In this document: piece by piece, positions 1-64,000 of the stretch
Layout of the letters: each line of letters begins with the position of its first letter
Position numbering within the stretch: position 1 is the stretch's first letter
Sequence record: MN159079.1
Direction: 5' to 3' (one strand)
DNA length: 64,000 nucleotides
Translations under genes and position numbers: made by a program
The notes under the pieces: generated by a model
Told to the model about the DNA's origin: nothing
The model's input: only the letters and a program-made list of their open reading frames with translations
Databases searched by the model: none

Positions 1-214
1 GCTGCTCGTGGGGAGGCAGCGCTTTGAAGTCGATAGCATCGCGACTAACGTCGACTTCTTCGGGACGCCAGAAGAAAGAGAGTTGTTTCTCGATCAGCGC
101 TTCGAAGATGAAGAACTTCTGCTGGTCGTACCGGGATACGTTTACGGACTGACCCAGGAACATGTGTTCTTTCAGTTGATCATTCTGGGTCGGGTTAAAT
201 ACGGAATAAGACAT
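1..214 (-). CDS. nrdB: Ribonucleotide reductase class Ia beta subunit, 5' part (runs off the window start)
   Basis: My translation from ATG at 214 gives [71 protein letters not shown], very close to the enterobacterial NrdB N-terminus ([17 protein letters not shown]). AAGGA RBS upstream. Not in the ORF track. Confidence 0.95.
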
Positions 215-433
215 TCTCGGTTTCCTTGTGTTTGGTTGAAAAGAAATCATTACTTAGCGAACAATTAAAGTTCTGGTTAGAAATAAAATAAATTACTTTT
301 AGACTTCGGTTATAATACAATGAACTTAGATGAGAACTTCCGAAGGGGAGGGGAAAGGGGAATATTTCTATATAAGCGATTACGTAGTAATCATCCTTTT
401 ATCTTTGTCTTTAAGATCCAAGGTCTTTCAGGT

Positions 434-449
434 AGATATCATTAAAGTG
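434..449 (+). promoter_or_regulatory. Putative phage early promoter, copy 1
   Basis: AGATATCATTAAAGTG, near-match to the recurrent GATATTAY-N5-TG motif; upstream of ORF 481. Confidence 0.55.
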
Positions 450-480
450 TAATTACAACCATTTTTAATTGGAGCAAGTT

Positions 481-675
481 ATGTCTAAGCATATTCTTAT
501 TGGTATGATCATCGGTACTATTCTGTTGATCGGTTCTGTACTCGGTTTTAAAACTGAACTGGTGAATAACCTGGAAGGTTTCTTTATCGCTGGGTTTACA
601 GTTGGGTTCTTCTTGGTGGCTAGTTCTGCTATTGCCGCTCTGGGTGAATACGCTAACAAAGGAAAGAAGGAATAA
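481..675 (+). CDS. Small two-TM membrane protein
   Basis: GGAG RBS then ATG at 481 (track start 469 is TTG); two hydrophobic helices and a basic C-terminus. Confidence 0.75.
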   Translation: MSKHILIGMIIGTILLIGSVLGFKTELVNNLEGFFIAGFTVGFFLVASSAIAALGEYANKGKKE

Positions 676-678
676 ATC

Positions 679-1095
679 ATGGCTAAGACTTTCCGTAAGG
701 CTGATACTATCAGTTCTAACTATCCCCTGTACGCTGTTGTGAATGCGGACGCTAAATCCACAAAGAACCTGGCGGTGTTTCCGCAACAATTGGTTCAGAA
801 GTTATCTCAATGGAAGTATATGCGAATCACTCAAGTCGGTGATCGTGTTATCTTCTTCTTTACCGATAAGAAGTCTGCTCTGGACTTCGATCTCTCTGCC
901 GGCCGGATCCTGGTCAATCTTGACAAGATGAGTTCTAGTGGCCGTGATTGGTACGAGTACCTCATCGACTCAATACAGGGTAAGGTTACGTTCGAGAGTA
1001 ACTATGGTATCGACGACATCATGGACATGGTCAAAGTCATTCGTCCTGACCTGGGTGGTGATACCGAAACCATTTTGAGAATACTCGATAAATGA
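679..1095 (+). CDS. Hypothetical protein
   Basis: AAGGA RBS, 138 aa, followed by a terminator. Confidence 0.8.
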   Translation: MAKTFRKADTISSNYPLYAVVNADAKSTKNLAVFPQQLVQKLSQWKYMRITQVGDRVIFFFTDKKSALDFDLSAGRILVNLDKMSSSGRDWYEYLIDSIQGKVTFESNYGIDDIMDMVKVIRPDLGGDTETILRILDK

Positions 1096-1097
1096 AT

Positions 1098-1120
1098 GAG
1101 GGGTCTTCGGACCCCTCTTT
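1098..1120 (+). terminator. Intrinsic terminator
   Basis: GAGGGGTC-TTCG-GACCCCTC-TTT. Confidence 0.85.
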
Positions 1121-1158
1121 ATTATCTCTTATTTTCTTTTGTCTAAAACAACTCAGAT

Positions 1159-1174
1159 AGATATTATCTTGATG
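1159..1174 (+). promoter_or_regulatory. Putative phage early promoter, copy 2
   Basis: AGATATTATCTTGATG between the terminator and ORF 1211. Confidence 0.65.
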
Positions 1175-1210
1175 TACCAACAAGAACTAATGTTAACAAA
1201 GGAGAAACAA

Positions 1211-1594
1211 ATGAAAGTAACTGTAACTTGGAACGCACCTCAAAGCACACCTGCTGGTGAACTCGCCCTGAATCTTCCAAAGGAACTTCGTGAAGGTGTT
1301 TTCATCGGACGTTCTCCGTATCACGGGGCATGTCATTCATTCAAGGTGTCCGGTGAACGAGAAGCTGTCGAGGAGTGGTTTAAACGGCTCCAGGTGCTCT
1401 CCCCGATGAATACCGAGACCATCGATCGGGTAATTGCCGAAATCGCTAAGCGAGTTGCTGGTGCGCTTTACGAAGGCCACACAGCAATCCGTGTTAACGC
1501 CGCCGAGATCAAGGTAATCGAGAAACCTGATTTCGATACCGAGTTCACCTCGTTTCTCTTTGAAACCCGTGAACAAACTGCAATCACTTTTTAA
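1211..1594 (+). CDS. Hypothetical protein (paralog of 1604..2101)
   Basis: AAGGAG RBS before ATG 1211; shares an N-terminal motif set with the next gene. Confidence 0.8.
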   Translation: MKVTVTWNAPQSTPAGELALNLPKELREGVFIGRSPYHGACHSFKVSGEREAVEEWFKRLQVLSPMNTETIDRVIAEIAKRVAGALYEGHTAIRVNAAEIKVIEKPDFDTEFTSFLFETREQTAITF

Positions 1595-1603
1595 GGAACT
1601 ATC

Positions 1604-2101
1604 ATGCACGATTGGCTGGAAGGAACTAAAGGTTATAACGAGTGTGTTGTTCAGGTCAGACTCGACGCACCCCAGGATAGCCGCACTGGCTACATGTTGA
1701 ACAACATGCTTTACAGCAACACCGATCTCACTGAACTGGCACCAGACTTCCGGGGCTGTCCTCACAACGGTGGTGAACACACCTGTACTGTGACTGGTAC
1801 CCGACAAGAAGTCATCGCCTGGCTGGATTTGGTTGTAGAAGAATATCCTGATTGGGAGCACGCAGCAACCAAGATCAAAGGTCATATCCGCAAAGAGTTC
1901 CTCGGAACTGAATGGCGTAAATATGGTCGGATCAACATCTATCTGAAAAAGATGGAATGTCTGAAGTTGGAACGAGGCCAAGATCGCCCTGACATCAAAC
2001 CGTGGTTCAAGGGTGAATGGGAAAACGAAGAACGTAAGAACTTCAAACCCACTCGTCGCCAACAACTCATCAACGAAAAGAACCGTACCGGTCGCCACTA
2101 A
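1604..2101 (+). CDS. Hypothetical protein (paralog of 1211..1594)
   Basis: AAGGA RBS; DAPQ...CPHNGGEHTCTVTGTRQEVIAWL motif. Confidence 0.8.
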   Translation: MHDWLEGTKGYNECVVQVRLDAPQDSRTGYMLNNMLYSNTDLTELAPDFRGCPHNGGEHTCTVTGTRQEVIAWLDLVVEEYPDWEHAATKIKGHIRKEFLGTEWRKYGRINIYLKKMECLKLERGQDRPDIKPWFKGEWENEERKNFKPTRRQQLINEKNRTGRH

Positions 2102-2110
2102 GGAGCTACC

Positions 2111-2896
2111 ATGTCAGTACCAAATAAAGAAATCAACATTTTAACCATAAAAGATCTCAACAATGAAGTTGGGAGACGACATCACACCCAAGGGTACAAG
2201 ATCGCTTTCCCGTTCGTTTCTGGTTGTAACATGACTCTCCTCCCTTTGCTGGTACTTGGGGGTGATCCGGTTAAAGACCTGCGAACTGCAATGACCAAGA
2301 TGACCAACATACCCACCCCTGCAACCTATCATGAGTTTTACATCATTGGTGATGACTTGGCTGAAAAAGAAAATCAGGAGTTCATCGAAGAGTGGCTGAG
2401 TAAAACCCACGGTTCATCAGGATTGACCAGAACCATAACTGGCGAGAACGATGATAAGTTTAACAAGCTTATCGCCTTGGTCGATGAAACCCATGATAAA
2501 ATCTGTTTTTACCATTCTGGTGAAAGGATCTTTGTGTGGGTGAGTTCCATAAAGCTGGATTACCCCAATGATAGCTTGAAAACGTTCAGTGAATCCGAAT
2601 ACAGATGTTACAGTAGCACTGTGTTGGAAGCTTCACCCTTTATGGATGATTTCAATAACCTCTACGGACTGATCACTGTACTTCCCAAAGGTGCTTTCAT
2701 AGATGATGGCGGTGTGCTGGCGAATAATAGTGGGAGGTCCATCCATCTCGAGTTCATCGAGAATGACAAAGAACCGTCCACGGAACAGTACACCAAAGAA
2801 GAAGTTGTGAAACTGGTGCGATTCATCGACAACTCCATTACGGACGAAGAACTCGAAACACTACTTCGTGTTATGAAGAAGAGGGCCGTTTCGTGA
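2111..2896 (+). CDS. Hypothetical protein
   Basis: AAGGAG RBS, 261 aa, operon-like spacing. Confidence 0.75.
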   Translation: MSVPNKEINILTIKDLNNEVGRRHHTQGYKIAFPFVSGCNMTLLPLLVLGGDPVKDLRTAMTKMTNIPTPATYHEFYIIGDDLAEKENQEFIEEWLSKTHGSSGLTRTITGENDDKFNKLIALVDETHDKICFYHSGERIFVWVSSIKLDYPNDSLKTFSESEYRCYSSTVLEASPFMDDFNNLYGLITVLPKGAFIDDGGVLANNSGRSIHLEFIENDKEPSTEQYTKEEVVKLVRFIDNSITDEELETLLRVMKKRAVS

Positions 2897-3294
2897 TTAC
2901 TCGTCAAACCTTTAAGAACTTGGATGCGGAACTTCCATCGCTTTCAAGCTTCTTTCTACCAAACATTCCGTGTGCGGAAGTTAATGGATACTTGGTGATC
3001 CAAGCCAATGCTAGGAAGTTTCCCGAGAAACTGCTTATGCTGGCCAGGAAGTATCCAGGAATCACGATCCAGCACTGCAATGGTAAATTGTTGTTCGGTG
3101 GATCATTAGTGGGACCTGGTATTCCTGAAAGAACGGAGAAAAGAGACGGGACGTTTACGTTTCATATCTCCACCTACCCAGAACTTGCGACACCTAGATT
3201 CTGGGCGACACTTTCTATGCTTGCTCAAGCCCAACGTAAAACCTGGGTCACCGAGTTCACAAGCTACCTGAAACCTGTACAAAACAACTATTAA
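2893..3294 (+). CDS. Hypothetical protein
   Basis: GTGA start/stop overlap with the upstream gene. Confidence 0.7.
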   Translation: MITRQTFKNLDAELPSLSSFFLPNIPCAEVNGYLVIQANARKFPEKLLMLARKYPGITIQHCNGKLLFGGSLVGPGIPERTEKRDGTFTFHISTYPELATPRFWATLSMLAQAQRKTWVTEFTSYLKPVQNNY

Positions 3295-3305
3295 GGAAAA
3301 AGATC

Positions 3306-4820
3306 ATGCAAAACACCAAAATGATGAGTGAGAACAAAGACTGGATCGTTTACAGCAACTACTGGCGCACCACCTCTCGGATCCTTGAACGCATGGGTGG
3401 TGAGTACACCAGCCAGGTTGAAATCAATCTGTCCGACGAGAACAACTCTGCCGAAGCTTTGGCGGAATTGCGTATTCGTCAACACACCACCCCACCGTCC
3501 CTTCGTGATGTGATCAGTCACTATTACGAAACTTCTGTCCACGACAAACTGGTTGAGTTGATCGGGCCTGATAAAGCCTGGATCGCTGAACACTGCAACA
3601 TCCTCCCGTTCATTGACTGGCCGGAGTATAACCGGAAATGTAATGGCGGGGTCCCGTTGATCGAGTGTCTGAAAGAACTGGCACCCCCGGTCCATGCGTA
3701 CAGTGCGGTGAACGCGGTCAAGTTGAACACGTATCCGACTCGTGAACAGTTCTTCTACGATTTCGTTCTTGATGAGTGGGATCGTGACCTGGGACATCTG
3801 GAGTTCATCTGTGGTTCCATCATTATGTATGCAGCTGCTTCCGCCAGGTTGTTCTTCATGTTCAATCCTTCCAGTGAGACATTCCATCTTTTCCTGAAGT
3901 GTCGTGACAGTGCTAACGGCAGTGCCCAGGTTATGATGAGTGCCGATTTGGAAGGTCTCAAGAAGTGGCATGAAAGTACTCGTGGGATGGTTAGCTCGTT
4001 CTTCCAGGATGACTACGAAGGGATCTATCCTGATACCGCCATTCTTCAAAAGGGGATGACGGATGGGATCAACTACCTGATCTGGAAATACCTGGTCAAA
4101 GATGTGATCACTGAGAAGCCCAAGGAAATCGAACGTCGTTGGATGATCACTGATCGCAAGGTAGCTCTCCAACGTCTTGTGGGCTCCGTGTGTAAGAGTG
4201 TTCAACAATTCTACACACCGGACGGCACCCGTTACCGCCAGACCATCAACGAAGACCAAATTACCACTTACGAGAAAACCGTGAAGACTGGTAAGGGTCT
4301 GGTCAGGACCGAAGTGAACACTCCGATCACTCACAAAGCGTATCTGGATATGTATCACGCGCTTGACTGTCCTAAGCCGGTGAATAAGCTCCGTTATGAA
4401 TACCATCACAAAGGCTATTGCTTTGATGTCGATGTTTACACCGACAACAAGATGATCACCGCTGAGCTGGAGTTCAAAACAGTCAAGGAAGCGAAAGAGT
4501 TCCATAAGGTACCTGATTGGTTCGGTGAAGAGATCACTGATCTGGAAGGCGTCAGTAACTTCGACATCTTCAAAACGATCAATGAAAAGCCGAAGGTAAC
4601 TCTGGAACAACTCACGATGCACATGAAAGGTCGTGAACTTCGTTTTGTTTACAAGAACTACCGTGGTGATGTAGCCACTCGCCGGGTATCTCGTCCGTTC
4701 TCTATCAAGTTCGGGTCTAACGAGTATCACGAAGAAGAACAGTGGTTGTTGGAAGCGTGGGATTTGGACAAGAACCTCCCTCGTGTATTCGCCATGAAAG
4801 ACATCATCGAGTTTAAATAA
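3306..4820 (+). CDS. Three-part protein: unknown N-terminal domain + CYTH (triphosphate tunnel metalloenzyme) + C-terminal WYL domain
   Basis: CYTH motifs KEIERRWMI, RYR, YEKTVK, KLRYEY, DVDVY, TAELEF, PDWFGEEIT; WYL motifs FVYKNYRGDVATRRV..P..IKFG...QWLLEAWDLDKNLPRVFAMKDI. Confidence 0.85.
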   Translation: MQNTKMMSENKDWIVYSNYWRTTSRILERMGGEYTSQVEINLSDENNSAEALAELRIRQHTTPPSLRDVISHYYETSVHDKLVELIGPDKAWIAEHCNILPFIDWPEYNRKCNGGVPLIECLKELAPPVHAYSAVNAVKLNTYPTREQFFYDFVLDEWDRDLGHLEFICGSIIMYAAASARLFFMFNPSSETFHLFLKCRDSANGSAQVMMSADLEGLKKWHESTRGMVSSFFQDDYEGIYPDTAILQKGMTDGINYLIWKYLVKDVITEKPKEIERRWMITDRKVALQRLVGSVCKSVQQFYTPDGTRYRQTINEDQITTYEKTVKTGKGLVRTEVNTPITHKAYLDMYHALDCPKPVNKLRYEYHHKGYCFDVDVYTDNKMITAELEFKTVKEAKEFHKVPDWFGEEITDLEGVSNFDIFKTINEKPKVTLEQLTMHMKGRELRFVYKNYRGDVATRRVSRPFSIKFGSNEYHEEEQWLLEAWDLDKNLPRVFAMKDIIEFK

Positions 4821-4830
4821 GGAGTGCAGG

Positions 4831-5436
4831 ATGTTTAACCGTAAAGAAACCGCTGAAAAGATCATGGACCGTCTTCGTTTAATCGTCGTTCCTGGTGGGG
4901 ATATCTACGTGTACCCTGAAGAGATCGCCTACAAAGTAGGCTCTCATTTCTGTGGGAAGACCATTACCACCTTCTATTCGAGCGGGAAGGGTTTTCTTGA
5001 GTTACGGAAGAGAGTACTCGAGTTAGCTAATATCGCGGAACAGCCACTGAAGGCAGTTCCCGTAATTCGGCTACTCGCCCTCAATGAAAAACACAAGGTT
5101 GTTTCCAATCCAATCGTCATTCATGATGCCGACACCCCGGAACAACTGTTCGATAGTTCTATCGCTGTGGCCTGTGCCGAAGCCAGGAAGTATGTTAATG
5201 CCAGGGGTGTGTTCGGACGAGTCTTCTTTGAAGAAGTAGAAGACTCGCTTTCCCTCTTCGCATTGAGTATGGTTCAACGGCGTGTTCCAGGGTTCTCGGT
5301 CGGACCCCGTCCCACCAACCCCGGTAAGTCGGTCACTCAGGCCGAGGTAATGTTCGCCATCGAAAAACTGAAACAGAAGGATGGACGTGTATCTGCCAAC
5401 CTTCTTCTCAATCACTTGTTTGGAGTACAGAAATGA
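4831..5436 (+). CDS. Hypothetical protein
   Basis: AAGGAG RBS, 201 aa. Confidence 0.8.
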   Translation: MFNRKETAEKIMDRLRLIVVPGGDIYVYPEEIAYKVGSHFCGKTITTFYSSGKGFLELRKRVLELANIAEQPLKAVPVIRLLALNEKHKVVSNPIVIHDADTPEQLFDSSIAVACAEARKYVNARGVFGRVFFEEVEDSLSLFALSMVQRRVPGFSVGPRPTNPGKSVTQAEVMFAIEKLKQKDGRVSANLLLNHLFGVQK

Positions 5437-6500
5437 GTAACGATAACTACATGCAGGCTCTCAAGCATGCTTTCGAAGTGACCAAAGAGGAACAGGCTGG
5501 GAAAGCCACCACCCCTATCTGCCCCACCGGTCATGAATCCTTCATTAACAAACTGAAGGACGCCCACGCACCGACTCACCCTGGCTACTTCGACGACCTG
5601 GATAAGAAAGGTAAAGGAGGTTACATTCCTCCTGCTGGATGCACGTTTCCTCACTCGGCACCACACATCCGTCGTTCTGTCAACGGTCTCGATGAATTTC
5701 TTTCTGGTCTGGAACAGGAGGAGTCCGAAACACTGCGTGTTGGATGCCCGGTAGATTTCGATGAGGAAGATGCTTTCGACATCGAACTCGACGAGACACC
5801 GGAAGAAATGCTGGCCAGGATGGAAGCTCGCGAGAAACGTTGGGATCCCACCCCCATTCCCCGAGCGTTGTATGACATCGAACAACTGGTGGAACCGCTC
5901 CTGGGTCGTTTACTTGGCGCTGCACGGCACCAACGTGACACCCAGATCGACATGGGCACTGCGGTATCTCCCGATCCCGCATTCAGTGGTGAACTGGAAG
6001 GGTTCCAGGTGGTCATCACTCCGCGACCTTTGACACGCTACATTCAGATCCAGGTTGGACGCTGCGGCTTCATCAACCATCTGATGGAACCTGGTTGGGA
6101 GTTCGGTAGTTTCACCGAAGAAGAGTTGAAAGATACCACTCTCTATCAGTGTCAACTCAATCTCTTGAAGAAGCTGTTGGTGGATATGCATTACGGCCTG
6201 TCCGTCCATCAGCACATCAAGATGGAAGTGTTGGGACCGATTCTCGAGAAACGTGATCACTACGAGATGAAGAAGATTCTTCCTCCCTCTGTTGATTACC
6301 GGTTCAAGGGTAACAAAGGTTGCTTCTTCATGTTTAATGGTGAAGAAGTGTTTTACAAAGATCGTTCCGTCCATGCCAGGGAACAGAAAGTGAAGGAGTA
6401 CGCAAAACTCCATTCTCTGCTGAAAACCGCCATGTTGAAAACGTCGTACATTCCACCTTTCATGGTGGATTACAACAGTCCCAAAGTCTTCCGTTATTAA
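5433..6500 (+). CDS. Hypothetical protein with an acidic N-terminal third
   Basis: ATGA-type overlap, 355 aa, phage-like codon usage. Confidence 0.8.
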   Translation: MSNDNYMQALKHAFEVTKEEQAGKATTPICPTGHESFINKLKDAHAPTHPGYFDDLDKKGKGGYIPPAGCTFPHSAPHIRRSVNGLDEFLSGLEQEESETLRVGCPVDFDEEDAFDIELDETPEEMLARMEAREKRWDPTPIPRALYDIEQLVEPLLGRLLGAARHQRDTQIDMGTAVSPDPAFSGELEGFQVVITPRPLTRYIQIQVGRCGFINHLMEPGWEFGSFTEEELKDTTLYQCQLNLLKKLLVDMHYGLSVHQHIKMEVLGPILEKRDHYEMKKILPPSVDYRFKGNKGCFFMFNGEEVFYKDRSVHAREQKVKEYAKLHSLLKTAMLKTSYIPPFMVDYNSPKVFRY

Positions 6501-6509
6501 GGAACCATT

Positions 6510-7184
6510 ATGTCTAACCGTTATCAGTTCTCAACCCTTTCCTCCAAAAGCAAATTCCTGGGTGTCGTGATGTCTCTTGGCGAACTTGCCTTGGTACAGG
6601 AAGTCGCTCTCACTGCTAAAAGTCCCGCCGAAACCGGTTACGACCGTCTTGGGTTCATCAAGACCCGTTACCCCGAAGTACAGGTGATTGAGGGTGAAGG
6701 TAAAGAGACTGTCATCATCGACATCGCCAACGACGAAGTCATGGCCAAGTTCTCTGACCTCAACTCCGACTTTGGTGGTTTCTTCGGAATCACCAATATC
6801 GAGCTGTTCACTGATCGTCTTCGGAACATGGACCGGACCAAATCCAAGGCATCAACCGTCGCTGCTAACGAAATGGTCTTCCACGGCAAGTTCAAGCCCT
6901 TCCGTAACGCCGCTCCATCTGCACCCCACGATGATGGCCTCCGGATATTCAAGGAGATGAACGCACATCTGGGTCCGAAAATCCAATTCGGTGTTTATGC
7001 CTACGACATGCCTGGTTTCAAAGAACCCGTAATGTTCTACGTCGGTTCCAAACAGGCTCGTCTGAAAGGACACCTGAATATGGCGCAGTGGCGCGATGTC
7101 ACTGATGAAGAAGGTCTGAAGCTGTTCAACACTCTTCGGGCTCCCCTGGCCAGTATCGGTCGTACAGCAATGGTGAAGTCGTAA
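6510..7184 (+). CDS. Hypothetical protein
   Basis: AAGGA RBS, 224 aa. Confidence 0.8.
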   Translation: MSNRYQFSTLSSKSKFLGVVMSLGELALVQEVALTAKSPAETGYDRLGFIKTRYPEVQVIEGEGKETVIIDIANDEVMAKFSDLNSDFGGFFGITNIELFTDRLRNMDRTKSKASTVAANEMVFHGKFKPFRNAAPSAPHDDGLRIFKEMNAHLGPKIQFGVYAYDMPGFKEPVMFYVGSKQARLKGHLNMAQWRDVTDEEGLKLFNTLRAPLASIGRTAMVKS

Positions 7185-7594
7185 TGAGCTTCGAACGTTC
7201 CAAGGATCATGTCCAGGTTTCCTCTATTGGACATGTTAACTTTGGACGTGCGTACATTACGGAAATGGTTCGTAAGAGTATGAAGGTAGGGCTGCTCTAC
7301 GCAGCCCTTGATAGCATCACACCTAAACGAGTCGATCCGTATTTCGACATGTCCAAGTTAACCGGTATCCCAGGTCGACTCTGGGAAAGCTACATTCGGA
7401 AACAATATCCCTTCTCTTTCTTCGGTAAGGAGTACACCGGACAAAAAGAGTGTGGGATAACCATCTTGTCCGATGGTGCAATCCGGTACCATGAAACATT
7501 TTTGGATAATGAATTAAGCGTTATCCTGAATGGTTCTGTCACCAAACCCAAGGCAGAACGTATTCTGTTTTACACTGGCGTAAGGAGTGAATAG
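7184..7594 (+). CDS. Hypothetical protein
   Basis: TAATG coupling to the upstream gene. Confidence 0.75.
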   Translation: MSFERSKDHVQVSSIGHVNFGRAYITEMVRKSMKVGLLYAALDSITPKRVDPYFDMSKLTGIPGRLWESYIRKQYPFSFFGKEYTGQKECGITILSDGAIRYHETFLDNELSVILNGSVTKPKAERILFYTGVRSE

Positions 7595-8094
7595 TGAAAC
7601 TGCACGAACTGTATCGCAATACCGTTCAGAAGTCCAACAGCACTGGTGGCGGTCCACTGATGTTGTTCTCCGGGGTGATGAAGAATGGACCCGAGCCCAA
7701 ATCCAAACTCCCCGGTAAAGTCTTCGGGATCTGTTGTCAACAGTATGGTGACGACGATACCCTGGAAGAAGAATCTGACCTGGCTGCGATCGAGATCGAC
7801 TCTCCTGTAGCGATCATCCTGGAAGAAAGCCTGATCGTGGATGACTTCGGGGACGTTCTGAAACTGCTGAGCGAAATCGACAGTGAAGATGCACTCCGGA
7901 TCGGTTCCGATATCAACAGCGTTCTGGACGTAAGCCACACCATGTACCGGTCCAGTGAGGGTCGTCAGAATGCTCACGTTGGTATCTGGTTGACCAAACT
8001 GAGTAAGACCAAACTCCCTGGTGAGTTCGTCACTTGCTCTGGTTCCAGCGAAGAAGAAGATTTCTTCTACGACGTAACCGTCTGTATCAACTAA
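7594..8094 (+). CDS. Hypothetical acidic protein
   Basis: AAGGAG RBS, GTG start overlapping the upstream stop, terminator downstream. Confidence 0.75.
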   Translation: MKLHELYRNTVQKSNSTGGGPLMLFSGVMKNGPEPKSKLPGKVFGICCQQYGDDDTLEEESDLAAIEIDSPVAIILEESLIVDDFGDVLKLLSEIDSEDALRIGSDINSVLDVSHTMYRSSEGRQNAHVGIWLTKLSKTKLPGEFVTCSGSSEEEDFFYDVTVCIN

Positions 8095-8097
8095 GTG

Positions 8098-8128
8098 AAG
8101 CTCTGGGATCTTCGGATCCCAGAGCTTT
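8098..8128 (+). terminator. Intrinsic terminator
   Basis: AAGCTCTGGGATC-TTCG-GATCCCAGAGCTT. Confidence 0.85.
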
Positions 8129-8149
8129 AAGACCCATATCTTTTTAATT

Positions 8150-8165
8150 AGGTATCATTAACGTG
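8150..8165 (+). promoter_or_regulatory. Putative phage early promoter, copy 3
   Basis: AGGTATCATTAACGTG preceded by TATCTTTT. Confidence 0.55.
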
Positions 8166-8202
8166 TAGCAATCAGCTATTACATTTAACTAAAGGAAAGA
8201 TC

Positions 8203-8592
8203 ATGAAAAAGATTATTCTTGCGTTGTTCTTTACTTCTTTCTTCGCTGTGGCTGATACCGGTGTCAGTAAGGAAGAGGTTGAAGAGCTGATCGAAGTTGC
8301 TTCCGGTCACGTAACCGAAATCGATATCAACGGTTTCGCCGTCTCCGGGACTTCTATCAATACCACATCCAACAAAGAGTTGCGTAACTGTGCCCAAGCT
8401 TTGGGTTCGCAGTTGATCGCTGACGTCTATCTCAAGCCAGCCCACGAGTATGGGCTTTACGCGGAACTGACCAACGTCCGTGATGGAGCCAACACCGTTG
8501 GTGCAAATATGGTGATTAATCAGCTCCTGGGGATCTCTGGGTCTGATGAAGTCGCTCTCACTATCTGCAACAAACTTCGGAGCAACATGTAA
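8203..8592 (+). CDS. Secreted/periplasmic protein with a Sec signal peptide
   Basis: MKKIILALFFTSFFAVA/D: basic n-region, hydrophobic core, AxA cleavage site. Confidence 0.8.
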   Translation: MKKIILALFFTSFFAVADTGVSKEEVEELIEVASGHVTEIDINGFAVSGTSINTTSNKELRNCAQALGSQLIADVYLKPAHEYGLYAELTNVRDGANTVGANMVINQLLGISGSDEVALTICNKLRSNM

Positions 8593-9071
8593 TGTTCAAA
8601 TATCTGTTTGGTAAAATGCGTCTGGTTGACGATCAGGGTGAATCCATGAAGGACGACGTCTTGATGGTCACCAGACGTTGCGACTCCTTCCAACATCGCG
8701 ACATGGCACAGAGTGGTAAACTCATTCCTTTCGCCGGTGGGTTCTGTGGTAGCGCCTTGAAACCCGACAACTACTTCCCTGGTCAGTTCAACGGCGAGTC
8801 CATCTCTTGCCGGGTCAAGACTGATTCCTTTACGGCTGAAGAAGTCAAGAGTGAACTGGAAGAGCACGACATTTATATGTCCGGACTCTCCCCGTGGGAA
8901 ACCCATAGTAAGAAGGCCAAACTCTATCTGACGGCCATCTTTGTTCCGAAGGGAACCCGGCCCGATAAACCCAGGAATCCGGAGATCAAAGGACCGGACT
9001 GGGTTCTGAAAACTCCGGAAGAGTTCTGTTCAGAAATGAAAGAAGTCTTCGACGATCCGTATTACTTCTAA
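8592..9071 (+). CDS. Hypothetical protein
   Basis: TAATG coupling, 159 aa. Confidence 0.75.
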   Translation: MFKYLFGKMRLVDDQGESMKDDVLMVTRRCDSFQHRDMAQSGKLIPFAGGFCGSALKPDNYFPGQFNGESISCRVKTDSFTAEEVKSELEEHDIYMSGLSPWETHSKKAKLYLTAIFVPKGTRPDKPRNPEIKGPDWVLKTPEEFCSEMKEVFDDPYYF

Positions 9072-9080
9072 GGAGCAACC

Positions 9081-9302
9081 ATGCCCATTGTGGAAATCTT
9101 TCTTGGTTTGTTGGCTTTACTGTACCTGTTTATAGGTTGGGAGATTTTCGCACCTATGGGTTGGTACTTCGGTGAGCCGTTCAAACGGACCTGGTATAAC
9201 AACGTGTTATACTTTATCGCATTCCCCACTGCTGTTGTGATGTGGTTGCCGATTCTCGCAGTCATTGTCATTGGTGGGGTGACGTTTAACCGCAAACCGT
9301 AA
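9081..9302 (+). CDS. Small membrane protein
   Basis: AAGGAG RBS; two or three hydrophobic segments. Confidence 0.75.
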   Translation: MPIVEIFLGLLALLYLFIGWEIFAPMGWYFGEPFKRTWYNNVLYFIAFPTAVVMWLPILAVIVIGGVTFNRKP

Positions 9303-9307
9303 ATAAA

Positions 9308-9337
9308 GCTAGAGCTACCCAAGCGGGTAGCTCTAGC
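9308..9337. terminator. Bidirectional terminator between convergent genes
   Basis: GCTAGAGCTACCC-AAGC-GGGTAGCTCTAGC with A/T-rich flanks. Confidence 0.85.
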
Positions 9338-9344
9338 TATTACA

Positions 9345-9962
9345 TTAATTATTTTTCGTTTTTGCCGCAATCACATGTTCGGCATAGAACACGGGAATAA
9401 CGTAGTTCTGCATGGCGACACAGAGTGGTGTCACACTTCCTGAGCGCTTCGTAGAGGCGTTTATTGCATTATCTATGGAAACGGTCAGCTTGTCCCAATA
9501 AAGGTCGCCAAGGAGTCCCTGGACATCTTTAATCGACTTCTTACCTGAATTGAGAACAATTGCGTATTCTTTCTTATCGGTAAGATAAAAGATCCCAAAG
9601 GAAACAACCTTATCTTCGATCTTCACAATGAGATCACTCTCTTTGATCTTGGTCGGAGCTATTTCAAAATCACGGAAGATGTCGAGCAGTGTTTGCTTCT
9701 CTATCAGTGCGTCGGCATGGAAATACGGAGCACCGGCCCTTGTCAGGAAACAAGCTCTCATGATTCCGTTCGCAAACGTCTTTACCGGTTCAATCTGTAC
9801 ATTATCGGGAGCTATCCCTAGATAACGCTGCCGGGCCAGATCTATCTTCTTTTGGTCGCCTTCGAGATGTATTTCGTTCAGTCGCTTAGTGACGTAAGCT
9901 TTGATGGCGGAGAAGACTGGATCTTTGATGACCTTACTCCGCTCTATTTTATCGGTGATCAT
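9345..9962 (-). CDS. Hypothetical protein (lone inverted gene)
   Basis: AGGAG RBS before ATG at 9962; about 205 aa; ends at the bidirectional terminator. Confidence 0.75.
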   Translation of the reverse strand: MITDKIERSKVIKDPVFSAIKAYVTKRLNEIHLEGDQKKIDLARQRYLGIAPDNVQIEPVKTFANGIMRACFLTRAGAPYFHADALIEKQTLLDIFRDFEIAPTKIKESDLIVKIEDKVVSFGIFYLTDKKEYAIVLNSGKKSIKDVQGLLGDLYWDKLTVSIDNAINASTKRSGSVTPLCVAMQNYVIPVFYAEHVIAAKTKNN

Positions 9963-10062
9963 AACGTTCTCCTGTAACTGGATCAAAAGATCCTTTTAGT
10001 AAAATACTAATCTTGTTATCTTAGGAGCGAATTCCGCTATTAATTTAAACTTGGAGTAAGGT

Positions 10063-10671
10063 ATGCAGATCAGAAAGCAATTTGATCCCAACAACCTTCC
10101 CGAAGATATCAACAGTATCTATGATCAGAGTCGCTACATTCCGAAACGTAGCGGTGGACCGAACACTCCTAACGAATGGTTTTGGAGTGATCTCCATATT
10201 GACCATTTACCAGCGCTTAAGGCGCGTGGTTGGTTCGGTACTTTACAAGAGTATCAAGATTACGTTGCATTTATCTGGGACACCCACGTTAAAGATATCG
10301 ACACCATTCACTTGGTAGGCGATATCGCATTAACATGGCAGGGGTTGCGTTGGATCAGCGAGAGGACTGGGAAGAAGATTCTCTATATGGGTAACCATGA
10401 CACAGAACGCGAGAACTGTATTCGTGACCTCCTCTCTGTTTACGACGACATCAGGGGATTCTGGAAACACAAGAAAGGTTTCTACATTGGACATTGCCCA
10501 AGTCACCCTAGTGAGTTACGTGGAAGAAGAATGATCCATGGCCATACTCACACCAAGGTAATACAAGATCAGCGCTTCATTAACGTTGCTATCGATCTTC
10601 TTCCTAACGGTCCTGTTAACATGAAGGACTTGGTGTCAGGAGATTACCGTAGTTATCGAGACCCTGCATAA
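10063..10671 (+). CDS. Calcineurin-like metallophosphoesterase
   Basis: All five family motifs: WSDLH, VGD, GNHD, GHCP, HGHTH. Confidence 0.9.
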   Translation: MQIRKQFDPNNLPEDINSIYDQSRYIPKRSGGPNTPNEWFWSDLHIDHLPALKARGWFGTLQEYQDYVAFIWDTHVKDIDTIHLVGDIALTWQGLRWISERTGKKILYMGNHDTERENCIRDLLSVYDDIRGFWKHKKGFYIGHCPSHPSELRGRRMIHGHTHTKVIQDQRFINVAIDLLPNGPVNMKDLVSGDYRSYRDPA

Positions 10672-10674
10672 ACT

Positions 10675-10706
10675 AATCCATCACTGCCTTAGGGTGGTGA
10701 TGGGTT
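10675..10706 (+). terminator. Hairpin, probable terminator
   Basis: AATCCATCACTGCC-TTAG-GGTGGTGATGGGTT (with G-U pairs). Confidence 0.6.
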
Positions 10707-10727
10707 GATCTCCATATCTTTTCAAGT

Positions 10728-10743
10728 AGATATTATCTAAGTG
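10728..10743 (+). promoter_or_regulatory. Putative phage early promoter, copy 4
   Basis: TATCTTTTCAAGT-AGATATTATCTAAGTG. Confidence 0.65.
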
Positions 10744-10775
10744 CATTCATAATCAAAATTGCTAAGGAGCAATAA

Positions 10776-11249
10776 ATGAATCTCTTAAATAAAGCACTCG
10801 TCAAAATGTTCATGTTGGCAGGTTGCCGGAGTCGAATCTGTGGGAGGGATCGTCAAGTCTTCATTCTGAAGAAATGTGTGGTGAAGATACCGGTGATGTC
10901 CAATGGCTGGTTTGAATTCGTCCGTGGTTATTATTCCAATCTCAAAGAGATGGATAGCATCCGAGGTTACGAAGGTAATTTCCAGGAACATCTTCCAGAA
11001 ATACTGGGGAGTTATTTATTTGGGTTAGTCGTCGTTTACAAGAAATATCGTGAGATTATGGATGGTAAAGATGACAATGAAACCGGCGACTTTGCCGAGT
11101 ACACTAGGTTCCTAGGTAAACTTGATGACATCCGGAGAAATGAGAAAAACTCAGAAAAATATATCTGGACTCAAGACACCAAGATCTTTAACTTCGGCTG
11201 GGATAAATATGGCCGGGTGGTAGTCATCGATCTGGGGACACCTTACTAA
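10776..11249 (+). CDS. Minimal protein-kinase-like protein A
   Basis: GRDRQV (Gly-loop), VVKIP (beta3 Lys), NLKE (alphaC Glu), DTKIFN (catalytic DxxxxN), IDLG (DFG equivalent); ends 3 aa later. Confidence 0.75.
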   Translation: MNLLNKALVKMFMLAGCRSRICGRDRQVFILKKCVVKIPVMSNGWFEFVRGYYSNLKEMDSIRGYEGNFQEHLPEILGSYLFGLVVVYKKYREIMDGKDDNETGDFAEYTRFLGKLDDIRRNEKNSEKYIWTQDTKIFNFGWDKYGRVVVIDLGTPY

Positions 11250-11265
11250 CAAAGAGGGAATAATT

Positions 11266-11664
11266 ATGTCTGAAGTAAACATGAGTGAACTTATGAAGAA
11301 AGTTCATGAGAAAGGAATGAAAGCGTTTGAGGAAATGGACCATAAGGAGCGCTGGGCTTTCTGGACCGCAGTTTCCGTCCCACCTCTCCGTTTTGTTCTT
11401 CGTAACGCAATGTCTTGCGAAGATAAGAAGTTGCGGTATGACCATCGTGACATTTCGTTGGTGCTGGGTTACGTATTGGGAATGTACAAGGTCGCTCCCA
11501 TCCGTGACCTCATGAACAGTCAATCCATTCGCCTGGCCATTGTGGTTCTCCTGGACGCAATGACCGAGATGAAAGAAATGGATACGGTCATGGATGACAT
11601 GGTCAATATCGCGGCCAAAACGATGAACACCATCGACAACAAGATACTCTACTATTACCAATAG
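11266..11664 (+). CDS. Hypothetical all-helical, Met-rich protein between the two kinase-like genes
   Basis: GAGGG RBS, 132 aa. Confidence 0.75.
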   Translation: MSEVNMSELMKKVHEKGMKAFEEMDHKERWAFWTAVSVPPLRFVLRNAMSCEDKKLRYDHRDISLVLGYVLGMYKVAPIRDLMNSQSIRLAIVVLLDAMTEMKEMDTVMDDMVNIAAKTMNTIDNKILYYYQ

Positions 11665-11672
11665 GCGGGTGT

Positions 11673-12062
11673 ATGAAACCTGAAGTCATTGGAACAACTC
11701 GCCACGTAAGGTTATTCAAACATTTCGTGGTAAAGTTTCCTAGGATGACAACGTGGTATGAGAAAGGCTTTAATCTAAGAGTCTTTCTCAATAACCTTTA
11801 TCTCAATCGTAGAGAGCGCAGATTGGCAAAGAAGTATAAGGGAGCCGAAGGTATTCCTCATATTTACTTTGCAGACCCATTCGGTTTTGTTGTTGTAATG
11901 AAACGTTATAACACTAACCTGAAGACTGAACAATTCTGCGCACTTTATAATTCACTACTCGACAGGACTGAAATAGATCCTGAATTTTGGGAAGATGATT
12001 CGACTGTCCCTAACTTCGGTTTAACTGAGGACGGGAAACTTGTTAAAATTGATTTGGGGTAA
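11673..12062 (+). CDS. Minimal protein-kinase-like protein B
   Basis: GTTRHV, VVKFP, NRRE, PHIYFADPFGFVVVMKRY, DSTVPNFG, KIDLG-stop; colinear with 10776..11249. Confidence 0.75.
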   Translation: MKPEVIGTTRHVRLFKHFVVKFPRMTTWYEKGFNLRVFLNNLYLNRRERRLAKKYKGAEGIPHIYFADPFGFVVVMKRYNTNLKTEQFCALYNSLLDRTEIDPEFWEDDSTVPNFGLTEDGKLVKIDLG

Positions 12063-12065
12063 CTA

Positions 12066-12422
12066 ATGCAACACTGTACTTTTGATACTGTAGGTGAATT
12101 GGTAGGCGTCTTAAATGGTCTCGGGAAACCCGAAGCCATGGTGGATAGCTTTTATGTCTATGAACGACAGGAAAGAAACTACATCGTGATGGAACAAACT
12201 GATGAAGGTGAAACTTCTTTCAACTTTGCTCCAGTTCGTCACCGTCACCCTTATCAAGGTTATGACGATATTGTAATCTCGTCCTCACTTACAGTGGGTA
12301 AGTTTATCGAGATGTTAGAAACTTTCCCGCTGGATACGCACATCAAGTACATCCGGTTGAAAGGTGCCGACAACATGGTGGCAATGAACGTTGAAGAAGA
12401 CGGCATTGTAATCCACGATTAA
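12066..12422 (+). CDS. Hypothetical protein with an internal duplication
   Basis: TVGELVGVLNGL and TVGKFIEMLETFP repeats. Confidence 0.7.
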   Translation: MQHCTFDTVGELVGVLNGLGKPEAMVDSFYVYERQERNYIVMEQTDEGETSFNFAPVRHRHPYQGYDDIVISSSLTVGKFIEMLETFPLDTHIKYIRLKGADNMVAMNVEEDGIVIHD

Positions 12423-12432
12423 GGAGACTGTT

Positions 12433-12813
12433 ATGAACAATAAACATTACTACATTCCTGAGCCTAAAACCTTAGGAGTATTTGCCCGGGCATTGGAAAA
12501 TCATCTCATCACCAAACTGGCCCAAGATACAATGGGTCATGTCAACTATCCAGCACAAGGTAAGTTTCTGAATCCTGGTGCTTATTCATCCCCAGGACTT
12601 AGTGCAATGTCATCCAAGGATGACACTATGTTCAGGGTGGAAGAAGAGAATGGGTACGATCTCGTATCCAGGTACATGGAGACCATGGATCCAAATTGGG
12701 AAGGCGAACCTTATATTCCTCCCTCCACCAGGACACCCCGTGATCTCCTGGAAATGAAAACCCACGGGGCTTTGAAGCGCAGCTTCCAACCCCCTAAACG
12801 TACCAAGTACTAA
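12433..12813 (+). CDS. Hypothetical protein
   Basis: AAGGAG RBS, 126 aa. Confidence 0.75.
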   Translation: MNNKHYYIPEPKTLGVFARALENHLITKLAQDTMGHVNYPAQGKFLNPGAYSSPGLSAMSSKDDTMFRVEEENGYDLVSRYMETMDPNWEGEPYIPPSTRTPRDLLEMKTHGALKRSFQPPKRTKY

Positions 12814-12842
12814 CCCGCCTCGATAATAATAAAGGAAATGAA

Positions 12843-13205
12843 ATGTTTGACTTTTCTGGTGTAAAGAAGAAGTTCCGTAAGAGTTTGAAGAAGCGTTACG
12901 GCACTATTGTCCCGATGGTTGTTGGTGGTGACAAACAGATCTACAACTTCCTGAGTATGTTCGCTGGACCGCAGCATTTCCGGCGTGTTAAGTTCCAGTG
13001 GAGACACGAACGGGCACCGTTCTGTTTCCGACCGGTACTCGACGGATACCAGTGCGTCAAAACAGGTTTGATCATCCAAGCTGACAATGTGTTAGCAATG
13101 ACCAATCAATTTGAAACAATGGCCAGGACTGCCAAGGAAGAAGGGAAGCTCGAAGAGCTGACTAAACGCCGCGTCAGTTACGAGCTCAATCACAAACGTT
13201 TTTAA
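12843..13205 (+). CDS. Hypothetical basic protein
   Basis: AAGGA RBS, 120 aa. Confidence 0.7.
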   Translation: MFDFSGVKKKFRKSLKKRYGTIVPMVVGGDKQIYNFLSMFAGPQHFRRVKFQWRHERAPFCFRPVLDGYQCVKTGLIIQADNVLAMTNQFETMARTAKEEGKLEELTKRRVSYELNHKRF

Positions 13206-13216
13206 TAGGAATACCC

Positions 13217-13636
13217 ATGAACGCCTATCTCAAGAGCTGCATCAACGACGTTAAGTTTTCGATGCTGTTAAAACGCAGACTTACCTGGCACTGGATAATG
13301 GTTAACATCGTCATACCGGTGCGGTGTTATTTCAGAGCCAGGGAAATTGTCTATGTCGACATGGGTGTGTGGTTTACCTATAAAGGAGTAACCATGTGTC
13401 CGGTCGAATGGAAACTCCAACCCAAATGGTTCCCATGGACATTGGGTCCTTCCCACAAAGGTTATCGGGTTCATGGTTACAACAAACCTTTTGAACTCAC
13501 TAGCGAAGTAGAAGTCATGTTGTATTGCGAACAGCTCGCATACCACAACAGTCGTTTACTTAAATCGGCCAATACGCTCACCAAGAAGCTTGATGAGATG
13601 GTGGCTAACATGGAAAAACAACTTCTCGAAGGTTAA
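13217..13636 (+). CDS. Hypothetical protein
   Basis: AGGA RBS, 139 aa. Confidence 0.7.
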   Translation: MNAYLKSCINDVKFSMLLKRRLTWHWIMVNIVIPVRCYFRAREIVYVDMGVWFTYKGVTMCPVEWKLQPKWFPWTLGPSHKGYRVHGYNKPFELTSEVEVMLYCEQLAYHNSRLLKSANTLTKKLDEMVANMEKQLLEG

Positions 13637-13637
13637 C

Positions 13638-15020
13638 ATGACCGACGAACAATATATCAATGAAGAGGTAAGTGAAATGAACCAACATGATAACACGTTC
13701 CAGGTTGGACTCCGCCGTCTCCAAATCGCCATTTCCGGTGGTTGGGGTGAAAAGGAGCGTCAGATCGCTAAGGCGGCAACAGAGCTCTATATGAAGAACA
13801 AGCGCGAGTTCTTGCTCTGCAAAGACCCTGTTGCGTTAGCAGGAATGATGGGTAATACTGAGCGTTACCCTGAACTCGAGGGACTCCTGGAAACAGGGAC
13901 TATCGCAACCAATGCAATCCTTCACGCATTTGTATCCACCACTCAATTCAACTACAAGTATGATGAGTGGGCCGGCGATACCATGGGTTACTGGGGTGTC
14001 AATCCCGGTACCATCAAGAACAAGTTTGAACACTGGTACCTGGAACTCATTCGTCAGCTGATGACCGAGACCTCCAAGGATGACCGCACTGGAACAGGGA
14101 CTCGTTCCCTGACCACCGCCGTGTACAAACACGATCTTCGTGAATCGTTCCCTCTGCTCCGTAGCCGATTCCTGAAACCGGAGAACCCTGGTAAGGAATA
14201 CATCTGGATGCTTTCCGGTTCCAACAACGAAAAGGAACTGGCTGCAATGGGTGTTCCCTTCTGGAGCGAGTTTGCCGATGAGACCGGTGATCTGGGTCCT
14301 GTGTACGGTTACCTGTGGCGCTACTGGCCTAATGGTGACGGCACCACCACCGACCAAATCGAATACGTTCTGGAGACTCTCCGCAAGTCCCCTGAAAGTC
14401 GACGTGCTGTGGTCAGTTGTTGGCACCCTGGGTTGATCCCCGATAGCAAGACTCCGCCCAAGGAAAACTACAAGGTAGGGAAACAAGCACTGACTCCGTG
14501 TCACTATGCTTTCCAATTCCTGGCAAGTCCCATCGGGTTCTGTGAGCGTCTGGCGTGGGCTAAACAACACAAGCCCGAACAGATCGCATTCCTGTATCCC
14601 GTGACCGGGTATGACTGGACCGAAAGGACAGAAGAAGCAATGAATCGGATTGGAGTACCCAAGTACTACCTGGACCTCCAATTCAACATGCGGAGCTCCG
14701 ATACTGTTCTGGGTCTTCCGGCAAACTTCAACTTCTACGGGCACATGTGTCACGCATTCGCCAAAGAGTTGAACATGGTTCCTCGTTTCCTGTCCTACAC
14801 CGGGACTGACGTCCATTTGTACGTCAACCATATCAAGGGTATGAAAGAAGTCTTTGATTGGGTGAAACAAAACAAAGAGAAAGTCTTTGACGAAGTATCC
14901 CAAATCAAAATCGTGGGTGAGTTCGAAAACCTGTACGACATGAAGCCTGAAAACTTCGAGTACATCAACTACAGCCGTGAGCTGGTCGGTCCGGCCAAAC
15001 GCTTCCCGGTTGCTGTTTAA
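13638..15020 (+). CDS. thyA: Thymidylate synthase with N-terminal extension and internal insertion
   Basis: DRTGTGT, FPLL, WML.GS.N, GDLGPVYG..WR, catalytic LTPCH, RSSD..LGLPAN (dUMP-specifying Asn), DVHLYVNH; start 13638 or 13677. Confidence 0.95.
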   Translation: MTDEQYINEEVSEMNQHDNTFQVGLRRLQIAISGGWGEKERQIAKAATELYMKNKREFLLCKDPVALAGMMGNTERYPELEGLLETGTIATNAILHAFVSTTQFNYKYDEWAGDTMGYWGVNPGTIKNKFEHWYLELIRQLMTETSKDDRTGTGTRSLTTAVYKHDLRESFPLLRSRFLKPENPGKEYIWMLSGSNNEKELAAMGVPFWSEFADETGDLGPVYGYLWRYWPNGDGTTTDQIEYVLETLRKSPESRRAVVSCWHPGLIPDSKTPPKENYKVGKQALTPCHYAFQFLASPIGFCERLAWAKQHKPEQIAFLYPVTGYDWTERTEEAMNRIGVPKYYLDLQFNMRSSDTVLGLPANFNFYGHMCHAFAKELNMVPRFLSYTGTDVHLYVNHIKGMKEVFDWVKQNKEKVFDEVSQIKIVGEFENLYDMKPENFEYINYSRELVGPAKRFPVAV

Positions 15021-15035
15021 TGGTTGCTTAACAAT

Positions 15036-15064
15036 GGTTAGTGCGGGGAATCCCCGCACTAACC
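15036..15064 (+). terminator. Hairpin after thyA
   Basis: GGTTAGTGCGGGGA-A-TCCCCGCACTAACC; no clear U tract. Confidence 0.65.
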
Positions 15065-15125
15065 TGCTACCATCAATTTCTCTAACAACGTTAACTGGAG
15101 AGCAGAAAACTAAAAGGGAATAGTC

Positions 15126-15434
15126 ATGCAATTTGTATTAGGTCATTTAGTGCTTAATGGCTCTGTGTTAGTAGGTTACTATCTGATCTTTGTTTTGATC
15201 AGTCAAGTATTCAGGGACGATTATCGTCGTTACCAAGTCAGAAGGATATGCAGGATAATTCTGCTATCTTATTTCTCTTGGTATACCTGGGGCTTAGAAA
15301 GTCTGGCAATCGCTAATGATGCACTCGTGCATGTTAGAATGACTGCCCTCATTATCGCCATCTGTGCTTTACAAAATGCAGTTGGTTGTTTAATCGCTAA
15401 AGAAGAAAGGAAAGCTAGTTATGATTACCGCTGA
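15126..15434 (+). CDS. Small multi-TM membrane protein
   Basis: Three hydrophobic helices; AT-rich codons. Confidence 0.7.
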   Translation: MQFVLGHLVLNGSVLVGYYLIFVLISQVFRDDYRRYQVRRICRIILLSYFSWYTWGLESLAIANDALVHVRMTALIIAICALQNAVGCLIAKEERKASYDYR

Positions 15435-15702
15435 ATTGATCCTCGGAATCTTGTTTGTTTACATCACCTCTATGTTTGGTTCCATGTTGATTAAGCCAGG
15501 AGCTGATGGTAAAGTGATCCGTAGTACTATCACTGTTATCGCTTTTATCATCCTGGGGATCCTAATCTGTTCTGTTAACCATCGGAACAGTTGGTTATAT
15601 CTTGCATTTACAAGATCAGTTGGCGGGATACTGTTAGCTCTCGCAGCAGCTCATGTTGTAATGATCGTAGATATTCACCGCAAAACCAATCATAAGAAAT
15701 AA
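15421..15702 (+). CDS. Small multi-TM membrane protein
   Basis: Three hydrophobic helices; overlaps the upstream gene. Confidence 0.7.
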   Translation: MITAELILGILFVYITSMFGSMLIKPGADGKVIRSTITVIAFIILGILICSVNHRNSWLYLAFTRSVGGILLALAAAHVVMIVDIHRKTNHKK

Positions 15703-15712
15703 GGAGGTCGTC

Positions 15713-16111
15713 ATGACTGTTAAAATTGACGCACTGAACATATTCGACACTAACGATATTTTCTCGCTGGTGTTTGAATCGCGTAACCGTGAAATTGAAG
15801 ACGGAACCATTTTGAAAAGTGATGTTGCTGGCGTTAAAACCACACTCCATCTGTTTAATCAAAAAGGTTCTCTGATCATTGAAGGTTCAATTGGCCACTC
15901 CACCATACTCATTGCCCATGTTAACAACAAGTGGCTGATGTATATGAACAAGGATACCAATACCTTGCCGGCGGGTGCCTTGCGTAAACAACGCATCCAG
16001 TATTTCAACACCGTAATGAAGAACCCAGCGACAACTGGTACTTCTTGCGAAACCGACGACTGGGATTCCTTCGCAGGAACCATCTGTCGTTTTATTAAGG
16101 ACGCGCGATGA
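15713..16111 (+). CDS. Hypothetical protein
   Basis: AAGGAGG RBS, 132 aa. Confidence 0.8.
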   Translation: MTVKIDALNIFDTNDIFSLVFESRNREIEDGTILKSDVAGVKTTLHLFNQKGSLIIEGSIGHSTILIAHVNNKWLMYMNKDTNTLPAGALRKQRIQYFNTVMKNPATTGTSCETDDWDSFAGTICRFIKDAR

Positions 16112-16323
16112 CCGGATATGAGGGGATGTTCTTTGTCCTTCTCATGCTAATCCCCATGACGATTATTTCGATTGGATTGGGGATGCGTGATCAGGACGTG
16201 ACCAAAACAAGTATGAAGAACTTCAAGATCAAACTTAACCACTTCTGTGGATTCATCACAATAGCTGGTGCGTTGGCTTATGGGTTCTTCCTATTCTTTC
16301 TGAAACAAGGTATAGCATGGTAG
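16108..16323 (+). CDS. Small two-TM membrane protein
   Basis: ATGA overlap; two hydrophobic helices. Confidence 0.7.
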   Translation: MTGYEGMFFVLLMLIPMTIISIGLGMRDQDVTKTSMKNFKIKLNHFCGFITIAGALAYGFFLFFLKQGIAW

Positions 16324-16538
16324 ATTTCTTTAAGCAGTTTTACGGTGAGGTGATCAACACCTGGTACGTCTTTTTGCTGATCCCGTTCGTGAGTGGTCCC
16401 GTGATCACTTTCTTGACGTGGTTGAAGACCCGCAAGGATGTGAACCGTGAAACCTGGATAAGGATCTACATGAACGAGGTGGCGTCAGAGTACGCCATCT
16501 ACGTTATTATCGTGGGTCTGGTTTTGTATTTTAAATAA
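16317..16538 (+). CDS. Small two-TM membrane protein
   Basis: Overlaps the upstream stop; two hydrophobic helices. Confidence 0.7.
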   Translation: MVDFFKQFYGEVINTWYVFLLIPFVSGPVITFLTWLKTRKDVNRETWIRIYMNEVASEYAIYVIIVGLVLYFK

Positions 16539-16547
16539 GGAAGGAAC

Positions 16548-17693
16548 ATGCATTTCTCTAAACCTCGTTTGGTAGTTGGTTTCGATATGGATGACACCAT
16601 GTGTCAAACCGGCGAATACATCAAACAAGCCATCCGGCATTTCGCCCTCAAAACCAACAACAAAGACTTGTTGGACTACCTGGATCGGACAGTAGAACTT
16701 TCCACTATGCACTACGAACCCTGGGTCAAAGACCTGGTTTGGTCCGAAGTGGTTAGTAATGGTCGCTTCATGCTCGACGCTCTCCCCACTGACATCTGTG
16801 AAAATGGTGGGTTGGTAGATCGTGTCTCCCTTTTCCGTGACGAAGAGTGCAAACACGGTGAAGTCGCACTTGTAATCTGTACTCACCGCGGGTTCCATGA
16901 ACAAGGTAAACTGTTCACCGAGACCTGGCTCAAGGATAGGGGACTGGATTGGGTCTTTGATGAGATTCACTGTATCTCCCCCGAGGAACACAAGGATAAG
17001 ATCAAGTATCTGAAAGAGCAATATCCTGGTTCCCACATCCTGCTGATCGACGACAACCCGATGGGTGAGTCCGCACCTCACACCCCTGCCATGGACGAAC
17101 TTATCATCTACGATAAGTACACCAAGTTCCAGGCGTATAAAGATCAGGTTACCTACCAATCTGATAATCAAGTTATCGAGATCATGCGTGATCGCTTGAA
17201 AAAGCAAACCCCGCTGACTATCGAGATGTATGACAGTGGCAAAAAGATCGAAGCCAAGCACTACCTGGGTGTTGGTCAAATGGTTCGTCAACTCCTGGTT
17301 GTTGAACATCAATACGCCAAGTCTCTTTATGAGACGTCCGGTCTGATCGATCCGAGTACTTCCATCAACGATCTCGTTGAGTATATCTCTGGATACGATA
17401 GCTGCGCTGTCAAATCGTTTATTCTGTTTGCTGATGGCGAACCGGTCGGATTCACCCGAGCTTTCAATGATGGTGACCCGGCGCACTGGAACCTCTGTGC
17501 CTTCGTCATCGACGAAGCTGTTCGGGGGAAAGGTTTCGGTAAACAGTTCGTTCGTCTGGTAGAAAACAAACTCAAGGCCAATGGTGCCGAAGAGATTGTC
17601 CTGGATCACAAATACGATAACAACCAAAGTGCTGCCTTCTGGCAAAAACTTGGTTATATCCCGCACACTGTTGTTTGCTCGAGGAAACTGTAA
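16548..17693 (+). CDS. HAD-superfamily (nucleotidase-like) phosphatase fused to a GNAT acetyltransferase
   Basis: HAD motifs I GFDMDDT, II ICTHR, III K, IV LIDDN; C-terminal GNAT with the acetyl-CoA loop VRGKGFG and NNQSAAFWQKLGY. Confidence 0.85.
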   Translation: MHFSKPRLVVGFDMDDTMCQTGEYIKQAIRHFALKTNNKDLLDYLDRTVELSTMHYEPWVKDLVWSEVVSNGRFMLDALPTDICENGGLVDRVSLFRDEECKHGEVALVICTHRGFHEQGKLFTETWLKDRGLDWVFDEIHCISPEEHKDKIKYLKEQYPGSHILLIDDNPMGESAPHTPAMDELIIYDKYTKFQAYKDQVTYQSDNQVIEIMRDRLKKQTPLTIEMYDSGKKIEAKHYLGVGQMVRQLLVVEHQYAKSLYETSGLIDPSTSINDLVEYISGYDSCAVKSFILFADGEPVGFTRAFNDGDPAHWNLCAFVIDEAVRGKGFGKQFVRLVENKLKANGAEEIVLDHKYDNNQSAAFWQKLGYIPHTVVCSRKL

Positions 17694-18274
17694 TGACCAA
17701 AGCACTCTTTTCCGCAATCTGGGCTCAAACCGCTACTGGCGGTATGGGTATCCACAACACCCTCCCTTGGCCGCACTCTCCTGCCGACATGGAATGGTTC
17801 CGTAAACACACCATGGGGAAACCCATCGTGATGGGTCACAACACCTACAAGTCCTTGGGTATCCATCAACTCAATGGCCGGTTGAACGTTGTGATTTCCA
17901 AGACACAACCAGTGGGTGCGGAACACCTCAATACCTACAACGGTCATGAGACCAATGAAGGGTTGTACTGGATCGAGTCTGTTGAACGTTTCCTGGAAAC
18001 CGTTCCCAGTGTTTGGGACACCAAGGAAATCATGATCATCGGTGGTCCGAAAACTTACGTTGAGTTTAAGGAAGTCATTGAGCGTGTCTACACCACCACC
18101 TTCATGGGTGAGTTCGAAGCCGAGATTGGACTCTGTTCACAGACCGATGCCGAGGAAGCGTTCCACACCGTTTACTATGATGAGTTCTCATCTAAAGAAG
18201 TAGTGTTCCGGATACTGGAGCGTATCGACCCGTCAGACGAACTCGACATCGAGGTGTGGAAAGTTAATGATTGA
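17693..18274 (+). CDS. folA: Dihydrofolate reductase
   Basis: AIWAQ...GMG..NTLPWP...DMEWFRKHT.GKPIVMGHNTYKSL...L.GRLNVVIS...IIGG; TAATG coupling to HAD-GNAT. Confidence 0.93.
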   Translation: MTKALFSAIWAQTATGGMGIHNTLPWPHSPADMEWFRKHTMGKPIVMGHNTYKSLGIHQLNGRLNVVISKTQPVGAEHLNTYNGHETNEGLYWIESVERFLETVPSVWDTKEIMIIGGPKTYVEFKEVIERVYTTTFMGEFEAEIGLCSQTDAEEAFHTVYYDEFSSKEVVFRILERIDPSDELDIEVWKVND

Positions 18275-18503
18275 TCCAAGCATTTACGTTTCCATTCTGG
18301 TGATCATCGCTGCCATCGTCTGGTTGGTGATAGGTGTGAATATCTCAGCCAGAGTTCATTGGGCTTTTGGGACCTCGCATAACACCATGCGATTTGGTTC
18401 GCGTCTGAAGAACAACGCCATTTTCATCGGCAACGCTGTCTTTTGGCCATGGTTGGGATTGTTCTTTCTCTACGCAATCCTCGAAGCAAATTTCGATCGT
18501 TAA
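18267..18503 (+). CDS. Small two-TM membrane protein
   Basis: Hydrophobic helices, FWPW motif; overlaps the DHFR stop. Confidence 0.7.
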   Translation: MIDPSIYVSILVIIAAIVWLVIGVNISARVHWAFGTSHNTMRFGSRLKNNAIFIGNAVFWPWLGLFFLYAILEANFDR

Positions 18504-18509
18504 TAAATA

Positions 18510-18541
18510 GCTCTTTGGGGTTTCGACCCCAAAGAGTTTTT
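18510..18541 (+). terminator. Intrinsic terminator
   Basis: GCTCTTTGGGGT-TTCG-ACCCCAAAGAGT-TTTT. Confidence 0.85.
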
Positions 18542-18563
18542 ATTTGTCTATAGTTTTTGAAGC

Positions 18564-18579
18564 AGATATTATTAGGGTG
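18564..18579 (+). promoter_or_regulatory. Putative phage early promoter, copy 5
   Basis: TTTTTGAAGC-AGATATTATTAGGGTG. Confidence 0.65.
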
Positions 18580-18599
18580 TAAACAACAGGAGAACTCTC

Positions 18600-18692
18600 A
18601 TGGGATACTTTATATTGCTTTTGCTTTTGATCGCTGTTCTGGTTAAACTGAGCCGGATAGAAAAGAAGTTGGGGAGAAAGAAAGATGTCTGA
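18600..18692 (+). CDS. 30-aa single-TM peptide (below the ORF track cutoff)
   Basis: AGGAG RBS; MGYFILLLLLIAVLVKLSRIEKKLGRKKDV; its stop overlaps the ClpP-like start. Confidence 0.65.
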   Translation: MGYFILLLLLIAVLVKLSRIEKKLGRKKDV

Positions 18693-19407
18693 TCAAGAAA
18701 AACCTGTTATCAAGATTAACACATTCAGCTTCTTGTGTGACATCGATGATCAGGCGTTGCACAAGTTCTTCGAGTTCTACGACTCGATGTCTGTCAAAGA
18801 CGGATTGATAATCAATGTCTCGAGTGATGGCGGGAACCCGGAAGTAACACTGAAGATCCAAGACTTCGTGACATCCAGGAACCGTCCCACTCTGGTTGTT
18901 GCAATCGGTGATTGTTCCAGCGCTGCGATGGGATTCTTCGGAATACGAGGAACCACCAGACTCGCGTACAGCAGTTGTCGGTTCATGGAACATCAACTCT
19001 TACTGAACACTCCCAAGATGAGTATTGAATCCATCTGCTCGTCCATTGATGAAGTTCAGTCCAGATCCCATCTCTTTGAGCAACGTCTCACCAACTGGTG
19101 TGGGTTGAGGGAAGAGGAGTGTAAAGAACTCTTCAGTCCAAACGACCTTTACTTTGATGCAATCGATGCATTGATGTTTGGGACTCGTGGTATTATTGAC
19201 GGGATCATCATCCGTCAACTGGACGACTTCGAGTGGATCGTTCTCACCAGGGACGGGTTCAAACGTTTCATGTTCCCCAGGGATATCATCGATGAGAACC
19301 CGGTATTAACAGATGAGGAGTTAAAAGAATATGGGTTGAAACCCTATAAACCCGATAACGTTATCAAAGCGATAGAGCGACGTAAACATCGTCAAAGTCT
19401 CGCTTAA
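18685..19407 (+). CDS. ClpP-like (S14/crotonase-fold) serine protease
   Basis: INVSSDGG, VVAIGDCSSAAM (Ser), FMEHQ (His), NDLYFDAIDA..FG..IIDGII (Asp), colinear with ClpP. Confidence 0.8.
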   Translation: MSDQEKPVIKINTFSFLCDIDDQALHKFFEFYDSMSVKDGLIINVSSDGGNPEVTLKIQDFVTSRNRPTLVVAIGDCSSAAMGFFGIRGTTRLAYSSCRFMEHQLLLNTPKMSIESICSSIDEVQSRSHLFEQRLTNWCGLREEECKELFSPNDLYFDAIDALMFGTRGIIDGIIIRQLDDFEWIVLTRDGFKRFMFPRDIIDENPVLTDEELKEYGLKPYKPDNVIKAIERRKHRQSLA

Positions 19408-19436
19408 TCACAACACACTTAATAAAGGAACCAGAC

Positions 19437-21065
19437 ATGTCCATTCTGAATGATGTAACTTATACCAACCGTGCCGGCACTCGTGAAATCATCGACGAGG
19501 TTGTCCAGGAGGCATTCGATAGCGTTTGTTCCACCATGGGTCCGGATGGTAACTACGTCGTGATCAACCAATCCAACGTTCCGGTTACCACCAAAGACGG
19601 TGCTTCCGTAGCCAAGGCATTGGACTTCGGTGAAACCCGTCGGAACATGATCGCGCAACTGGTTCGCGAACCGAGTCTCCGAGTAGAGCGTGAAGTCGGT
19701 GATGGTACTACCACCACTGTCTTCATGACCACCAAGCTCTATCAGGCGTTCTGTGACAACATGACTTTCCGTGAAATCCGTTTCATCGATTCCATGGTTG
19801 GTAAAGCGCTCGAGGCGCTCCGGAAACTGATCATCCCGGTCAAAGCGAGCTCCCCCGAGTTTAAGCTCATGTTGACTACCACTGCGAACTATGAGACCGA
19901 GATCGTTGAACGCATCCTGGAACTCTATCAGGGCGATGCTCTCCCGAACATCACGCTTCGGAAGAATCCGAGTATCCCCGAGGACCGTGTTGAGCGTGTC
20001 ACTGATCTCCGTTACAACGGCGCGTATCCATCACCTGAAATTCAGGCTATGAGTAAAGCTCCTCGTAGCCGGATTACTTTTGGTGCTGGTACAACCGTGG
20101 TCGTGGTCGACAGTAACATCGAGACCATCCAGATGGGTGATCTGGCACGTTTGGCACAACCTGGTGGGGATCCGGTAGTTATCATCGCTACCAGCTTCTC
20201 TATGGCGGCCATCCAGGCTATCAAGGGTTACTACCAGATGGCTAACGAAGAGGCACTGAAAGCACTCCAGGCTGATAAGAGTGCCAATGTCGCATTGACT
20301 GCACCTATTGTTCCGTTCACTGTTCAAGCAGGCGGGACTCTGGGGAAAGCAATGTTGCTGGAAATGGCACAACTGCTGGGTCTGACAACCGCGGTCGATC
20401 TGTCCAATGGTATCACCCTCGCCAAAGAGTGTGATGCTCCTTTCGTTCTGAGTCAAGACGGTGTGACCATTCCTCGGGAATGCGAGCATGTGGAAACTCG
20501 CCGGAAAGAGATGTTGGAAATCAACACCGCCCAGTACGAAGAGCTCGATCAAGCTACTCGTCAAAAGGCACCCGGCCTGATGCTGTTCGAACGCATCGGG
20601 ATTCTTTCTGGTACCAACATCACTGTCAGTGTGACCGGCCAAACAGAAAGTGACTGTTCTGAACGTTACTATCGTTACGAGGACGTCATCACCGCTGCCC
20701 GTAGTTCACTCGGGTTCGGTGTACTTCCTGGTATCGGTTGGGGGTATCTGCAAGCAGCTAAAGAAGTCGAGGACCACTTTTACGAAGTGGGGATCACCCA
20801 GAACCAACGTATCCTGATGGATAAGTTCCTGGATGTTCTTCGTGCCCAGTACACTTACCTCACCGGTAATGTTTACCGTGACATGGATCGTGTCTCTTTC
20901 CTGGATCTCACCACTGGTGAAGAATCCAAGGATCCTGGCAAGGTCTATGATAACGCCGCTGCAACCTGTCTCGCTCTTGAGAGTGGTTGGGGCGCTGCCA
21001 AGACCCTGGGTAAACTGAGTACCATCACTGGTCGTGGCGATACCAACTATCTCCACAAGCGTTAA
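19437..21065 (+). CDS. groEL: Phage-encoded group I-like chaperonin (GroEL-like)
   Basis: STMGPDG, TTKDGASVAK, ATP-binding GDGTTT, RYEDVITAAR...GVLPG; 542 aa; no GGM tail. Confidence 0.9.
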   Translation: MSILNDVTYTNRAGTREIIDEVVQEAFDSVCSTMGPDGNYVVINQSNVPVTTKDGASVAKALDFGETRRNMIAQLVREPSLRVEREVGDGTTTTVFMTTKLYQAFCDNMTFREIRFIDSMVGKALEALRKLIIPVKASSPEFKLMLTTTANYETEIVERILELYQGDALPNITLRKNPSIPEDRVERVTDLRYNGAYPSPEIQAMSKAPRSRITFGAGTTVVVVDSNIETIQMGDLARLAQPGGDPVVIIATSFSMAAIQAIKGYYQMANEEALKALQADKSANVALTAPIVPFTVQAGGTLGKAMLLEMAQLLGLTTAVDLSNGITLAKECDAPFVLSQDGVTIPRECEHVETRRKEMLEINTAQYEELDQATRQKAPGLMLFERIGILSGTNITVSVTGQTESDCSERYYRYEDVITAARSSLGFGVLPGIGWGYLQAAKEVEDHFYEVGITQNQRILMDKFLDVLRAQYTYLTGNVYRDMDRVSFLDLTTGEESKDPGKVYDNAAATCLALESGWGAAKTLGKLSTITGRGDTNYLHKR

Positions 21066-21070
21066 TTGAA

Positions 21071-21092
21071 AGGGAACCCTTCGGGGTTCCCT
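21071..21092 (+). terminator. Intrinsic terminator
   Basis: AGGGAACCC-TTCG-GGGTTCCCT followed by a pyrimidine run. Confidence 0.8.
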
Positions 21093-21167
21093 CTCTTCTT
21101 TATACATTTTATTTTTGTCTCCAACCGGTATCTGTTGTAACTCAATTACCAACTAAAGGAATGAGCG

Positions 21168-22010
21168 ATGTCTAAAGTGCATTTTATCTATGGTCCCATG
21201 AACAGTTCTAAGACCACCACTTTGATCACCACTGCATACAACTATCGTGAAGAAGCACAGAACCCGGTCATCATGAAACCTTCCCTGGATACTCGGGATG
21301 GCGTTGAACCGATGATAAAGTCTCGTCCTGGTCTGACTGCTGCCTGCCAACTTTTCGACAAGAGTGAGAATCTCTTCGTCAAGGTCGCTGCACTCTCTGG
21401 AGCTACCCAGGAAGAACTGAACTGGCTGGAAGAAAACCTCCCTCCTCGACCCGCACCGGATGTAGCCGAAATGGTCTCTGGTATCAGAACCGCCTGGATC
21501 AACAAGGGGGTGATGCTCAAGGACATCCTCCCTGGCTATGACCAAAGTCGTCTTGACGAACTCAGCGAGATGCTGAAGACCCAGAAAGTCAGGGTGAAAG
21601 AATACCAGTACACCCGCCACCAAACTCTGGAACTCTTCGGGACCCGCATCAATAAAACCATCGACTGTGTTCTGGTTGATGAAGTTCAGTTCCTGACCGA
21701 GGAACAGGCCCTCGATCTCCTGGACATCGCCGATTATCTCCGTATCCCTGTAATGGCCTTTGGTCTCCGGAACGACTTCAAGGGGGAGATCTTCCCTGCC
21801 TCCAAGATCCTGATGGCTCAGGCAGAAGTCTGTAAAGAGAACAAGGGTGTGTGCTGGTGTGGTCGTAAGGCTACCCACGTACTCCGCATAGCCGAAGATG
21901 GTACTGTGGATACTGATGGTCCTCAGGTTAAGGTTGGTGGTAATGACACCTACAAATCCGTCTGTCGCTATCACCACCGTGCAGGTATGTATCGTAAACC
22001 AGGGATTTAA
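21168..22010 (+). CDS. tdk: Thymidine kinase (TK1/type II) with an insertion of about 80 aa
   Basis: GPMNSSKT P-loop, VLVDEVQF, GLRNDFKG, Zn ligands CWCGRKA and YKSVCRYH. Confidence 0.93.
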   Translation: MSKVHFIYGPMNSSKTTTLITTAYNYREEAQNPVIMKPSLDTRDGVEPMIKSRPGLTAACQLFDKSENLFVKVAALSGATQEELNWLEENLPPRPAPDVAEMVSGIRTAWINKGVMLKDILPGYDQSRLDELSEMLKTQKVRVKEYQYTRHQTLELFGTRINKTIDCVLVDEVQFLTEEQALDLLDIADYLRIPVMAFGLRNDFKGEIFPASKILMAQAEVCKENKGVCWCGRKATHVLRIAEDGTVDTDGPQVKVGGNDTYKSVCRYHHRAGMYRKPGI

Positions 22011-22044
22011 TAGCTGAAGATTTAACATGGAGGATATTTCAGAC

Positions 22045-22060
22045 CGATATTACTATAGTG
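22045..22060 (+). promoter_or_regulatory. Putative phage early promoter, copy 6
   Basis: CGATATTACTATAGTG upstream of ORF 22110. Confidence 0.55.
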
Positions 22061-22109
22061 AAGATACATAGGGTATCTCATTAATGTAACTACATCGGAG
22101 AAATATAAC

Positions 22110-22799
22110 ATGGCTATCATCACTATCAAATCTGTATCCCTGGTTGGCGTTTCCAAGTTCGTTCGTGCCTTCGCCTTTGACGAAGATAAGATGGGTGTTC
22201 ACCAGGCCATCATGGAAACTCCTGAGTATAAGGAGCTTTCCAAACTGACCGATATGAGTCAGTATGACAAAGACGTTTGTGCAATGGACTACGAAATCAA
22301 ATTCGAATCCATCCGTCACAAACATCATCCGCTGAACAATCAAACTCTGCGTCAGCAAGTCTGGTACACCACCCTGGAAATCGTTAAAGAGGAGAAGATC
22401 AAATTGGAACCCATCGAAATCAAAGTACCGCGTATCAAGGTTGAAAGCTACACCCGTGAATTGGACTTCGGTCGTCAGTACCGCAGCCTGCACGCCAACA
22501 AGATCACCAAGTCCAAGAACTACACCGGTATGGCTGTAGGTGCCCTGGCTGCCGTTGGTCTGGAAGTGCTGGCTGAAGACAGCAATGCCGCCTCCATCGT
22601 AGCTGCTGCTGCCGGTGCTGGACTGGGTGCCCTGGCTGTATCCAACGCCGCCGACATGATGGACGACAACCTGGCCAACTCTGCACTGCTGGGTCTGTAC
22701 ACCATGTCCGCCGGGATCATGTTCGGTCGCATCACCGCCGTACTGACTGCCGATAAAGAAGTCGAGCAGGTTTCAGCAGAATACGCCGACGAGCTGTAA
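22110..22799 (+). CDS. Hypothetical protein with C-terminal Gly/Ala-rich hydrophobic helices
   Basis: GGAG RBS; GMAVGALAAVG...AAAAGAGLGALAV glycine-zipper-like segment. Confidence 0.8.
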   Translation: MAIITIKSVSLVGVSKFVRAFAFDEDKMGVHQAIMETPEYKELSKLTDMSQYDKDVCAMDYEIKFESIRHKHHPLNNQTLRQQVWYTTLEIVKEEKIKLEPIEIKVPRIKVESYTRELDFGRQYRSLHANKITKSKNYTGMAVGALAAVGLEVLAEDSNAASIVAAAAGAGLGALAVSNAADMMDDNLANSALLGLYTMSAGIMFGRITAVLTADKEVEQVSAEYADEL

Positions 22800-22806
22800 G
22801 AGATAT

Positions 22807-22833
22807 CCCTCCTGCCAATGGCAGGAGGGTTTC
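22807..22833 (+). terminator. Intrinsic terminator
   Basis: CCCTCCTGCC-AAT-GGCAGGAGGG-TTT. Confidence 0.8.
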
Positions 22834-22922
22834 TTATTTCACATTTAATTTTTCATTATATGAACTCCGCATCCTTTCTATTGGGAGAGTGCGACTCATA
22901 ACTTTTGCACAAGGATATACGA

Positions 22923-23531
22923 ATGCAATCAGTTAACCTGAAGAAACCCGTGGACTACTTCATCAATATTCTTCGTGAATATCGTCCGATGTCTCTGTTC
23001 GAGGACACTCCCGACAACAAGGATATCATCCTGTCCAACTGGACTACTGACGCCGATGGCGTTAGCGATGTTGTGGTTCGTTCCGAAGTAACCGCCAACC
23101 AAAAGACCGAACAAGTCAAGTTCCAAGCAGGCACCCTGCTGGGAATGTTGCGTGGCGTTGCCAAGGAATACACCGAGGAAGGTGTTGATGTCGGCCTGTA
23201 CCTCATCGAGAACGAGCTCGCGCTCTTTATCGAAGAAGGTAACCAGGATTTCGTAGCCGCACTGGAATGCACTGGCTATCAGTTCGATGAAGGCAACCTC
23301 AGCTTTGGTAGCTCCCCCGAGGGTGACGAAGATGTGGGCGTCGCTGGTATTCTCCACATCGAGTATCCCTTTGTGGTCGGTAAGATCCCCGTCTATGTGA
23401 TCGCCGATGCCCCGGTAGAAGAGGAATCCGAAGAACCCTCCCAGGAGGAAGAGAAGGAAGTCACTCAACAACCGGTACAGAAACAACATTACGGTCATCA
23501 AGGCCGTAAGAACAAACAAAAGCACAACTGA
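22923..23531 (+). CDS. Hypothetical acidic protein with a basic C-terminal tail
   Basis: AAGGA RBS before ATG 22923; Glu-rich segment then HQGRKNKQKHN. Confidence 0.8.
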   Translation: MQSVNLKKPVDYFINILREYRPMSLFEDTPDNKDIILSNWTTDADGVSDVVVRSEVTANQKTEQVKFQAGTLLGMLRGVAKEYTEEGVDVGLYLIENELALFIEEGNQDFVAALECTGYQFDEGNLSFGSSPEGDEDVGVAGILHIEYPFVVGKIPVYVIADAPVEEESEEPSQEEEKEVTQQPVQKQHYGHQGRKNKQKHN

Positions 23532-23560
23532 TCATTGATGCTTATTAGTTAACACGCACA

Positions 23561-23594
23561 AATACCAAGGCTGGGGAAACCCGGTCTTGGTATT
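23561..23594 (+). terminator. Hairpin, probable terminator
   Basis: AATACCAAGGCTGGG-GAAA-CCCGGTCTTGGTATT. Confidence 0.75.
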
Positions 23595-23623
23595 AACTTT
23601 CTATGCCCTATTTATTTATAGAT

Positions 23624-23639
23624 CGATATTATTACAGTG
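23624..23639 (+). promoter_or_regulatory. Putative phage early promoter, copy 7
   Basis: CGATATTATTACAGTG after the terminator. Confidence 0.65.
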
Positions 23640-23707
23640 ACGAACAACTCCATGTTCATTCAATGCAGTCATACGTACTGTCAACCATAACGTATTAGAG
23701 GTCTATT

Positions 23708-24439
23708 ATGATTAACGAACAAATGCTTGCTGGTGCCATTCGTAAGGCGATCGAACCCCTGACTTCAATCGAGGATAACAACCTCTTTATGTTTGAAGTA
23801 GGTCAGGTACTCTGTCGGTTTAAAACCAACGTTTACATGATGTTGGACGAAGACATGTGTTACCGAGATCCCAACGAGCTGATTAACTTTGTCATCACTG
23901 CTGGTGCGGACGTTGTTAATGCGGGCGGGTACACTGAGATCATTAAACGTGACCGAACCGTTCTTCGGATTTCTGGTGTTCATGATTACGGTGCGACTAC
24001 CCTGGAACAGGGACACGAGTTCTTGTACAACGAAGATATCAGCGATCTCATCCCTGCCGACCGTTTGGTCAGAATGCACGATACCCATTTCATGAGTGCA
24101 CGTCAAGAAGGGGAAGGTGCACCCAAGAACGATCTGGAACGATTCGAATCCTTAGGGTTCAATCTGGAAAGTGCTCACGGTTATCATTTCAACACTGATC
24201 GTTTCCTGGATTCCAGGGCCACTGTAAGTATGACCATCAGTGGTCGTGTCTTCGCTGCGGCGTACGCTAAGAAGCGTCGTGAAACAGCCGAACGTCATCC
24301 TGGGTCTGAAGGTCGTTATCTCAGTCAGGGTCGTGAAGCTAATCGGTTGCAACGACTGGAAGATGAAAGTAATCCTGTTCCGGAAGAACGTCCTGGTTTA
24401 TCCGGTCGTCAGTTCCACATGCAATTCATGGCTAAGTAA
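23708..24439 (+). CDS. Hypothetical protein
   Basis: GAGG RBS, 243 aa. Confidence 0.75.
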   Translation: MINEQMLAGAIRKAIEPLTSIEDNNLFMFEVGQVLCRFKTNVYMMLDEDMCYRDPNELINFVITAGADVVNAGGYTEIIKRDRTVLRISGVHDYGATTLEQGHEFLYNEDISDLIPADRLVRMHDTHFMSARQEGEGAPKNDLERFESLGFNLESAHGYHFNTDRFLDSRATVSMTISGRVFAAAYAKKRRETAERHPGSEGRYLSQGREANRLQRLEDESNPVPEERPGLSGRQFHMQFMAK

Positions 24440-24448
24440 GGAATGTAA

Positions 24449-25015
24449 ATGAGTAATCTCGTAATCTTAGAAACCAAGGGCAGGGGTTTTTGGAAACCCA
24501 TAATTTCCGAAGATGGTGCCAAGTGGGTCGAAACAAATGTTCCCCCTCACTTTGGTTCCATCCAGGCGCACTCCACAATCATGTCGGTGGGCTATCACTG
24601 GAAGAAACATGCTGTACTGTTTAGCATCATGGGTACCTTGCGTGGATACGACATCTTTATTAACGCATGGTCCCTTACAACCGACACCTGTACCCCTCGT
24701 CTGGTAAGAGTAAGGTTGGAAGGTCAACCACTTGGATGGCTTTCCAAAGAGGAATCCCTGCGGTACCTCAAACGTTGGTTGTTGAGTGAAGGGCTCTACA
24801 CAGTGGCAGGTTATCCTCCCAGAACCAGGAAGATGATCTATCAGATGCTGGAGGAGATAAAGGATGATCACGTAACCACTTACTACCCTGGCTATCTATA
24901 CAGGTTAAGTAAACATCATGGTCGTTGGCGTTTATCTCACGACGGAAAAGTTTGCCTGGATATCAATCATCTCAATCAAATCACTCAAGCCAATCTGTAC
25001 CATTTGGCCGTGTAA
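24449..25015 (+). CDS. Hypothetical protein
   Basis: AAGGA RBS, 188 aa. Confidence 0.75.
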   Translation: MSNLVILETKGRGFWKPIISEDGAKWVETNVPPHFGSIQAHSTIMSVGYHWKKHAVLFSIMGTLRGYDIFINAWSLTTDTCTPRLVRVRLEGQPLGWLSKEESLRYLKRWLLSEGLYTVAGYPPRTRKMIYQMLEEIKDDHVTTYYPGYLYRLSKHHGRWRLSHDGKVCLDINHLNQITQANLYHLAV

Positions 25016-25024
25016 GGAATAACC

Positions 25025-25465
25025 ATGTTAAAAGACCCGGTAGTCGTTTACACCGATCCAGAGAAAACCATCATCAGTACTCACGGTGAAAATCTAGCCC
25101 AGAAAGACTTTGGCCTTTACAACGAAATAAGTGAATTCAGAAGAGAGGGGTTCAAAACACCCGATCAGATCAGGTCAATTCTGGATAGGGGTGGTTTCTC
25201 GTTACGTCGTCGGGTTGATGGCAAGAAAGGATTCATTCTTGAACGCAAGTTTGGATTCACTCACATCGGGGTCATTGAAGAAATAGTGATGGAAGAAAAC
25301 ACCATGGCTGTTTTAGGTTGGGAAGTTCGCCAAGATAGCCATGATAAGATTTTCATTAAAGAGATCAGACATGAAGTAGGTCGCGGTAGCGAAGACTTCA
25401 ACCCTAGGAAGGGCTGGCTCTGTGATGTAATCTCCTTCAGTGTGTTGCTGGATGAACTTTTGTAA
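25025..25465 (+). CDS. Hypothetical protein
   Basis: AAGGA RBS, 146 aa. Confidence 0.75.
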   Translation: MLKDPVVVYTDPEKTIISTHGENLAQKDFGLYNEISEFRREGFKTPDQIRSILDRGGFSLRRRVDGKKGFILERKFGFTHIGVIEEIVMEENTMAVLGWEVRQDSHDKIFIKEIRHEVGRGSEDFNPRKGWLCDVISFSVLLDELL

Positions 25466-25476
25466 TAACATAATAA

Positions 25477-25514
25477 ACCCCTACCCCATCCTTTCGGTGG
25501 GGTAGGGGGTCTTT
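25477..25514. terminator. Bidirectional terminator at the accessory/core boundary
   Basis: ACCCCTACCCCA...TGGGGTAGGGG between convergent genes. Confidence 0.8.
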
Positions 25515-25515
25515 A

Positions 25516-26166
25516 TTAAGGATTATTTTTGATTACGTCTTCCAACTCTTTGACGTATGTCTGGAGTTCGAGGATTTGCTGACGTTGTTGTTCAATGATG
25601 ATCGTTGCCGACGGCTCATCAGTGATGCGATTTTGGCGAGACTGTTCCCATGCCTCTGCTTCCAATTTGGAAACGTATCCACGGGTAGGTACGGTAGTCA
25701 CAACCACGTTAGGGTTCTGAATCCCGAATGCACCTTTCAGATACTCGTCAATGTACGCAACGGCATTATTGACACGATCTTTCAGGTGTGGTGGGCAGGA
25801 ACCCAGGTCGGCCACAATGCCAACACGCTCATATATCACACCATCCGCCACTGGGAACGATTTGATGTAAGTAGAGAGCACATAGGTGGGACCACGACCA
25901 CGACTCGCCAGAGAGACAACCACAGCGTTTTGCGAGATAGCCGTTTCAATCTGGCTGTTCACTTCACTTACATGGTTCGGGTCATCTTTGCTATACCCGA
26001 GCGGTTCGTAAATGATTTTGAACAGATCCAGTTTGAGCGCCTGCATCTCAGGGATCGTTCGGTTAGCCTCGACAGAATAGAAGACGTCTTCTTTTACCAC
26101 TTTGTCGAACGGAGCTTCTGCTACGAACTTACCAGCCGCTCTGATCGACGGAATGTTATTCGTCAT
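25516..26166 (-). CDS. phiKZ-family conserved protein (possibly virion-associated)
   Basis: 216 aa; C-terminal coiled coil; coupled to the upstream structural gene; family call from recalled synteny. Confidence 0.6.
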   Translation of the reverse strand: MTNNIPSIRAAGKFVAEAPFDKVVKEDVFYSVEANRTIPEMQALKLDLFKIIYEPLGYSKDDPNHVSEVNSQIETAISQNAVVVSLASRGRGPTYVLSTYIKSFPVADGVIYERVGIVADLGSCPPHLKDRVNNAVAYIDEYLKGAFGIQNPNVVVTTVPTRGYVSKLEAEAWEQSRQNRITDEPSATIIIEQQRQQILELQTYVKELEDVIKNNP

Positions 26167-27493
26167 CTACAAGACCGTCCTTAATGAATTGATAGCGGGT
26201 CGCCATGGTGATCTTGGCAACGCTACTACGTTTTGTCAGGTACATCCGACCACCGATAGTCACCCGCTGCATACCTGCCGGAGGGAGGTCTGTCGGACGG
26301 TTGACTTCCGCAGCAGCCAGCATGGATTCCAAGTCGAACACGAACTGGTGAGTCTCTTTACTCATGTAACCAGCCTGGCTGTCGTCGGACGGAATCAGTT
26401 GGTAATCAGGGAATACCTGACGGATGTGGATCCGACCTTGGTTGTTCCGGGGCTTGCCTACAAAGGACACTGCTGCTGATTTATAGAGCGACGGAACGAT
26501 CTGGAGGGATTTTATGATATCATCCTCTGCGTAGAAGTCAGCGTACTTCTTCGCAAGTGCATCTCCACCTTGGAAAGTAAAGATAGGACTCAGAGTAGAA
26601 CCTCTCTGTGTCTCGTTCAACAATGCAAGCTCATTCCAGTGAGGAATGGCGATGAACTCCAGTGGGTTAAACAAGTCTGGTATGACTTCCTCCCACTTGG
26701 TTTCGGGGTGCTTGGAGTTGGAGAGAATACAGTTTCGGATCGCCTCAAATGTTTCTTCTTCGGCGTCGTTCGGGTTCCCGTAATAAATCACCGTCCAAAC
26801 AGCTTTATTGAACTTCGGCTTGTTGATCAAGTCGTAGACATTAAAGGTGTAAGTGGTGCGCAGTGTGTACGGATCGGTTTTACCAACCAGGGCATCAACA
26901 CGATCTTGGACCTTATCGGTGGTTTCTTCGTACAGACGGTTTTGCACTTCTTTATAGTTGTGCTCTGCCAGATAGTCGATGTCACCAGGAGGGATAGGAC
27001 CAACGACGTAGATCTCCCGGTACGGGAACTCCAGAGCAAAGGCGGCATTAGCCATCCAGATTTTGAACTCGTGGACCACCCCACCTGCTTCATAGGTGAA
27101 GTTAATGCTGGAGGGTAACCAGATAGTGCTATTGGTCACCATCTCACCAACACTCTTCCAAACCCATCCTTTCGAGAAATTGGTCTTGAGAGCTTGGAGA
27201 CAGATATTGGAATCATCAGTGATGTTTCCCTTCTTCGCCTCGTTGTACAGCCAGTCCAGCATCGTGAGAACCGGGTCTTGGTGACTCGTCGGAATCTGCT
27301 CATAGCGGTTTTCCGGGGAGTCCAATTTAACACCACGGAATCCAACCAACAGAACGGGACTGTCTTTCTTGAAATAGAAGTCAGGTTCCTTCGCATAGGT
27401 TTTGGTCTTGTTGGTCAACTCGCCAATCGGTGAGTTAGAACCATTCCTTACCAAACCCGCCACTTCCGCGAAGCAACTGTAGAGGTTACTCAT
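26156..27493 (-). CDS. Putative virion structural protein (phiKZ-family)
   Basis: GAGGA RBS; N-terminal SPIGEL..KTKTYAKE resembles phiKZ-like structural proteins located next to the RNase H-like gene. Confidence 0.6.
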   Translation of the reverse strand: MSNLYSCFAEVAGLVRNGSNSPIGELTNKTKTYAKEPDFYFKKDSPVLLVGFRGVKLDSPENRYEQIPTSHQDPVLTMLDWLYNEAKKGNITDDSNICLQALKTNFSKGWVWKSVGEMVTNSTIWLPSSINFTYEAGGVVHEFKIWMANAAFALEFPYREIYVVGPIPPGDIDYLAEHNYKEVQNRLYEETTDKVQDRVDALVGKTDPYTLRTTYTFNVYDLINKPKFNKAVWTVIYYGNPNDAEEETFEAIRNCILSNSKHPETKWEEVIPDLFNPLEFIAIPHWNELALLNETQRGSTLSPIFTFQGGDALAKKYADFYAEDDIIKSLQIVPSLYKSAAVSFVGKPRNNQGRIHIRQVFPDYQLIPSDDSQAGYMSKETHQFVFDLESMLAAAEVNRPTDLPPAGMQRVTIGGRMYLTKRSSVAKITMATRYQFIKDGLVDDE

Positions 27494-27536
27494 ACTTTTT
27501 GATCCTCAGGTTATTGTACAATGAATAGGGTGTGAA

Positions 27537-27971
27537 TTGATAAAATGGTGGAACATAAAAATGTGGTTCGTGATAAGGGAGGTAACAGACCGGTTCGTTT
27601 TGAACCGGGTGGTAAACTGGGCGTCTGATAAGACCCAGAAACACCTTGTCGGTAGCCTTTCCGGTGCCGTTGTGTTCTGTGTGTTCTTACTCATGATTCT
27701 GGCTAACGTTTCCGTTAAAGCCATGACTCTGTGGTATGAACGCCGAGCTCTTCTCGACAACTTGACTCATGTAGAGGCAAGAATGTTAGACGTGCAAGAG
27801 AACACGAATCTCTTTATCGGTGTACTCCATGAGACGAATGAATCTAAACAGGCTTTGATCGCTGACAACATCAAGTTGAAAAATGACCTTAGCTTGTTGA
27901 TGCTTCGTAACAAGGAGTTGGTAAAGAGAAATCGGCTGCTTGAAAAGGAGTTAGATCTCTCCCAGAAATAA
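27537..27971 (+). CDS. Membrane-anchored coiled-coil protein
   Basis: One TM (GAVVFCVFLLMILANV) followed by a heptad-rich C-terminus; start uncertain. Confidence 0.6.
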   Translation: MIKWWNIKMWFVIREVTDRFVLNRVVNWASDKTQKHLVGSLSGAVVFCVFLLMILANVSVKAMTLWYERRALLDNLTHVEARMLDVQENTNLFIGVLHETNESKQALIADNIKLKNDLSLLMLRNKELVKRNRLLEKELDLSQK

Positions 27972-28045
27972 AGTGATCTAAATAAAATTTCACTCAAAGA
28001 AGAATCGGTTGTCCCATAGTTAAACCCAACGTGCAGGTATAAACA

Positions 28046-29470
28046 ATGAATGTCGTCTATTATCTTGTCAGCACAGCTATTAAAGACAAGACGGTTGGTG
28101 TTTCGGGCGGTCATGGGTATTCCTACTCATCTCAACCCAACGGAAACACCAGAAAGTTGACCAAGGACACTCCATCCTCCTACGGATATTTCGTTAATGG
28201 AAGTCTGCAAAGCATTGCCGTCACTCAGGAAGGGATCTTCAATGGTCGTGGTCTTGGAGCACCAACACCACACGAAGCGTTCCTTTCTCACTTTGTAGCG
28301 CTGGTAGAACATCTGAAAGATAAAGAAGTCGAGAAGCTCCTGATCATACACAACTGTCCTAATGGACAGAAACTGTTGAAAGCAGCAACCCTGACCGAAA
28401 AGTTTCGTAACAACGAACTGGTTCTGAGAGCACGGGAAAAGTTCAAAGAGCTGGGTGATCGTGTCATCCTTGATGACGAGTATTACGTTAAAGGTGGCGA
28501 AGGCGCCAAGCAAGCCCATAAACAATTGGACTTCGCAAAGGCCCTGGTAGAAGTCGGGCAACTCCAGATGGATGTCATTGATGAAATGACACCTAAAGAG
28601 TTTAAGAATCCCGAGAATGACTTCAACAAGATAGTGACCGCATCCCGCTGGTATTTCAATACCGGTGATCGTTCGACGCATTACAACGTTGATGATAAAG
28701 GTTACTTGGAGTATAACTTTGGTCGTCCCGAGCCAGCCAAGCATTATTACGGCAAGGCCACCCCGGACACCATGTACTCCAGCTTGTTCACCAAGAAACC
28801 AATTACGGTTCTGGATAAACTGTACGACTTCTGTAAGGAACGTAAACCGAATCCATATAACCTGCTTGCAGCAGCGAATGTGGACATGGTCAAGTCCAAG
28901 GAGATTAGTCGGATTATCGACATCCTCCCTGGTACCGTGCAACGTAACAGTTTGGTAGCTCCAATGGAGATAGGTGGGAAGGAAGATCCCATCTTGGTCG
29001 ATTTTATCGATCCCCCTGGTCTGTCCTACCGTATCGTTGATTTCCATGAAAAGCTTCGGTACTACCACACCTTCTTCCAGATGCGAGATGAAAATAATGT
29101 TCATGGCAAATCAGCCTTTGTGGACATTACCAATCTTTTCTATCTTACTGACGAAAAGGGTAAAGTAAAAATCCATCCTGGGTTCACCAACAACACAATC
29201 ACCATTCCCATTCCTGTGGAATGTCCTGGTTGTGTTAAACCGGTGACTATTAACTTGGCGATCAAGTATGATTGTCCTGAGCGTAATGCTTTCAACAGCC
29301 TGATCAATAACAAGGTTGTTGATTTCAAGGTATGGCTTGGTTTGGACTTCTCCAATGAGTCGGGTGTTCGGTATTACACCATCATCGAGACTCCGGAGTT
29401 CAACTATATTCATTCCAACGCTTCAGCCAATCTGCGTGTGTACAACCTGAAAGAACTCGGTCGTAGTTAA
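28046..29470 (+). CDS. RNase H-like protein (phiKZ gp155-like), catalytic residues apparently substituted
   Basis: GGHGYSY, YVKG (RNase H WVKGH equivalent), RWYFN; synteny with UvsX and the gp149-like RNAP gene. Confidence 0.6.
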   Translation: MNVVYYLVSTAIKDKTVGVSGGHGYSYSSQPNGNTRKLTKDTPSSYGYFVNGSLQSIAVTQEGIFNGRGLGAPTPHEAFLSHFVALVEHLKDKEVEKLLIIHNCPNGQKLLKAATLTEKFRNNELVLRAREKFKELGDRVILDDEYYVKGGEGAKQAHKQLDFAKALVEVGQLQMDVIDEMTPKEFKNPENDFNKIVTASRWYFNTGDRSTHYNVDDKGYLEYNFGRPEPAKHYYGKATPDTMYSSLFTKKPITVLDKLYDFCKERKPNPYNLLAAANVDMVKSKEISRIIDILPGTVQRNSLVAPMEIGGKEDPILVDFIDPPGLSYRIVDFHEKLRYYHTFFQMRDENNVHGKSAFVDITNLFYLTDEKGKVKIHPGFTNNTITIPIPVECPGCVKPVTINLAIKYDCPERNAFNSLINNKVVDFKVWLGLDFSNESGVRYYTIIETPEFNYIHSNASANLRVYNLKELGRS

Positions 29471-29486
29471 GAACGTAATTAAAGTA

Positions 29487-29518
29487 ACCCTCACCTCCCT
29501 TGACGGGGAGGTGAGGGT
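29487..29518. terminator. Bidirectional terminator
   Basis: ACCCTCACCTCCCT-TGAC-GGGGAGGTGAGGGT between convergent genes. Confidence 0.8.
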
Positions 29519-29532
29519 CTTTATCTTATTTG

Positions 29533-30480
29533 TTATTTTTCAGAGGGGTCAAAACCCATGAACGCCTCGAGGTCGGCGGGTTCGATCATATCGATCGGCC
29601 TGAAAGCTTTTGCCACATCACCACCGGCTTCACAGAGACGGAAGATGAGTTTGTTACAGCTATCGATTGCCCGACCCAGTTCGTTGTTCATCTTGGTCAG
29701 GAAGTTGGTCACCTTGTTGGCGTGACGTTGTTCCATTTCCGTACCAGTTGCCAGCATCTTGTTATAGATCTCAGCGAACTTGGTGTTCTCTGCAACAGAT
29801 TTGGATTGGAGGTTACGATAGGCACCGCGCAGCCCTTGAACCAACGATGCCAGGTTGTAAGCTTCTGCTGTGGTTTTTACGACACCGCTGAAGTTACCAT
29901 CTTTACGACGCTCGATCATGGAATCGACTTTGTCGTAAGCCGCCTGGATTGCTTTGAACTCCGCTTCGAAGGTGGGGCACTTCTCACCGATGGTTTCGGC
30001 TGACTTGCAAACGTCATTGATCATGCCGTTCTTGTTAGTGACGTACTTGTCACTCAAACCCTTCAAGGTTGCAGGGAGAGGTTTGGCCAGCAGGACGTTG
30101 AGTTCTTTGGCTTTAGTCTCTGCCTTAGCTTTGACTTCCTCGGACGCTGTCTTGATTTCAGCTTCCACTGTTTTAGAGACCTTATTGGTATCAGCCACAG
30201 CTTTGGTAACAGCTTGATCTTGACCACGACCTTTAGAGCCAAAGAAGAAGTCCTTGACCATCTTCAGAAAGTTCATTACCATTTCGTAGAACTTCTTACC
30301 AGCACCAACGATCGCAGTACCGAGACCTTCATTCCCTGCAATGTCTTCGAGTCCATTGAGACGGAGACAGGTATGAAGGTATTCACCATCAGGACCTTCC
30401 AGTTTGCCGGTTGTGTTCAGTTCTTCAAACCCCGCCAACAGGGCGTCGGTATGGTCCGGCATACCAAAAGCAATATTCAT
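29533..30480 (-). CDS. Putative internal head/ejection protein (processed-propeptide paralog family of phiKZ-like phages)
   Basis: AAGGAG RBS before ATG 30480; LLAGFE and IAGNEG sites followed by the amphipathic EMVMNFLKMVKDFFFG helix. Confidence 0.7.
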   Translation of the reverse strand: MNIAFGMPDHTDALLAGFEELNTTGKLEGPDGEYLHTCLRLNGLEDIAGNEGLGTAIVGAGKKFYEMVMNFLKMVKDFFFGSKGRGQDQAVTKAVADTNKVSKTVEAEIKTASEEVKAKAETKAKELNVLLAKPLPATLKGLSDKYVTNKNGMINDVCKSAETIGEKCPTFEAEFKAIQAAYDKVDSMIERRKDGNFSGVVKTTAEAYNLASLVQGLRGAYRNLQSKSVAENTKFAEIYNKMLATGTEMEQRHANKVTNFLTKMNNELGRAIDSCNKLIFRLCEAGGDVAKAFRPIDMIEPADLEAFMGFDPSEK

Positions 30481-30490
30481 GTAAAGCTCC

Positions 30491-32617
30491 TTAGAAAATA
30501 TCGAGAATGTTAGCCCGCTTGAAAATAGGCATTGCACGTTTGACAGTAAGTTCCAGATCTACTTCGAGATCTTTGTCCAGTGTAGGAACATCCCAAACCA
30601 TCCCAGATTCAAAACCACCGAATGCAATCGGATTCTGGTTGAGTTGTTTCAGACCAGGGATCTTACCACCACCCATTAGTTGGTTCACCAGCTCTTCGGA
30701 CCACTGCATGATATCGATGGAACGAGAGGTGATGTTTTCTTCTTTACCAGTGTCCAAGTCGAAGAGATAGACAAAGCATTCTTCATCTTGCCCACGACGA
30801 TAAATCCGAGCGATGGTCTGTACCAGTTCGTAAGAACGGAACGGGGAGTTCATCAAAAGGATTTGGTTTGCCATGGTCATTTGTCTACCTTCACGCAGAG
30901 TGTTGAAGGTGGTGACGAGCGGGTTGATTTCAGGTCTGTTGGTGAACTCATTAATGATGGTGTTGATCTCATTGGTGTTCTCACCGTACAGAGGACTCGC
31001 AATCATCCCTTGTGTTTCCAGATAACTTACTACCTCGTGCACAACGTCAACGTAAGAGGTGTAGACGAGCGTCTTCTTCTTAACAGCGTTGATGTACTTG
31101 GGAAGGTCTGCGTGAGCAATGGTAAGCCTTACAGCTTCCATACGGGCTTTACCGAGGACATTACCCAGGGCTTCACCACGGATCTTCAAATTCACATACT
31201 TGACGGCGGATTTGATGTGACGCCAGTATTTGCGTTGTTCACCGGTCATCCCCACAGTCTGTTCCATCTCTCGCTCAAACTCGTTAGCGAACTTGGAAAG
31301 CGGACCATCGGTGGAGTTGTCGAAACCCTTGGTTCTGAACTTGTTAACGATCTCCAGATACTTGCGGAGTTTCTCGATATTGACTTTATCGTGAACCACT
31401 GCTTGTCTGTAGGCGTTAACAATGGATGTCCAGTCTTCCAGGTATTCGTCGGCCATGGATGCGTAGAAACGAACCCGATCGGTGATGAACATCGCCATTT
31501 CAGCGCGAATAGCGTCCAGAGTGAAGTTCTCTGCACCAGGGAACTTAACCTTCACGATGATAGGTTCCGGAGGACTATCCATATTCGTAATTGCAGAAAT
31601 GGTGTACTTGATCCGACCCAGTCGATGTGCAAGCATCTCGTTAAGGTAGGTGTTGTCGCGACCATAGAGCTTGAGGAACTGACTGTGTACAGCTTCATCG
31701 AACATCGGGTCGATGATGTTGAAGAGCGTAAAGGTTTCTTTACCCTGTGCCTTAATCGGCGTTCCGGACATCATCAAGACATCGGAAATAAATGGGTTCT
31801 TGCAAAACGAAGCCAAACCTTTGGACTGAGAAGAAGTGTGTACGTTGTAGTTATGGGATTCATCAACAATAACTTTGGCGGGATTCCTTCCTGACTTAGT
31901 GATTGTTTTGATGGCCAGATCCCATTCACCGGTTCGGATTTGTTCTTTGTGGATAATGAATATCTTGGCATCCAGGTGATCCATGATATCAGTACCGTCC
32001 AAAGTGGACCAAACCTTTGGTGGATTTTTGTAGAGTTTGTTGATCTCTTCTTTCCAAGGGTTATCGACCAACCCCTTAGGAACGATAACGAAGATGGCTC
32101 CGTCACTGATCATCTCCGCCCAAATCAGAGACGTTGGGGTCTTACCACTCCCTACTGCCGCATCCAGAAGACAACCACGTAGTTTGAACCCCTCTCTGAT
32201 CCCATTGTAATTATCTAAGAAATCACGCTGGTCAGGATATGGTGTGATGGTAAATTTCTTCAGTGCTTTATTGACGTCATGGGACGGGAAAGTACGGAAA
32301 GTGCTTTCAACCCAAGTCTGAGTTTTGATCTCATCGTAGAGTTGTTTGTACTTGTGCATACCAACGTAGTAGCGGTCAACAACACGCTTGTTACTTTGGT
32401 TTGTAAGATGATGAATCAACCAGGTGAATTCGATCATAAAGAACTGGTGAATCTTAAACGACCTTGAGGAGGTCCGAGTAATCAGACGGCTGAATATTAC
32501 GCTCGTTCCGAAGTTACTCGATAAATCGTGTTCGAATGCTTTTACATTTATACCACTTACGGTATAGTAGGAACCCACCTTTTCTATTTTAGGTGAGAAG
32601 TTAAAGAAACCCTGCAT
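30491..32617 (-). CDS. Superfamily 2 (SNF2/DExH-like) helicase
   Basis: Motif I AAVGSGKT, II DESH, III SGTP, V NTLREG, VI QTIARIYRRGQ. Confidence 0.9.
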   Translation of the reverse strand: MQGFFNFSPKIEKVGSYYTVSGINVKAFEHDLSSNFGTSVIFSRLITRTSSRSFKIHQFFMIEFTWLIHHLTNQSNKRVVDRYYVGMHKYKQLYDEIKTQTWVESTFRTFPSHDVNKALKKFTITPYPDQRDFLDNYNGIREGFKLRGCLLDAAVGSGKTPTSLIWAEMISDGAIFVIVPKGLVDNPWKEEINKLYKNPPKVWSTLDGTDIMDHLDAKIFIIHKEQIRTGEWDLAIKTITKSGRNPAKVIVDESHNYNVHTSSQSKGLASFCKNPFISDVLMMSGTPIKAQGKETFTLFNIIDPMFDEAVHSQFLKLYGRDNTYLNEMLAHRLGRIKYTISAITNMDSPPEPIIVKVKFPGAENFTLDAIRAEMAMFITDRVRFYASMADEYLEDWTSIVNAYRQAVVHDKVNIEKLRKYLEIVNKFRTKGFDNSTDGPLSKFANEFEREMEQTVGMTGEQRKYWRHIKSAVKYVNLKIRGEALGNVLGKARMEAVRLTIAHADLPKYINAVKKKTLVYTSYVDVVHEVVSYLETQGMIASPLYGENTNEINTIINEFTNRPEINPLVTTFNTLREGRQMTMANQILLMNSPFRSYELVQTIARIYRRGQDEECFVYLFDLDTGKEENITSRSIDIMQWSEELVNQLMGGGKIPGLKQLNQNPIAFGGFESGMVWDVPTLDKDLEVDLELTVKRAMPIFKRANILDIF

Positions 32618-32632
32618 AACGGAACCTTAGTC

Positions 32633-33730
32633 ATGAAGAAATTGGAAAGTTTGAATTTTGAGAACCTGATCAACCATGTTTACGCCATGGGTTTACAGCT
32701 CGGTGAGAACATCGATTGCGCCGCTGATGATAAAGTGGTTGATGGTCATGTCATAGCATCGGTTGGTGTCCACCGCTTCGTGGTTCGTAACGACACCTGG
32801 GACACTTTCGTCAACGTGGTAAACAACGGTACAACCGACGAGTTTTACGGAATGGTCAACTCCGTTCAAGTGGCTATTCGTTACGAGGTGATCATGGAAT
32901 CACCCAACGATTACAAAGTCATTCCTGTCGTTGGCACCGAAGTGAAAGAAATTCCGAAGGCGTTGGAGCAGCTCTTGCTGGAACGCACAACAGGTCTGAT
33001 GAGCATCTGTGCCGGGGCAATGGGTCGGATCGCCAAACTCGTGAATATCGCTCAAGATCGAAACCAGCGTAATGGCGAACTGGTCAAAGACTTTGATGCG
33101 ATGCTCACTTTCAACACTGAGCTCGGTCATGGGTTCAAGCCAGAACTCTGCTTCGACAAGATTCCGGCTATTCTTCGTGAATACGAAGGTTTCCATATCG
33201 ACCGCACTCCGTTCACTCAGGAGCTCAAGGAGCAATTCCTGACCCACGAGTACAAACTGATCGACCGTGAGCTGGAAATCCTCCACGACGTCGTACAGGC
33301 GTTCCTGAACTCCAAAGCAGTCAAGTCTATGGTCTTGGCCGAGGAGCTCGCGATCAACGTAGTAAACAGTGCACTGGTCGCACCACTGCTGGATCAGCAA
33401 ATCACCTTTATCAGTTTCGGCGGAGTTGACAACTGGCGGTTGACCGGGGATCTCACTCCTAACAGTCAGAAGTGTCACGACATCATGGATGTTGAAATCG
33501 AAAGTATCATGGACATGCTTCGGACACTCCCGCTGGAAGAAGGTGTCGACTATTGGGCGATCGATACCAAGACTCTCAACGTTTACGGCCGGACCGAACT
33601 GAATGCAACCAGTGAGAAACCTCACGACATCTCGGAAGCTATTTCCCTGAGCTATTGTGATGGTCTCCTTGAACTGTTGAAAGTTCGTCTGAGCATGCAC
33701 GATAACAAACACGTTATCACTATCAACTAA
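32633..33730 (+). CDS. Hypothetical protein
   Basis: 365 aa, strong phage-like codon bias, ends at a hairpin. Confidence 0.8.
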   Translation: MKKLESLNFENLINHVYAMGLQLGENIDCAADDKVVDGHVIASVGVHRFVVRNDTWDTFVNVVNNGTTDEFYGMVNSVQVAIRYEVIMESPNDYKVIPVVGTEVKEIPKALEQLLLERTTGLMSICAGAMGRIAKLVNIAQDRNQRNGELVKDFDAMLTFNTELGHGFKPELCFDKIPAILREYEGFHIDRTPFTQELKEQFLTHEYKLIDRELEILHDVVQAFLNSKAVKSMVLAEELAINVVNSALVAPLLDQQITFISFGGVDNWRLTGDLTPNSQKCHDIMDVEIESIMDMLRTLPLEEGVDYWAIDTKTLNVYGRTELNATSEKPHDISEAISLSYCDGLLELLKVRLSMHDNKHVITIN

Positions 33731-33737
33731 CAAACAA

Positions 33738-33772
33738 AAGACCCTAGGGCCGGTTTCCCAGCCCTAGGTCTT
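33738..33772. terminator. Bidirectional terminator (imperfect)
   Basis: AAGACCCTAGGGC...GCCCTAGGTCTT between convergent genes. Confidence 0.7.
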
Positions 33773-33779
33773 TATGGTA

Positions 33780-34547
33780 TTAGTTCAACTTCGGAAGTTG
33801 GATCACGTGGTTGGTCATGATAGCAGTGAGGTTGCTCAGCTGTTCGGTAATGAAACCAACATACTGCACTGCTTGAGCCAACGTGTTCAGTGACTCATTC
33901 AGAATTTCCTGTTGTGGTTCACTGAGACTGATTTCCTGCTCCAGGATTTTCCGCTTGAGCAGATCAGCCATCCTGATTACTTCGTCTGCGCTCTTCGCCA
34001 GCATTTCGGCATCACGAGCGTTCAACTTACCGGCAACGCGGTTGAAGTTATCGAAGATATCTTTACCAATGGTCCAGTTGGGATAGAGTTCACTAACCGG
34101 ACGAGTGGACGGATTCCCAACGGTGAATACCAGGTCGGTTTTGGCTTTCAGATCAAAGATCAGAGTCATTGTGTCATGATTGAACATAGCCACAGGGACT
34201 TGACCTTTAGCTGCTGCCAGCTTCAGACCACGGTAAACCGATTCACAACCAGTGGTAGCAATTTGCATTGCACCGATAGCTTGCAGACACAATTCCACGT
34301 ATTCCTGGAAGGAACATTTCGCCGGGTTAAAAAGAACTGGCGATTGGATATGTTTGTAAGCAATATCGAAATAGTTATTTTTGTGACGGAGGGTGTTGAA
34401 CAAACCACCATCTTTAATAACGTGAACCGACTTGTTGAAATTGCGAGCATTGAACTTGTCGATGCCGAGGCTCAGCTCAGAAAAGAAGGACGAAACCTTC
34501 TCGGACAGAGTCAGGGCTTCCTGACCCGCGATATTCGCGATTGACAT
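33780..34547 (-). CDS. Putative virion head protein
   Basis: N-terminal IAGQE processing-type motif; divergent from UvsX as in phiKZ-like genomes. Confidence 0.6.
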   Translation of the reverse strand: MSIANIAGQEALTLSEKVSSFFSELSLGIDKFNARNFNKSVHVIKDGGLFNTLRHKNNYFDIAYKHIQSPVLFNPAKCSFQEYVELCLQAIGAMQIATTGCESVYRGLKLAAAKGQVPVAMFNHDTMTLIFDLKAKTDLVFTVGNPSTRPVSELYPNWTIGKDIFDNFNRVAGKLNARDAEMLAKSADEVIRMADLLKRKILEQEISLSEPQQEILNESLNTLAQAVQYVGFITEQLSNLTAIMTNHVIQLPKLN

Positions 34548-34603
34548 ACTTTGGTTATCTCCAAACCGTAACGAGTTTCATAAGATAAATTAAGAGGGCA
34601 TAT

Positions 34604-36067
34604 ATGCTGGGTGCATTGGATTTCCTGAAAAACTATTCTGCTGAATCTGACCTTCAGATTGGGCTGAACGTTTCTCCCATTTTCGACATGCTGACAACCA
34701 GCATGATCAAAGACTATCGTGGTGTCTGGGTACAGAACGGTGGCCTCATGCCTATCAACGCGCTGGCCGGTGGTAACAACACTCAGAAGACAGGCCGTAC
34801 CGTGAAAGATGCCGCGGCACTGCTCTACCGTTTCCAAACCGCCAAAGTGTTGTACGGTGACTCTGAATCCACTCTGGACATTTCCCGTCTGGCCGAAGAG
34901 GTTGACCGTCTGTTTGGTGAAGAGGGCTACTTCGAAGAGCACATCAATAACAAGCGCTTCTTCTACATGCCGTACTCTGCCGGGATCGATGGTACCGAAC
35001 TCCACCGTCGTGTCCAAGAGATCTTCACTCGTATCGATGCGCTGTCCAAGTCCAAGGACAAGGACGAACAGGCTGCTTACCAAGGAATGTTCATCGACAC
35101 TCCGTTCGTTTCTGCCAAGACCGGTAAACGGATTCGCGTCCAAGGTCCGATGTTGTTCATCATGGACTCCATCTCCGAAATTCTGTTCGACACGCTCATG
35201 TTCAAACAGTTCGATGACGGTGACATCGATGAAGGCGGCAAGAAGCGTACCCGTGACATGGAAATCGGTAACATGCGTCGTATCCTGATGACTGACGTCT
35301 GTATGCTCGGTCCGCGTGTCGGACTCCGGAGTTACTGGATCGCTCAGTCCGCTGACGTCATGAACATCGATGGTAAGCCCAAGGAAAAAGACTCCACCTT
35401 CCTGCGTCACAACAAGAAGATCGCTGCTCCGAAAGCGATTCTCAAACTTCCGCACATTGGTGTGGAGATCATCCGCGGTGCGGTATTGAAGCAGAACGAC
35501 CACTCTGTCACCTACCCCCGTGGTAAAGAGTCCCAGATCTGTGCCAACGCCAAGAGCAATCCGGAACTGGTGGAGTACAGCACCACTGTCTTCCGTAACA
35601 AGTCTGGTCAGTCTGGCGGTGACATCAAGTTCATCGGTTCCCAGGAAGAAGGTATCCTGGAAGCTCTGAGCATGTACAACTCTCTGAAGGACGAAGGGTA
35701 CTTTGGACTGAATGGTTCTGCCATTCGTCACAACTGTGCCTTTATCCCCGATGTGTCGCTCACTCGACCCACCGTCCGTGACCTCCTGGACGAGAACAAG
35801 AAGCTCCGCCGTGCTATCGAGATCGCGTGGCAACTCTGGCACATGCAGACCTTCTGGACCAACTTCCCGGCTGAATGGCGAATCGAGCCTGCCAAGCTCT
35901 ATGAAATGGGTAAAGAGAAGGGTCTGGATTGGGATGACGTCCTCGAGAACACTGTGTACTTCTGGCACGACAACCCCGAGCACATCAAAGAACACACCCT
36001 TACTGTTTACGAACTCCTCGAGATCGTAGTTAACGGTAAGAAGCCCTATTGGAAGGAAACTAAGTAA
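34604..36067 (+). CDS. uvsX: UvsX/RecA-like recombinase (phiKZ gp152-like)
   Basis: LNVSPIFDM...QNGGL...AGGNNTQKT (variant Walker A), YGDSESTL, Walker B FIMDSISE. Confidence 0.75.
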   Translation: MLGALDFLKNYSAESDLQIGLNVSPIFDMLTTSMIKDYRGVWVQNGGLMPINALAGGNNTQKTGRTVKDAAALLYRFQTAKVLYGDSESTLDISRLAEEVDRLFGEEGYFEEHINNKRFFYMPYSAGIDGTELHRRVQEIFTRIDALSKSKDKDEQAAYQGMFIDTPFVSAKTGKRIRVQGPMLFIMDSISEILFDTLMFKQFDDGDIDEGGKKRTRDMEIGNMRRILMTDVCMLGPRVGLRSYWIAQSADVMNIDGKPKEKDSTFLRHNKKIAAPKAILKLPHIGVEIIRGAVLKQNDHSVTYPRGKESQICANAKSNPELVEYSTTVFRNKSGQSGGDIKFIGSQEEGILEALSMYNSLKDEGYFGLNGSAIRHNCAFIPDVSLTRPTVRDLLDENKKLRRAIEIAWQLWHMQTFWTNFPAEWRIEPAKLYEMGKEKGLDWDDVLENTVYFWHDNPEHIKEHTLTVYELLEIVVNGKKPYWKETK

Positions 36068-36435
36068 TGACCGAACAAACCAACACCTCGATGTTTTACG
36101 ACTACTCTGTGCTGGTAGTGGTGGAACCTGAGTTCGAATCCAAGGTTAAGGATATCGAGGCGTATCGTAACAACCTGGTCAAGCATCTGACCAAACGAGC
36201 GGGAGGGACCCCGCTCCGTATTGTGACCCCGAAAGGTAAATTTGGGTTCGTGGGTTTCGAAGAGATGGAAAGCGATGATCGTAACAAAACTGCGTTCGTT
36301 CGTTCTGTTGAGGATTATTTGACCCAACTTAACGAGATCGTGGTTGTTGCCAACTATCAGCAACATCCCTTCTTTGACGCTCTGAGCAACAGCGCCACAG
36401 GAGCAAGCAAGACGGTCTCTTTCTACGGTTATTAA
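36067..36435 (+). CDS. Hypothetical protein
   Basis: TAATG coupling. Confidence 0.75.
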   Translation: MTEQTNTSMFYDYSVLVVVEPEFESKVKDIEAYRNNLVKHLTKRAGGTPLRIVTPKGKFGFVGFEEMESDDRNKTAFVRSVEDYLTQLNEIVVVANYQQHPFFDALSNSATGASKTVSFYGY

Positions 36436-36444
36436 GGAACCCTC

Positions 36445-37125
36445 ATGCTTAAAAACAGAAAAGAGATTCAGAATGACATCCTTTTCTTGGCAAAGCGTAT
36501 AACTCCCGGTGGTGGCAATCACCGGATTTATACCGCTCTGTTTGAAGAGATGTCCGATGATCAGTTCAAACTGTTCTGGAATGGTATCCATGATTCCGGT
36601 TTCATTCCTTTTATCGTTGACAACTACGATAACAAGGAAATGATCGATTATGACGGTATCGCCAAGCTCGCTAAGGAACTCAACATTCCATTGGAGCAGC
36701 GTATCATTATGACCGATCCCGATACCGGGCTGGAACACACCACTCCTGAAACCTATCTGGTTGGTATTGCCGAAACCCGTAAACAACGCCAACTCCAGGC
36801 TAAGAAGTTTGGTGCATCCAAACATGACCACGATATCGAAGACTTGACTGGTCAACCTACTGGTGACTCTAAAGCCGGTGGTATCTCTAACCCCGAAATT
36901 CAGGTTCTGCTTTCGCTTGGTCTGAAGACTATGGCTAAAGAACTCGCTGACGTTCGTGGTGGTGATATTGGGGCTTACCAAGCTTACAAGAACGACATCA
37001 TCTCTGGTGGTGAAACAACTGTTCAATCTACCCTGGAACGGGGAACTGGTGTTAAGTCCTTGAGGACAGCTCACTGGATGCTTCGTGGTCGACTGCTCGA
37101 TAACAACCTGCACCGGAGGGACTGA
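36445..37125 (+). CDS. Virion RNA polymerase beta subunit, C-terminal fragment (phiKZ gp149-like)
   Basis: DLTGQPTGDSKAGGISNPEIQVL parallels the RpoB QQPLGGK...GEMEVWAL region; KELADVRGGD parallels EMLTVKSDD. Confidence 0.8.
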   Translation: MLKNRKEIQNDILFLAKRITPGGGNHRIYTALFEEMSDDQFKLFWNGIHDSGFIPFIVDNYDNKEMIDYDGIAKLAKELNIPLEQRIIMTDPDTGLEHTTPETYLVGIAETRKQRQLQAKKFGASKHDHDIEDLTGQPTGDSKAGGISNPEIQVLLSLGLKTMAKELADVRGGDIGAYQAYKNDIISGGETTVQSTLERGTGVKSLRTAHWMLRGRLLDNNLHRRD

Positions 37126-37628
37126 TGTGGTTTGATGAAACCGGTAAACCGGTAATGGAAGATCAGGTAGCCATGCTTATCGATGCAATCGCACTCGAAA
37201 AGATGAATGAGCTCCAGGTCAATGGTGATGTGTCTAAATTCTGGACTGTCGTCTCTGACACGATTAACTCTTATCCGGTCGCTGCATTTATGCAGGCGTA
37301 CAAAGACTTCACCTTTTATCTCCTGAACGATCCTTCGATGTGTAAAGAGCTTTTCGACTATACAACTTGTCTGGTTGTTCAGCTCCGTACGAAGCCTTAC
37401 TACACGAAGGCGGTTGAAAGCAGTCTCTCTGTACTGACCCAGATCAAGAATCACGATGCGTTTGCTGACGTGCTCGATGAAAACGTCCAGGGTCTGGATG
37501 TGATCGCAGAGTTGTTGATGTTCATCCGACTCAACCATCGTGTGATCGAACGTCGCCTCATCGAGATGGCGGGTGGCCAGGTGAAACTCCCTCGACCTTC
37601 ATCGAAACAGGATGGAGGTGAAAGATGA
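37125..37628 (+). CDS. Hypothetical protein
   Basis: GGAGG RBS, TGATG coupling. Confidence 0.8.
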   Translation: MWFDETGKPVMEDQVAMLIDAIALEKMNELQVNGDVSKFWTVVSDTINSYPVAAFMQAYKDFTFYLLNDPSMCKELFDYTTCLVVQLRTKPYYTKAVESSLSVLTQIKNHDAFADVLDENVQGLDVIAELLMFIRLNHRVIERRLIEMAGGQVKLPRPSSKQDGGER

Positions 37629-38353
37629 TCTCCATCTACACCGAGTTAGGGTCGTTGTTCGATGAACGAAGAATGATCCTATGTAAACTTGCTCGTGAAA
37701 CTGTCGGATTTAAATTCGACTGGGTTCGTAATTTTCAGCAAGTGTATCAAGAACGTCTCTACGATGTTTTTGAGTATCCCGAATTCGGGATTACCGATGA
37801 ACGTTATAAAGAACGGTTTGAGCGTAGAAGTAAGGAAGATTTCGCGGATCGCCTCGAGAACTTCCTTTACCCGTCGAAGGTATGTCGGGATATGTTCAAT
37901 ATCGTCCGAGAGTATGAATTCGGTGTGGGTAAACTCCTCTCTGTTTCCAAGTTCACTGTGACTGTCAACACATGGCCATATGAACTGAACGACGAGGAGC
38001 AAGCAGAATTGATTGGTGCGATCAAGGGAACTGTTAGTTGGAGTTTCGACGTCAACTTGGTTCACCTTCCTCCCCAACAACTCATCCCGCACTTCCTTCA
38101 TGGTTTCGATTACGTGTTCAAATACGACTACATGCTTTCACCCCACATGGGTAAGTATTGGGAGTTGTACGAGACCTCACTTCCTAGCAGAACCAAAATC
38201 GTGGTTCCTGGAGTGTTCAAAGGTAAAGTGACTCTTACAGATGGAATGGAAGCGGATTCGCCGAAAGACCTCATCTTTAAGTTAAGTGCATACCAGGGCG
38301 GTAAGGTTACCTGGATACCGTGCGATAAAAGCATTTATGACTCATACTCATAA
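37625..38353 (+). CDS. phiKZ-family conserved hypothetical protein
   Basis: GGAGGT RBS; IYTELGSLFDER N-terminus. Confidence 0.7.
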   Translation: MISIYTELGSLFDERRMILCKLARETVGFKFDWVRNFQQVYQERLYDVFEYPEFGITDERYKERFERRSKEDFADRLENFLYPSKVCRDMFNIVREYEFGVGKLLSVSKFTVTVNTWPYELNDEEQAELIGAIKGTVSWSFDVNLVHLPPQQLIPHFLHGFDYVFKYDYMLSPHMGKYWELYETSLPSRTKIVVPGVFKGKVTLTDGMEADSPKDLIFKLSAYQGGKVTWIPCDKSIYDSYS

Positions 38354-38356
38354 ATC

Positions 38357-38386
38357 ACCTCCTAGGACCTACGGGTCCTAGGAGGT
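38357..38386. terminator. Bidirectional terminator
   Basis: ACCTCCTAGGACC-TACG-GGTCCTAGGAGGT. Confidence 0.85.
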
Positions 38387-38407
38387 TTACTTTATGTTTG
38401 TTCTGTA

Positions 38408-38938
38408 TTAGAAAGTGGCTTCGATTTCAGAGATGTCTATTTCTTGGACACCTTGGTCGATTTCTCCTTCTTTGATGCGTTCATCGAAAGAGAGTTCCTT
38501 GATAGGTTTCAAGGGATCGAGAATCATTGCCCGGTCACCATAGTTCGGAAGCACCAGTTTACCAGCAGCGACTTCGTTGAGCGCGTTAACGAAAGTTGCA
38601 AAGTTGGCACGGTTGTCCTCGGCTTCTTTCTCTTTGGCTCGTTCTTTCCGCTCATCCCGGATAGTCTTCTCCAAGAGACCGGTCAGAGTGTTGATAGAGT
38701 CAAGCAGCTTACAGTTGCTCGGCTTACTGATGTAGGTTTCCATTGCCACGTCGAGAAGCAATGCACGTTGCTTGGTGAGCATACTGACAAGCTCTGATTC
38801 GGCTTGACGCTTATCATCGGTCTTATTCAATATGCGGTTGATCTCAGCGATAAATTCATCTTTCTTCTTAATGGACTTATCAGCTTTGGTACCCTCTACT
38901 GGCTGAGGGAGAATTCCTGAATCTTCTTCGTCGTACAT
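38408..38938 (-). CDS. Hypothetical helical protein
   Basis: GGAG RBS before ATG 38938 (track start 39013 overlaps the promoter region). Confidence 0.75.
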   Translation of the reverse strand: MYDEEDSGILPQPVEGTKADKSIKKKDEFIAEINRILNKTDDKRQAESELVSMLTKQRALLLDVAMETYISKPSNCKLLDSINTLTGLLEKTIRDERKERAKEKEAEDNRANFATFVNALNEVAAGKLVLPNYGDRAMILDPLKPIKELSFDERIKEGEIDQGVQEIDISEIEATF

Positions 38939-38988
38939 TGTATGCTCCAGAATGTCTAAAGTTTTAACTGTTCTAAACTTTTTCAAGC

Positions 38989-39004
38989 AGATATTATCAT
39001 GTTG
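38989..39004 (+). promoter_or_regulatory. Putative phage early promoter, copy 8
   Basis: TTTTTCAAGC-AGATATTATCATGTTG. Confidence 0.6.
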
Positions 39005-39042
39005 TAAGTGCATGAAGATATCTAAAATTAGATGAGGTAACC

Positions 39043-39591
39043 ATGTTTGAAAAGCTACTTATGCGGTTCTCTTTCTTCAGAAGGAGGGCTAAAAGAAAGT
39101 TAAGGACTACGTTAGCAGTCCTCACTGAAAAGATAAACCAACAAGGTGCTTTCAACGATGATGACATAGTCACTATACACAACATCGTAAAAAGCCCTCT
39201 AATCTCGTATGACGAGAGTTTGGTGTTGGGTGCTGATGAGACTATACGTTTCTATTCGGTGACCTCTAACAAGGCTCTCGTTGCTCTTGAAAAGAGACCG
39301 GATGTACTGTCCCCCGCCAACCTTAATTACGATATCACGGCCAATCCAAAAGAGCGGCCTTTCTACACTTGGTATTCAAACCAAGATAGTGTTCGACACT
39401 ACGTGGATACTGTATCTGAGATGCTGGATGCCCACGTCGACACCATCGTTACCGAGATTGATATCAAAGGCACCTGGCGACCCACATTAACAGAAGAGGA
39501 CCAAGAGTTCCACGATGGGTTACTTTATCGATTGTTCCTGTTAGACCTGTTGAACATCATCAACTTCTATATGGAACGGCAATCCGACTAA
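39043..39591 (+). CDS. Hypothetical protein
   Basis: GAGGT RBS, basic N-terminus. Confidence 0.75.
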   Translation: MFEKLLMRFSFFRRRAKRKLRTTLAVLTEKINQQGAFNDDDIVTIHNIVKSPLISYDESLVLGADETIRFYSVTSNKALVALEKRPDVLSPANLNYDITANPKERPFYTWYSNQDSVRHYVDTVSEMLDAHVDTIVTEIDIKGTWRPTLTEEDQEFHDGLLYRLFLLDLLNIINFYMERQSD

Positions 39592-39603
39592 AGGTATAAA
39601 ACA

Positions 39604-40026
39604 ATGGCAAAGAAACCAACCAATAAGACAGGCTTTGAGCGTAATAAGAATTTTGTGCCGGATGAACAACTGACCGATACCCCGGCTCGGTTATTCAGGA
39701 AGATCTCCAACGCCATGGGAATGAACCTCAGCAAGTGGACATCCTACATGGGTGAATACTTGCGTTGGCTACACCCGGAAGACTCTGGAACACCACTGGA
39801 AGTCAAGAAGGCAAGATCGACCACTCTGGGTAACGCGCAAAGTGCTTACTACTACAGCAAGTCTCTCAGCTTTAATAAGCTGATTGCAGGAATGAAAATT
39901 CTTAAATTCAAGAAGGTCACTTTCACCATTACCGGTGAAACTGCAACCGGTGAAGTTATCACCGTGAGCGAGACTACGTTCCTTAATCGCGATACACCAA
40001 CACCTGAAGACCCGTCCGAAGAGTAA
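39604..40026 (+). CDS. phiKZ-family conserved small basic protein
   Basis: ARLFRKI...W..YM..YL and MKILKFKKVTFTI pattern. Confidence 0.65.
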   Translation: MAKKPTNKTGFERNKNFVPDEQLTDTPARLFRKISNAMGMNLSKWTSYMGEYLRWLHPEDSGTPLEVKKARSTTLGNAQSAYYYSKSLSFNKLIAGMKILKFKKVTFTITGETATGEVITVSETTFLNRDTPTPEDPSEE

Positions 40027-40035
40027 CGCGGTCAT

Positions 40036-40067
40036 CTGTTACCCCTACCATGTGGTAGGGGTAACAG
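40036..40067 (+). terminator. Hairpin, probable terminator
   Basis: CTGTTACCCCTACC-ATGT-GGTAGGGGTAACAG. Confidence 0.75.
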
Positions 40068-40108
40068 TCAACTTATCCAATTTCTTTTTTGTCTAAATAG
40101 AGGTCGTA

Positions 40109-42304
40109 ATGGCTAATAAAGTTAGCACGCAAGACAAGAACCTTGTGACGAGGTCCTTTCGTCTTTTGAGTGACGGCGTTGCAAACCCGACCGATGAGTA
40201 TATAAACACAGACTACGATCTGTACACCAGTTTCTTCTCAACGGCGATCGGGGATAACAAGTACATCAACCCGCTACCAGGATATGGATTCAACACGGAT
40301 CCCTATCCAGAACCCATCATGGAAAACCGATACGGTAACATGGGTCGTTTCTACAAACGTATCCATCACGACAATGCAGAAATGGTAACACTCACTGCTT
40401 GTGTCCCTGAGTTTACCGGCATCCTTCCATTCCTTATGAATATGTTTGACTATAGCGCCGCCGTTATGGTTAACAAAGGTCGTGCTCCTGGTTGGGCGTT
40501 CTATATAGGCCAAGCCGCCGGCGCTATTGCGTTCTTCCCTGCACAGATCGTAGCCGCCAGTTGGAACTTCTTCGAGTACCTCACTCAACAACCGAAGAAC
40601 CAATGGTACTACGGCAAAGCTGCGATGGGTCAGTACTTGACAGCAGCTCAAGGTATGTTCAACGACCTGATGGTTGCTGCTGGATATACATTGACTGTTC
40701 TTCCCCAAGGTTCCCAGGTAATGGATACCAAGTTGGGTGATCGACAATCAAACGGCCTCAAAGGTTATCGGACGCACAGCGACCAAGCAAAGAGTAACTA
40801 CAGTTACCTGAACTCCATGTTCCCTGATGCGATTAACCAAGATGGAACCGTGGACATCACAAGGGTCGCGTTACGTGGTGTGAGGAAATATCGCTATTTC
40901 CTTAATAAGGTTAAGTCGTTGGACGAAGGCTCTCGTTTCCGTAGTGTCGGGGAGAAAGACCTCGCTATTGAACGTATTCTGAATGGTCTTATTAAAGACG
41001 GTAACTTCATGAATGGTTCTGTTGGTCCGGCAGGGAAAATAGGGACTTACGAGATACTCACCAAGGAGCTCGGGTCCGTAGGTGCGTCACGGGGTTCTGA
41101 TGAGATATCCTACCCTGAAGTTGCATCGGCCTATACCAACCCCAGTGCTTATGCCGAGATTCTTCCTGCCGACATGGACACAGGTCAAGCAAGTGGTTTT
41201 GATAGTGTCCGTGCCAAAGTGGAAGGTCAAGTGTCTGCCGAACGCGAAGAACGTTTCGGAATCAATCAAGGTAACTCCGGTGCGGCTGATGGTGCCACGT
41301 CACCACAACTGCAAGGAACAGAGGCGTTCTTTAATGACACCAATAATCTTTCTGAAGATTCGTGGTTGACACAAGTAGGTTCCTTGTTAATGGATCACCT
41401 TTACGGTGGTACTGACGGGATCACGTTTAGGACAGAAGGGACAGGGGCTGTTAGTGATTCATTCTCTAACGCTTCCCAACAATCTGCTATTGCTAGCAGC
41501 TTCAACAACACAGTACAAGCTGTCCAAGACTTCAAGTTCAACATGGGTGGTGGTGTTACTGGTATCGAGTTCATTGACAAGGCGATGGAAATCGTCAAAG
41601 ACTCTGTAACTGGTCTGATGGCTGGTAGTGTGGTTGGTAACCTCCCGTTGGCGTTGCTGGGTAACTCCAGGGTTATCATTCCAGAACACTGGCAGGATTC
41701 AACCACCAGTCTTCACAGTGAAACGATTAACCTGTATTTCCAGGCTCCTTACGCGCATCCTTATTCGATCGCCACAAACGTATTCCTTCCAGTAGCGTTG
41801 ATCATGCCGTTCTTTGTTCCATTCAGTACAGGTGGTGCGATGTATGGTTCTCCGTTCATGGTTAAGAGCTTTGCTCGTGGGAAAGGAATTATTCGTTCTG
41901 GTATGGTTCGTAACGCATCAATGACTTGGGGTGAAGGTCCGCTGGGTTGGACTACTGATAAGAAACCGTTGAACTGCCGTATCACTCTGGATTTGGTTGA
42001 CTTCGATCCGATTCTTTCCGTTCCGGTTACTCGCGTCACTAACCCACTTGACTTGGTTAACATCGCTAAGCAATCTTCCCGTTATCTTGGTGACATCGGT
42101 AAGTACAACGACTGGGTGAACCGGGTTGCTGGCCTGGACTATATCGATACTGTTCTTCGTTATAACGACATGAACCGTCGACTCACTCGTTTCACCAATG
42201 ACGTTGAAACCATGTTCTCCCCTGCCAACGTAGCAAACATTGTCAACGACTCCATTATCGGTGACGTTTCCCGTTTGTTTGTTGGTCGTCCTATGAACCG
42301 TTAA
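40109..42304 (+). CDS. Putative virion structural protein (baseplate/tail-tip region)
   Basis: 731 aa; GAGG RBS; adjacent to the tape-measure locus; beta-rich C-terminus (TWGEGPLGWT...CRITLDLVD). Confidence 0.6.
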   Translation: MANKVSTQDKNLVTRSFRLLSDGVANPTDEYINTDYDLYTSFFSTAIGDNKYINPLPGYGFNTDPYPEPIMENRYGNMGRFYKRIHHDNAEMVTLTACVPEFTGILPFLMNMFDYSAAVMVNKGRAPGWAFYIGQAAGAIAFFPAQIVAASWNFFEYLTQQPKNQWYYGKAAMGQYLTAAQGMFNDLMVAAGYTLTVLPQGSQVMDTKLGDRQSNGLKGYRTHSDQAKSNYSYLNSMFPDAINQDGTVDITRVALRGVRKYRYFLNKVKSLDEGSRFRSVGEKDLAIERILNGLIKDGNFMNGSVGPAGKIGTYEILTKELGSVGASRGSDEISYPEVASAYTNPSAYAEILPADMDTGQASGFDSVRAKVEGQVSAEREERFGINQGNSGAADGATSPQLQGTEAFFNDTNNLSEDSWLTQVGSLLMDHLYGGTDGITFRTEGTGAVSDSFSNASQQSAIASSFNNTVQAVQDFKFNMGGGVTGIEFIDKAMEIVKDSVTGLMAGSVVGNLPLALLGNSRVIIPEHWQDSTTSLHSETINLYFQAPYAHPYSIATNVFLPVALIMPFFVPFSTGGAMYGSPFMVKSFARGKGIIRSGMVRNASMTWGEGPLGWTTDKKPLNCRITLDLVDFDPILSVPVTRVTNPLDLVNIAKQSSRYLGDIGKYNDWVNRVAGLDYIDTVLRYNDMNRRLTRFTNDVETMFSPANVANIVNDSIIGDVSRLFVGRPMNR

Positions 42305-42314
42305 GGAGTAAGAA

Positions 42315-43433
42315 ATGGGATTATTAGGTCGCAGCTCTACCTTTAACGGGGTGGATGTAGACAACCCTATCAAGAAGGCGTCTCAATCGATCGCTGACGC
42401 AATCTCTGGCTTTGGTGATCAACTTGTCAACCCCATGACTAACGTCTCTCAGGCAGAGACTGGTGTCGCTCTGGTTGATGAGAATAGCAGTTCCGTTAAC
42501 GCATCGCTGACCAACTATAAATCCTTCACACTAGAAGGGATTATGGCCCGGTCACGTGATCTCGTTGGTGGGATACTGAACAACCCTGACTTGGGTCGGG
42601 TGTTGACCTGGGAAGATGGGTTCAATGTCGACACTGACGAGCTGTTCCGTATCGCCGCTCAGGGTCTTGGTTTCTCACTCAATGGCATGGGTGATATCAA
42701 ACGCAGTATTGGTGATAGCTTCCTCGAAAGCTTGAACGATATGACTGGCGGTTTGAGTAGCGGTCTCTATTTTGATGACCAAATGAAACTCAAGATCGGT
42801 GACGGTTGGCAGATGGATGTTGCTGATGAGTTCCTGGGTTTCGTCAGCAAAATGGATAGTGACTTCGGAAAGGTCCTGAACCTTGCTGGTGTTAACGCGG
42901 TACTGAACACAATGGTGAATCAGGCCGCTATGAACAGCATGTATCAGACCTACGATTCATTCGCTGATCAATACCTGTTCTACAGTGACTATGTTGATGC
43001 ACTGATCAACTCCCTGGAGTTCATTCTTGGTCGTGGCGACCTCGAGTCCATGAACAAGATCTTCGAGATCATAGAGGAAGAAGGAATCCAGAAGGTAAGG
43101 GCACAATACCCTGACTTTATCGAACGTGCACTTGCCAACTTCTACTTCACCAGTGATGTTTATCCTGAGGACTATGAAGAAATGGCAATCATGCTGGATA
43201 AAGTCCTTGTCCTGTATGGCGGAGAAGATTGGTTCTACTCTCATACCGAGTTTGGTAAATTGGTTAACCTTGCCGTTGTTTCTAACATCAGTGAAGACGC
43301 CAAATTACTTCTTGGTGATTTTGAGAAATACCATGTGCTGTTACTCGGCGCAGGGATTTACCAAGATGAAAGTGCGTACGACGTATTCCTTCGTCAGATT
43401 CCCAACGCTATCGACTTCCAAATGAGGACATAA
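42315..43433 (+). CDS. Putative virion structural protein
   Basis: AAGGAG RBS; 372 aa; convergent with the tape-measure gene. Confidence 0.55.
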   Translation: MGLLGRSSTFNGVDVDNPIKKASQSIADAISGFGDQLVNPMTNVSQAETGVALVDENSSSVNASLTNYKSFTLEGIMARSRDLVGGILNNPDLGRVLTWEDGFNVDTDELFRIAAQGLGFSLNGMGDIKRSIGDSFLESLNDMTGGLSSGLYFDDQMKLKIGDGWQMDVADEFLGFVSKMDSDFGKVLNLAGVNAVLNTMVNQAAMNSMYQTYDSFADQYLFYSDYVDALINSLEFILGRGDLESMNKIFEIIEEEGIQKVRAQYPDFIERALANFYFTSDVYPEDYEEMAIMLDKVLVLYGGEDWFYSHTEFGKLVNLAVVSNISEDAKLLLGDFEKYHVLLLGAGIYQDESAYDVFLRQIPNAIDFQMRT

Positions 43434-43437
43434 ACAT

Positions 43438-43475
43438 AAGACCCCTACCCCTCCGAAAGGATGGGGTAGGGGCTT
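43438..43475. terminator. Bidirectional terminator
   Basis: AAGACCCCTACCCC-TCCGAAAGGAT-GGGGTAGGGGCTT. Confidence 0.8.
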
Positions 43476-43481
43476 ATTATC

Positions 43482-46400
43482 TTAACCTAATCCAACGGTG
43501 TTCGGTCGACCACCTTTACCTTGGCTGGCCATCAGGTCGTTCAACCTACCAAGCTGACTGATGATCCCACTCAACAATTGCTGAGCTCCTTCATCACTGA
43601 CTGCTTGTGTTCCCGTGCCAGTCTGTTTGGGAGCTGGCTTGGGTGCCGGACCAACACTAGAAACAGTGGTGGGACCTGCTGGTTGACTTACTGGTGCCGG
43701 AGCACTCGGTTTGGGAGTCGGAGCCTGAACTGGTGCCGGACTCGGAACTGGGTTAGTAACAGCGGCGGTTGGTGCCGCACTAGGAGATACCGGCGGAGAC
43801 GCTGTCGCAGCTTTCTGTTGATTAACGCTGCTCTTATCCAAGAGCTCATCGAATTCCTGCTTATGAGTTTTCTTGGTAGAGGCGACTTTCTCTTCAGCAG
43901 CCTTGGGAACATTCTGATCGGCAGCGTTAGGAACATCCGCTATCTTATCTTCACCGCCAGAGGTTGGTGCAAAGTCGGAGGTCTTTGTCGGACCCGCTGC
44001 TTTGATTTGACCGTTCTGGAGTTTAGCAAGATATTCGGTATATGCCTTACGACGTTCGTCAGTAAAGGGAACAGAGTTACCACCGTTGATACCACGAACA
44101 GCACTATCGAAGTCACCAGTCGTCGCAATGGACTTGATCGCTTTATTACCCAGGAGGTAACGAACAGCGGAGTCTGCTACAACGTTAGGATCTTCAGATA
44201 CCAGTCGTGGGTTACTTACGACGTCTATCCCTGTCTCACGCTTGTACTTTTCGTAGTTGGCTTTACCAGTGAGCTGGAACAAACCACGACCACGATACAA
44301 CCAACCATCCTCAGGCTTCTCGTTACCGAGTGTGGGACCTTTGGGTGCTCTACCATACACATACATCGCACGTTGTTCTGGTGGCATTGCTGCTACCTTT
44401 TCCGCTGTAGCCATGTCTGGTATGTTCCTGAAATACTTCTTCAGGGTTGGTGCAGACCAGTTGGTGTTTTCTACCGTGGACTTGTAGTTGCCCGTTTCAA
44501 CCTTGGCAAGTGCCAGAGCGAGAGCAATCTGCTTGTTGTCTGTGATACCAGCACGGAGCAGACCTTGAAGGAGGAGTTGTTCACCCTGTTCCGGAGTCAT
44601 GGAGAGACCTTGGTCATCACCTGCCTTCAGAGTGGGATCCATTTCCCAACCTTCACTGAACCCACCACTATACTGACCACCGCTACCAGCACCTACTGTC
44701 CCTGGGGTAGTTCCCATTCCACCAGGAGGGAAAGCATTAGCAAAACCATTGCTTGCGTAGTTGTTTCCACCGAAAGTCCCACCTTGCTTACCGGCTTGCT
44801 CCCTGCGTTTCATACGCATGGCAGTCAGTTCTGCAATACGGGCCTGTTCAGCTTGTTTCCTGGCTTCGGACTTATCTTGGAGTTGCTCACCGATTGCTTT
44901 AGAAGCAGCCTCTTCCATTACTGGGTCACGCAACGCTGCTTTCATTGCATCGCTGTTAAGCGACTTAATGTAAGTATCAGCCCTATCGCTGTCGGTACCG
45001 GATTGAGCACCTTCGAACGGACTCGCTTTCACGTTCCAGACAGAAGTCTCTTCACCATCGACCATTACCATGATCTCTGACAGCACTTTAGCTATTTCGG
45101 CTTTGTTGCTATTAGAGAGCTGACGCCAACCTTGTTTCGGAGATGACCCACGTTGTTTGTAAACCAGTGCGTAATACTTCTGGAGTACAGGGAGAAAACG
45201 TGATTCGAACCAAGCCTTCCAGTTCGCCATCATCAGTTCTGTTTTGATCCTGAACATCGGCTTGAAGAGAGCCAGTACAGACTCCAGTGGGATTTCGAGT
45301 TTCCCCAGCCCATTGGAAAGAACCATGTTCTCTTCGCAATAACGTTCAAGTTTCAGAACTGCATCTACACGCCAGTTGATATTGGCATCGTTACCGTACA
45401 CGGCAAGACGAGCAAGCGTGAATGGTTCGATTTCTGTGTCTCCATCTTTGTGGAGGTCAGATATGTCGATGTCCTTGATTTCCGCTGTGACAGCGAAGGT
45501 TTTGTCGATGTGTTCTTGTGATCTGATTAACGACTCGTTACCGAACTTATTCTGGAACCAAGCGACAACCTTATTGTCCGATACTTCCGGATTCAGGTTG
45601 GCTTGACGTTGCTCATCATAAGTCCTCAGCTTGAGACCGTCTGCCTTCTTCTCGGCTGGATAAGCTTTACGAAGTTCATTCATCAAATCAGCGACTTCGC
45701 CAGTAGTAGCAATTCTTGACATCGTCCCAGTATCTTGGTCAATCGGGACGTCGATAGTGTAAGGATTGGTCGACATGTGGCCAACGGCTTCCTGTACACG
45801 CTCTGCGACAAGAACTACTTCATGGGTCTGACCGGCATCGTACTCTTGAAGATCGCCAAACCTTGCAGCGTTAGCCGCGGCAACGAAAGTCAAGAAGATG
45901 GGTTTGAACCGCGCTTGGAACCAAGTGTTGATATTGTCACGTGGAATCGGAGCCGAGTTCTCAACGAACTGTCTGAAGACTTCAGCGACCGCCTCAGGTT
46001 TACTGAAACCTGCCGACCCACTACCCACATTAACATGCGGGAGCAACATCATCTCGAGACGTTGTACACGTTCTGCTAAATCACTCCGCCATTCACGAAT
46101 ACCGTACATCGCGAAACGAAGACGTTTCTGAATGGAGTTGGCCAGCAGAGTTGTCCGGTAAGTGGTGCCGTTGTACTTGTACCCTTCCGAGTTAGCCATA
46201 TGCTGTTCGGCGTCACGACGGTCTGTGAACAACTGTCCATCATCGGTCCAGTATACGCCAGTGTTCTTGATGCCGTCAATCCAACTCTTGGGCATTACTG
46301 CTTCAAGAACCGTGGTCCCGATACCGATCTGAGGAATCCAGTTTGCAGCATCCTCTATCTGATCAGCAGTGGTCACTGGACGTTTCTGGTTGAACATGTT

Positions 46401-49400
46401 CTCTTCAGTAGGTGTGGAAGAACTGTCGTCACCTGTCAACAGGTTGTATGCTAGAGCACTACCACCAACCAGTGCGCCAACACGACCCATCCCTTTATTG
46501 AGTTTACCCCCTCGTCCACCAGGACCACCCATACCAAACAGTCCAGCGATACCACTACCGGCCATCTTGGCGATGGGGCCTAACAGACCACCCAACATCT
46601 TTATACCTCCGCTAAGAAGTTTAAAGATGGGAGAACCGATACCCAACACACCAGAGAACAACGCACTTCCAATCGTCCCTAAACGTTTCACACTGGCAGC
46701 CATGGAACCACCAACCATCCCGAGTAATGAACCCAGTGGGTTCTTGAAGAATCCGCCGATGGAACCCATCATGTCGTAGAGTTTGCCAAAGAGACCAGGT
46801 TTCTTACCCTTCTCTTCACCTTCCCCTTTCTTCTTACTCTTACCGGTGAGTGTATCACCAATATCGATGATTGCTTTCTGGACTCGATCAGATTGCGATG
46901 CTGCGGCCTGACGCGCTTTATCCTCAAGGGAGTTCTTACGCATCGCCGGACCACCAGCGTCATCAAGTTCTTCGTCCTCAATCTCCATGCCAAACTTTTG
47001 GGAAAGGAGTTTGTAGATACGATCAAGACGACGCTCAACCCCGTTCATGTTGGTACCGCGACCACGAACCGCAGAGACATGTGAGCTGGCTTGCTCGTTA
47101 GAACGCTCGAAACCAAGTTTACCCATCATGTTGGTAAAGAGTTGTTTACCCATACCGACAGCAGCACCAGCCATGTTAGAACCCATGGTTCCCACTTGTC
47201 TGATACGTTGGCCTGTACGAGTAACCAAACCTTCATCAAACTCGGCTTGGGAGATAAGTTCGTTACCTTCTTCATCGTAAACTGGACCAGAGATTTCGTT
47301 CCAACCCTTGACAGGTTTGAAAGTTCCGTTCTCATCTTTCCAGTATTCAACGTTCTTAAACCCTACTGCACGGAGACGAGGATTTTGGAGATCACCTTTC
47401 ACAAAGACGTCTTGTTGATAGATGATTTCTTTACCCATGTCGATACCGGCGCGGAGTTTACCGATTGGGTTCACAAAGTTGTAGGCATTGACAATCATCC
47501 CCTTAGCGGTTTCGATCCCACGAAGCACTACAGCGCGACCATCAGGACCGAAGATGCGACCACCCAGTTCACGAACTGTGATGATTGCTTTGGATACCAC
47601 GTCAATGACAGGACCTTTAATTTCACGGTACGTGTTAATAACACGTTTAGTGATCGCGTCAATGTACTCACCAGCTTTGAGCTTTGCTGACTTCAGAATG
47701 CTTTCACCGTTTTCATCTACGATGTCTTCATCATCAGAAGGTTCGTTCGCACTGACTTTTTCTTTACGGTCCTTGTTACCCCAGTACTGAACGAGACCGC
47801 CCAGAGCCAGACCACCCACCGCCATAGATGCAGCGGCAATAGGGTTAGATGCAAAGTTGGAGGCAATGCCACCAAGTACGCCACCCAACACTATCGGAGA
47901 GTTCTTGACCAGTAAGTCCATACCGCGACCGAACATACCTTCCGGGAACAGACCTTTGATCTTACTCATCAGACCTTCTTTAGCCTGCTCTTCTTGGCGT
48001 TCCTCATTGGCGTTCTTTGGAGCACCTGAGAACAACTTGCCTTTATTAGCAAGATCCAGAAGTGAAGAAAGGATTGTTTCCATCCGCTGATTACTTTCTG
48101 CAATCTTGGATGTGTTGGAAACGATCTCTCCTGTCTGGGTGTCCATGTATGCCGTATCCGGCTTACCGGACTTGGAAGACATGTTGCTGCTAGCCAACAC
48201 GTCCAGTTTCTCTGTCAGTGTGTTGAGAGAACTGGAGAGACCGGCGAAGGAGGCACCTTCAGTACGCTTTCCATCATTGGTCGGAGCAGGTCGATCAGGA
48301 ATGTGGAAACTGTTCCTGGTTTTCTTACCTTGAGTTTTGTCGCTGGGATTCATCCCTCTGAGCGCTGGGTTGTTAGGATCGTCCATGAACATGCCGATAC
48401 GTTCGTGGAATACTTCCATATCAACCTTGTCGATACCGTTCTCTGTATAGATCACACCAAGGTCACGAAGCAACTGTTCATTACCAGTGGCCCTGAGCAT
48501 GTCGATACGTTCAGCGATATTCGGAGCGAGGTCTTTCAGGTTGGTTGCAGCGGATCCTGCTTTATTGAGACGCTCTTGATACCTGGAGTTCCGCATCTCT
48601 GTCATCACTTGCATCCGCTCGAAACCTGTGGTCTCGTTGAAGCGAGCAATGTCTTGATCACGCAACCCAAAGTGACGACGTACCACCGCATGGATCTCGT
48701 CGAGCATCGGACCAGAGATACCAGGAATGTCCCCGATATAGTAGAACGGGTTAAAGTTCTTCTCTCGGTCAACGTCTCTTGCAATTACCTTAGCAAATGC
48801 TTTACGGGCTCCCTGGGACAACGTCTTCTTGGGATCCAGGTCATCAACGAACTCAAGAGCAGCAGTCGCATACCGATCGAATTCAGCGGCGGGCATCAGG
48901 TCGGCTTGAACAGCGATCTGTTTGTTGGTTTCGTTCTGGAACTGACCACGCATGTAGTTGTAAGTAACCAACTCGGCATTACTGTCACCAGTTCTGATCA
49001 TCTCCAACAGTTGGTTGGTACGAGAAATCAAACCAGGTATTACTTCATTCAGTGTGACGTTGTTACCCTGAGTCCAGATACCAGCATCGACCAAATCACG
49101 TGGGTTACGTTTCTTGAGAGTGTACTGTGTACCTTTAGCCTGGTTCATCTCAGACATAAACGAGTTCATTGCGGCTTTAGCGCGGTTACTCGCGGCGTTC
49201 TGAATTGTCCACCTGGCTTTACTCATGGGTTGTTTGTCGGGAGGAAGACTGGCAACGTAGTCTTCGTAATCAATGAACGGCATCTCGTCCATTGCTTGGT
49301 AGTCTTCAGCCATGAAGTTGATCAAGCCAACTCCGGCGTTAGACATGTACGAAGCTTTCGAACCTGTGTTGGAGAGTCGCCCCCATTGACGTCGCAATGC

Positions 49401-50543
49401 CTTTGCTTCAGCTGGGTTTTTCTTGGCAAGGCTTTCTAACATTCTTTTACCAGGACCTCGGGCAAAGAAGTTGGGGAGGTTACGGACAGCAGCACCCGCT
49501 AAGCCTCGACCAGCCATGTCTCCTAACATCCCAGCAGATACTGGCATGCCGTCAGACATCTCGAGCATGTCGGCGACCATTCCCAACACACTACTGGCGC
49601 TATCTGAAGCATCTTGCCTGGCTTCTTTACCAAAACGATCCCTGATGAGACCAGTCAGGCCGCCAACACGACGCCCTACTGTACTAAACAGGGAATCCCG
49701 CATGTACTGTTTGGAAGCGGTGAAGTTCGATGTCTTTTGGTAATCAGACATCATCGTCCCTTTCAGGATCTTCTTCAGTTCAGCAACCTGGGCGTGCATG
49801 CCCTTTTCCATGAACTTGTAGTACTTGACGTTAGCCACATAGCCTTTCGCCATCAAGTTCAATTTGGTCTGTTCGATTTTGAACTGTACGTTGCGCTGGT
49901 AATCGTTAAGATCACGAACACTGGTTTCGATATTGACAAGTTGGCGGTTACCGGCCATGACGGCAGAACTGATTTGACCACCAACGTTTGCAGACATTAC
50001 GTTGAGGGAGTTCGTCATTTCTGAGAACAACCCTTCTTGACGACTCATAACGCTGTCGAGCACCAAAGTCAAGTCATAATCAGACTCTTCTTCAATACCC
50101 TCCATGCTATTATAAGACCCATCACTCTTCTCCCAGTCAGAGAAATCTTTCTGGGAAAAGTCATCCATTTTGTTACGAAGGCCGCCAGGTAACTTCTCAC
50201 CGAAACGGTTGGAAAGCTGGCCGGCAATGCTTTGTAATGATCTGACCGATTCGTAGTTTTGCTCTTTGAGCTCTGTCTTGAGTTCATCGTAGCGTTCGAT
50301 GGCACGGTTGGTTCGGTCGAAAGCGTTACTGAAAGTGTTGGGTAAAATAGTGCGGAGTGATCTAGTGATCGCCGCACCTGACCCTACTGTTTCATTAACG
50401 AGTCCACCCAAGAACCCCGACGCCATACTTGACACGAATCCTTTACCTTTGAAAGGATCGATATCAAAATCTCCATCGAGATCGAAATCACCCGCAAACG
50501 GGTCATCCCAATCATCGAGACCGAGATCATCTTCATATGACAT
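43482..50543 (-). CDS. Tail tape-measure-like protein with a C-terminal GH19 lysozyme domain (phiKZ gp181 position)
   Basis: 2353 aa helical protein divergent from vRNAP beta'; GH19 motifs AKVETG...VEN, GN...DGW.YRGRGLFQLTGKANY, INGG; Pro/Ala-rich tail. Confidence 0.85.
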   Translation of the reverse strand: MSYEDDLGLDDWDDPFAGDFDLDGDFDIDPFKGKGFVSSMASGFLGGLVNETVGSGAAITRSLRTILPNTFSNAFDRTNRAIERYDELKTELKEQNYESVRSLQSIAGQLSNRFGEKLPGGLRNKMDDFSQKDFSDWEKSDGSYNSMEGIEEESDYDLTLVLDSVMSRQEGLFSEMTNSLNVMSANVGGQISSAVMAGNRQLVNIETSVRDLNDYQRNVQFKIEQTKLNLMAKGYVANVKYYKFMEKGMHAQVAELKKILKGTMMSDYQKTSNFTASKQYMRDSLFSTVGRRVGGLTGLIRDRFGKEARQDASDSASSVLGMVADMLEMSDGMPVSAGMLGDMAGRGLAGAAVRNLPNFFARGPGKRMLESLAKKNPAEAKALRRQWGRLSNTGSKASYMSNAGVGLINFMAEDYQAMDEMPFIDYEDYVASLPPDKQPMSKARWTIQNAASNRAKAAMNSFMSEMNQAKGTQYTLKKRNPRDLVDAGIWTQGNNVTLNEVIPGLISRTNQLLEMIRTGDSNAELVTYNYMRGQFQNETNKQIAVQADLMPAAEFDRYATAALEFVDDLDPKKTLSQGARKAFAKVIARDVDREKNFNPFYYIGDIPGISGPMLDEIHAVVRRHFGLRDQDIARFNETTGFERMQVMTEMRNSRYQERLNKAGSAATNLKDLAPNIAERIDMLRATGNEQLLRDLGVIYTENGIDKVDMEVFHERIGMFMDDPNNPALRGMNPSDKTQGKKTRNSFHIPDRPAPTNDGKRTEGASFAGLSSSLNTLTEKLDVLASSNMSSKSGKPDTAYMDTQTGEIVSNTSKIAESNQRMETILSSLLDLANKGKLFSGAPKNANEERQEEQAKEGLMSKIKGLFPEGMFGRGMDLLVKNSPIVLGGVLGGIASNFASNPIAAASMAVGGLALGGLVQYWGNKDRKEKVSANEPSDDEDIVDENGESILKSAKLKAGEYIDAITKRVINTYREIKGPVIDVVSKAIITVRELGGRIFGPDGRAVVLRGIETAKGMIVNAYNFVNPIGKLRAGIDMGKEIIYQQDVFVKGDLQNPRLRAVGFKNVEYWKDENGTFKPVKGWNEISGPVYDEEGNELISQAEFDEGLVTRTGQRIRQVGTMGSNMAGAAVGMGKQLFTNMMGKLGFERSNEQASSHVSAVRGRGTNMNGVERRLDRIYKLLSQKFGMEIEDEELDDAGGPAMRKNSLEDKARQAAASQSDRVQKAIIDIGDTLTGKSKKKGEGEEKGKKPGLFGKLYDMMGSIGGFFKNPLGSLLGMVGGSMAASVKRLGTIGSALFSGVLGIGSPIFKLLSGGIKMLGGLLGPIAKMAGSGIAGLFGMGGPGGRGGKLNKGMGRVGALVGGSALAYNLLTGDDSSSTPTEENMFNQKRPVTTADQIEDAANWIPQIGIGTTVLEAVMPKSWIDGIKNTGVYWTDDGQLFTDRRDAEQHMANSEGYKYNGTTYRTTLLANSIQKRLRFAMYGIREWRSDLAERVQRLEMMLLPHVNVGSGSAGFSKPEAVAEVFRQFVENSAPIPRDNINTWFQARFKPIFLTFVAAANAARFGDLQEYDAGQTHEVVLVAERVQEAVGHMSTNPYTIDVPIDQDTGTMSRIATTGEVADLMNELRKAYPAEKKADGLKLRTYDEQRQANLNPEVSDNKVVAWFQNKFGNESLIRSQEHIDKTFAVTAEIKDIDISDLHKDGDTEIEPFTLARLAVYGNDANINWRVDAVLKLERYCEENMVLSNGLGKLEIPLESVLALFKPMFRIKTELMMANWKAWFESRFLPVLQKYYALVYKQRGSSPKQGWRQLSNSNKAEIAKVLSEIMVMVDGEETSVWNVKASPFEGAQSGTDSDRADTYIKSLNSDAMKAALRDPVMEEAASKAIGEQLQDKSEARKQAEQARIAELTAMRMKRREQAGKQGGTFGGNNYASNGFANAFPPGGMGTTPGTVGAGSGGQYSGGFSEGWEMDPTLKAGDDQGLSMTPEQGEQLLLQGLLRAGITDNKQIALALALAKVETGNYKSTVENTNWSAPTLKKYFRNIPDMATAEKVAAMPPEQRAMYVYGRAPKGPTLGNEKPEDGWLYRGRGLFQLTGKANYEKYKRETGIDVVSNPRLVSEDPNVVADSAVRYLLGNKAIKSIATTGDFDSAVRGINGGNSVPFTDERRKAYTEYLAKLQNGQIKAAGPTKTSDFAPTSGGEDKIADVPNAADQNVPKAAEEKVASTKKTHKQEFDELLDKSSVNQQKAATASPPVSPSAAPTAAVTNPVPSPAPVQAPTPKPSAPAPVSQPAGPTTVSSVGPAPKPAPKQTGTGTQAVSDEGAQQLLSGIISQLGRLNDLMASQGKGGRPNTVGLG

Positions 50544-50569
50544 TTTAATACCCCTAAGGAAAAGTTTTA

Positions 50570-52189
50570 ATGAGTCGACAACCCACTAACTTTACGTTGC
50601 TTAATCCGAGGACCTTCCCTTGGCAAGCAATGGAACCGGTTACGACAGGCGACACTTTTGAGGGACAGACTACGAACCTTCACGAAGAAGGCTTGTACTC
50701 AACTCGCATCTTCGGACGTGTCGGTACTGATGACCGTGATAACACTGAATCCTACATCAACACCATCCTCCCCATTTTCAACCCCACCTTCTTTAAAGCA
50801 CTGATTCAACTCAAGGCTTTGTACGGTGAGATCTTCAAAGGCAAGGTATATGCCAAGTGGGATCCCGAGGAAAAGGATTTCATAAAATCCAACGTCCTTG
50901 AAGGTGATACTGGTTATGCCTTCTTTATGTCTCACTATGGTGAGTTAAGTCCGGCTAGTAACACCTCTTTCAAGCGGACACAGAAAATCCAAATGCTGGA
51001 ACGGCATCGCGACATTGCACTTCATAGTCGCATTCCTGTTATTCCAGCCGGTCTCCGTGATGTAGAGATCTCTCCTATCAACGGGCAAGTTACAGAGAAC
51101 GAGATCAACGATCTTTATCGTAAACTCTTGTTCCGTAGCAAATCACTGAACATCAAGAACCCTGATGAAACAGATCCTGTCTACGATAACATCCGTTGGG
51201 GACTCCAAGAGTCTCTTAACAATATCGATCAGTATTTGTTCGACCTTCAGGAAGGTAAACGTGGCTACATGCAACGTCGCATGTCTCGTCGTGCTGTACA
51301 TTCTGCAACACGTAACGTCATTACCTCTCGTAAGGTTTCCGTTGAGGACATGGATAACAACCATACCGGTGATCCTAACTCCACTATCATCGGGATGTAT
51401 CAAGCCCTGCTTGGTTACTCGCTCACCTGTCAACACGAGCTGTTGAACGGTTATCTCTCTGAGTGCTTCACTCCAGGGATGCCCACTGCTCGACTCATCG
51501 ATACTAAGACACTCGAAAGCATCTATATCGATGTTGACCCGAGTGTTGTGGATCGGTTCACTTCTGCTGACGGGATTGTTGGTCTGATCAACAAGTTCTC
51601 TGATCCGGAACTCCGTAACCGACCGATTAAGATCGAAGGGAAGTACCTGGCCCTGGTATATGATGACGGTAAGCGTGTTTGCTTACTCCATGATGTTAAC
51701 GATCTTCCTGAGTCCATGCCCAAGAAGTTCGTCCGTCCGGTAACTTATATTCAGTTCTTCTACATGCAGTGTGTAAAAGCAATTGAACGTAAAATGTTAC
51801 AAGTTACTCGGTACCCAATTACAGGGATAGGCTCCATCTTCCCGAGTCGTGTTTTCGTTCTTCCTACCAACGCTACTTCTGAAGAGCGTCAATTGGTAGA
51901 CTTGGATGGAACCGTCATCGGTGGATATCATTTCTTCCCGTATTGGACAGAACAGCCCAGTTACTTTGATGGGATGTCCATCAGCAACATACGACTTGGT
52001 CTGGCCGGTGGTGACTTTGACGGTGACCAACTTTCGGCTAACTCCATTCAGGCTGCTGACTCCATCAAGGAAATCGAAGATATGTTTGATAAACGTATTT
52101 TCTATATTTCCGGTGCTGGTGAGTTCCTTTACGACCCGGTTCAAGAACCGCACGAGTTTCTCCTTCGTGCATTAACTAATGGACTCTAA
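50570..52189 (+). CDS. Virion RNA polymerase beta' subunit, catalytic part (phiKZ gp180-like)
   Basis: GLYSTRIFG, IPVIPAGLRD, GKRGYMQ, catalytic GGDFDGD. Confidence 0.92.
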   Translation: MSRQPTNFTLLNPRTFPWQAMEPVTTGDTFEGQTTNLHEEGLYSTRIFGRVGTDDRDNTESYINTILPIFNPTFFKALIQLKALYGEIFKGKVYAKWDPEEKDFIKSNVLEGDTGYAFFMSHYGELSPASNTSFKRTQKIQMLERHRDIALHSRIPVIPAGLRDVEISPINGQVTENEINDLYRKLLFRSKSLNIKNPDETDPVYDNIRWGLQESLNNIDQYLFDLQEGKRGYMQRRMSRRAVHSATRNVITSRKVSVEDMDNNHTGDPNSTIIGMYQALLGYSLTCQHELLNGYLSECFTPGMPTARLIDTKTLESIYIDVDPSVVDRFTSADGIVGLINKFSDPELRNRPIKIEGKYLALVYDDGKRVCLLHDVNDLPESMPKKFVRPVTYIQFFYMQCVKAIERKMLQVTRYPITGIGSIFPSRVFVLPTNATSEERQLVDLDGTVIGGYHFFPYWTEQPSYFDGMSISNIRLGLAGGDFDGDQLSANSIQAADSIKEIEDMFDKRIFYISGAGEFLYDPVQEPHEFLLRALTNGL

Positions 52190-52191
52190 CA

Positions 52192-55100
52192 ATGACAGAA
52201 ACCCAACTCGCGTTACTCGGTCTTGCCGGTAACGAGGCGATTGAGTACAACCAGTTTGTTAAACTCTTCGCCACGAGAGAACGGGCCAGTGATGTCGTCA
52301 ATCCCCGATACCAGTCTATCGGGGATGTGATGCTTCCACGAAGCTCTGTGTTCCATTATCAGCCTAAAGGGTTGAAAGAGATGGGACCGAGCAATACCGC
52401 TCCGTTCATCTCTAACTATGATCGCCAGATCAACATGTTCTTTAACCCCAACTACGTTCATGACCGTGGTGCCATCAAAATGGTTCCGCTTCAAATGAGC
52501 AAGTTGGAGAAAAGCTATTTGGCTGGTCACTACAACTATCGTCGCACCCGTCAGATCTCTGCGGTTGCCAGCAAACCTGGCGAACTGCTCATTGATAACA
52601 TGGCACCTGGTCGACTCCCGGTTGTTTACCGGCGCATCACCATTCAAACTGGTTTCGACCAGGCTTACAACGAACTTGCCACGTTGATGGCTAACGTTGG
52701 TCAGTTCAGTAGCTACAATCTGAACCAATTTGCCGAGTTCCCACTTCCCCGTGCTTTCCCCAGTTACAAGTTGCTGGAGTTCAAGTTCGAGAAGTACATG
52801 AAGCACTTCTTTAAGCGTTCCAAGGATGGCGAGAGTCTCGTTATGGAAGGCTGGGATAAAGAAACTCTGAAAGAGTTCCAAGCGGAATCTTCTTTCTGGC
52901 TTCTTGATCTTTATGGAATGATCATGGGTCATGGTTATGAACAGTACTCACTGTTCAACCGTCTGAACGAGAAAGCTCGTTCTCAGTTCAACATGATTTT
53001 CACTTACAACGGTCGTTGCTGGATTGTTAATCTTCAGACCCTGATCAACCTGATCGGTTATGACGATAAACCGAGTGATAAGAAACCGTCCGCGATCAAG
53101 ATTGCGTACTTCAAGCGTTTCTACCTGTCACTGATTTCTCTGGTAACACCGATTACTCAAGAGACACCAGAGGTCAGTAACGATGAGCACGTTGTGGAAG
53201 AAGATGCTGAAAGCGAACCAGCGTCTGTCGGAGATCAAGGGAAGAACACCAATGTGGACAATCGTTCTGGTGGGGGTTCTCTTGACGACCTTTATAAGAA
53301 GCCTGTGGACGCTAAGTCTGTGGGTAAAGGACAGCCAAGCGATGTCGAACCAACTCCAGTTGGAAGTCAGGACGGAGGCAATAACAAGGAGTCGGAAGGG
53401 GCCGGATCAAACAGCGATGGAGCTGGAGATGCGACTGACGGAACAGAGTGGGGGACTGACATCCCAGATGAAGTATTCGAACGAGCTACTGTTGAACAAG
53501 CAGAAGTAGTTGCCGCTGACTCCAGCTATGGACCAACAGTTACTGCTGACCGCATTCTTCAACGTCTTGCACGTCAGGGTCAGCTGACCACTAAAGAACT
53601 CAAGTACTACACCGACATCTCTCGTAGTTATAAAGACATCGAGTTCGGTGGTCGTACCTTGGAAGAGATCGTTGACATCAAATATAGCGATCTCGAGTTG
53701 AAGCCTGAGAAGATTGGTACAGACTCTGTATTGGTCGCCGATAAATCTGTTCAGCAGTCCAGGACTCAACAGTTTGTTAATGGCTACACCAAGGAATATC
53801 TGGAACGTGACATTATCAACATGATCCTGGGTGTTCAGAACGGTGGTACCGCACTGGTTGATTTCGATCGTGAAACAACTATCACCGCCGAATCCAAGTA
53901 CGACGTGTACAAGCTTCGCCTCCAACCCGTTGAAGGTGGTGCGCTGACCACTCGGCCATTCCGTATTCCCAAGGTTGATGATGACGGCACTCTGTTCATG
54001 GGTGGGGTAAAGATCTATTGCCAGAATCTCCGTGTAGATATTCCGGTAAGAAAGATTTCTCCGACCAAGGTCAGTCTCTCTTCTTATTACGATAAGAAGA
54101 TCATGATCGAACGCAGTCCGTACAAGGTCAATGACTTTGCTGCGTGGTTGAAGGCCGCTATCCTGAACAAGAGTCGTGTGGATAAATCCCTCGTCGTCAC
54201 TCTGGGTGGTCAGAAAGCAGATCAGAAAGAAGTGTGTTGGTACTACTCTGTACTCGCCAGCCGGTTCAAGGAAATTCAGTTCGGAAACTACCATTTCAAG
54301 TTTGACACCAAATCTTTGATTGGTGATAACAAGGCGTGGGGGAAACTCTGTAACGCTGAAACCTGGGTGATAGGGGTAGAAGGTGATAAACCTGTTCTGA
54401 TCGACAGCTCTGGTTTGATTTCTGTGGAAGGTGAAGAGCGTGGGTACATTGAGGAAATCCTCGGTCTGGAAATCTTCAAAGCGCCGATACCGAACTGTAC
54501 TGTAAACATCAACGGGTTCATGTTCCCGATCATTGCAGTGCTTTCGTATTGGGTTGGGTTCTCAGAGGTGATGAAACGCCTCAAACCTGTTTACCGGAGT
54601 ATCGAACCTGGTGTCCGTCCTCAGCTTAGTGCTGATGAATACATGGTACAACTCGCCGATGAACGACTCGTGTTCAACCGTCGTGATGAGTTCGCCACGC
54701 TGATCTTCTCCGGTCTCGAAAACATGCCGGGTACCAAGAACTTCGCTCGTTCACAACTTGACGATCCGAACGTGTGGTTCTCCATCATCAGTAACGATAA
54801 AGTTAAACCTTCTCACTTTAGCGAAATGGGCTTGATCTACGATATGTTTATCGACCCCATCACAGCTCGTGAGTTGGAACGTCGCAAATATCCGCTGGTG
54901 ATGGACCAGTTGCTGATGGCAGCGGCTAAACTGTTGTTGAGTAACGAAGCTTCTCACGAAGTAGAAATCACCGAACAGCGATTTGTCGGTACCGAACGTA
55001 TTCCAGGTCATGTTTACCGGGAGTTCGTGAAGTCTACCCGACAGATGCGTAACAAGCCAGGTAAGAAGAAGACATTCGATCTGAACCCCGAAACAATCAT

Positions 55101-56550
55101 GATGAACATTTTGACTGACTCCTCGTTCCAAAGCGTGGAAGAGGTTAACCTTGTTCACCAGGTTAAGCAGCAAGAAGAAGTAACATTCGGTGGTTCCTTC
55201 GGTCGTACCGATCAAGCAATGGTTCGTCGTACTCGTGGTCAACTGGATAACTATGCTGGCATCATCTCTGAGGCTGGTAAAGACTCCGGTAAGGTAGGGT
55301 TTATTTCCTACATGACGTCCGATGCAAAGATCGTCGACCTTGCTGGTAACATCGATGTTGACCTTCCTGGCACTCCTGCTGGTCGTGGTTCTATTACCGC
55401 CAACCTGCTTTACGGCACCACTCGAGACGATACCAAGCGTTCTCTCTTTGCTGGTGTACAGCTGAGTCAGTGGATGGCTACTGATAGCTACGGTCCCGTT
55501 CCGCTCCAAACGTCCTATGACACCCAAATCGCTTATCGTACTAGCGAACTCTACTCTTCCGTTGCCAAAGATGACGGTGAAGTCATCGAAGTAACTAAAG
55601 AGGGGATGGTGGTCAAGTACAAGAACGGAAACACCGATCGGTTCTTCTTGGGATATGAGATTGGCAAGGGTGCTGGTGAAAACCACAAACACCTTAAGAT
55701 CACCGACATGAAAGTTGGTGACAAGTTCACCAAGGGCAAAGTCGTTGCTTGGGACAGTATGTTCCTGGCTCGCGATATTCGTGACCCCAACCGCGTTTGT
55801 ACCAAACTCGGGACAATGACACGGATGGCACTCGGTGAAGGTCAATTCACCTTCGAAGACTCGATAGCGATCAGTAAGAACTATGCGCTGAAGAGTACCA
55901 CTCCTTACGTTAAGGAGAACCACTTCGTTGTGAACTATACCGACGTCATCACCATGCATGTTAAGGTGGGTGACAAGGTTGAGTACGCACAGCCTTTGGC
56001 AGATCTGCAAGACCCGACATCCGCAACCTTTAATGATGATAGCATCATGAACGGATTGGATCGTCTGGGGATCAAACAGATCAAGGCTAAACAGGCTGGG
56101 GTAATCACCAAGGTCGAAGTCGTCTACAATGGTGACATTGAGGATGCTGATCCGTCAGTTAAGAAGTTCATCCAGCAACAAGACTCTGTCCGCGGTAAAA
56201 TGGCCAAGTACCGCAACAACACGGCTACCGATGGTAACGTTGGTGGGAACACCTCTGTAGGTAAGAGCAAGGTATACCCTGGTACCGCCTCTGTCTCCAT
56301 TTACATTGAGAACAGTCTCACTACCACCGTCGCGGATAAGTTCGTTGCAGGTAACCAAATGAAGGGTACTGTCGGGTTCATCTACCCCAACCCCATCTAC
56401 ACTGAAGATGGTCGAGAGGTTGATTGGTTCTTCTCCTTGAAGTCCCTTCTGAACCGCATGGTGCTCAGTCTCCGTGATAAGCTTGTTGCTAACGAAGTCA
56501 ATAACGTTTACACGATTCGCATGATCGAGAAATATCCGAGGTATGAATGA
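52192..56550 (+). CDS. Virion RNA polymerase beta subunit, N-terminal/large part (phiKZ gp178-like)
   Basis: 1452 aa; SEAGKDSGKVG, FTFEDSIAIS, DKFVAGNQMKGTV (RpoB GDK...HGNKG equivalent); synteny. Confidence 0.88.
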   Translation: MTETQLALLGLAGNEAIEYNQFVKLFATRERASDVVNPRYQSIGDVMLPRSSVFHYQPKGLKEMGPSNTAPFISNYDRQINMFFNPNYVHDRGAIKMVPLQMSKLEKSYLAGHYNYRRTRQISAVASKPGELLIDNMAPGRLPVVYRRITIQTGFDQAYNELATLMANVGQFSSYNLNQFAEFPLPRAFPSYKLLEFKFEKYMKHFFKRSKDGESLVMEGWDKETLKEFQAESSFWLLDLYGMIMGHGYEQYSLFNRLNEKARSQFNMIFTYNGRCWIVNLQTLINLIGYDDKPSDKKPSAIKIAYFKRFYLSLISLVTPITQETPEVSNDEHVVEEDAESEPASVGDQGKNTNVDNRSGGGSLDDLYKKPVDAKSVGKGQPSDVEPTPVGSQDGGNNKESEGAGSNSDGAGDATDGTEWGTDIPDEVFERATVEQAEVVAADSSYGPTVTADRILQRLARQGQLTTKELKYYTDISRSYKDIEFGGRTLEEIVDIKYSDLELKPEKIGTDSVLVADKSVQQSRTQQFVNGYTKEYLERDIINMILGVQNGGTALVDFDRETTITAESKYDVYKLRLQPVEGGALTTRPFRIPKVDDDGTLFMGGVKIYCQNLRVDIPVRKISPTKVSLSSYYDKKIMIERSPYKVNDFAAWLKAAILNKSRVDKSLVVTLGGQKADQKEVCWYYSVLASRFKEIQFGNYHFKFDTKSLIGDNKAWGKLCNAETWVIGVEGDKPVLIDSSGLISVEGEERGYIEEILGLEIFKAPIPNCTVNINGFMFPIIAVLSYWVGFSEVMKRLKPVYRSIEPGVRPQLSADEYMVQLADERLVFNRRDEFATLIFSGLENMPGTKNFARSQLDDPNVWFSIISNDKVKPSHFSEMGLIYDMFIDPITARELERRKYPLVMDQLLMAAAKLLLSNEASHEVEITEQRFVGTERIPGHVYREFVKSTRQMRNKPGKKKTFDLNPETIMMNILTDSSFQSVEEVNLVHQVKQQEEVTFGGSFGRTDQAMVRRTRGQLDNYAGIISEAGKDSGKVGFISYMTSDAKIVDLAGNIDVDLPGTPAGRGSITANLLYGTTRDDTKRSLFAGVQLSQWMATDSYGPVPLQTSYDTQIAYRTSELYSSVAKDDGEVIEVTKEGMVVKYKNGNTDRFFLGYEIGKGAGENHKHLKITDMKVGDKFTKGKVVAWDSMFLARDIRDPNRVCTKLGTMTRMALGEGQFTFEDSIAISKNYALKSTTPYVKENHFVVNYTDVITMHVKVGDKVEYAQPLADLQDPTSATFNDDSIMNGLDRLGIKQIKAKQAGVITKVEVVYNGDIEDADPSVKKFIQQQDSVRGKMAKYRNNTATDGNVGGNTSVGKSKVYPGTASVSIYIENSLTTTVADKFVAGNQMKGTVGFIYPNPIYTEDGREVDWFFSLKSLLNRMVLSLRDKLVANEVNNVYTIRMIEKYPRYE

Positions 56551-57419
56551 ACAACAACCGTGAAGTCTTTGGACTGAAAAGTATCCAAAGCTTGATGCGG
56601 GAAGTTGGTCTTTATGGAGGGCGCATCGACGCCCTCTTTGGACCGTCCTGTGTCAACGCAATGAAAGCCCTGGTGGCTAATGCAAATCCGTCCTACAACC
56701 CGATTGTAGCCGTTCCTACTTATGACGCTACCGATGTATTCAAGTGGGTACAGGAATACCTTGTACGCGCTGGCAAGACCCCTAACGGGTTTGCCGTAGA
56801 TGGTAAGTGGGGTAGTGGTACCGAAGGTGAACTCGGTAAACTCTGTAACATGTACGCTGAAGCGCATTCGCTTCCTTTCTATAGCTACGCTTGGACCGCT
56901 CACCCCAGGATCACTCCTGAGATGGTCGCGAAGGTAGAAGCATGGATGGTGAAGTGGGGTAAGCCCAAAGAACACGTCAACTATTTGTTCAGTTGTATGG
57001 CACTGGAAACAGGTCGTACTTTTGACGCTTCTATCAAGAACAAGCATTCCGGTGCTGTTGGACTGATCCAGTTTATGCCCGGTCCTAATGGTTCCGCTGT
57101 TGATCTCGGAACCACCACCGATGCCTTGGCGAAGATGACCGAGGTTGACCAGCTGGACTATGTCTTCAAATACTTTGAAAAGTACGGGTACATCAAGAAG
57201 TGTGCTCGACTGGAAGACTACTACCTCACCATTTTCTATCCTGCCCATGTCGGTAAAGACCCCAACATCAAAGTTGGCGTGGAAGGAACCAAACTCTATA
57301 GTCAGAACTCTGGTTTTGACCGTGAGAAGAAAGGGTTCTACACCGTCGGTGATATCGCTTTCGCGATTACCGAATTCTACTGGGAAGGTATGGATCCGAA
57401 GAAACGTACCATTAAGTAA
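56547..57419 (+). CDS. Modular endolysin: peptidoglycan-binding domain(s) + lytic transglycosylase (SLT-like)
   Basis: GRIDALFGPSCVNAM and VDGKWGSGT PG-binding repeats; CMALETG (catalytic Glu), SGAVGLIQFMP, QLDYV. Confidence 0.85.
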   Translation: MNNNREVFGLKSIQSLMREVGLYGGRIDALFGPSCVNAMKALVANANPSYNPIVAVPTYDATDVFKWVQEYLVRAGKTPNGFAVDGKWGSGTEGELGKLCNMYAEAHSLPFYSYAWTAHPRITPEMVAKVEAWMVKWGKPKEHVNYLFSCMALETGRTFDASIKNKHSGAVGLIQFMPGPNGSAVDLGTTTDALAKMTEVDQLDYVFKYFEKYGYIKKCARLEDYYLTIFYPAHVGKDPNIKVGVEGTKLYSQNSGFDREKKGFYTVGDIAFAITEFYWEGMDPKKRTIK

Positions 57420-57428
57420 GGAATTCAC

Positions 57429-57596
57429 ATGTCCAAGCTGTTCGTCGACAACGTAACTACGCTGTCGAACCTCTACGAAGTCATTGCAGGAACGCTCCAG
57501 CAAGTTGGCTACGAATACCAAGCCCCTCTGTCTCCGGCAGAGGAACAGGAAGTGATCTCTCGTCAGATCAAAAACAAAGTTCTGAGTGAGGACTAA
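57429..57596 (+). CDS. 55-aa hypothetical protein (below the ORF track cutoff)
   Basis: AAGGA RBS; MSKLFVDNVTTLSNLYEVIAGTLQQVGYEYQAPLSPAEEQEVISRQIKNKVLSED; fills the gap exactly. Confidence 0.7.
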   Translation: MSKLFVDNVTTLSNLYEVIAGTLQQVGYEYQAPLSPAEEQEVISRQIKNKVLSED

Positions 57597-57598
57597 TA

Positions 57599-59107
57599 AT
57601 GATCCGTCAATCAACCATTCTGGCGATGACCCCTATCGCCATGGAACTCTCCAACAAAAACATCGATTTGTCTGATAAGGTTGGCGACATCATCAAAGGT
57701 CTGAACGATGTTTCTGCTGGCGCTGCCGCCATGACTGAAGACAACGTTGCCGTGAACCTTCCCGAAGCTGCCGATGATGGCGATCACTCCATGATCCAGG
57801 CCGAGGTCAACGCTCGACTCGCTGCGGTTATCCGCGCAAGTATGGGTGTGATCAGCAACTGTGTCAAACCGATCCTGAAGGACGCTGACCGTCTGATCTC
57901 CAACTGTATCGGTGAAGGCGGTGCTCTCGATGCAGCACTCTCCCAGATCCGTATCGACATGACCAACATGGAACCGGCGTTCCTGGCTTCTGGGATGTGT
58001 CCCTCTGAAGTTCCCGCTTCTTTCGCCCAGAACCCCACCATCAATGTGAACAACATTATTAAGGGTAACTGGCCGCGTATCGAAGACGCTCACGAAGTGT
58101 ATAAGTTGATCGACGTTGACGTTGACGTTATCAACCCGTTCCTGACTGATCCGGACGAAATCAAGAAAGTCTATAACGACTTCTTCGCCGACAAGTACTA
58201 CTGGACCATCTTCGAAAGCCGTGTTCGTGAAGGTGACGTGGTGAACGTCCTGAACCCGCACCACTACAAGTTCAGTTCTTTCCGTTCGATGGTTATCCTG
58301 TCCCTGCTGGTCAACAAGTTCCGTTCCATGGACGATCCGTTCGATGGCGTGATGGGTGTCTCCCTGGAAGACTACCGTGCCAACCTGAACTTCCTCCGTG
58401 ACCTGACCAACACAGTTCTGGCTCGTTTCCGCTTTGTATGGCTGGATCGCGCCAAGGCTGGTCTGGTGATCATCGATGAAGACGTCAAGGTAGCTCCGGC
58501 TACTTTCGGACCGCTGGAAGGTATCGAGACTGTTCAAGGTACCATCCGGATTGGTTATAACAATTCCATGTTGGAAGTGTTCGCCAATAAGGAAGAAGAG
58601 TCCATCATCGACTACGCCCTGGGTTATGCTTACGCCAAGTACCGTGGTTACAAGGTACGTGATGTCATCACTGATGGCGACGTTGTCGTAAGTGCGTACA
58701 AGGAGTACATTCACGGTATCTCTGCCGCCATGACCGTTAACGCGGACAAGCAGGGTCGTGAAGCATTCCTGACAGCCTGCCGTAACTTCTCCACTGATGA
58801 GAAGAACAAGGGTTACCTGGAAGTCATCAAATCTGATGTTCCTCTGAGCAATCGCATTGCGGTGGCTGTCAACTCCAGGATCAACCTGGAAGGTTTCTTC
58901 ACTGAATACCTGGTGAACGGGATTGCTCGTGGCGAGCGTTCCACCATGGGTACTGCTCTGGCAGTGGAGTTGGCTGAGATCTTTGGTTCTCCCATCGCCG
59001 CCGAGATTCTGAAGAACAACATGGGTGGTACTCCTGCCTCCATCGAACAGCAGCGGAAAATCCTGACTGGTTCTATCGTTGCTGCAATCCTCAAGCGACT
59101 GGTGTAA
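57599..59107 (+). CDS. Putative head-associated protein (phiKZ gp177 position)
   Basis: 502 aa, strong codon bias, synteny between vRNAP beta and the protease. Confidence 0.6.
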   Translation: MIRQSTILAMTPIAMELSNKNIDLSDKVGDIIKGLNDVSAGAAAMTEDNVAVNLPEAADDGDHSMIQAEVNARLAAVIRASMGVISNCVKPILKDADRLISNCIGEGGALDAALSQIRIDMTNMEPAFLASGMCPSEVPASFAQNPTINVNNIIKGNWPRIEDAHEVYKLIDVDVDVINPFLTDPDEIKKVYNDFFADKYYWTIFESRVREGDVVNVLNPHHYKFSSFRSMVILSLLVNKFRSMDDPFDGVMGVSLEDYRANLNFLRDLTNTVLARFRFVWLDRAKAGLVIIDEDVKVAPATFGPLEGIETVQGTIRIGYNNSMLEVFANKEEESIIDYALGYAYAKYRGYKVRDVITDGDVVVSAYKEYIHGISAAMTVNADKQGREAFLTACRNFSTDEKNKGYLEVIKSDVPLSNRIAVAVNSRINLEGFFTEYLVNGIARGERSTMGTALAVELAEIFGSPIAAEILKNNMGGTPASIEQQRKILTGSIVAAILKRLV

Positions 59108-59110
59108 TAC

Positions 59111-59860
59111 GTGATCGATATCACTACTCTTAAACATGATCGAGGACTGCCTAGCGCAGTCCTCAAACTCATGCCTGATGGCTCCGCTGTCGCTACCAAG
59201 CGATTGAAGTGTTGTATACCCAAGAACTGGGAGCGGAGTAATCTTGCTGAGATCGCTGACGTTGTAACGACTATTCTGATGGTGGGTTTGATCTGTGACG
59301 GTAAGTATGCAATGCTGGGTGGAATGACTCGCATTGTTATGAAACCGGGTGAGATCGATGAAATCTCTATCGGTGGTACTCGGTACTACATCTTTGATTT
59401 CGAGCCGGGTGAAGTGGTTATCGAGAACATGACCATTCCTCAGGACAGCAACATCGGATATTACTACTACCTCGAGTTCACCAAATATGCTCGACTGCCG
59501 TGGTATTGTTCCGAGGCCAGTTTGCTCGCCGTTTACGACGCAGCAAAGTTCTACACTGGCAAAGGGTTTGGGACCAGTAACCAATGTATCCGGGTTTTGT
59601 ACGCACTTGTAATGCGTGATCCCAACAACCTGGATTTGCCATTCCGTTACTCCCCTGATTTAAACAAAGGTGGGAAACCGAAAATCATCGGTATCAACAA
59701 CCCGGGTCAACTGCTCAACAGTACCTTCTCTCGTCTCTCGTCTGGTTATATGGCTGATAACATCATCGGTGGTATCCTCAACCCTGATACGAAGGTTACT
59801 GAGCTTGAAGAAGTAATCCGTGGTCTTCCTGCCGAACTGAGAGACAATAGCAATGTCTGA
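59111..59860 (+). CDS. phiKZ gp176-like protein (candidate additional vRNAP subunit)
   Basis: GTG start, 249 aa, immediately upstream of the prohead protease; assignment by synteny only. Confidence 0.5.
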   Translation: MIDITTLKHDRGLPSAVLKLMPDGSAVATKRLKCCIPKNWERSNLAEIADVVTTILMVGLICDGKYAMLGGMTRIVMKPGEIDEISIGGTRYYIFDFEPGEVVIENMTIPQDSNIGYYYYLEFTKYARLPWYCSEASLLAVYDAAKFYTGKGFGTSNQCIRVLYALVMRDPNNLDLPFRYSPDLNKGGKPKIIGINNPGQLLNSTFSRLSSGYMADNIIGGILNPDTKVTELEEVIRGLPAELRDNSNV

Positions 59861-60698
59861 AATTAGTTTCGGAAATATCATCCTGGCTAACAGCGGTAAA
59901 CAGGGCATACTGAAACCCGACGCTACCGGTCGTTATCTGTTGAATGCTGGCGGGTTCAATATCGCCAATGCTAGCGGGATTAACTATCCCGCTAACCAAT
60001 ACATCGTCTCCCAGATGGACAAGAACTCCGACCTGATGCGTCGTGTCAGTCAGGGTTATTGCAAGATGGAAGTTGAACATCCGGAACCTTTCGTTTATGT
60101 GGAAGAGAACGGTGTTCGCTACAAGAAAGCAATGACTTCCATTCTGGAGTGGATCAACCGGCTCCGTAGCTACGATCCTGATCGTATTTGCGGGCTCATC
60201 AGTGAGATCTCCTTCCGTCCCACAGATCCCAACGATCTGACCAAGCCGATCTACAACATGATCTACTGTGAACCCTTCGGTCCCCGTGGACCTGAGTTCA
60301 AAGAGTCGCTGAACAACCCCCGTCACAACACGGCCGTTTCCATCCGTACTCAGGTTTCTCCTTTCCGTCCTGGTGACAACAAGAAAGAAGTTGAGTACTG
60401 GGTTGGTTATGACTGGGTCGGTGAACCTGGTATGGTTCATGCCAACAAGCACATGACTGCTGGTTGTGAATCGCTGATCCTCAATCTGAACGACAACGTA
60501 CAGAAGTTCAAGGTCGCTGACGTTCTGGATGCAATGGAAGAGATGTTCACCGATGCCACCGCTAATGCTGAAGCTCTGGAGCGGGTTGGTGGTATGGAGT
60601 CTCTCAATGCCATGCGTGAAATGCACAACCGTCTGAAACAGAATTACCGCACAGGCGAAACTGTTCGGATGGGCGCCAGCTTTGCCGATATCTTCTAA
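59853..60698 (+). CDS. Prohead protease (phiKZ gp175 / T4 gp21-like)
   Basis: GILKPDATG.Y, EVEHP (His), PFGPRG, AVSIRT (Ser), YDWVGEPG. Confidence 0.8.
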   Translation: MSEISFGNIILANSGKQGILKPDATGRYLLNAGGFNIANASGINYPANQYIVSQMDKNSDLMRRVSQGYCKMEVEHPEPFVYVEENGVRYKKAMTSILEWINRLRSYDPDRICGLISEISFRPTDPNDLTKPIYNMIYCEPFGPRGPEFKESLNNPRHNTAVSIRTQVSPFRPGDNKKEVEYWVGYDWVGEPGMVHANKHMTAGCESLILNLNDNVQKFKVADVLDAMEEMFTDATANAEALERVGGMESLNAMREMHNRLKQNYRTGETVRMGASFADIF

Positions 60699-60708
60699 TG
60701 CCTAAATT

Positions 60709-60742
60709 GAGTAACCAGGGCTTCGGTCCTGGTTACTCTTTT
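60709..60742 (+). terminator. Intrinsic terminator
   Basis: GAGTAACCAGGGC-TTCG-GTCCTGGTTACTC-TTTT. Confidence 0.88.
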
Positions 60743-60801
60743 CTTTTGTACTCAACTGTTATTATATTGTTAAGCAATCGTCATCAACCAAGGAAATAGA
60801 A

Positions 60802-61374
60802 ATGAACTTTGACCACCTTCGTATTTACACGCAACTCCGCGCACTGATCCAAACTGCGTACACTATCAAGAACACCCGTGCCGCTATGGTCTCCACTTGG
60901 GATGAACTCAAGGACGCCGAAGGTAAGGAAATCATCGTGGAACAGTACATGACCAGGGCGAAAGCTCAGTTGGTTCAGATGTACGCACGTCGTCTGATGA
61001 AGTACATGGAAAGCATCGCCAACCTGGACGTCATCCCGATGACCACCGAAGATGTCAAAATCGGTAATTGGCGTGTGGACTCCATCATCATCCAACTGGC
61101 CAGTAACGAGATCAAAGATCACGACCACATGTTCCAGCTGATGATGACCAACATCTATGGTGTCACGACCAAGATGTTCGATTTCATCGACTCTGGTTTC
61201 AAACTGGAGAAATTGCTGGACCTCATGTCTAAGCAATACCTCTCCAGCTTCGAAGAGCTCAATGACGAGTCCTTTGAAGTAACTGAGGAATGGGCTGAAG
61301 ATCTCATCAAGGCGTTCATCAACGGTGAGCTCCAGGATCCTGGTTTCAAGTTGCTTTCTTTGACTAAGAAGTAA
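60802..61374 (+). CDS. Hypothetical protein
   Basis: AAGGA RBS, 190 aa, strong codon bias. Confidence 0.8.
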   Translation: MNFDHLRIYTQLRALIQTAYTIKNTRAAMVSTWDELKDAEGKEIIVEQYMTRAKAQLVQMYARRLMKYMESIANLDVIPMTTEDVKIGNWRVDSIIIQLASNEIKDHDHMFQLMMTNIYGVTTKMFDFIDSGFKLEKLLDLMSKQYLSSFEELNDESFEVTEEWAEDLIKAFINGELQDPGFKLLSLTKK

Positions 61375-61384
61375 TAACCACTAC

Positions 61385-61417
61385 TAGAACTAGGAACCCA
61401 CTGGGTTCCTAGTTCTA
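61385..61417 (+). terminator. Intrinsic terminator
   Basis: TAGAACTAGGAACCC-ACT-GGGTTCCTAGTTCTA-TTTT. Confidence 0.85.
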
Positions 61418-61444
61418 TTTTATTTGGTCTATTTATTTTCGGAT

Positions 61445-61460
61445 ATACATTATTAACATG
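61445..61460 (+). promoter_or_regulatory. Putative phage early promoter, copy 9 (degenerate)
   Basis: ATACATTATTAACATG after the terminator. Confidence 0.45.
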
Positions 61461-61529
61461 AGCATAGAGCATTGAACAACCGCGGACCACTTCCGGTAAA
61501 ACTCTTGTCTCTTTTAAAGGAGAAACAAT

Positions 61530-62588
61530 ATGTTTAACGACTACTACGGATTTCGCACTTCCATTAATGGCGGTGTGACATTCACCATCACCCCGCTAGG
61601 GGATAGACAGTATCTGGAATTCCATCTTCGGGATTTGGATACTGGTGAAATGAAAGTATCCAGGATGAACCTCACCGCCGAGTCCGGTGGAACACTTTGT
61701 TCACTTCTGCTTCGGATGATGACCCATATGGAAAGTGGGGGTGGAAAGAAGACCTTCAAGTGGGATGGTTCTATTCCATTAGTGTTTGTTTACGAAATAG
61801 GTATTGGGATACGGATCTGCGCAGATGGGAAACATTATGTGTTCCTGTCTGGTAACAAGAACTTGTTGCTGCGTGGATTGGAAACAATCGGTGAGATGAC
61901 GGAAGCGTGTGTCAAGAAAGACTATGACTACGCCCAGCATATCGCCTATTGTTACAGGTTACTCCCGAACTATGTGGATCAGGTATTCGAACAACAAGAA
62001 TCCCGGGTCCGGATGGTTCACAATACCAGGTTCGGTTTCGACATCTGTCACGAAGACAAGCAAGGTAGCTTCCGGCTTTCCTTTGGTGGGAAACGTCTTG
62101 ATGTTATCGAGATCCACGAAATGATAGTTGCAATCATCAAGTTAACCTGTAGCGTTAACGATGGTAAAACAATCAACATCGGAAAGTACATCTTTACCAA
62201 CCTCGATACAGAGAGCGGGGATCGTTACATTGGAATTTTCCGTAATGCGATTCACGTTTCTTGTCGTGCCAAGATGTTACTGGTGGGCACTGGAGAACTG
62301 GAAGCTATTGTCCAATCTCTGGGTAACATCATTTTCATGGAGACGACACGTCGTGGAAGTGATAGTAAAGAACTGGCTCGTTTCACCAGAGCAGAGAGCG
62401 AAAACCTGAAGAAGAACGTACAGCGACTGTGCGAGCTTTACAGCGATCGTCACAAATGGACGGACCAAGTTTACACCTGGTTGAGAGAATGCACTACAAT
62501 GAGCTTACAAGAACTCTCAGTGGAGTACGGTGGGGTACAGATCAATCGTAATAGACTGCTCCGTAACAAACCGCTACTCAACAAGTAA
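61530..62588 (+). CDS. Hypothetical protein with repeated beta-beta-beta-alpha-like units
   Basis: AAGGAG RBS, 352 aa. Confidence 0.75.
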   Translation: MFNDYYGFRTSINGGVTFTITPLGDRQYLEFHLRDLDTGEMKVSRMNLTAESGGTLCSLLLRMMTHMESGGGKKTFKWDGSIPLVFVYEIGIGIRICADGKHYVFLSGNKNLLLRGLETIGEMTEACVKKDYDYAQHIAYCYRLLPNYVDQVFEQQESRVRMVHNTRFGFDICHEDKQGSFRLSFGGKRLDVIEIHEMIVAIIKLTCSVNDGKTINIGKYIFTNLDTESGDRYIGIFRNAIHVSCRAKMLLVGTGELEAIVQSLGNIIFMETTRRGSDSKELARFTRAESENLKKNVQRLCELYSDRHKWTDQVYTWLRECTTMSLQELSVEYGGVQINRNRLLRNKPLLNK

Positions 62589-62613
62589 TTTCCTACTCAT
62601 GTAGGGATGAGGT

Positions 62614-62639
62614 GGAGGAACAATTCCGTTCCTCCTTTT
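62614..62639 (+). terminator. Possible terminator
   Basis: GGAGGAAC-AATTCC-GTTCCTCC-TTTT. Confidence 0.6.
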
Positions 62640-62703
62640 CGCAGTGCTACCCCGTAAAACGGATGACTGCATTATTGCCATGGCTAAACGCCTAGGAGTA
62701 ATT

Positions 62704-63687
62704 ATGAACGTTATGAAAATGATTCACGCACCGCTTGACAATCTCGGTGAGTACCACGTCGGGATGTTCCCCGAAGATCCTGAACGAGTCTACTTGATGG
62801 ACTTAAACTTCCACGAACACAATTCCATGGTGATCCATCGCTACACCAAACACGAAATGGGTGAACTCTCAAAGATATTCAAGAGTGTTCTTACCTCCAT
62901 GCAATTTGCAAGGAATGCGACCATCAAGTTCGATGTTGCTGAATACGGCGTATCGGTCATCAAAGGGGCGAGTATCGAGATCCGTAATCTCGAACACGTT
63001 CATCGCCCTAATCTGACAATGAGATTCTGGGGACGGGCGAGTGATAAAGACCCTAGCGGTGAACTCGATTGGTTCTCCCAGACTGAGCGTGCACTACTGG
63101 TCCTTTCTGAAATCTTCGGAGCGATGCACGAGCTTAACGAACCAGGTAAGAAAGGAAAACTCTCGACGGTGATGCGGTTGTTTAAGAAGCATTCGTCAGA
63201 ACATGAACTATCGGAAAAGCAGTTTGTCGATTTCATCGGCGCTACCAGACCAGATAGACGTGAACTGATAAACGACATCATCATGATCGGGCACTCGCTG
63301 AGCGATGGTCCTGTTCACCATTCCGGGTTAACGTTTGCAAGTACCGCTGACCACTATCATCTTGCACTGGATAAAGGAGAACACCTCCCTGCATTGATAA
63401 ATAGTTTCAGTAAAGTAGTCCGGGGTGAAGATGCCGTGGATCACTTCACGGAATACAACGGGGAATATCCCTGGATGTCCCATAGCTTTATGGGTTATTC
63501 TGCAAAGAAAGGGATGCCCGCCTGGAGAGACCGAACTGTCGTTATGGGGTATAACACCTACATGAAGACAGGACGGTTCAGTACTTTGACGAGTGTAGAT
63601 GTACTTGAGTATATTGTTCAAGTACTTATCGAAATTGAGGAACGAGTGAAACGACTAGTCGAACTCTATCCTCCTAAGACCAAGTAG
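62704..63687 (+). CDS. Hypothetical protein (possible paralog of 61530..62588)
   Basis: AGGAG RBS before ATG 62704. Confidence 0.7.
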   Translation: MNVMKMIHAPLDNLGEYHVGMFPEDPERVYLMDLNFHEHNSMVIHRYTKHEMGELSKIFKSVLTSMQFARNATIKFDVAEYGVSVIKGASIEIRNLEHVHRPNLTMRFWGRASDKDPSGELDWFSQTERALLVLSEIFGAMHELNEPGKKGKLSTVMRLFKKHSSEHELSEKQFVDFIGATRPDRRELINDIIMIGHSLSDGPVHHSGLTFASTADHYHLALDKGEHLPALINSFSKVVRGEDAVDHFTEYNGEYPWMSHSFMGYSAKKGMPAWRDRTVVMGYNTYMKTGRFSTLTSVDVLEYIVQVLIEIEERVKRLVELYPPKTK

Positions 63688-63693
63688 TGTGGC

Positions 63694-63719
63694 AGGGTGG
63701 AGACTTCGGTCTCCACCCT
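63694..63719 (+). terminator. Intrinsic terminator
   Basis: AGGGTGGAGAC-TTCG-GTCTCCACCCT. Confidence 0.8.
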
Positions 63720-63759
63720 ATAAACCTTTATTATTTCTTTGCTCTATATCTTTTCAAAT

Positions 63760-63775
63760 CGATATTATTAAGGTG
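63760..63775 (+). promoter_or_regulatory. Putative phage early promoter, copy 10
   Basis: TATCTTTTCAAAT-CGATATTATTAAGGTG. Confidence 0.65.
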
Positions 63776-63829
63776 TATGCAAGGCCATATAAATTAACTA
63801 ATCTTCAACAATGACTAGAGGAAATACCC

Positions 63830-64000
63830 ATGAATGATTTCATCGCTGCTCGTTTCGGACATAACGTTTTCATCGGCTTCGATCTGGAGACACCTGATTG
63901 CTTGGATGTGATCAGTGCTTCCGGTGAACGCATGGAAGTGCTGGCGATCAGCCATTACCGTCAGGATGCTCGCGGAATGTTCCGTGATCGTCGTTACGCA
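63830..64000 (+). CDS. Hypothetical protein, 5' part (runs off the window end)
   Basis: GAGGA RBS; MNDFIAARFGHNVFIGFDLETPDCLDVISASGERMEVLAISHYRQDARGMFRDRRYA, open to the edge. Confidence 0.7.
   Translation, partial: MNDFIAARFGHNVFIGFDLETPDCLDVISASGERMEVLAISHYRQDARGMFRDRRYA

Follow-up and report, generated by a model that had tools for sequence, protein, structure and literature searches.

The WYL domain is a hallmark sensor of the regulators of defence systems (PMC4012209, PMC13622015), and so far it has been met almost entirely on such bacterial regulators. Among the triphosphate tunnel metalloenzymes, which carry the CYTH domain, NeuTTM is a specific tripolyphosphatase that belongs to phosphatase cluster 2, and the class IV cyclases are set apart in a small cluster of their own (PMC8233210). 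In phages, "CYTH domain" ORFs have been noted in the T4-like group (PMC1524935), and a review of jumbo phages describes CYTH triphosphatases as scattered across these viruses and proposes for them a nucleotide-pool, NTP-degrading role (PMC7824862). Neither a CYTH-WYL architecture nor any other CYTH partner of a WYL domain was described in the literature searched. Such a fusion is encoded in the window analyzed here, i.e., the whole stretch of 64,000 nucleotides taken from record MN159079.1. The ORF is 100% identical to that of Aeromonas phage D9 in this record, and D9 is a member of the Chimalliviridae, hence a nucleus-forming jumbo phage (PMC13678102). The gene, its upstream signal and its domains are as follows:

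3306..4820, + strand: CYTH-WYL fusion gene, 504 aa plus stop, with N-core, N2, CYTH and WYL in a single polypeptide
3293..3297, + strand: Shine-Dalgarno-like AAGGA, 8 nt upstream of the ATG at 3306, read from the sequence
3321..3689, + strand: N-core domain, aa 6-128, a conserved jumbo-phage family (phrog_30474, E=1e-17)
3690..4121, + strand: N2 subdomain, aa 129-272, variable, a beta-sheet plus two long helices in the AF2 model
4119..4589, + strand: CYTH/triphosphate tunnel metalloenzyme domain, aa 272-428, NeuTTM-like (phrog_6660, E=3.5e-34)
4626..4817, + strand: WYL domain, aa 441-504, of a phage-type clade (phrog_3715, E=1e-18)

The ORF was found on the + strand, with 504 aa, exactly as given in a first-pass annotation made from the sequence alone, and the motifs quoted there were all recovered (E274-I-E276-R-R278, E387-L-E389-F390 and P403-D-W-F-G-E-E-I-T411). 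That annotation had named a frameshift or assembly artefact as the outcome that would undo its proposal. An artefact, or a decaying gene whose domains have no joint function, would fit with the occurrence of all three modules as separate genes in many phages, and with the GenBank label of the D9 product, which is just "hypothetical protein". However, the same 1515-nt ORF is free of stops in four phages (D9, D3, D6 and LAh10) that were sequenced independently and originate from India and Australia, and in the comparison of these four the pN/pS ratio was 0.02-0.06 in every module of the gene. Between D9 and LAh10 there are 51 synonymous and 5 non-synonymous differences, the CYTH part having no non-synonymous change at all. 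Furthermore, P0002, a full-length homolog with 35% identity encoded on a syntenic metagenomic contig, has the same architecture and the same gene order. Hence, the signal goes far beyond chance, the fusion is genuine and under purifying selection, and an artefact or a decaying gene is hardly credible. The product is a real, expressed-looking four-domain protein.

The architecture is rare. An exhaustive HMMER homolog search over 1.84 billion representatives gave 3227 matches, and among the best 150 of these a CYTH and a WYL domain on one chain occurred only in the cluster of D9 and in one relative of 35% identity. In a metagenome scan a WYL domain was found near none of the 31 CYTH loci, which were all CYTH-only; a scan of IMG/VR with the full-length alignment returned one locus, also CYTH-only, and word-indexed homolog searches, whether queried with the entire protein, its N half or the N alignment, gave nothing new. 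The earlier view that this is a real fusion of an undescribed architecture thus stood, on the four intact phage copies, the 35% relative and the silence of the literature searched. The CYTH call was also right, but the domain had not been wholly unrecognized, because the D3 and D6 orthologs already carry the GenBank label "putative CytH-like phosphatase".

The CYTH domain was then compared with known structures and families. The HMM envelope (4119-4589) agrees with the span of 4122-4590 that had been read from the sequence. The D9 protein alone matched the CYTH structures 2FBL/3TYP in the PDB at E=8e-5, and with a profile of 41 relatives the match extended over their full length, at E=1e-36. 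The residues kept in D9 include E274, E276, R277, Q301, Y303, R309, R311, K327, R334 and E336 in the first half, and K361, R363, D376, E387, E389, W405-F-G, E409 and T411 in the second half, with two conservative swaps (K278 to Arg and E374 to Asp). In the ExExK signature of the first strand both Glu residues are invariant in the 41 relatives, and D9, like 7 of the 41, has Arg at the Lys position. This conservation was taken from a local CYTH-only alignment; the alignment of the C-half (A3) misaligned the second half of the domain. By these alignments, the predicted catalytic residue set is complete. At E<=10 Pfam PF01928 still gave no match to the D9 protein, whereas its relatives P0138, P0014, P0134 and P0013 pass the cutoff of 23.2 bits with 24-33 bits, so that the membership of D9 in this family is transitive. 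Structure prediction was run on two halves of the protein, the mixed full-length/single-module MAFFT alignments (A1 and A2) having stacked N-only sequences onto the CYTH domain. In the AF2 model obtained from A3 the first half of the CYTH domain reached a pLDDT of 85-97, and aa ~359-429, where A3 is misaligned, stayed below 50, which is probably due to the alignment problems. Since the second half is poorly modelled, the tunnel fold rests on sequence evidence; Foldseek with the C-half model matched the CYTH structures 2GFG and 3SY3 weakly (E about 0.3). In the T4-like Aeromonas phage AS4 the standalone CYTH gene adjoins thymidine kinase.

The first-pass annotation had left room for a cyclase, and an enzyme of the class IV (CyaB-like) type, an adenylyl or nucleotidyl cyclase whose synthesis of a cyclic nucleotide is switched on by ligand binding to the WYL domain, has some appeal, because the CYTH family was founded partly on CyaB of Aeromonas hydrophila, from the host genus of D9 (PMC3440374), and the metal and triphosphate residues are common to cyclases and phosphatases. 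The family profile, however, finds its nearest structure in NeuTTM, of the phosphatase cluster, and no class IV cyclase structure was among its PDB matches at E<=1, in keeping with the separate placement of these cyclases. In addition, Y303 and K327 correspond to the Tyr28/Lys52 dyad proposed for hydrolysis in NeuTTM (PMC3440374). As the domain is closest to the phosphatase-type enzymes, a cyclase activity appears unlikely, and the complete scheme of a WYL-triggered cyclase has very little probability.

The N-terminal ~270 aa had been called unassignable. This held for Pfam, NCBIfam and the PDB, where nothing could be assigned, and also for a permissive Pfam scan with the N-core and N2, but a phage family had been missed (phrog_30474 and its BFVD counterparts). 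In the N-core D12 and R25 are invariant, and W13, F14, W20, R29, G31, G32, R58, H72, H96 and D104 are kept in >=90% of the sequences. The AF2 model of this domain is confident (pLDDT 93-96); despite this, neither a sequence match nor a fold match was found in the PDB, Foldseek included. Its BFVD matches are solely uncharacterized jumbo-phage proteins, among them those of phages EL, RisingSun and pEt-SU, and some consist of the core alone (130-180 aa). A 2H-phosphoesterase, considered for the N-core on account of an H-x-T motif at aa 60-62, was rejected, because a second H-x-T/S is absent at the usual spacing and Foldseek returned no 2H structure. Full-length conservation of N2 is confined to P0002, P0003 and a handful of others, and its model is less certain (pLDDT 59-83). 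It contains a four-strand-plus-helix unit at ~aa 166-236 whose topology fits a PUR-alpha repeat, and PUR-alpha was the best Foldseek match of N2, at a level that is not significant (E=0.04, probability 0.90, ~78 columns, target TM-scores of 0.29-0.55).

The C-terminus was expected to model as an Sm-like WYL fold, and this was what was obtained: the AF2 model (pLDDT 94-97) has five strands at aa ~445-503 in an Sm-like SH3 beta-barrel, and its top Foldseek matches are PafBC, CapW, BrxR and DriD (probability 0.98-1.0, E 2e-3 to 0.3, modest values because the domain is small). PF13280 matched the isolated C-terminus (aa 429-504) with 24.7 bits against a gathering cutoff of 21.8; within the full-length protein it covered residues 441-500 with 19.3 bits, below the cutoff, a span that matches the one noted earlier (4630-4817). 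The same Pfam family was matched by 34 of 39 relatives. Y449, N451, R459, H475, Q479, D486 and R493 are invariant across the phage WYL clade, which is also found as standalone proteins of 70-90 aa; in phages of the Vequintavirinae such relatives lie between endonuclease VII and the DNA polymerase exonuclease subunit. The D9 protein ends 4 residues past the barrel, and no HTH or WCX was matched in it with Pfam, NCBIfam or PADLOC, so that the absence of an HTH, already remarked upon, was borne out.

It had also been proposed that nucleic acid bound by the WYL domain gates the enzyme. In Rl CapW ssDNA is contacted by S144, R164, R168 and R184 (PMC11662680). An HMMER alignment to 9C5G, which is weak (E=0.33), together with the clade alignment places these positions in D9 at N451 (S144, invariant), E473 or Q479 (R164), E483 (R168) and D499 (R184). 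The three contact arginines of CapW are thus replaced by acidic or neutral residues (Glu, Gln and Asp) in the clade of D9, and with three of the four contact residues not conserved the gating by ssDNA or RNA loses its support. The ligand of this WYL domain is probably not bound in the way in which CapW, BrxR and DriD bind ssDNA. The same residues bear on the idea of a tethered end-processing enzyme, in which the WYL domain, possibly with a PUR-like N2, would bind ssRNA or ssDNA while the CYTH domain trims a 5′-triphosphate end, with the result that phage or host transcripts become more or less stable or visible. Phage mRNAs must exit the phage nucleus, and D9 belongs to the family of phages that form one; WYL domains bind ssDNA in CapW, BrxR and DriD (PMC11662680), the proteins with which Foldseek groups that of D9; a paper in the reference list of PMC13622015 points to an accessory ssDNA module on PIF1; and the PUR-alpha-like unit and the position of the standalone WYL genes in the Vequintavirinae point the same way. 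Against this, the CapW contacts are lost as described, the PUR-like match is not significant, and the CYTH domain is closest to a tripolyphosphatase and not to the Cet1-type RNA triphosphatases. We consider a tethered end-processing enzyme doubtful.

The gene is directly followed by a second one, which we call X:

4831..5436, + strand: partner gene X, 201 aa, no known domain, directly downstream of the fusion gene
4820..4824, + strand: Shine-Dalgarno-like AGGAG for X, overlapping the final base of the fusion TAA (4818-4820)

The overlap between the stop codon of the fusion gene and the ribosome-binding site of X is consistent with co-translation, and no notable terminator-like site separates the two genes. 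X is conserved directly downstream in D3, D6, LAh10 and L005 (pN/pS 0.03), and it matched nothing in Pfam (a permissive scan included), PHROG or PADLOC. Two other loci, L006 and L007, carry N-CYTH genes that lack WYL, and the WYL domain is found there at the C-terminus of a 237/238-aa protein that is encoded by the next gene (L006) or one gene further (L007) and is 53% identical in this part to aa 433-504 of D9. The N-terminal ~160 aa of these proteins are homologous to X of D9 (hhalign of A9 against A7, probability 93.5%, E=2.2e-7 over 143 columns; reciprocal HMM cross-matches of 6e-5 and 5e-4). The Aeromonas phages ACP1 and PS1, where there is no CYTH, have a gene with N only, and the gene immediately after it codes for a 175-aa product that ends in a WYL domain; the N-terminal part of this partner is not detectable as a homolog of X. 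The N-family genes of OBP, Kc263 and RHph_I42 have neither WYL nor CYTH within about 8 kb. Hence, the gene belongs to a two-gene module in which the WYL domain can sit on either partner, and the linkage of N, CYTH, WYL and X is recurrent. Over 62 columns the WYL domain of D9 is close to those of L006 and L007, but not to those of L005, ACP1 and PS1. As no clear grouping of the WYL domains emerges across the variants of the module, repeated independent capture is as likely as hopping inside the module.

The other genes of the neighbourhood gave little. By Pfam and PHROGs the immediate neighbours are ORFans, the sole match being a PHROG of unknown function on gene 1604-2101. The upstream gene 2893-3294 was considered as the counterpart of the small upstream N-family paralog of OBP and Kc263, and on comparison this was not so. 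PADLOC gave a weak WYL match only. These results bear on a role in counter-defence, in which the CYTH domain of a nucleotide-pool or signalling enzyme would remove a triphosphate-bearing alarm or its precursor while the WYL domain senses the state of infection. The complete catalytic set, the prominence of WYL in defence regulators, the thymidine kinase next to the standalone CYTH gene in T4-like Aeromonas phages and the NTP-degrading roles proposed for jumbo-phage enzymes would all suit such an enzyme. Nevertheless, nothing related to defence was matched by PADLOC beyond the weak WYL hit, the neighbourhood has no link to known anti-defence genes, and no CYTH enzyme is known to open cyclic phosphodiesters. 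Moreover, the module is present without CYTH in ACP1 and PS1, so that CYTH chemistry is not its core. A counter-defence enzyme of this kind is therefore an improbable reading.

What is rare and new here appears to be the architecture and the module; the parts are known domains, and from these we infer the function. The reading that we favour, at roughly even confidence, is that of a phosphohydrolase CYTH-WYL protein that acts with X in a chimallivirus, with WYL as a ligand-binding or targeting module. A jumbo-phage N domain would have acquired two additions, a catalytically complete CYTH of the NeuTTM type and a phage-type WYL. The CYTH domain would most likely be a divalent-metal-dependent phosphohydrolase acting on a triphosphate group, and not a cyclase, with inorganic triphosphate, an NTP or dNTP, or a 5′-triphosphate end as candidate substrates. 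The fusion protein would most likely work together with the product of X, perhaps in physical partnership, and, given that in relatives the WYL domain sits on X and not on the enzyme, it probably serves the pair of proteins, to which it may lend regulation. The N domain, on the other hand, is conserved more widely than any other part of the module, and the actual effector could be this domain, to which CYTH would be an accessory. This leads to a broader proposal, clearly less probable than the phosphohydrolase acting with X but still to be reckoned with, namely that nucleus-forming jumbo phages have an unrecognized functional module made of an N-family gene and a partner that bears WYL, CYTH being optional. 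In it the N domain, of novel fold, would be the core effector, the phage-specific WYL would sense a ligand other than ssDNA, and CYTH would add triphosphate chemistry in some lineages. A nucleotide-derived signal made during infection might be such a ligand.

If the module is a functional unit, it opens a way into a gene position of chimalliviruses, between nrdB and the Ser/Thr phosphatase gene, that is conserved yet lacks annotation, and adds one more case of a phage triphosphate-processing enzyme with a built-in ligand-binding domain. It also exists in three arrangements, in which WYL is carried by the enzyme, WYL is carried by the partner, or CYTH is absent, and these would provide a natural comparison for the role of the WYL domain. 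In D9 a distinct phage clade of WYL domains, with changed ssDNA contacts, is combined with an enzyme and with a jumbo-phage protein that is conserved and matches no known fold. If N is indeed the effector and WYL the sensor, what is seen here would amount to a new sensor-effector system encoded by phages, not to an isolated domain fusion. If instead the protein turns out to be just a triphosphatase with a housekeeping role and an accessory domain, the main gain would be that four phage genomes and three PHROG families can be better annotated.

Among the described systems, the closest to the CYTH domain is NeuTTM (Nitrosomonas europaea NE1496, PDB 2FBL/3TYP), a specific inorganic triphosphatase that consists of a single CYTH domain of ~150 aa. 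It has in common with D9 the ExExK-type strand, the tunnel Arg, Lys and Glu residues, the Tyr/Lys pair and the C-terminal W-F-G-E-E-x-T, and D9 differs from it in the Arg at K278, the Asp at E374 and the last ~15 residues, which diverge. NeuTTM is a standalone bacterial protein, whereas the CYTH domain of D9 is flanked by the 270-aa N-terminal region and the WYL domain. The standalone phage CYTH proteins (phrog_6660; T4-like Aeromonas phages AS4, 25 and 44RR2.8t) belong to the clade of the D9 domain, with 31-38% identity, and keep its conserved residues, but they are encoded by genes of ~155 aa that have neither N nor WYL. The phrog_30474 proteins (OBP gp223, Kc263 gp007, PS1_0173, ACP1_0004 and those of EL, RisingSun and pEt-SU) share the N domain, with HMM matches of E=1e-55 to 1e-84, and occupy the same genome position as the D9 gene, between nrdB and the Ser/Thr phosphatase gene. 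They are 130-285 aa long and end after the N domain, whereas the D9 protein continues; both CYTH and WYL were added to N only in the D9 and L005 lineages, and CYTH alone only in L006 and L007. With CapW, BrxR, PafBC and DriD the WYL domain of D9 has in common the Sm-like beta-barrel and the Pfam family. In these regulators WYL accompanies a DNA-binding domain, with an N-terminal (w)HTH and a C-terminal WCX, whereas in D9 it is placed on an enzyme with neither of them, has a 6-residue insertion ahead of the W-L-L strand and, as shown above, has most of the ssDNA contacts changed. Two catalytic proteins with a C-terminal WYL resemble D9 in layout: a bacterial PIF1 helicase, as far as its citation in PMC13622015 conveys, is likewise a catalytic protein with an accessory binding module at its C-terminus, and the AAA ATPase of PDB 8BNS also ends in a WYL domain of this accessory kind; in both, the catalytic partner differs from that in D9.

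The window comes from Aeromonas phage D9 (MN159079.1, 260,857 bp), of which it represents the first 64 kb, and the 4.5 kb searched around the CYTH-WYL gene (2000-6500) were 100% identical to that record with coordinates unchanged. The close D9 relatives D3, D6 and LAh10 (genus Ludhianavirus) are assigned to the Chimalliviridae, i.e., the nucleus-forming jumbo phages (PMC13678102). The ORF is as described in the first-pass annotation:

3306..4820, + strand, fusion gene, ORF of 504 aa

This gene lies within a densely packed series of + strand genes, and an AAGGA sequence is located 8 nt 5′ of its ATG. Translation could alternatively begin at the in-frame ATGs 3321 and 3324, but a Shine-Dalgarno-like sequence is present only for ATG 3306; the standalone proteins related to the N-terminal region (N-family) start at the position equivalent to D9 M6 (M-x-S-x-N-K-D-W). 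No convincing promoter or terminator signals were found inside the gene run, from the strong hairpin 1098-1117 to ~9.1 kb. The hairpin itself, just 3′ of gene 679..1095, has a perfect 8-bp GC-rich stem and T-runs on either strand, thus resembling a bidirectional terminator, and marks the beginning of the run.

The fusion is real. In D9, D3, D6 and LAh10 the 1515-nt ORF is free of internal stops, and an exhaustive search of 1.84 billion representatives returned a 506-aa protein (P0002) with 35% identity over the whole length, encoded on a 14-kb contig with the downstream gene order of D9; both argue against the frameshift or assembly artefact that had been considered. The D9 and LAh10 genes differ at 51 synonymous and 5 non-synonymous positions (pN/pS 0.03), none of the latter within CYTH. 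A minus-strand ORF of 524 aa (3291..4865) covers the entire gene; since these differences in the + frame and all homology favour the + strand, it is most likely a mechanical ORF.

The N-core/N2/CYTH/WYL architecture (aa 6-128, 129-272, 272-428 and 441-504, respectively) is rare among the best 150 of 3227 matches, of which ~57 were CYTH-only, 71 WYL-only and 17 N-only, and only four combined several modules (the cluster of D9 itself, P0002, and two N-CYTH proteins lacking WYL), and among the metagenomic loci recovered via CYTH motifs, which were CYTH-only in 31 of 31 cases. Further fusions may exist lower than the best 150 of the 3227 matches. In keeping with the first-pass annotation, no description of a CYTH-WYL combination was found in the literature searched.

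The earlier CYTH assignment was confirmed. The D9 protein alone matched the CYTH structures 2FBL/3TYP (Nitrosomonas NE1496, NeuTTM) with E=8e-5 and phrog_6660 with 3.5e-34, and a profile from 41 standalone relatives aligned with 2FBL end to end (E=1e-36). The Pfam CYTH model did not match the D9 protein; several relatives passed its threshold. In a local CYTH-only alignment the inward-facing tunnel residues were all kept in D9, apart from two conservative swaps, K278 to R (likewise in 7 of the 41 relatives) and E374 to D. The conserved residues are:

E274, E276, R277, Q301, Y303, R309, R311, K327, R334, E336
K361, R363, D376, E387, E389, W405-F-G, E409, T411

Y303 and K327 are the equivalents of Tyr28 and Lys52, the proposed catalytic dyad of NeuTTM (PMC3440374). 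In the AF2 model of aa 268-504, confidence was high over the first CYTH half and poor over aa ~359-429, which we attribute to misalignment in the C-half alignment used; the second half being poorly modelled, the barrel is assigned from sequence and not from the model.

A cyclase activity had also been suggested for this domain. NeuTTM and CthTTM are phosphatases of one sequence cluster, and the class IV cyclases form a separate small cluster (PMC8233210); no cyclase structure was found among the matches of the CYTH family profile, so that the cyclase reading is not borne out. By its sequence, the D9 CYTH is placed among the NeuTTM-like phosphatases. Given an intact catalytic set, NeuTTM in the phosphatase cluster and no cyclase match, the domain would act as a metal-dependent phosphohydrolase on a triphosphate group. 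In a jumbo-phage review, scattered CYTH and MazG enzymes were proposed to degrade unwanted NTPs (PMC7824862); this proposal and the thymidine kinase neighbour of a standalone CYTH in Aeromonas phage AS4 are weakly compatible with a nucleotide-pool role. In this AS4 stretch (L002:2748-4118) the CYTH gene overlaps a 110-aa gene before it and directly adjoins tdk, a possible nucleotide-metabolism context for the clade. Also in this clade, P0141 (422 aa) combines CYTH with a class I methyltransferase domain. Two ~580-aa ORFs (L014:477-2225 and L021:3914-5638) have an N-terminal CYTH followed by ~400 uncharacterised residues.

The D9 WYL is a PF13280 member by sequence and fold. PF13280 scored 19.3 bits on the full-length protein, under the 21.8 cutoff, and 24.7 bits on aa 429-504 alone, with 34 of 39 clade members matching. 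The C-terminal 65 aa do model as a WYL fold (pLDDT 94-97), with PafBC, CapW, BrxR and DriD as best Foldseek matches (probability ~1), so this part of the first-pass annotation stands. The ssDNA binding by WYL is established for CapW, BrxR and DriD (PMC11662680; PMC13622015). In a weak alignment (E=0.33), read together with the clade pattern, the phage clade has Glu/Gln, Glu and Asp in place of CapW R164, R168 and R184, respectively, and the S144 position alone stays polar, as the invariant N451. Because these ssDNA-contact positions are changed, the proposed nucleic-acid gating is not borne out and is treated here as unproven. Unlike CapW/BrxR-type regulators, the D9 protein has altered contact residues and neither WCX nor HTH, the lack of the latter having been noted before; it is therefore not a regulator of that type. 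Invariant residues peculiar to the phage clade are Y449, N451, R459, H475, Q479, D486 and R493.

As a C-terminal module, the phage-type WYL appears promiscuous. Standalone members of ~70 aa, usually annotated as hypothetical, lie between the endonuclease VII and DNA polymerase exonuclease subunit genes in Escherichia phage 4MG (L004:3076-3288) and in many Vequintavirinae and related records. In P0067 (464 aa), P0135 (511 aa), P0047 and P0061 the domain terminates unrelated, unassigned N-terminal regions, and P0010 and P0022 have two WYL stretches each.

The N-terminal 270 aa had been left unassigned as one region (AF2 mean pLDDT 82, pTM 0.77). This holds for the core, whose matches are all uncharacterised; the region divides into a conserved and a variable part. 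N-core (pLDDT 93-96) is strongly conserved, with D12 and R25 invariant and W13, F14, W20, R29, G31, G32, R58, H72, H96 and D104 present in at least 90% of sequences. It had no match in the PDB by sequence or fold, nor in Pfam or NCBIfam, and in a viral structure library it matched solely uncharacterised jumbo-phage proteins (EL, RisingSun, pEt-SU), some consisting of the 130-180 aa core alone. N2 is variable and contains a four-strand-plus-helix unit whose weak resemblance to a PUR-alpha repeat does not reach significance (E=0.04).

Since the N-family gene occupies an equivalent genome position in D3/D9, PS1/ACP1, OBP and Kc263, the N-domain gene is ancestral, and CYTH and WYL are additions. 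Across the distant chimalliviruses D3 (L001), PS1 (L011), OBP (L012) and Kc263 (L013), opposite-strand nrdB is followed by small + strand genes and then the N gene, after which come a minus-strand gene of ~200 aa and one for a Ser/Thr protein phosphatase. OBP (L012:7571-8816) and Kc263 (L013:7553-8852) carry tandem N-family genes, the ~270-aa gene being immediately preceded by a core-only paralog of ~150 aa; no counterpart of the small paralog was detectable in D9. The D3 ribonucleotide reductase beta subunit (L001:2905-4214) is annotated as two CDSs separated by a small ORF, suggesting that nrdB is split or interrupted there; the equivalent D9 region is at or before the window start.

The two N-CYTH proteins without WYL (P0004 and P0006) are followed, directly or one gene on, respectively, by a protein of 237/238 aa. 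Its last 72 residues are a WYL with 53% identity to D9 aa 433-504, and over its first ~160 residues it is a homolog of the product of X (4831..5436), the D9 gene immediately 3′ of the fusion (hhalign probability 93.5%, E=2.2e-7, 143 columns; reciprocal HMM cross-hits 6e-5 and 5e-4). The module is thus known in two forms, [N-CYTH-WYL][X] in D9-like phages and the P0002-type contig L005, and [N-CYTH][X-WYL] in loci L006 and L007. In D9 the TAA of the fusion and the AGGAG of X share one base, and X is under strong purifying selection. The Aeromonas phages ACP1 and PS1 (Ferozepurvirus) lack CYTH, and only 3 nt separate their N gene from a following WYL-ending gene of 175 aa (E ~1e-17), in whose N-terminal part no relation to X was detectable. 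As the N-family genes of OBP, Kc263 and RHph_I42 have no WYL or CYTH nearby, the N-WYL linkage is recurrent but not universal. The D9 WYL ranked second to sixth of 80 with the L006 and L007 WYLs, and those of L005 and ACP1/PS1 were not close; WYL may have been transferred between partners or captured repeatedly. Because WYL can be on either gene product, we infer from gene neighbourhood that the fusion protein and the X product act together, sharing it.

The CYTH-WYL gene is real and clean, and the function proposed for it is a predicted one. Its domain calls are partly anticipated by GenBank, where the product, a 'hypothetical protein' in the D9 record, has orthologs named 'putative CytH-like phosphatase' in the D3 and D6 records. 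N and X matched nothing characterised. Other enzymes fused to WYL are known, e.g., PIF1 and the AAA ATPase 8BNS; as far as our searches reach, the novelty lies in the four-domain anatomy, the partner gene X and the recurrent linkage of N with WYL.

Follow-up and report, generated by a model that had tools for sequence, protein, structure and literature searches.

Minimal enzymes of the protein-kinase-like fold

To our knowledge, no characterised enzyme of the protein-kinase-like (PKL) fold has dispensed with the helical C-lobe altogether. Bud32 (PRPK), the atypical kinase-ATPase of the KEOPS complex, is among the smallest known PKLs (about 195–260 aa); it lacks an activation segment and acts via a partner, but retains the C-lobe helices and a C-terminal tail reaching into Kae1. 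RIO proteins (Rio2/RIOK2) are without an activation loop and act as ATPases, yet have a full C-lobe and, in the case of Rio2, a winged-helix domain. OspG is an effector injected into animal cells, and its C-terminal approximately 40 residues are helical and include the partner-binding surface. OspG and NleH (Shigella, EPEC/EHEC) lack Hanks subdomains VIII–XI and are nevertheless active kinases, the activity of OspG requiring an E2~Ub partner bound in trans (PMC12756638). The archaeal tRNA 2′-kinase ArkI (171–216 aa) demonstrates that a minimal PKL can have RNA as its substrate; it retains subdomains IX and XI and, for tRNA binding, a basic helix, with HGQ and DFE replacing HRD and DFG (PMC9095486).

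Phage T7 encodes a PKL, the gp0.7 kinase (T7K), in which the kinase domain is complete (about 240 aa) and is followed by a DNA-binding/shut-off domain at the C-terminus. T7K serves early host takeover and has a broad anti-defence effect brought about by promiscuous phosphorylation (PMC13645617). A recent survey of protein kinases in the BASEL phages dealt with no others than homologues of T7K and the Doc kinase of P1 (PMC13645617).

Two paralogous genes of an Aeromonas jumbo phage

The stretch of DNA analysed (the window) comprises 64,000 nucleotides of record MN159079.1, the 261-kb genome of Aeromonas phage D9 (Ludhianavirus, jumbo phage). Three ORFs on its plus strand, of 157 aa (A), 132 aa and 129 aa (B), are preceded by a hairpin and a promoter-like repeat:

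10674..10707, plus strand: RNA hairpin with a 15-bp stem (folding energy versus shuffles)
10712..10743, plus strand: promoter-like repeat copy of repeat family D1, core GATATTATCTAAGTG at 10729-10743
10776..11249, plus strand: A, predicted A-type mini protein-kinase-like protein, 157 aa (phrog_4301 match, motifs, codon differences)
11266..11664, plus strand: lineage-specific ORFan between the paralogues, 132 aa (coding by codon differences)
11673..12062, plus strand: B, predicted B-type mini protein-kinase-like protein, 129 aa (phrog_4301 match, AF2 fold, codon differences)

Codon differences between D9 and phage LAh10 reveal purifying selection on all three ORFs, the counts of synonymous/non-synonymous differences being 20/1 for the 157-aa, 18/6 for the 132-aa, and 11/0 for the 129-aa gene. 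Both paralogue genes are touched at low depth by contigs from two RNA libraries, which does not amount to proof of transcription.

The hairpin starts just 3′ of the stop codon of the upstream phosphoesterase gene and folds with −22.6 kcal/mol (z −5.4), a value reached by 0 of 200 shuffles. It has no canonical U-tract and is not listed by the terminator scan; it may be a terminator or a processing site separating transcription units. The repeated motif GRTATYATYWNNGTG occurs in 10 copies versus 1.0 expected, mostly on the plus strand and upstream of plus-strand ATGs, and is a putative promoter. Its copy at 10729-10743, separated by 33 nt from the start codon of the 157-aa gene that follows, belongs to the 32-nt direct-repeat family D1 as its fourth member, in agreement with an earlier reading of the sequence alone (the sequence-only reading), which had placed the genes directly behind promoter copy 4.

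A and B can be aligned colinearly over 144 columns with 31% identity (E 6e-14, single comparison) and have in common the motifs G-x-x-R-x-V, V-V-K-x-P, N-x-x-E, F-G-x-V-V-V, N-F-G, and I-D-L-G. B ends with the Gly of I-D-L-G and A only three residues (TPY) beyond it. The ORFs, the colinearity, the motifs, and the stop 0–3 residues past I-D-L-G reported by the sequence-only reading are borne out. In A the key residues are G23, R26, K37 (β3 Lys), N55/E58 (αC), the catalytic loop D134-T-K-I-F-N139, and the DFG equivalent D152-L-G; there is in addition an N-terminal extension of 22 residues and an insert ahead of the αE-like helix. The residues in B are G7, R10, K21, N45/E48, and D127-L-G129, the latter forming the C-terminus, and in its catalytic loop D109-S-T-V-P-N114 Asp and Asn are kept while Lys is replaced by Thr. 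The B copies of Chaoshanvirus (AerS_b, ZPAH_b) lack, besides the catalytic-loop Lys, also the Asn and the Gly.

A and B form separate orthologous groups across three genera. The orthologues of A in PS1, CF8, AerS_266, ZPAH34, and AhC3_1 are 37–53% identical and those of B 43–47%. In PS1, AerS_266, and ZPAH34 the two genes adjoin or overlap with no gene in between. A lipoprotein signal (L-A-G-C, residues 14–17 of the 157-aa protein) was considered and rejected, as it is not kept in the orthologues.

Fold and family

Searched singly against the sequences or models of Pfam, NCBIfam, PADLOC, and PDB, the window proteins gave nothing significant, and Pfam, including its RIO1, Kdo, and APH models, gave no match even at E ≤ 10. 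However, A and B both match the profile phrog_4301 (E 4.9e-14 and 2.1e-10, respectively), which represents a widespread, unnamed phage family (PHROG 4301) with a typical length of about 120 aa and no Pfam model. A word-index search retrieves few homologues of this family; an exhaustive HMM search was required, which in a library of 1.8 billion proteins yielded 173 representatives at E ≤ 1e-3. No relatives were found in scans of cellular genomes, and our literature searches on this family or on minimal phage kinases found nothing, including no biochemistry for any member.

For the 129-aa protein, AF2 with an alignment of 140 sequences yields a model with a pLDDT of 94.4 and a pTM of 0.84; it replaced a run with three sequences only (pLDDT 37). 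The model contains strands at residues 10–14, 18–23, 64–67, and 74–77 and a helix at 35–54. Foldseek searches of PDB with it returned Rio2, RIOK2, Bud32/PRPK, AceK, and WbdD, on top Rio2/RIOK2 (1zar and 1zao, E 2e-3), and searches of AFDB-SwissProt returned Bud32 and Rio2; structural neighbours in the ESM Atlas are Bud32, RIO1, and APH. In VIA the best match was PRPK with Z 9.2 (rmsd 3.1 Å, 125 of 129 residues, model 1–129 on PRPK 36–185), and a Foldseek-independent search of 48,161 chains found PKL folds only, plus SAICAR synthetase, with Z values of 8.7 for Bud32, 8.4 for Rio2, 7.9 for ArkI, and 6.8 for OspG, where it should be noted that Z values of 8–9 are just moderately above the aligner's stated background of 7–8. 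Because of this closeness to background, the fold assignment rests on the uniformity of the kinase matches together with the match of the motifs. For example, in the alignment of the family profile with TTK, the consensus DxKxxNFG ... IDYG falls on HSDLKPANF...IDFG, and the sub-threshold matches of single members are all kinases matched at the catalytic loop and DFG: ABC1 (E 4e-4), RIO1, PknB, LanL, and PD-T4-6.

The elements of a PKL domain can be followed along the chain up to the DFG equivalent. The model has the N-lobe, which in PKL domains comprises a five-stranded β-sheet and αC, residues 1–129 superposing on PRPK 36–185 and on other kinases; the predicted pair of β3 Lys and αC Glu is K21/E48 in B and K37/E58 in A; the D-x-K-x-x-N loop aligns to the catalytic loop of TTK and the Mg-binding Asp to its DFG. 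The helical core of the C-lobe (αF onward; Hanks subdomains VIII–XI) is absent, since the chain ends 0–3 residues past the DFG equivalent. The model, the structural matches, the TTK profile match, and the family conservation described below together support the view of the sequence-only reading that both proteins are of the protein-kinase-like fold and stop right after the DFG equivalent; the comparison with PKL folds which that reading had proposed did return kinases (Rio2, Bud32/PRPK, AceK, WbdD).

The proteins differ from each of the known systems. Identity to Bud32/PRPK, the best structural match, is only 16–17%, and no Kae1- or Cgi121-like partner is found near the family genes. RIO proteins have a different P-loop motif where the phage family has an invariant Arg; the RIO1 Pfam match of one relative, on catalytic loop and DFG, is below the cut-off (E 0.14). 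OspG can be superposed (Z 6.8, model 1–129 on OspG 30–159) but continues for about 40 residues past the aligned segment, whereas in the phage proteins the chain stops with the DFG Gly (in A three residues later); it is not among the profile matches to PDB at E ≤ 10 and acts in animal cells rather than in bacteria. T7K (PHROG 2828, PF27024) is by language-model features the nearest Pfam-bearing cluster (0.92). This is the sole link: the window proteins match neither PF27024 (E ≤ 10) nor PHROG 2828 (E ≤ 1), and T7K has the motif DPV in place of DFG.

Among 140 representatives the G-loop Gly (139), the Arg (140), the β3 Lys (140, K21 in B), the αC Glu (139, E48), and the DFG Asp (139, D127) are near-invariant; the G-loop pattern is G-x-[ST]-R-x-V, and the DFG equivalent is generally D-Y-G, but D-L-G in both window proteins. 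The catalytic acidic residue is Asp in 95 and Glu in 45 representatives, and the catalytic-loop Asn position is occupied by Asn in 101 and Ser in 37. The D-K-N and E-K-S variants covary, all 37 Ser being paired with Glu. In 98 of the 140 the chain ends at most three residues from the Gly of D-Y-G. Since this is so and the catalytic residues are near-invariant, the short form (Hanks subdomains I–VII only) is a conserved native architecture and not a broken gene or truncation. Longer members have a common short extension, D-Y-G-Y-F-G-G...Y-L-G, and after it unrelated tails; that they restore a C-lobe was therefore rejected.

Most family members are single genes. In 63 IMG/VR loci no conserved partner gene was found, no neighbour cluster occurring in more than four loci, and those being near-identical genomes; the functions of the neighbours are heterogeneous. 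This bears on the proposal of the sequence-only reading that the three genes of D9 are an early phosphorylation module, whose 132-aa protein might contribute the absent C-lobe or the substrate specificity, or act as an inhibitor. In its favour are three co-oriented, tightly spaced genes behind one promoter-like motif and the purifying selection on the middle gene. But this gene is present in four near-identical Ludhianavirus genomes only (D9, D3, D6, and LAh10), and it is missing from Chaoshanvirus and Ferozepurvirus, in which A and B overlap. Members of the family usually stand alone, with no partner conserved beside them, and the neighbourhood conservation that the earlier reading had listed as a check is lacking. 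The 132-aa protein has no match in Pfam, PHROG, NCBIfam, PADLOC, or PDB, and no likeness to kinases, to solved structures, or to the C-terminal tails of long family members, for which reasons also a split-off C-lobe was rejected and one supplied in trans is not supported. The middle gene is a real coding gene, an unrelated lineage-specific insertion between the paralogues. As a general mechanism the three-gene module is largely refuted, and we consider it very improbable also as an account of this locus.

Possible functions

Most likely, A and B are minimal ATP-dependent phosphotransferases or ATPases, predicted to be accessory host-takeover genes. The best explanation overall, which we hold with about even confidence, is that both are stand-alone minimal PKL domains of Hanks subdomains I–VII only, of which A is catalytic and B weaker or regulatory. 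Such a domain would consist of an N-lobe β-sheet with Gly-rich loop, β3 Lys and αC Glu, one αE-like helix, the D-x-K-x-x-N loop, and the DFG-like Asp. A, with the full catalytic set, would bind Mg-ATP and transfer or hydrolyse the γ-phosphate via an unusually open active site; the substrate could be recognised through the target itself or through a host or phage partner, comparable to OspG with E2~Ub and Bud32 with Kae1. B, having lost the catalytic-loop Lys, may be a weaker enzyme or a regulatory partner, and the overlap of stop and start codons of A and B in the sister genera would fit translational coupling. Transcribed from the phage promoter-like repeat, the genes would act as accessory host-takeover or anti-defence genes. 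Against this explanation counts that the αF helix, the C-lobe scaffold of all characterised PKL enzymes, is absent from the phage proteins, that B is without the catalytic-loop Lys, and that no partner gene is conserved beside the family. A further point on this side is that Bud32 and RIO, the nearest structural relatives, are mainly ATPases within complexes.

The last point leads to a nucleotide-dependent switch or ATPase that is not a kinase: the protein would bind to a host or phage complex, and ATP binding and hydrolysis would drive or block a step there, as with Bud32 in KEOPS and RIO on pre-40S particles. Bud32/PRPK and Rio2 are the best structural matches, the substrate-binding parts are all missing, and the conserved residues are those for Mg-ATP binding and hydrolysis. 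Nevertheless, most members keep the D-x-K-x-x-N loop, which is typical of phosphotransfer to hydroxyls, and no conserved partner gene was found. Moreover, bacteria synthesise t6A with TsaB/TsaE rather than with Bud32, so that no obvious host complex is implied. We regard such a switch as unlikely.

A kinase could alternatively act on something other than protein, such as RNA or tRNA (compare ArkI), a sugar or glycan (WbdD), or a small molecule or nucleotide signal (APH). ArkI is among the top structural matches (Z 7.9–8.0), and the family is basic (median pI 9.07, with 79% of the members above pI 8). The homologue in JS10 adjoins rnlB (RNA ligase 2), the copies of Bas45 and PS1 are near tRNA clusters, and, as a raw count, 9 of 60 viral loci have tRNA genes at a distance of at most 6 kb. 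Nucleotide hydrolases and the Thoeris inhibitor Tad6 occur among the neighbours, the fold is shared with viral 408-aa proteins carrying Methyltransf_23, and the kinase-methyltransferase WbdD is among the Foldseek matches. However, RNA ligase is no general neighbour of the family, the family as a whole is only weakly linked to tRNA genes (9/60), and closeness to tRNA genes may be no more than a mark of hypervariable accessory regions. Further, ArkI's subdomains IX and XI and its basic C-terminal tRNA-binding helix (PMC9095486) are absent here, as are the helical substrate subdomains that APH and WbdD require. We regard a non-protein substrate as likewise unlikely.

The B copies without the catalytic-loop Lys, those of AerS_b and ZPAH_b lacking also Asn and Gly, suggest a third alternative, namely a pseudokinase devoid of catalysis, or a nucleotide-binding decoy, whose effect comes from binding alone, for example by sequestering a host factor or nucleotide; small size and absent C-lobe do make catalysis uncertain. 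But Lys, Glu, and the two acidic positions hardly vary in 140 diverse representatives, which, together with the D/N-E/S covariation, is hard to explain without chemistry at the site, and this alternative is quite improbable.

Returning to the stand-alone catalytic domain, a bolder form of it can be put forward tentatively, as a possibility that we would not yet favour. PHROG 4301 would then represent the PKL fold in the smallest form that is catalytic and self-sufficient (115–130 residues, subdomains I–VII, no αF). Its members would work as phosphotransferases and rely on the target or on a second copy to complete their substrate site (in the Aeromonas jumbo phages as an A/B heterodimer), and they would constitute an unrecognised class of host-modifying or anti-defence kinases in many unrelated phages, including T4-like coliphages. 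Evidently, PHROG 4301 is not flagged by standard annotation. Since members occur in tractable phages, namely BASEL Bas45 (PaulHMueller), JS10, and phi G17, in the first two as the single-copy genes bas45_0262 and gp174, the question is directly testable.

The 'minimal' PKLs Bud32, OspG/NleH, and ArkI still continue past the DFG equivalent, the alignments with the phage protein stopping at PRPK 185 and OspG 159. If active, a family that stops at DFG with every ATP- and Mg-binding residue in place would represent the catalytic core of the kinase fold in its irreducible form and would add an unannotated kinase class to the host-takeover and anti-defence repertoires of phages. The family may indicate the lower size limit of a functional kinase.

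Organization of the mini-kinase locus

The window is 100% identical to the genome of Aeromonas phage D9 (MN159079.1, 260,857 bp), so numbered that positions agree with those of the record, and 95–99.5% identical to phages D3, D6 and LAh10, which together with D9 form part of the genus Ludhianavirus, jumbo phages of Aeromonas hydrophila. The two mini-kinase genes lie in the following order with their neighbors.

10063-10671: metallophosphoesterase gene (PHROG 547, E 1e-39; Ser/Thr phosphatase in the D9 annotation)
10674-10707: hairpin with a 15-bp stem (−22.6 kcal/mol, z −5.4)
10776-11249, + strand: A-type mini-kinase ORF, 157 aa (PHROG 4301)
11266-11664, + strand: middle ORF, 132 aa
11673-12062, + strand: B-type mini-kinase ORF, 129 aa (PHROG 4301)
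12066-12422: orf118, acidic 118-aa gene, pI 4.7 (phrog_13970)

Between D9 and LAh10 the synonymous/non-synonymous codon differences are 20/1 in the 157-aa, 18/6 in the 132-aa and 11/0 in the 129-aa gene; judged by sequence comparison, all three ORFs are real genes and the mini-kinase genes are under purifying selection. Contigs of two RNA libraries touch both mini-kinase genes, which is not proof of transcription. A relative of 9300-12379, 90–99% identical and with the same gene order, middle gene included, occurs in a biofilm metagenome of 2024 (run X5), with a word depth of approximately 110x.

The core GRTATYATYWNNGTG, which sits within the 32-nt repeat family D1, has 10 matches in the window versus 1.0 expected, mostly 33–110 nt 5′ of + strand ATGs.

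435-449, 8151-8165, 10729-10743, 18565-18579, 23625-23639 and 63761-63775, + strand: exact copies of GRTATYATYWNNGTG
1160, 22046 and 38990, + strand: copies with one mismatch
10285-10299, − strand: copy with one mismatch

The promoter-like repeat that the sequence-only reading had placed ahead of the 157-aa gene is indeed there, the copy at 10729-10743 ending 33 nt before its ATG. Since the spacing of the motif is unlike that of σ70 promoters, it may represent a phage-specific promoter class. Between the metallophosphoesterase stop and this copy lies the hairpin, which is without a U-tract and may be a terminator or a processing site.

A predicted kinase-like fold that ends at the DFG equivalent

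The 157-aa and 129-aa proteins had been described as colinear paralogues stopping 0–3 residues past I-D-L-G, and both statements hold: BLASTP aligns them with 31% identity over 144 columns (E 6e-14) with the motifs in register, and the 129-aa protein ends with the Gly of I-D-L-G, the 157-aa protein three residues further on. The first 22 residues of the latter resemble an additional helix that only A-type copies have. They include a lipobox-like L-A-G-C (residues 14–17; 10815-10826), which is probably due to chance, the hydrophobic stretch being short and the Cys not kept in orthologues.

Neither protein has a match in Pfam, NCBIfam or PADLOC or a sequence match in the PDB. Both match PHROG 4301, a family labeled 'unknown function' and without a Pfam model. 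When 1.84 billion cluster representatives were searched exhaustively by profile (E ≤ 1e-3), 173 relatives came up, nearly all of 115–150 aa. In an alignment of 140 representatives (numbering of the 129-aa protein) the ATP-/Mg-binding and catalytic-loop residues are conserved. Near-invariant are G7 (139/140), R10 (140/140), V12, K21 (140/140), P23, N45, E48 (139/140), G71, G116 and D127 (139/140), the last followed by Tyr-Gly. Position 109 is Asp in 95 and Glu in 45 proteins, position 111 Lys in 96 of the 140, and position 114 Asn in 101 and Ser in 37. The combination D-K-N is found in 53 proteins and E-K-S in 37, all 37 Ser being paired with Glu (raw counts, kinship ignored). This covariation of D-x-K-x-x-N with E-x-K-x-x-S may be compensatory, two side chains working together, or may be the mark of one single clade.

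The AlphaFold2 model of the 129-aa protein, computed with the 140-sequence alignment (pLDDT 94.4, pTM 0.84), has the following elements.

Residues 10-14 and 18-23: strands with the Gly-rich loop and the β3 Lys
Residues 35-54: αC helix
Residues 64-67 and 74-77: strands β4 and β5
Residues 85-98: αE-like helix
Residues 109-114: catalytic loop
Residues 127-129: DFG equivalent

A protein-kinase-like (PKL) fold had been proposed from the motifs, and every structure search returned kinase-like folds. Foldseek found Rio2, RIOK2, Bud32/PRPK, AceK, WbdD, MLKL and APH in the PDB, and Bud32 and Rio2 in AFDB-SwissProt. VIA gave PRPK with Z 9.2 and an rmsd of 3.1 Å over 125 of 129 residues (model 1-129 on PRPK 36-185). 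A Foldseek-independent search of 48,161 chains yielded Bud32 (8.7), Rio2 (8.4), ArkI (7.9) and OspG (6.8), its top 50 being kinases only, save SAICAR synthetase, which has the ATP-binding core in common. ESM Atlas neighbors are Bud32, RIO1 and APH clusters, and BFVD matches are the PS1 and D6 paralogues, many annotated phage kinases and the homologue from phage RP12, which carries the automatic UniProt label 'Protein kinase domain-containing protein.' At the sequence level, the DxKxxNFG ... IDYG stretch of the PHROG 4301 profile aligns with the catalytic loop and DFG of TTK, and sub-threshold matches of single members (ABC1, E 4e-4; RIO1, PknB, LanL, PD-T4-6) all sit on the kinase catalytic-loop-to-DFG segment. 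It should be noted that the structure Z-scores are only moderately above the aligner background; the assignment is therefore based on the uniformity of the structure matches together with the sequence evidence, which make the PKL fold a high-confidence prediction.

The C-lobe is missing, as had been claimed: the chain stops at the DFG equivalent, and Hanks subdomains VIII–XI are absent from the model. In 98 of the 140 representatives the chain ends at most three residues past the Gly of DYG (median tail, 1 residue). Long members are few (up to 350 aa; 209 aa in RP12) and have in common only a short D-Y-G-Y-F-G-G...Y-L-G extension, beyond which their tails are mutually unrelated and without Pfam match. 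With the short form being the norm, there is thus no canonical C-lobe anywhere in PHROG 4301.

Among the ESM Atlas neighbors of 11673-12059 there is also a cluster of viral 408-aa Methyltransf_23 proteins with the mini-kinase fold (TM 0.70 by query), which recall the bifunctional kinase-methyltransferase WbdD, itself a Foldseek match.

Paralogues, neighbors and the middle gene

A-type proteins are marked by G-R-D-R-Q-V and D-x-K-[IV]-F-N (orthologues 37–68% identical), B-type proteins by G-T-x-R-H, a 7-residue insert after Trp, the lack of Lys in the catalytic loop and a chain that ends precisely with K-I-D-L-G (orthologues 43–85% identical); A and B are 26–35% identical. Since the two orthologous groups are separate across genera, the duplication is older than these genera. 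AhC3_1 has two copies 3 kb apart. In AerS_b and ZPAH_b the loop Asn and Gly are also replaced, indicating that B is drifting from the canonical active site. B is dispensable, for CF8 has kept A alone, with an orf118 homologue (35% identity, E 3e-15) behind it; by this comparison orf118 is the stable downstream neighbor of the locus, unlike the B copy.

The proposal of a three-gene module, with the middle protein supplying the missing C-lobe, did not find support. Only the four Ludhianavirus genomes carry the middle gene. For its product neither relatives nor a solved homologue could be detected, and it does not resemble the tails of long PHROG 4301 members. In PS1 (Ferozepurvirus) the paralogues (24068-24481 and 24481-24882) have nothing between them, and in AerS_266 and ZPAH34 (Chaoshanvirus) they overlap by 4 nt. 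The minus-strand upstream gene is orthologous in D9 and AerS_266 (36% identity, E 5e-36), and the metallophosphoesterase is missing from the syntenic place in Chaoshanvirus; phosphoesterase and middle gene are therefore lineage-specific Ludhianavirus additions, and so is the kinase-phosphatase adjacency. The LAh10 record gives the middle gene a much longer start overlapping the 157-aa gene (locus L071, 1626-2165), the D3 and D6 records starts close to 11266.

Outside these Aeromonas phages PHROG 4301 is single-copy. Further carriers are the Ralstonia jumbo phage RP12, the Aeromonas phages 2L372X and 2L372D, and the N4-like phi G17, where the gene lies among small hypothetical genes. Scans of cellular genomes found no relatives, and the ESM Atlas clusters are mostly viral. 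Nor did a conserved partner emerge from gene neighborhoods: in 63 IMG/VR loci no neighbor cluster recurs beyond near-identical genomes, the immediate neighbors being Mu-F head proteins, DUF551, NUDIX, dATP/dGTP pyrophosphohydrolase, the Thoeris inhibitor Tad6, primases and integrases. Such a distribution is typical of a mobile accessory gene.

Putative mechanism and precedents

We infer that the mini-kinases would bind Mg-ATP, the γ-phosphate being hydrolyzed or transferred through an open cleft, and that substrate recognition would come from the target or a partner. Bud32 and RIO work as ATPases inside complexes. The A copy retains the full set of catalytic residues; the B copy may have lower activity or serve as a regulatory partner. 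The A-B reading-frame overlap in Chaoshanvirus would fit co-expression of the two proteins, a candidate heteromer.

Alternatively, the substrate may be RNA. In favor of this are the basic character of the family (median pI 9.07), the structural neighbor ArkI and the proximity of some copies to RNA-repair or tRNA genes: in the T4-like coliphage JS10 (locus L003) the gene (2977-3345) is directly upstream of rnlB, RNA ligase 2 (3347-4354), with 1 nt between the coding sequences, which hints at an RNA-related role, and in the T4-like coliphage Bas45 (PaulHMueller) it lies between ipI and a tRNA cluster. These contexts are not general, however, the rnlB adjacency not being seen at other loci, and ArkI retains subdomains IX and XI (PMC9095486), whereas the phage proteins are without VIII–XI.

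For a phage kinase acting on proteins, T7 gp0.7 is a precedent, being promiscuous and used to disarm defenses; the survey of BASEL-collection kinases in that study left out the Bas45 member (PMC13645617). Our literature search found no paper on PHROG 4301 or on minimal phage kinases. Already known are the PKL superfamily and minimal kinases without subdomains VIII–XI, OspG and NleH, which are still active; E2~Ub activates OspG in trans (PMC12756638). The phage family goes further than these in that its chain stops at the DFG equivalent. It is a new, more extreme variant: a conserved stand-alone family of putative kinases of 115–130 aa ending exactly at DFG.
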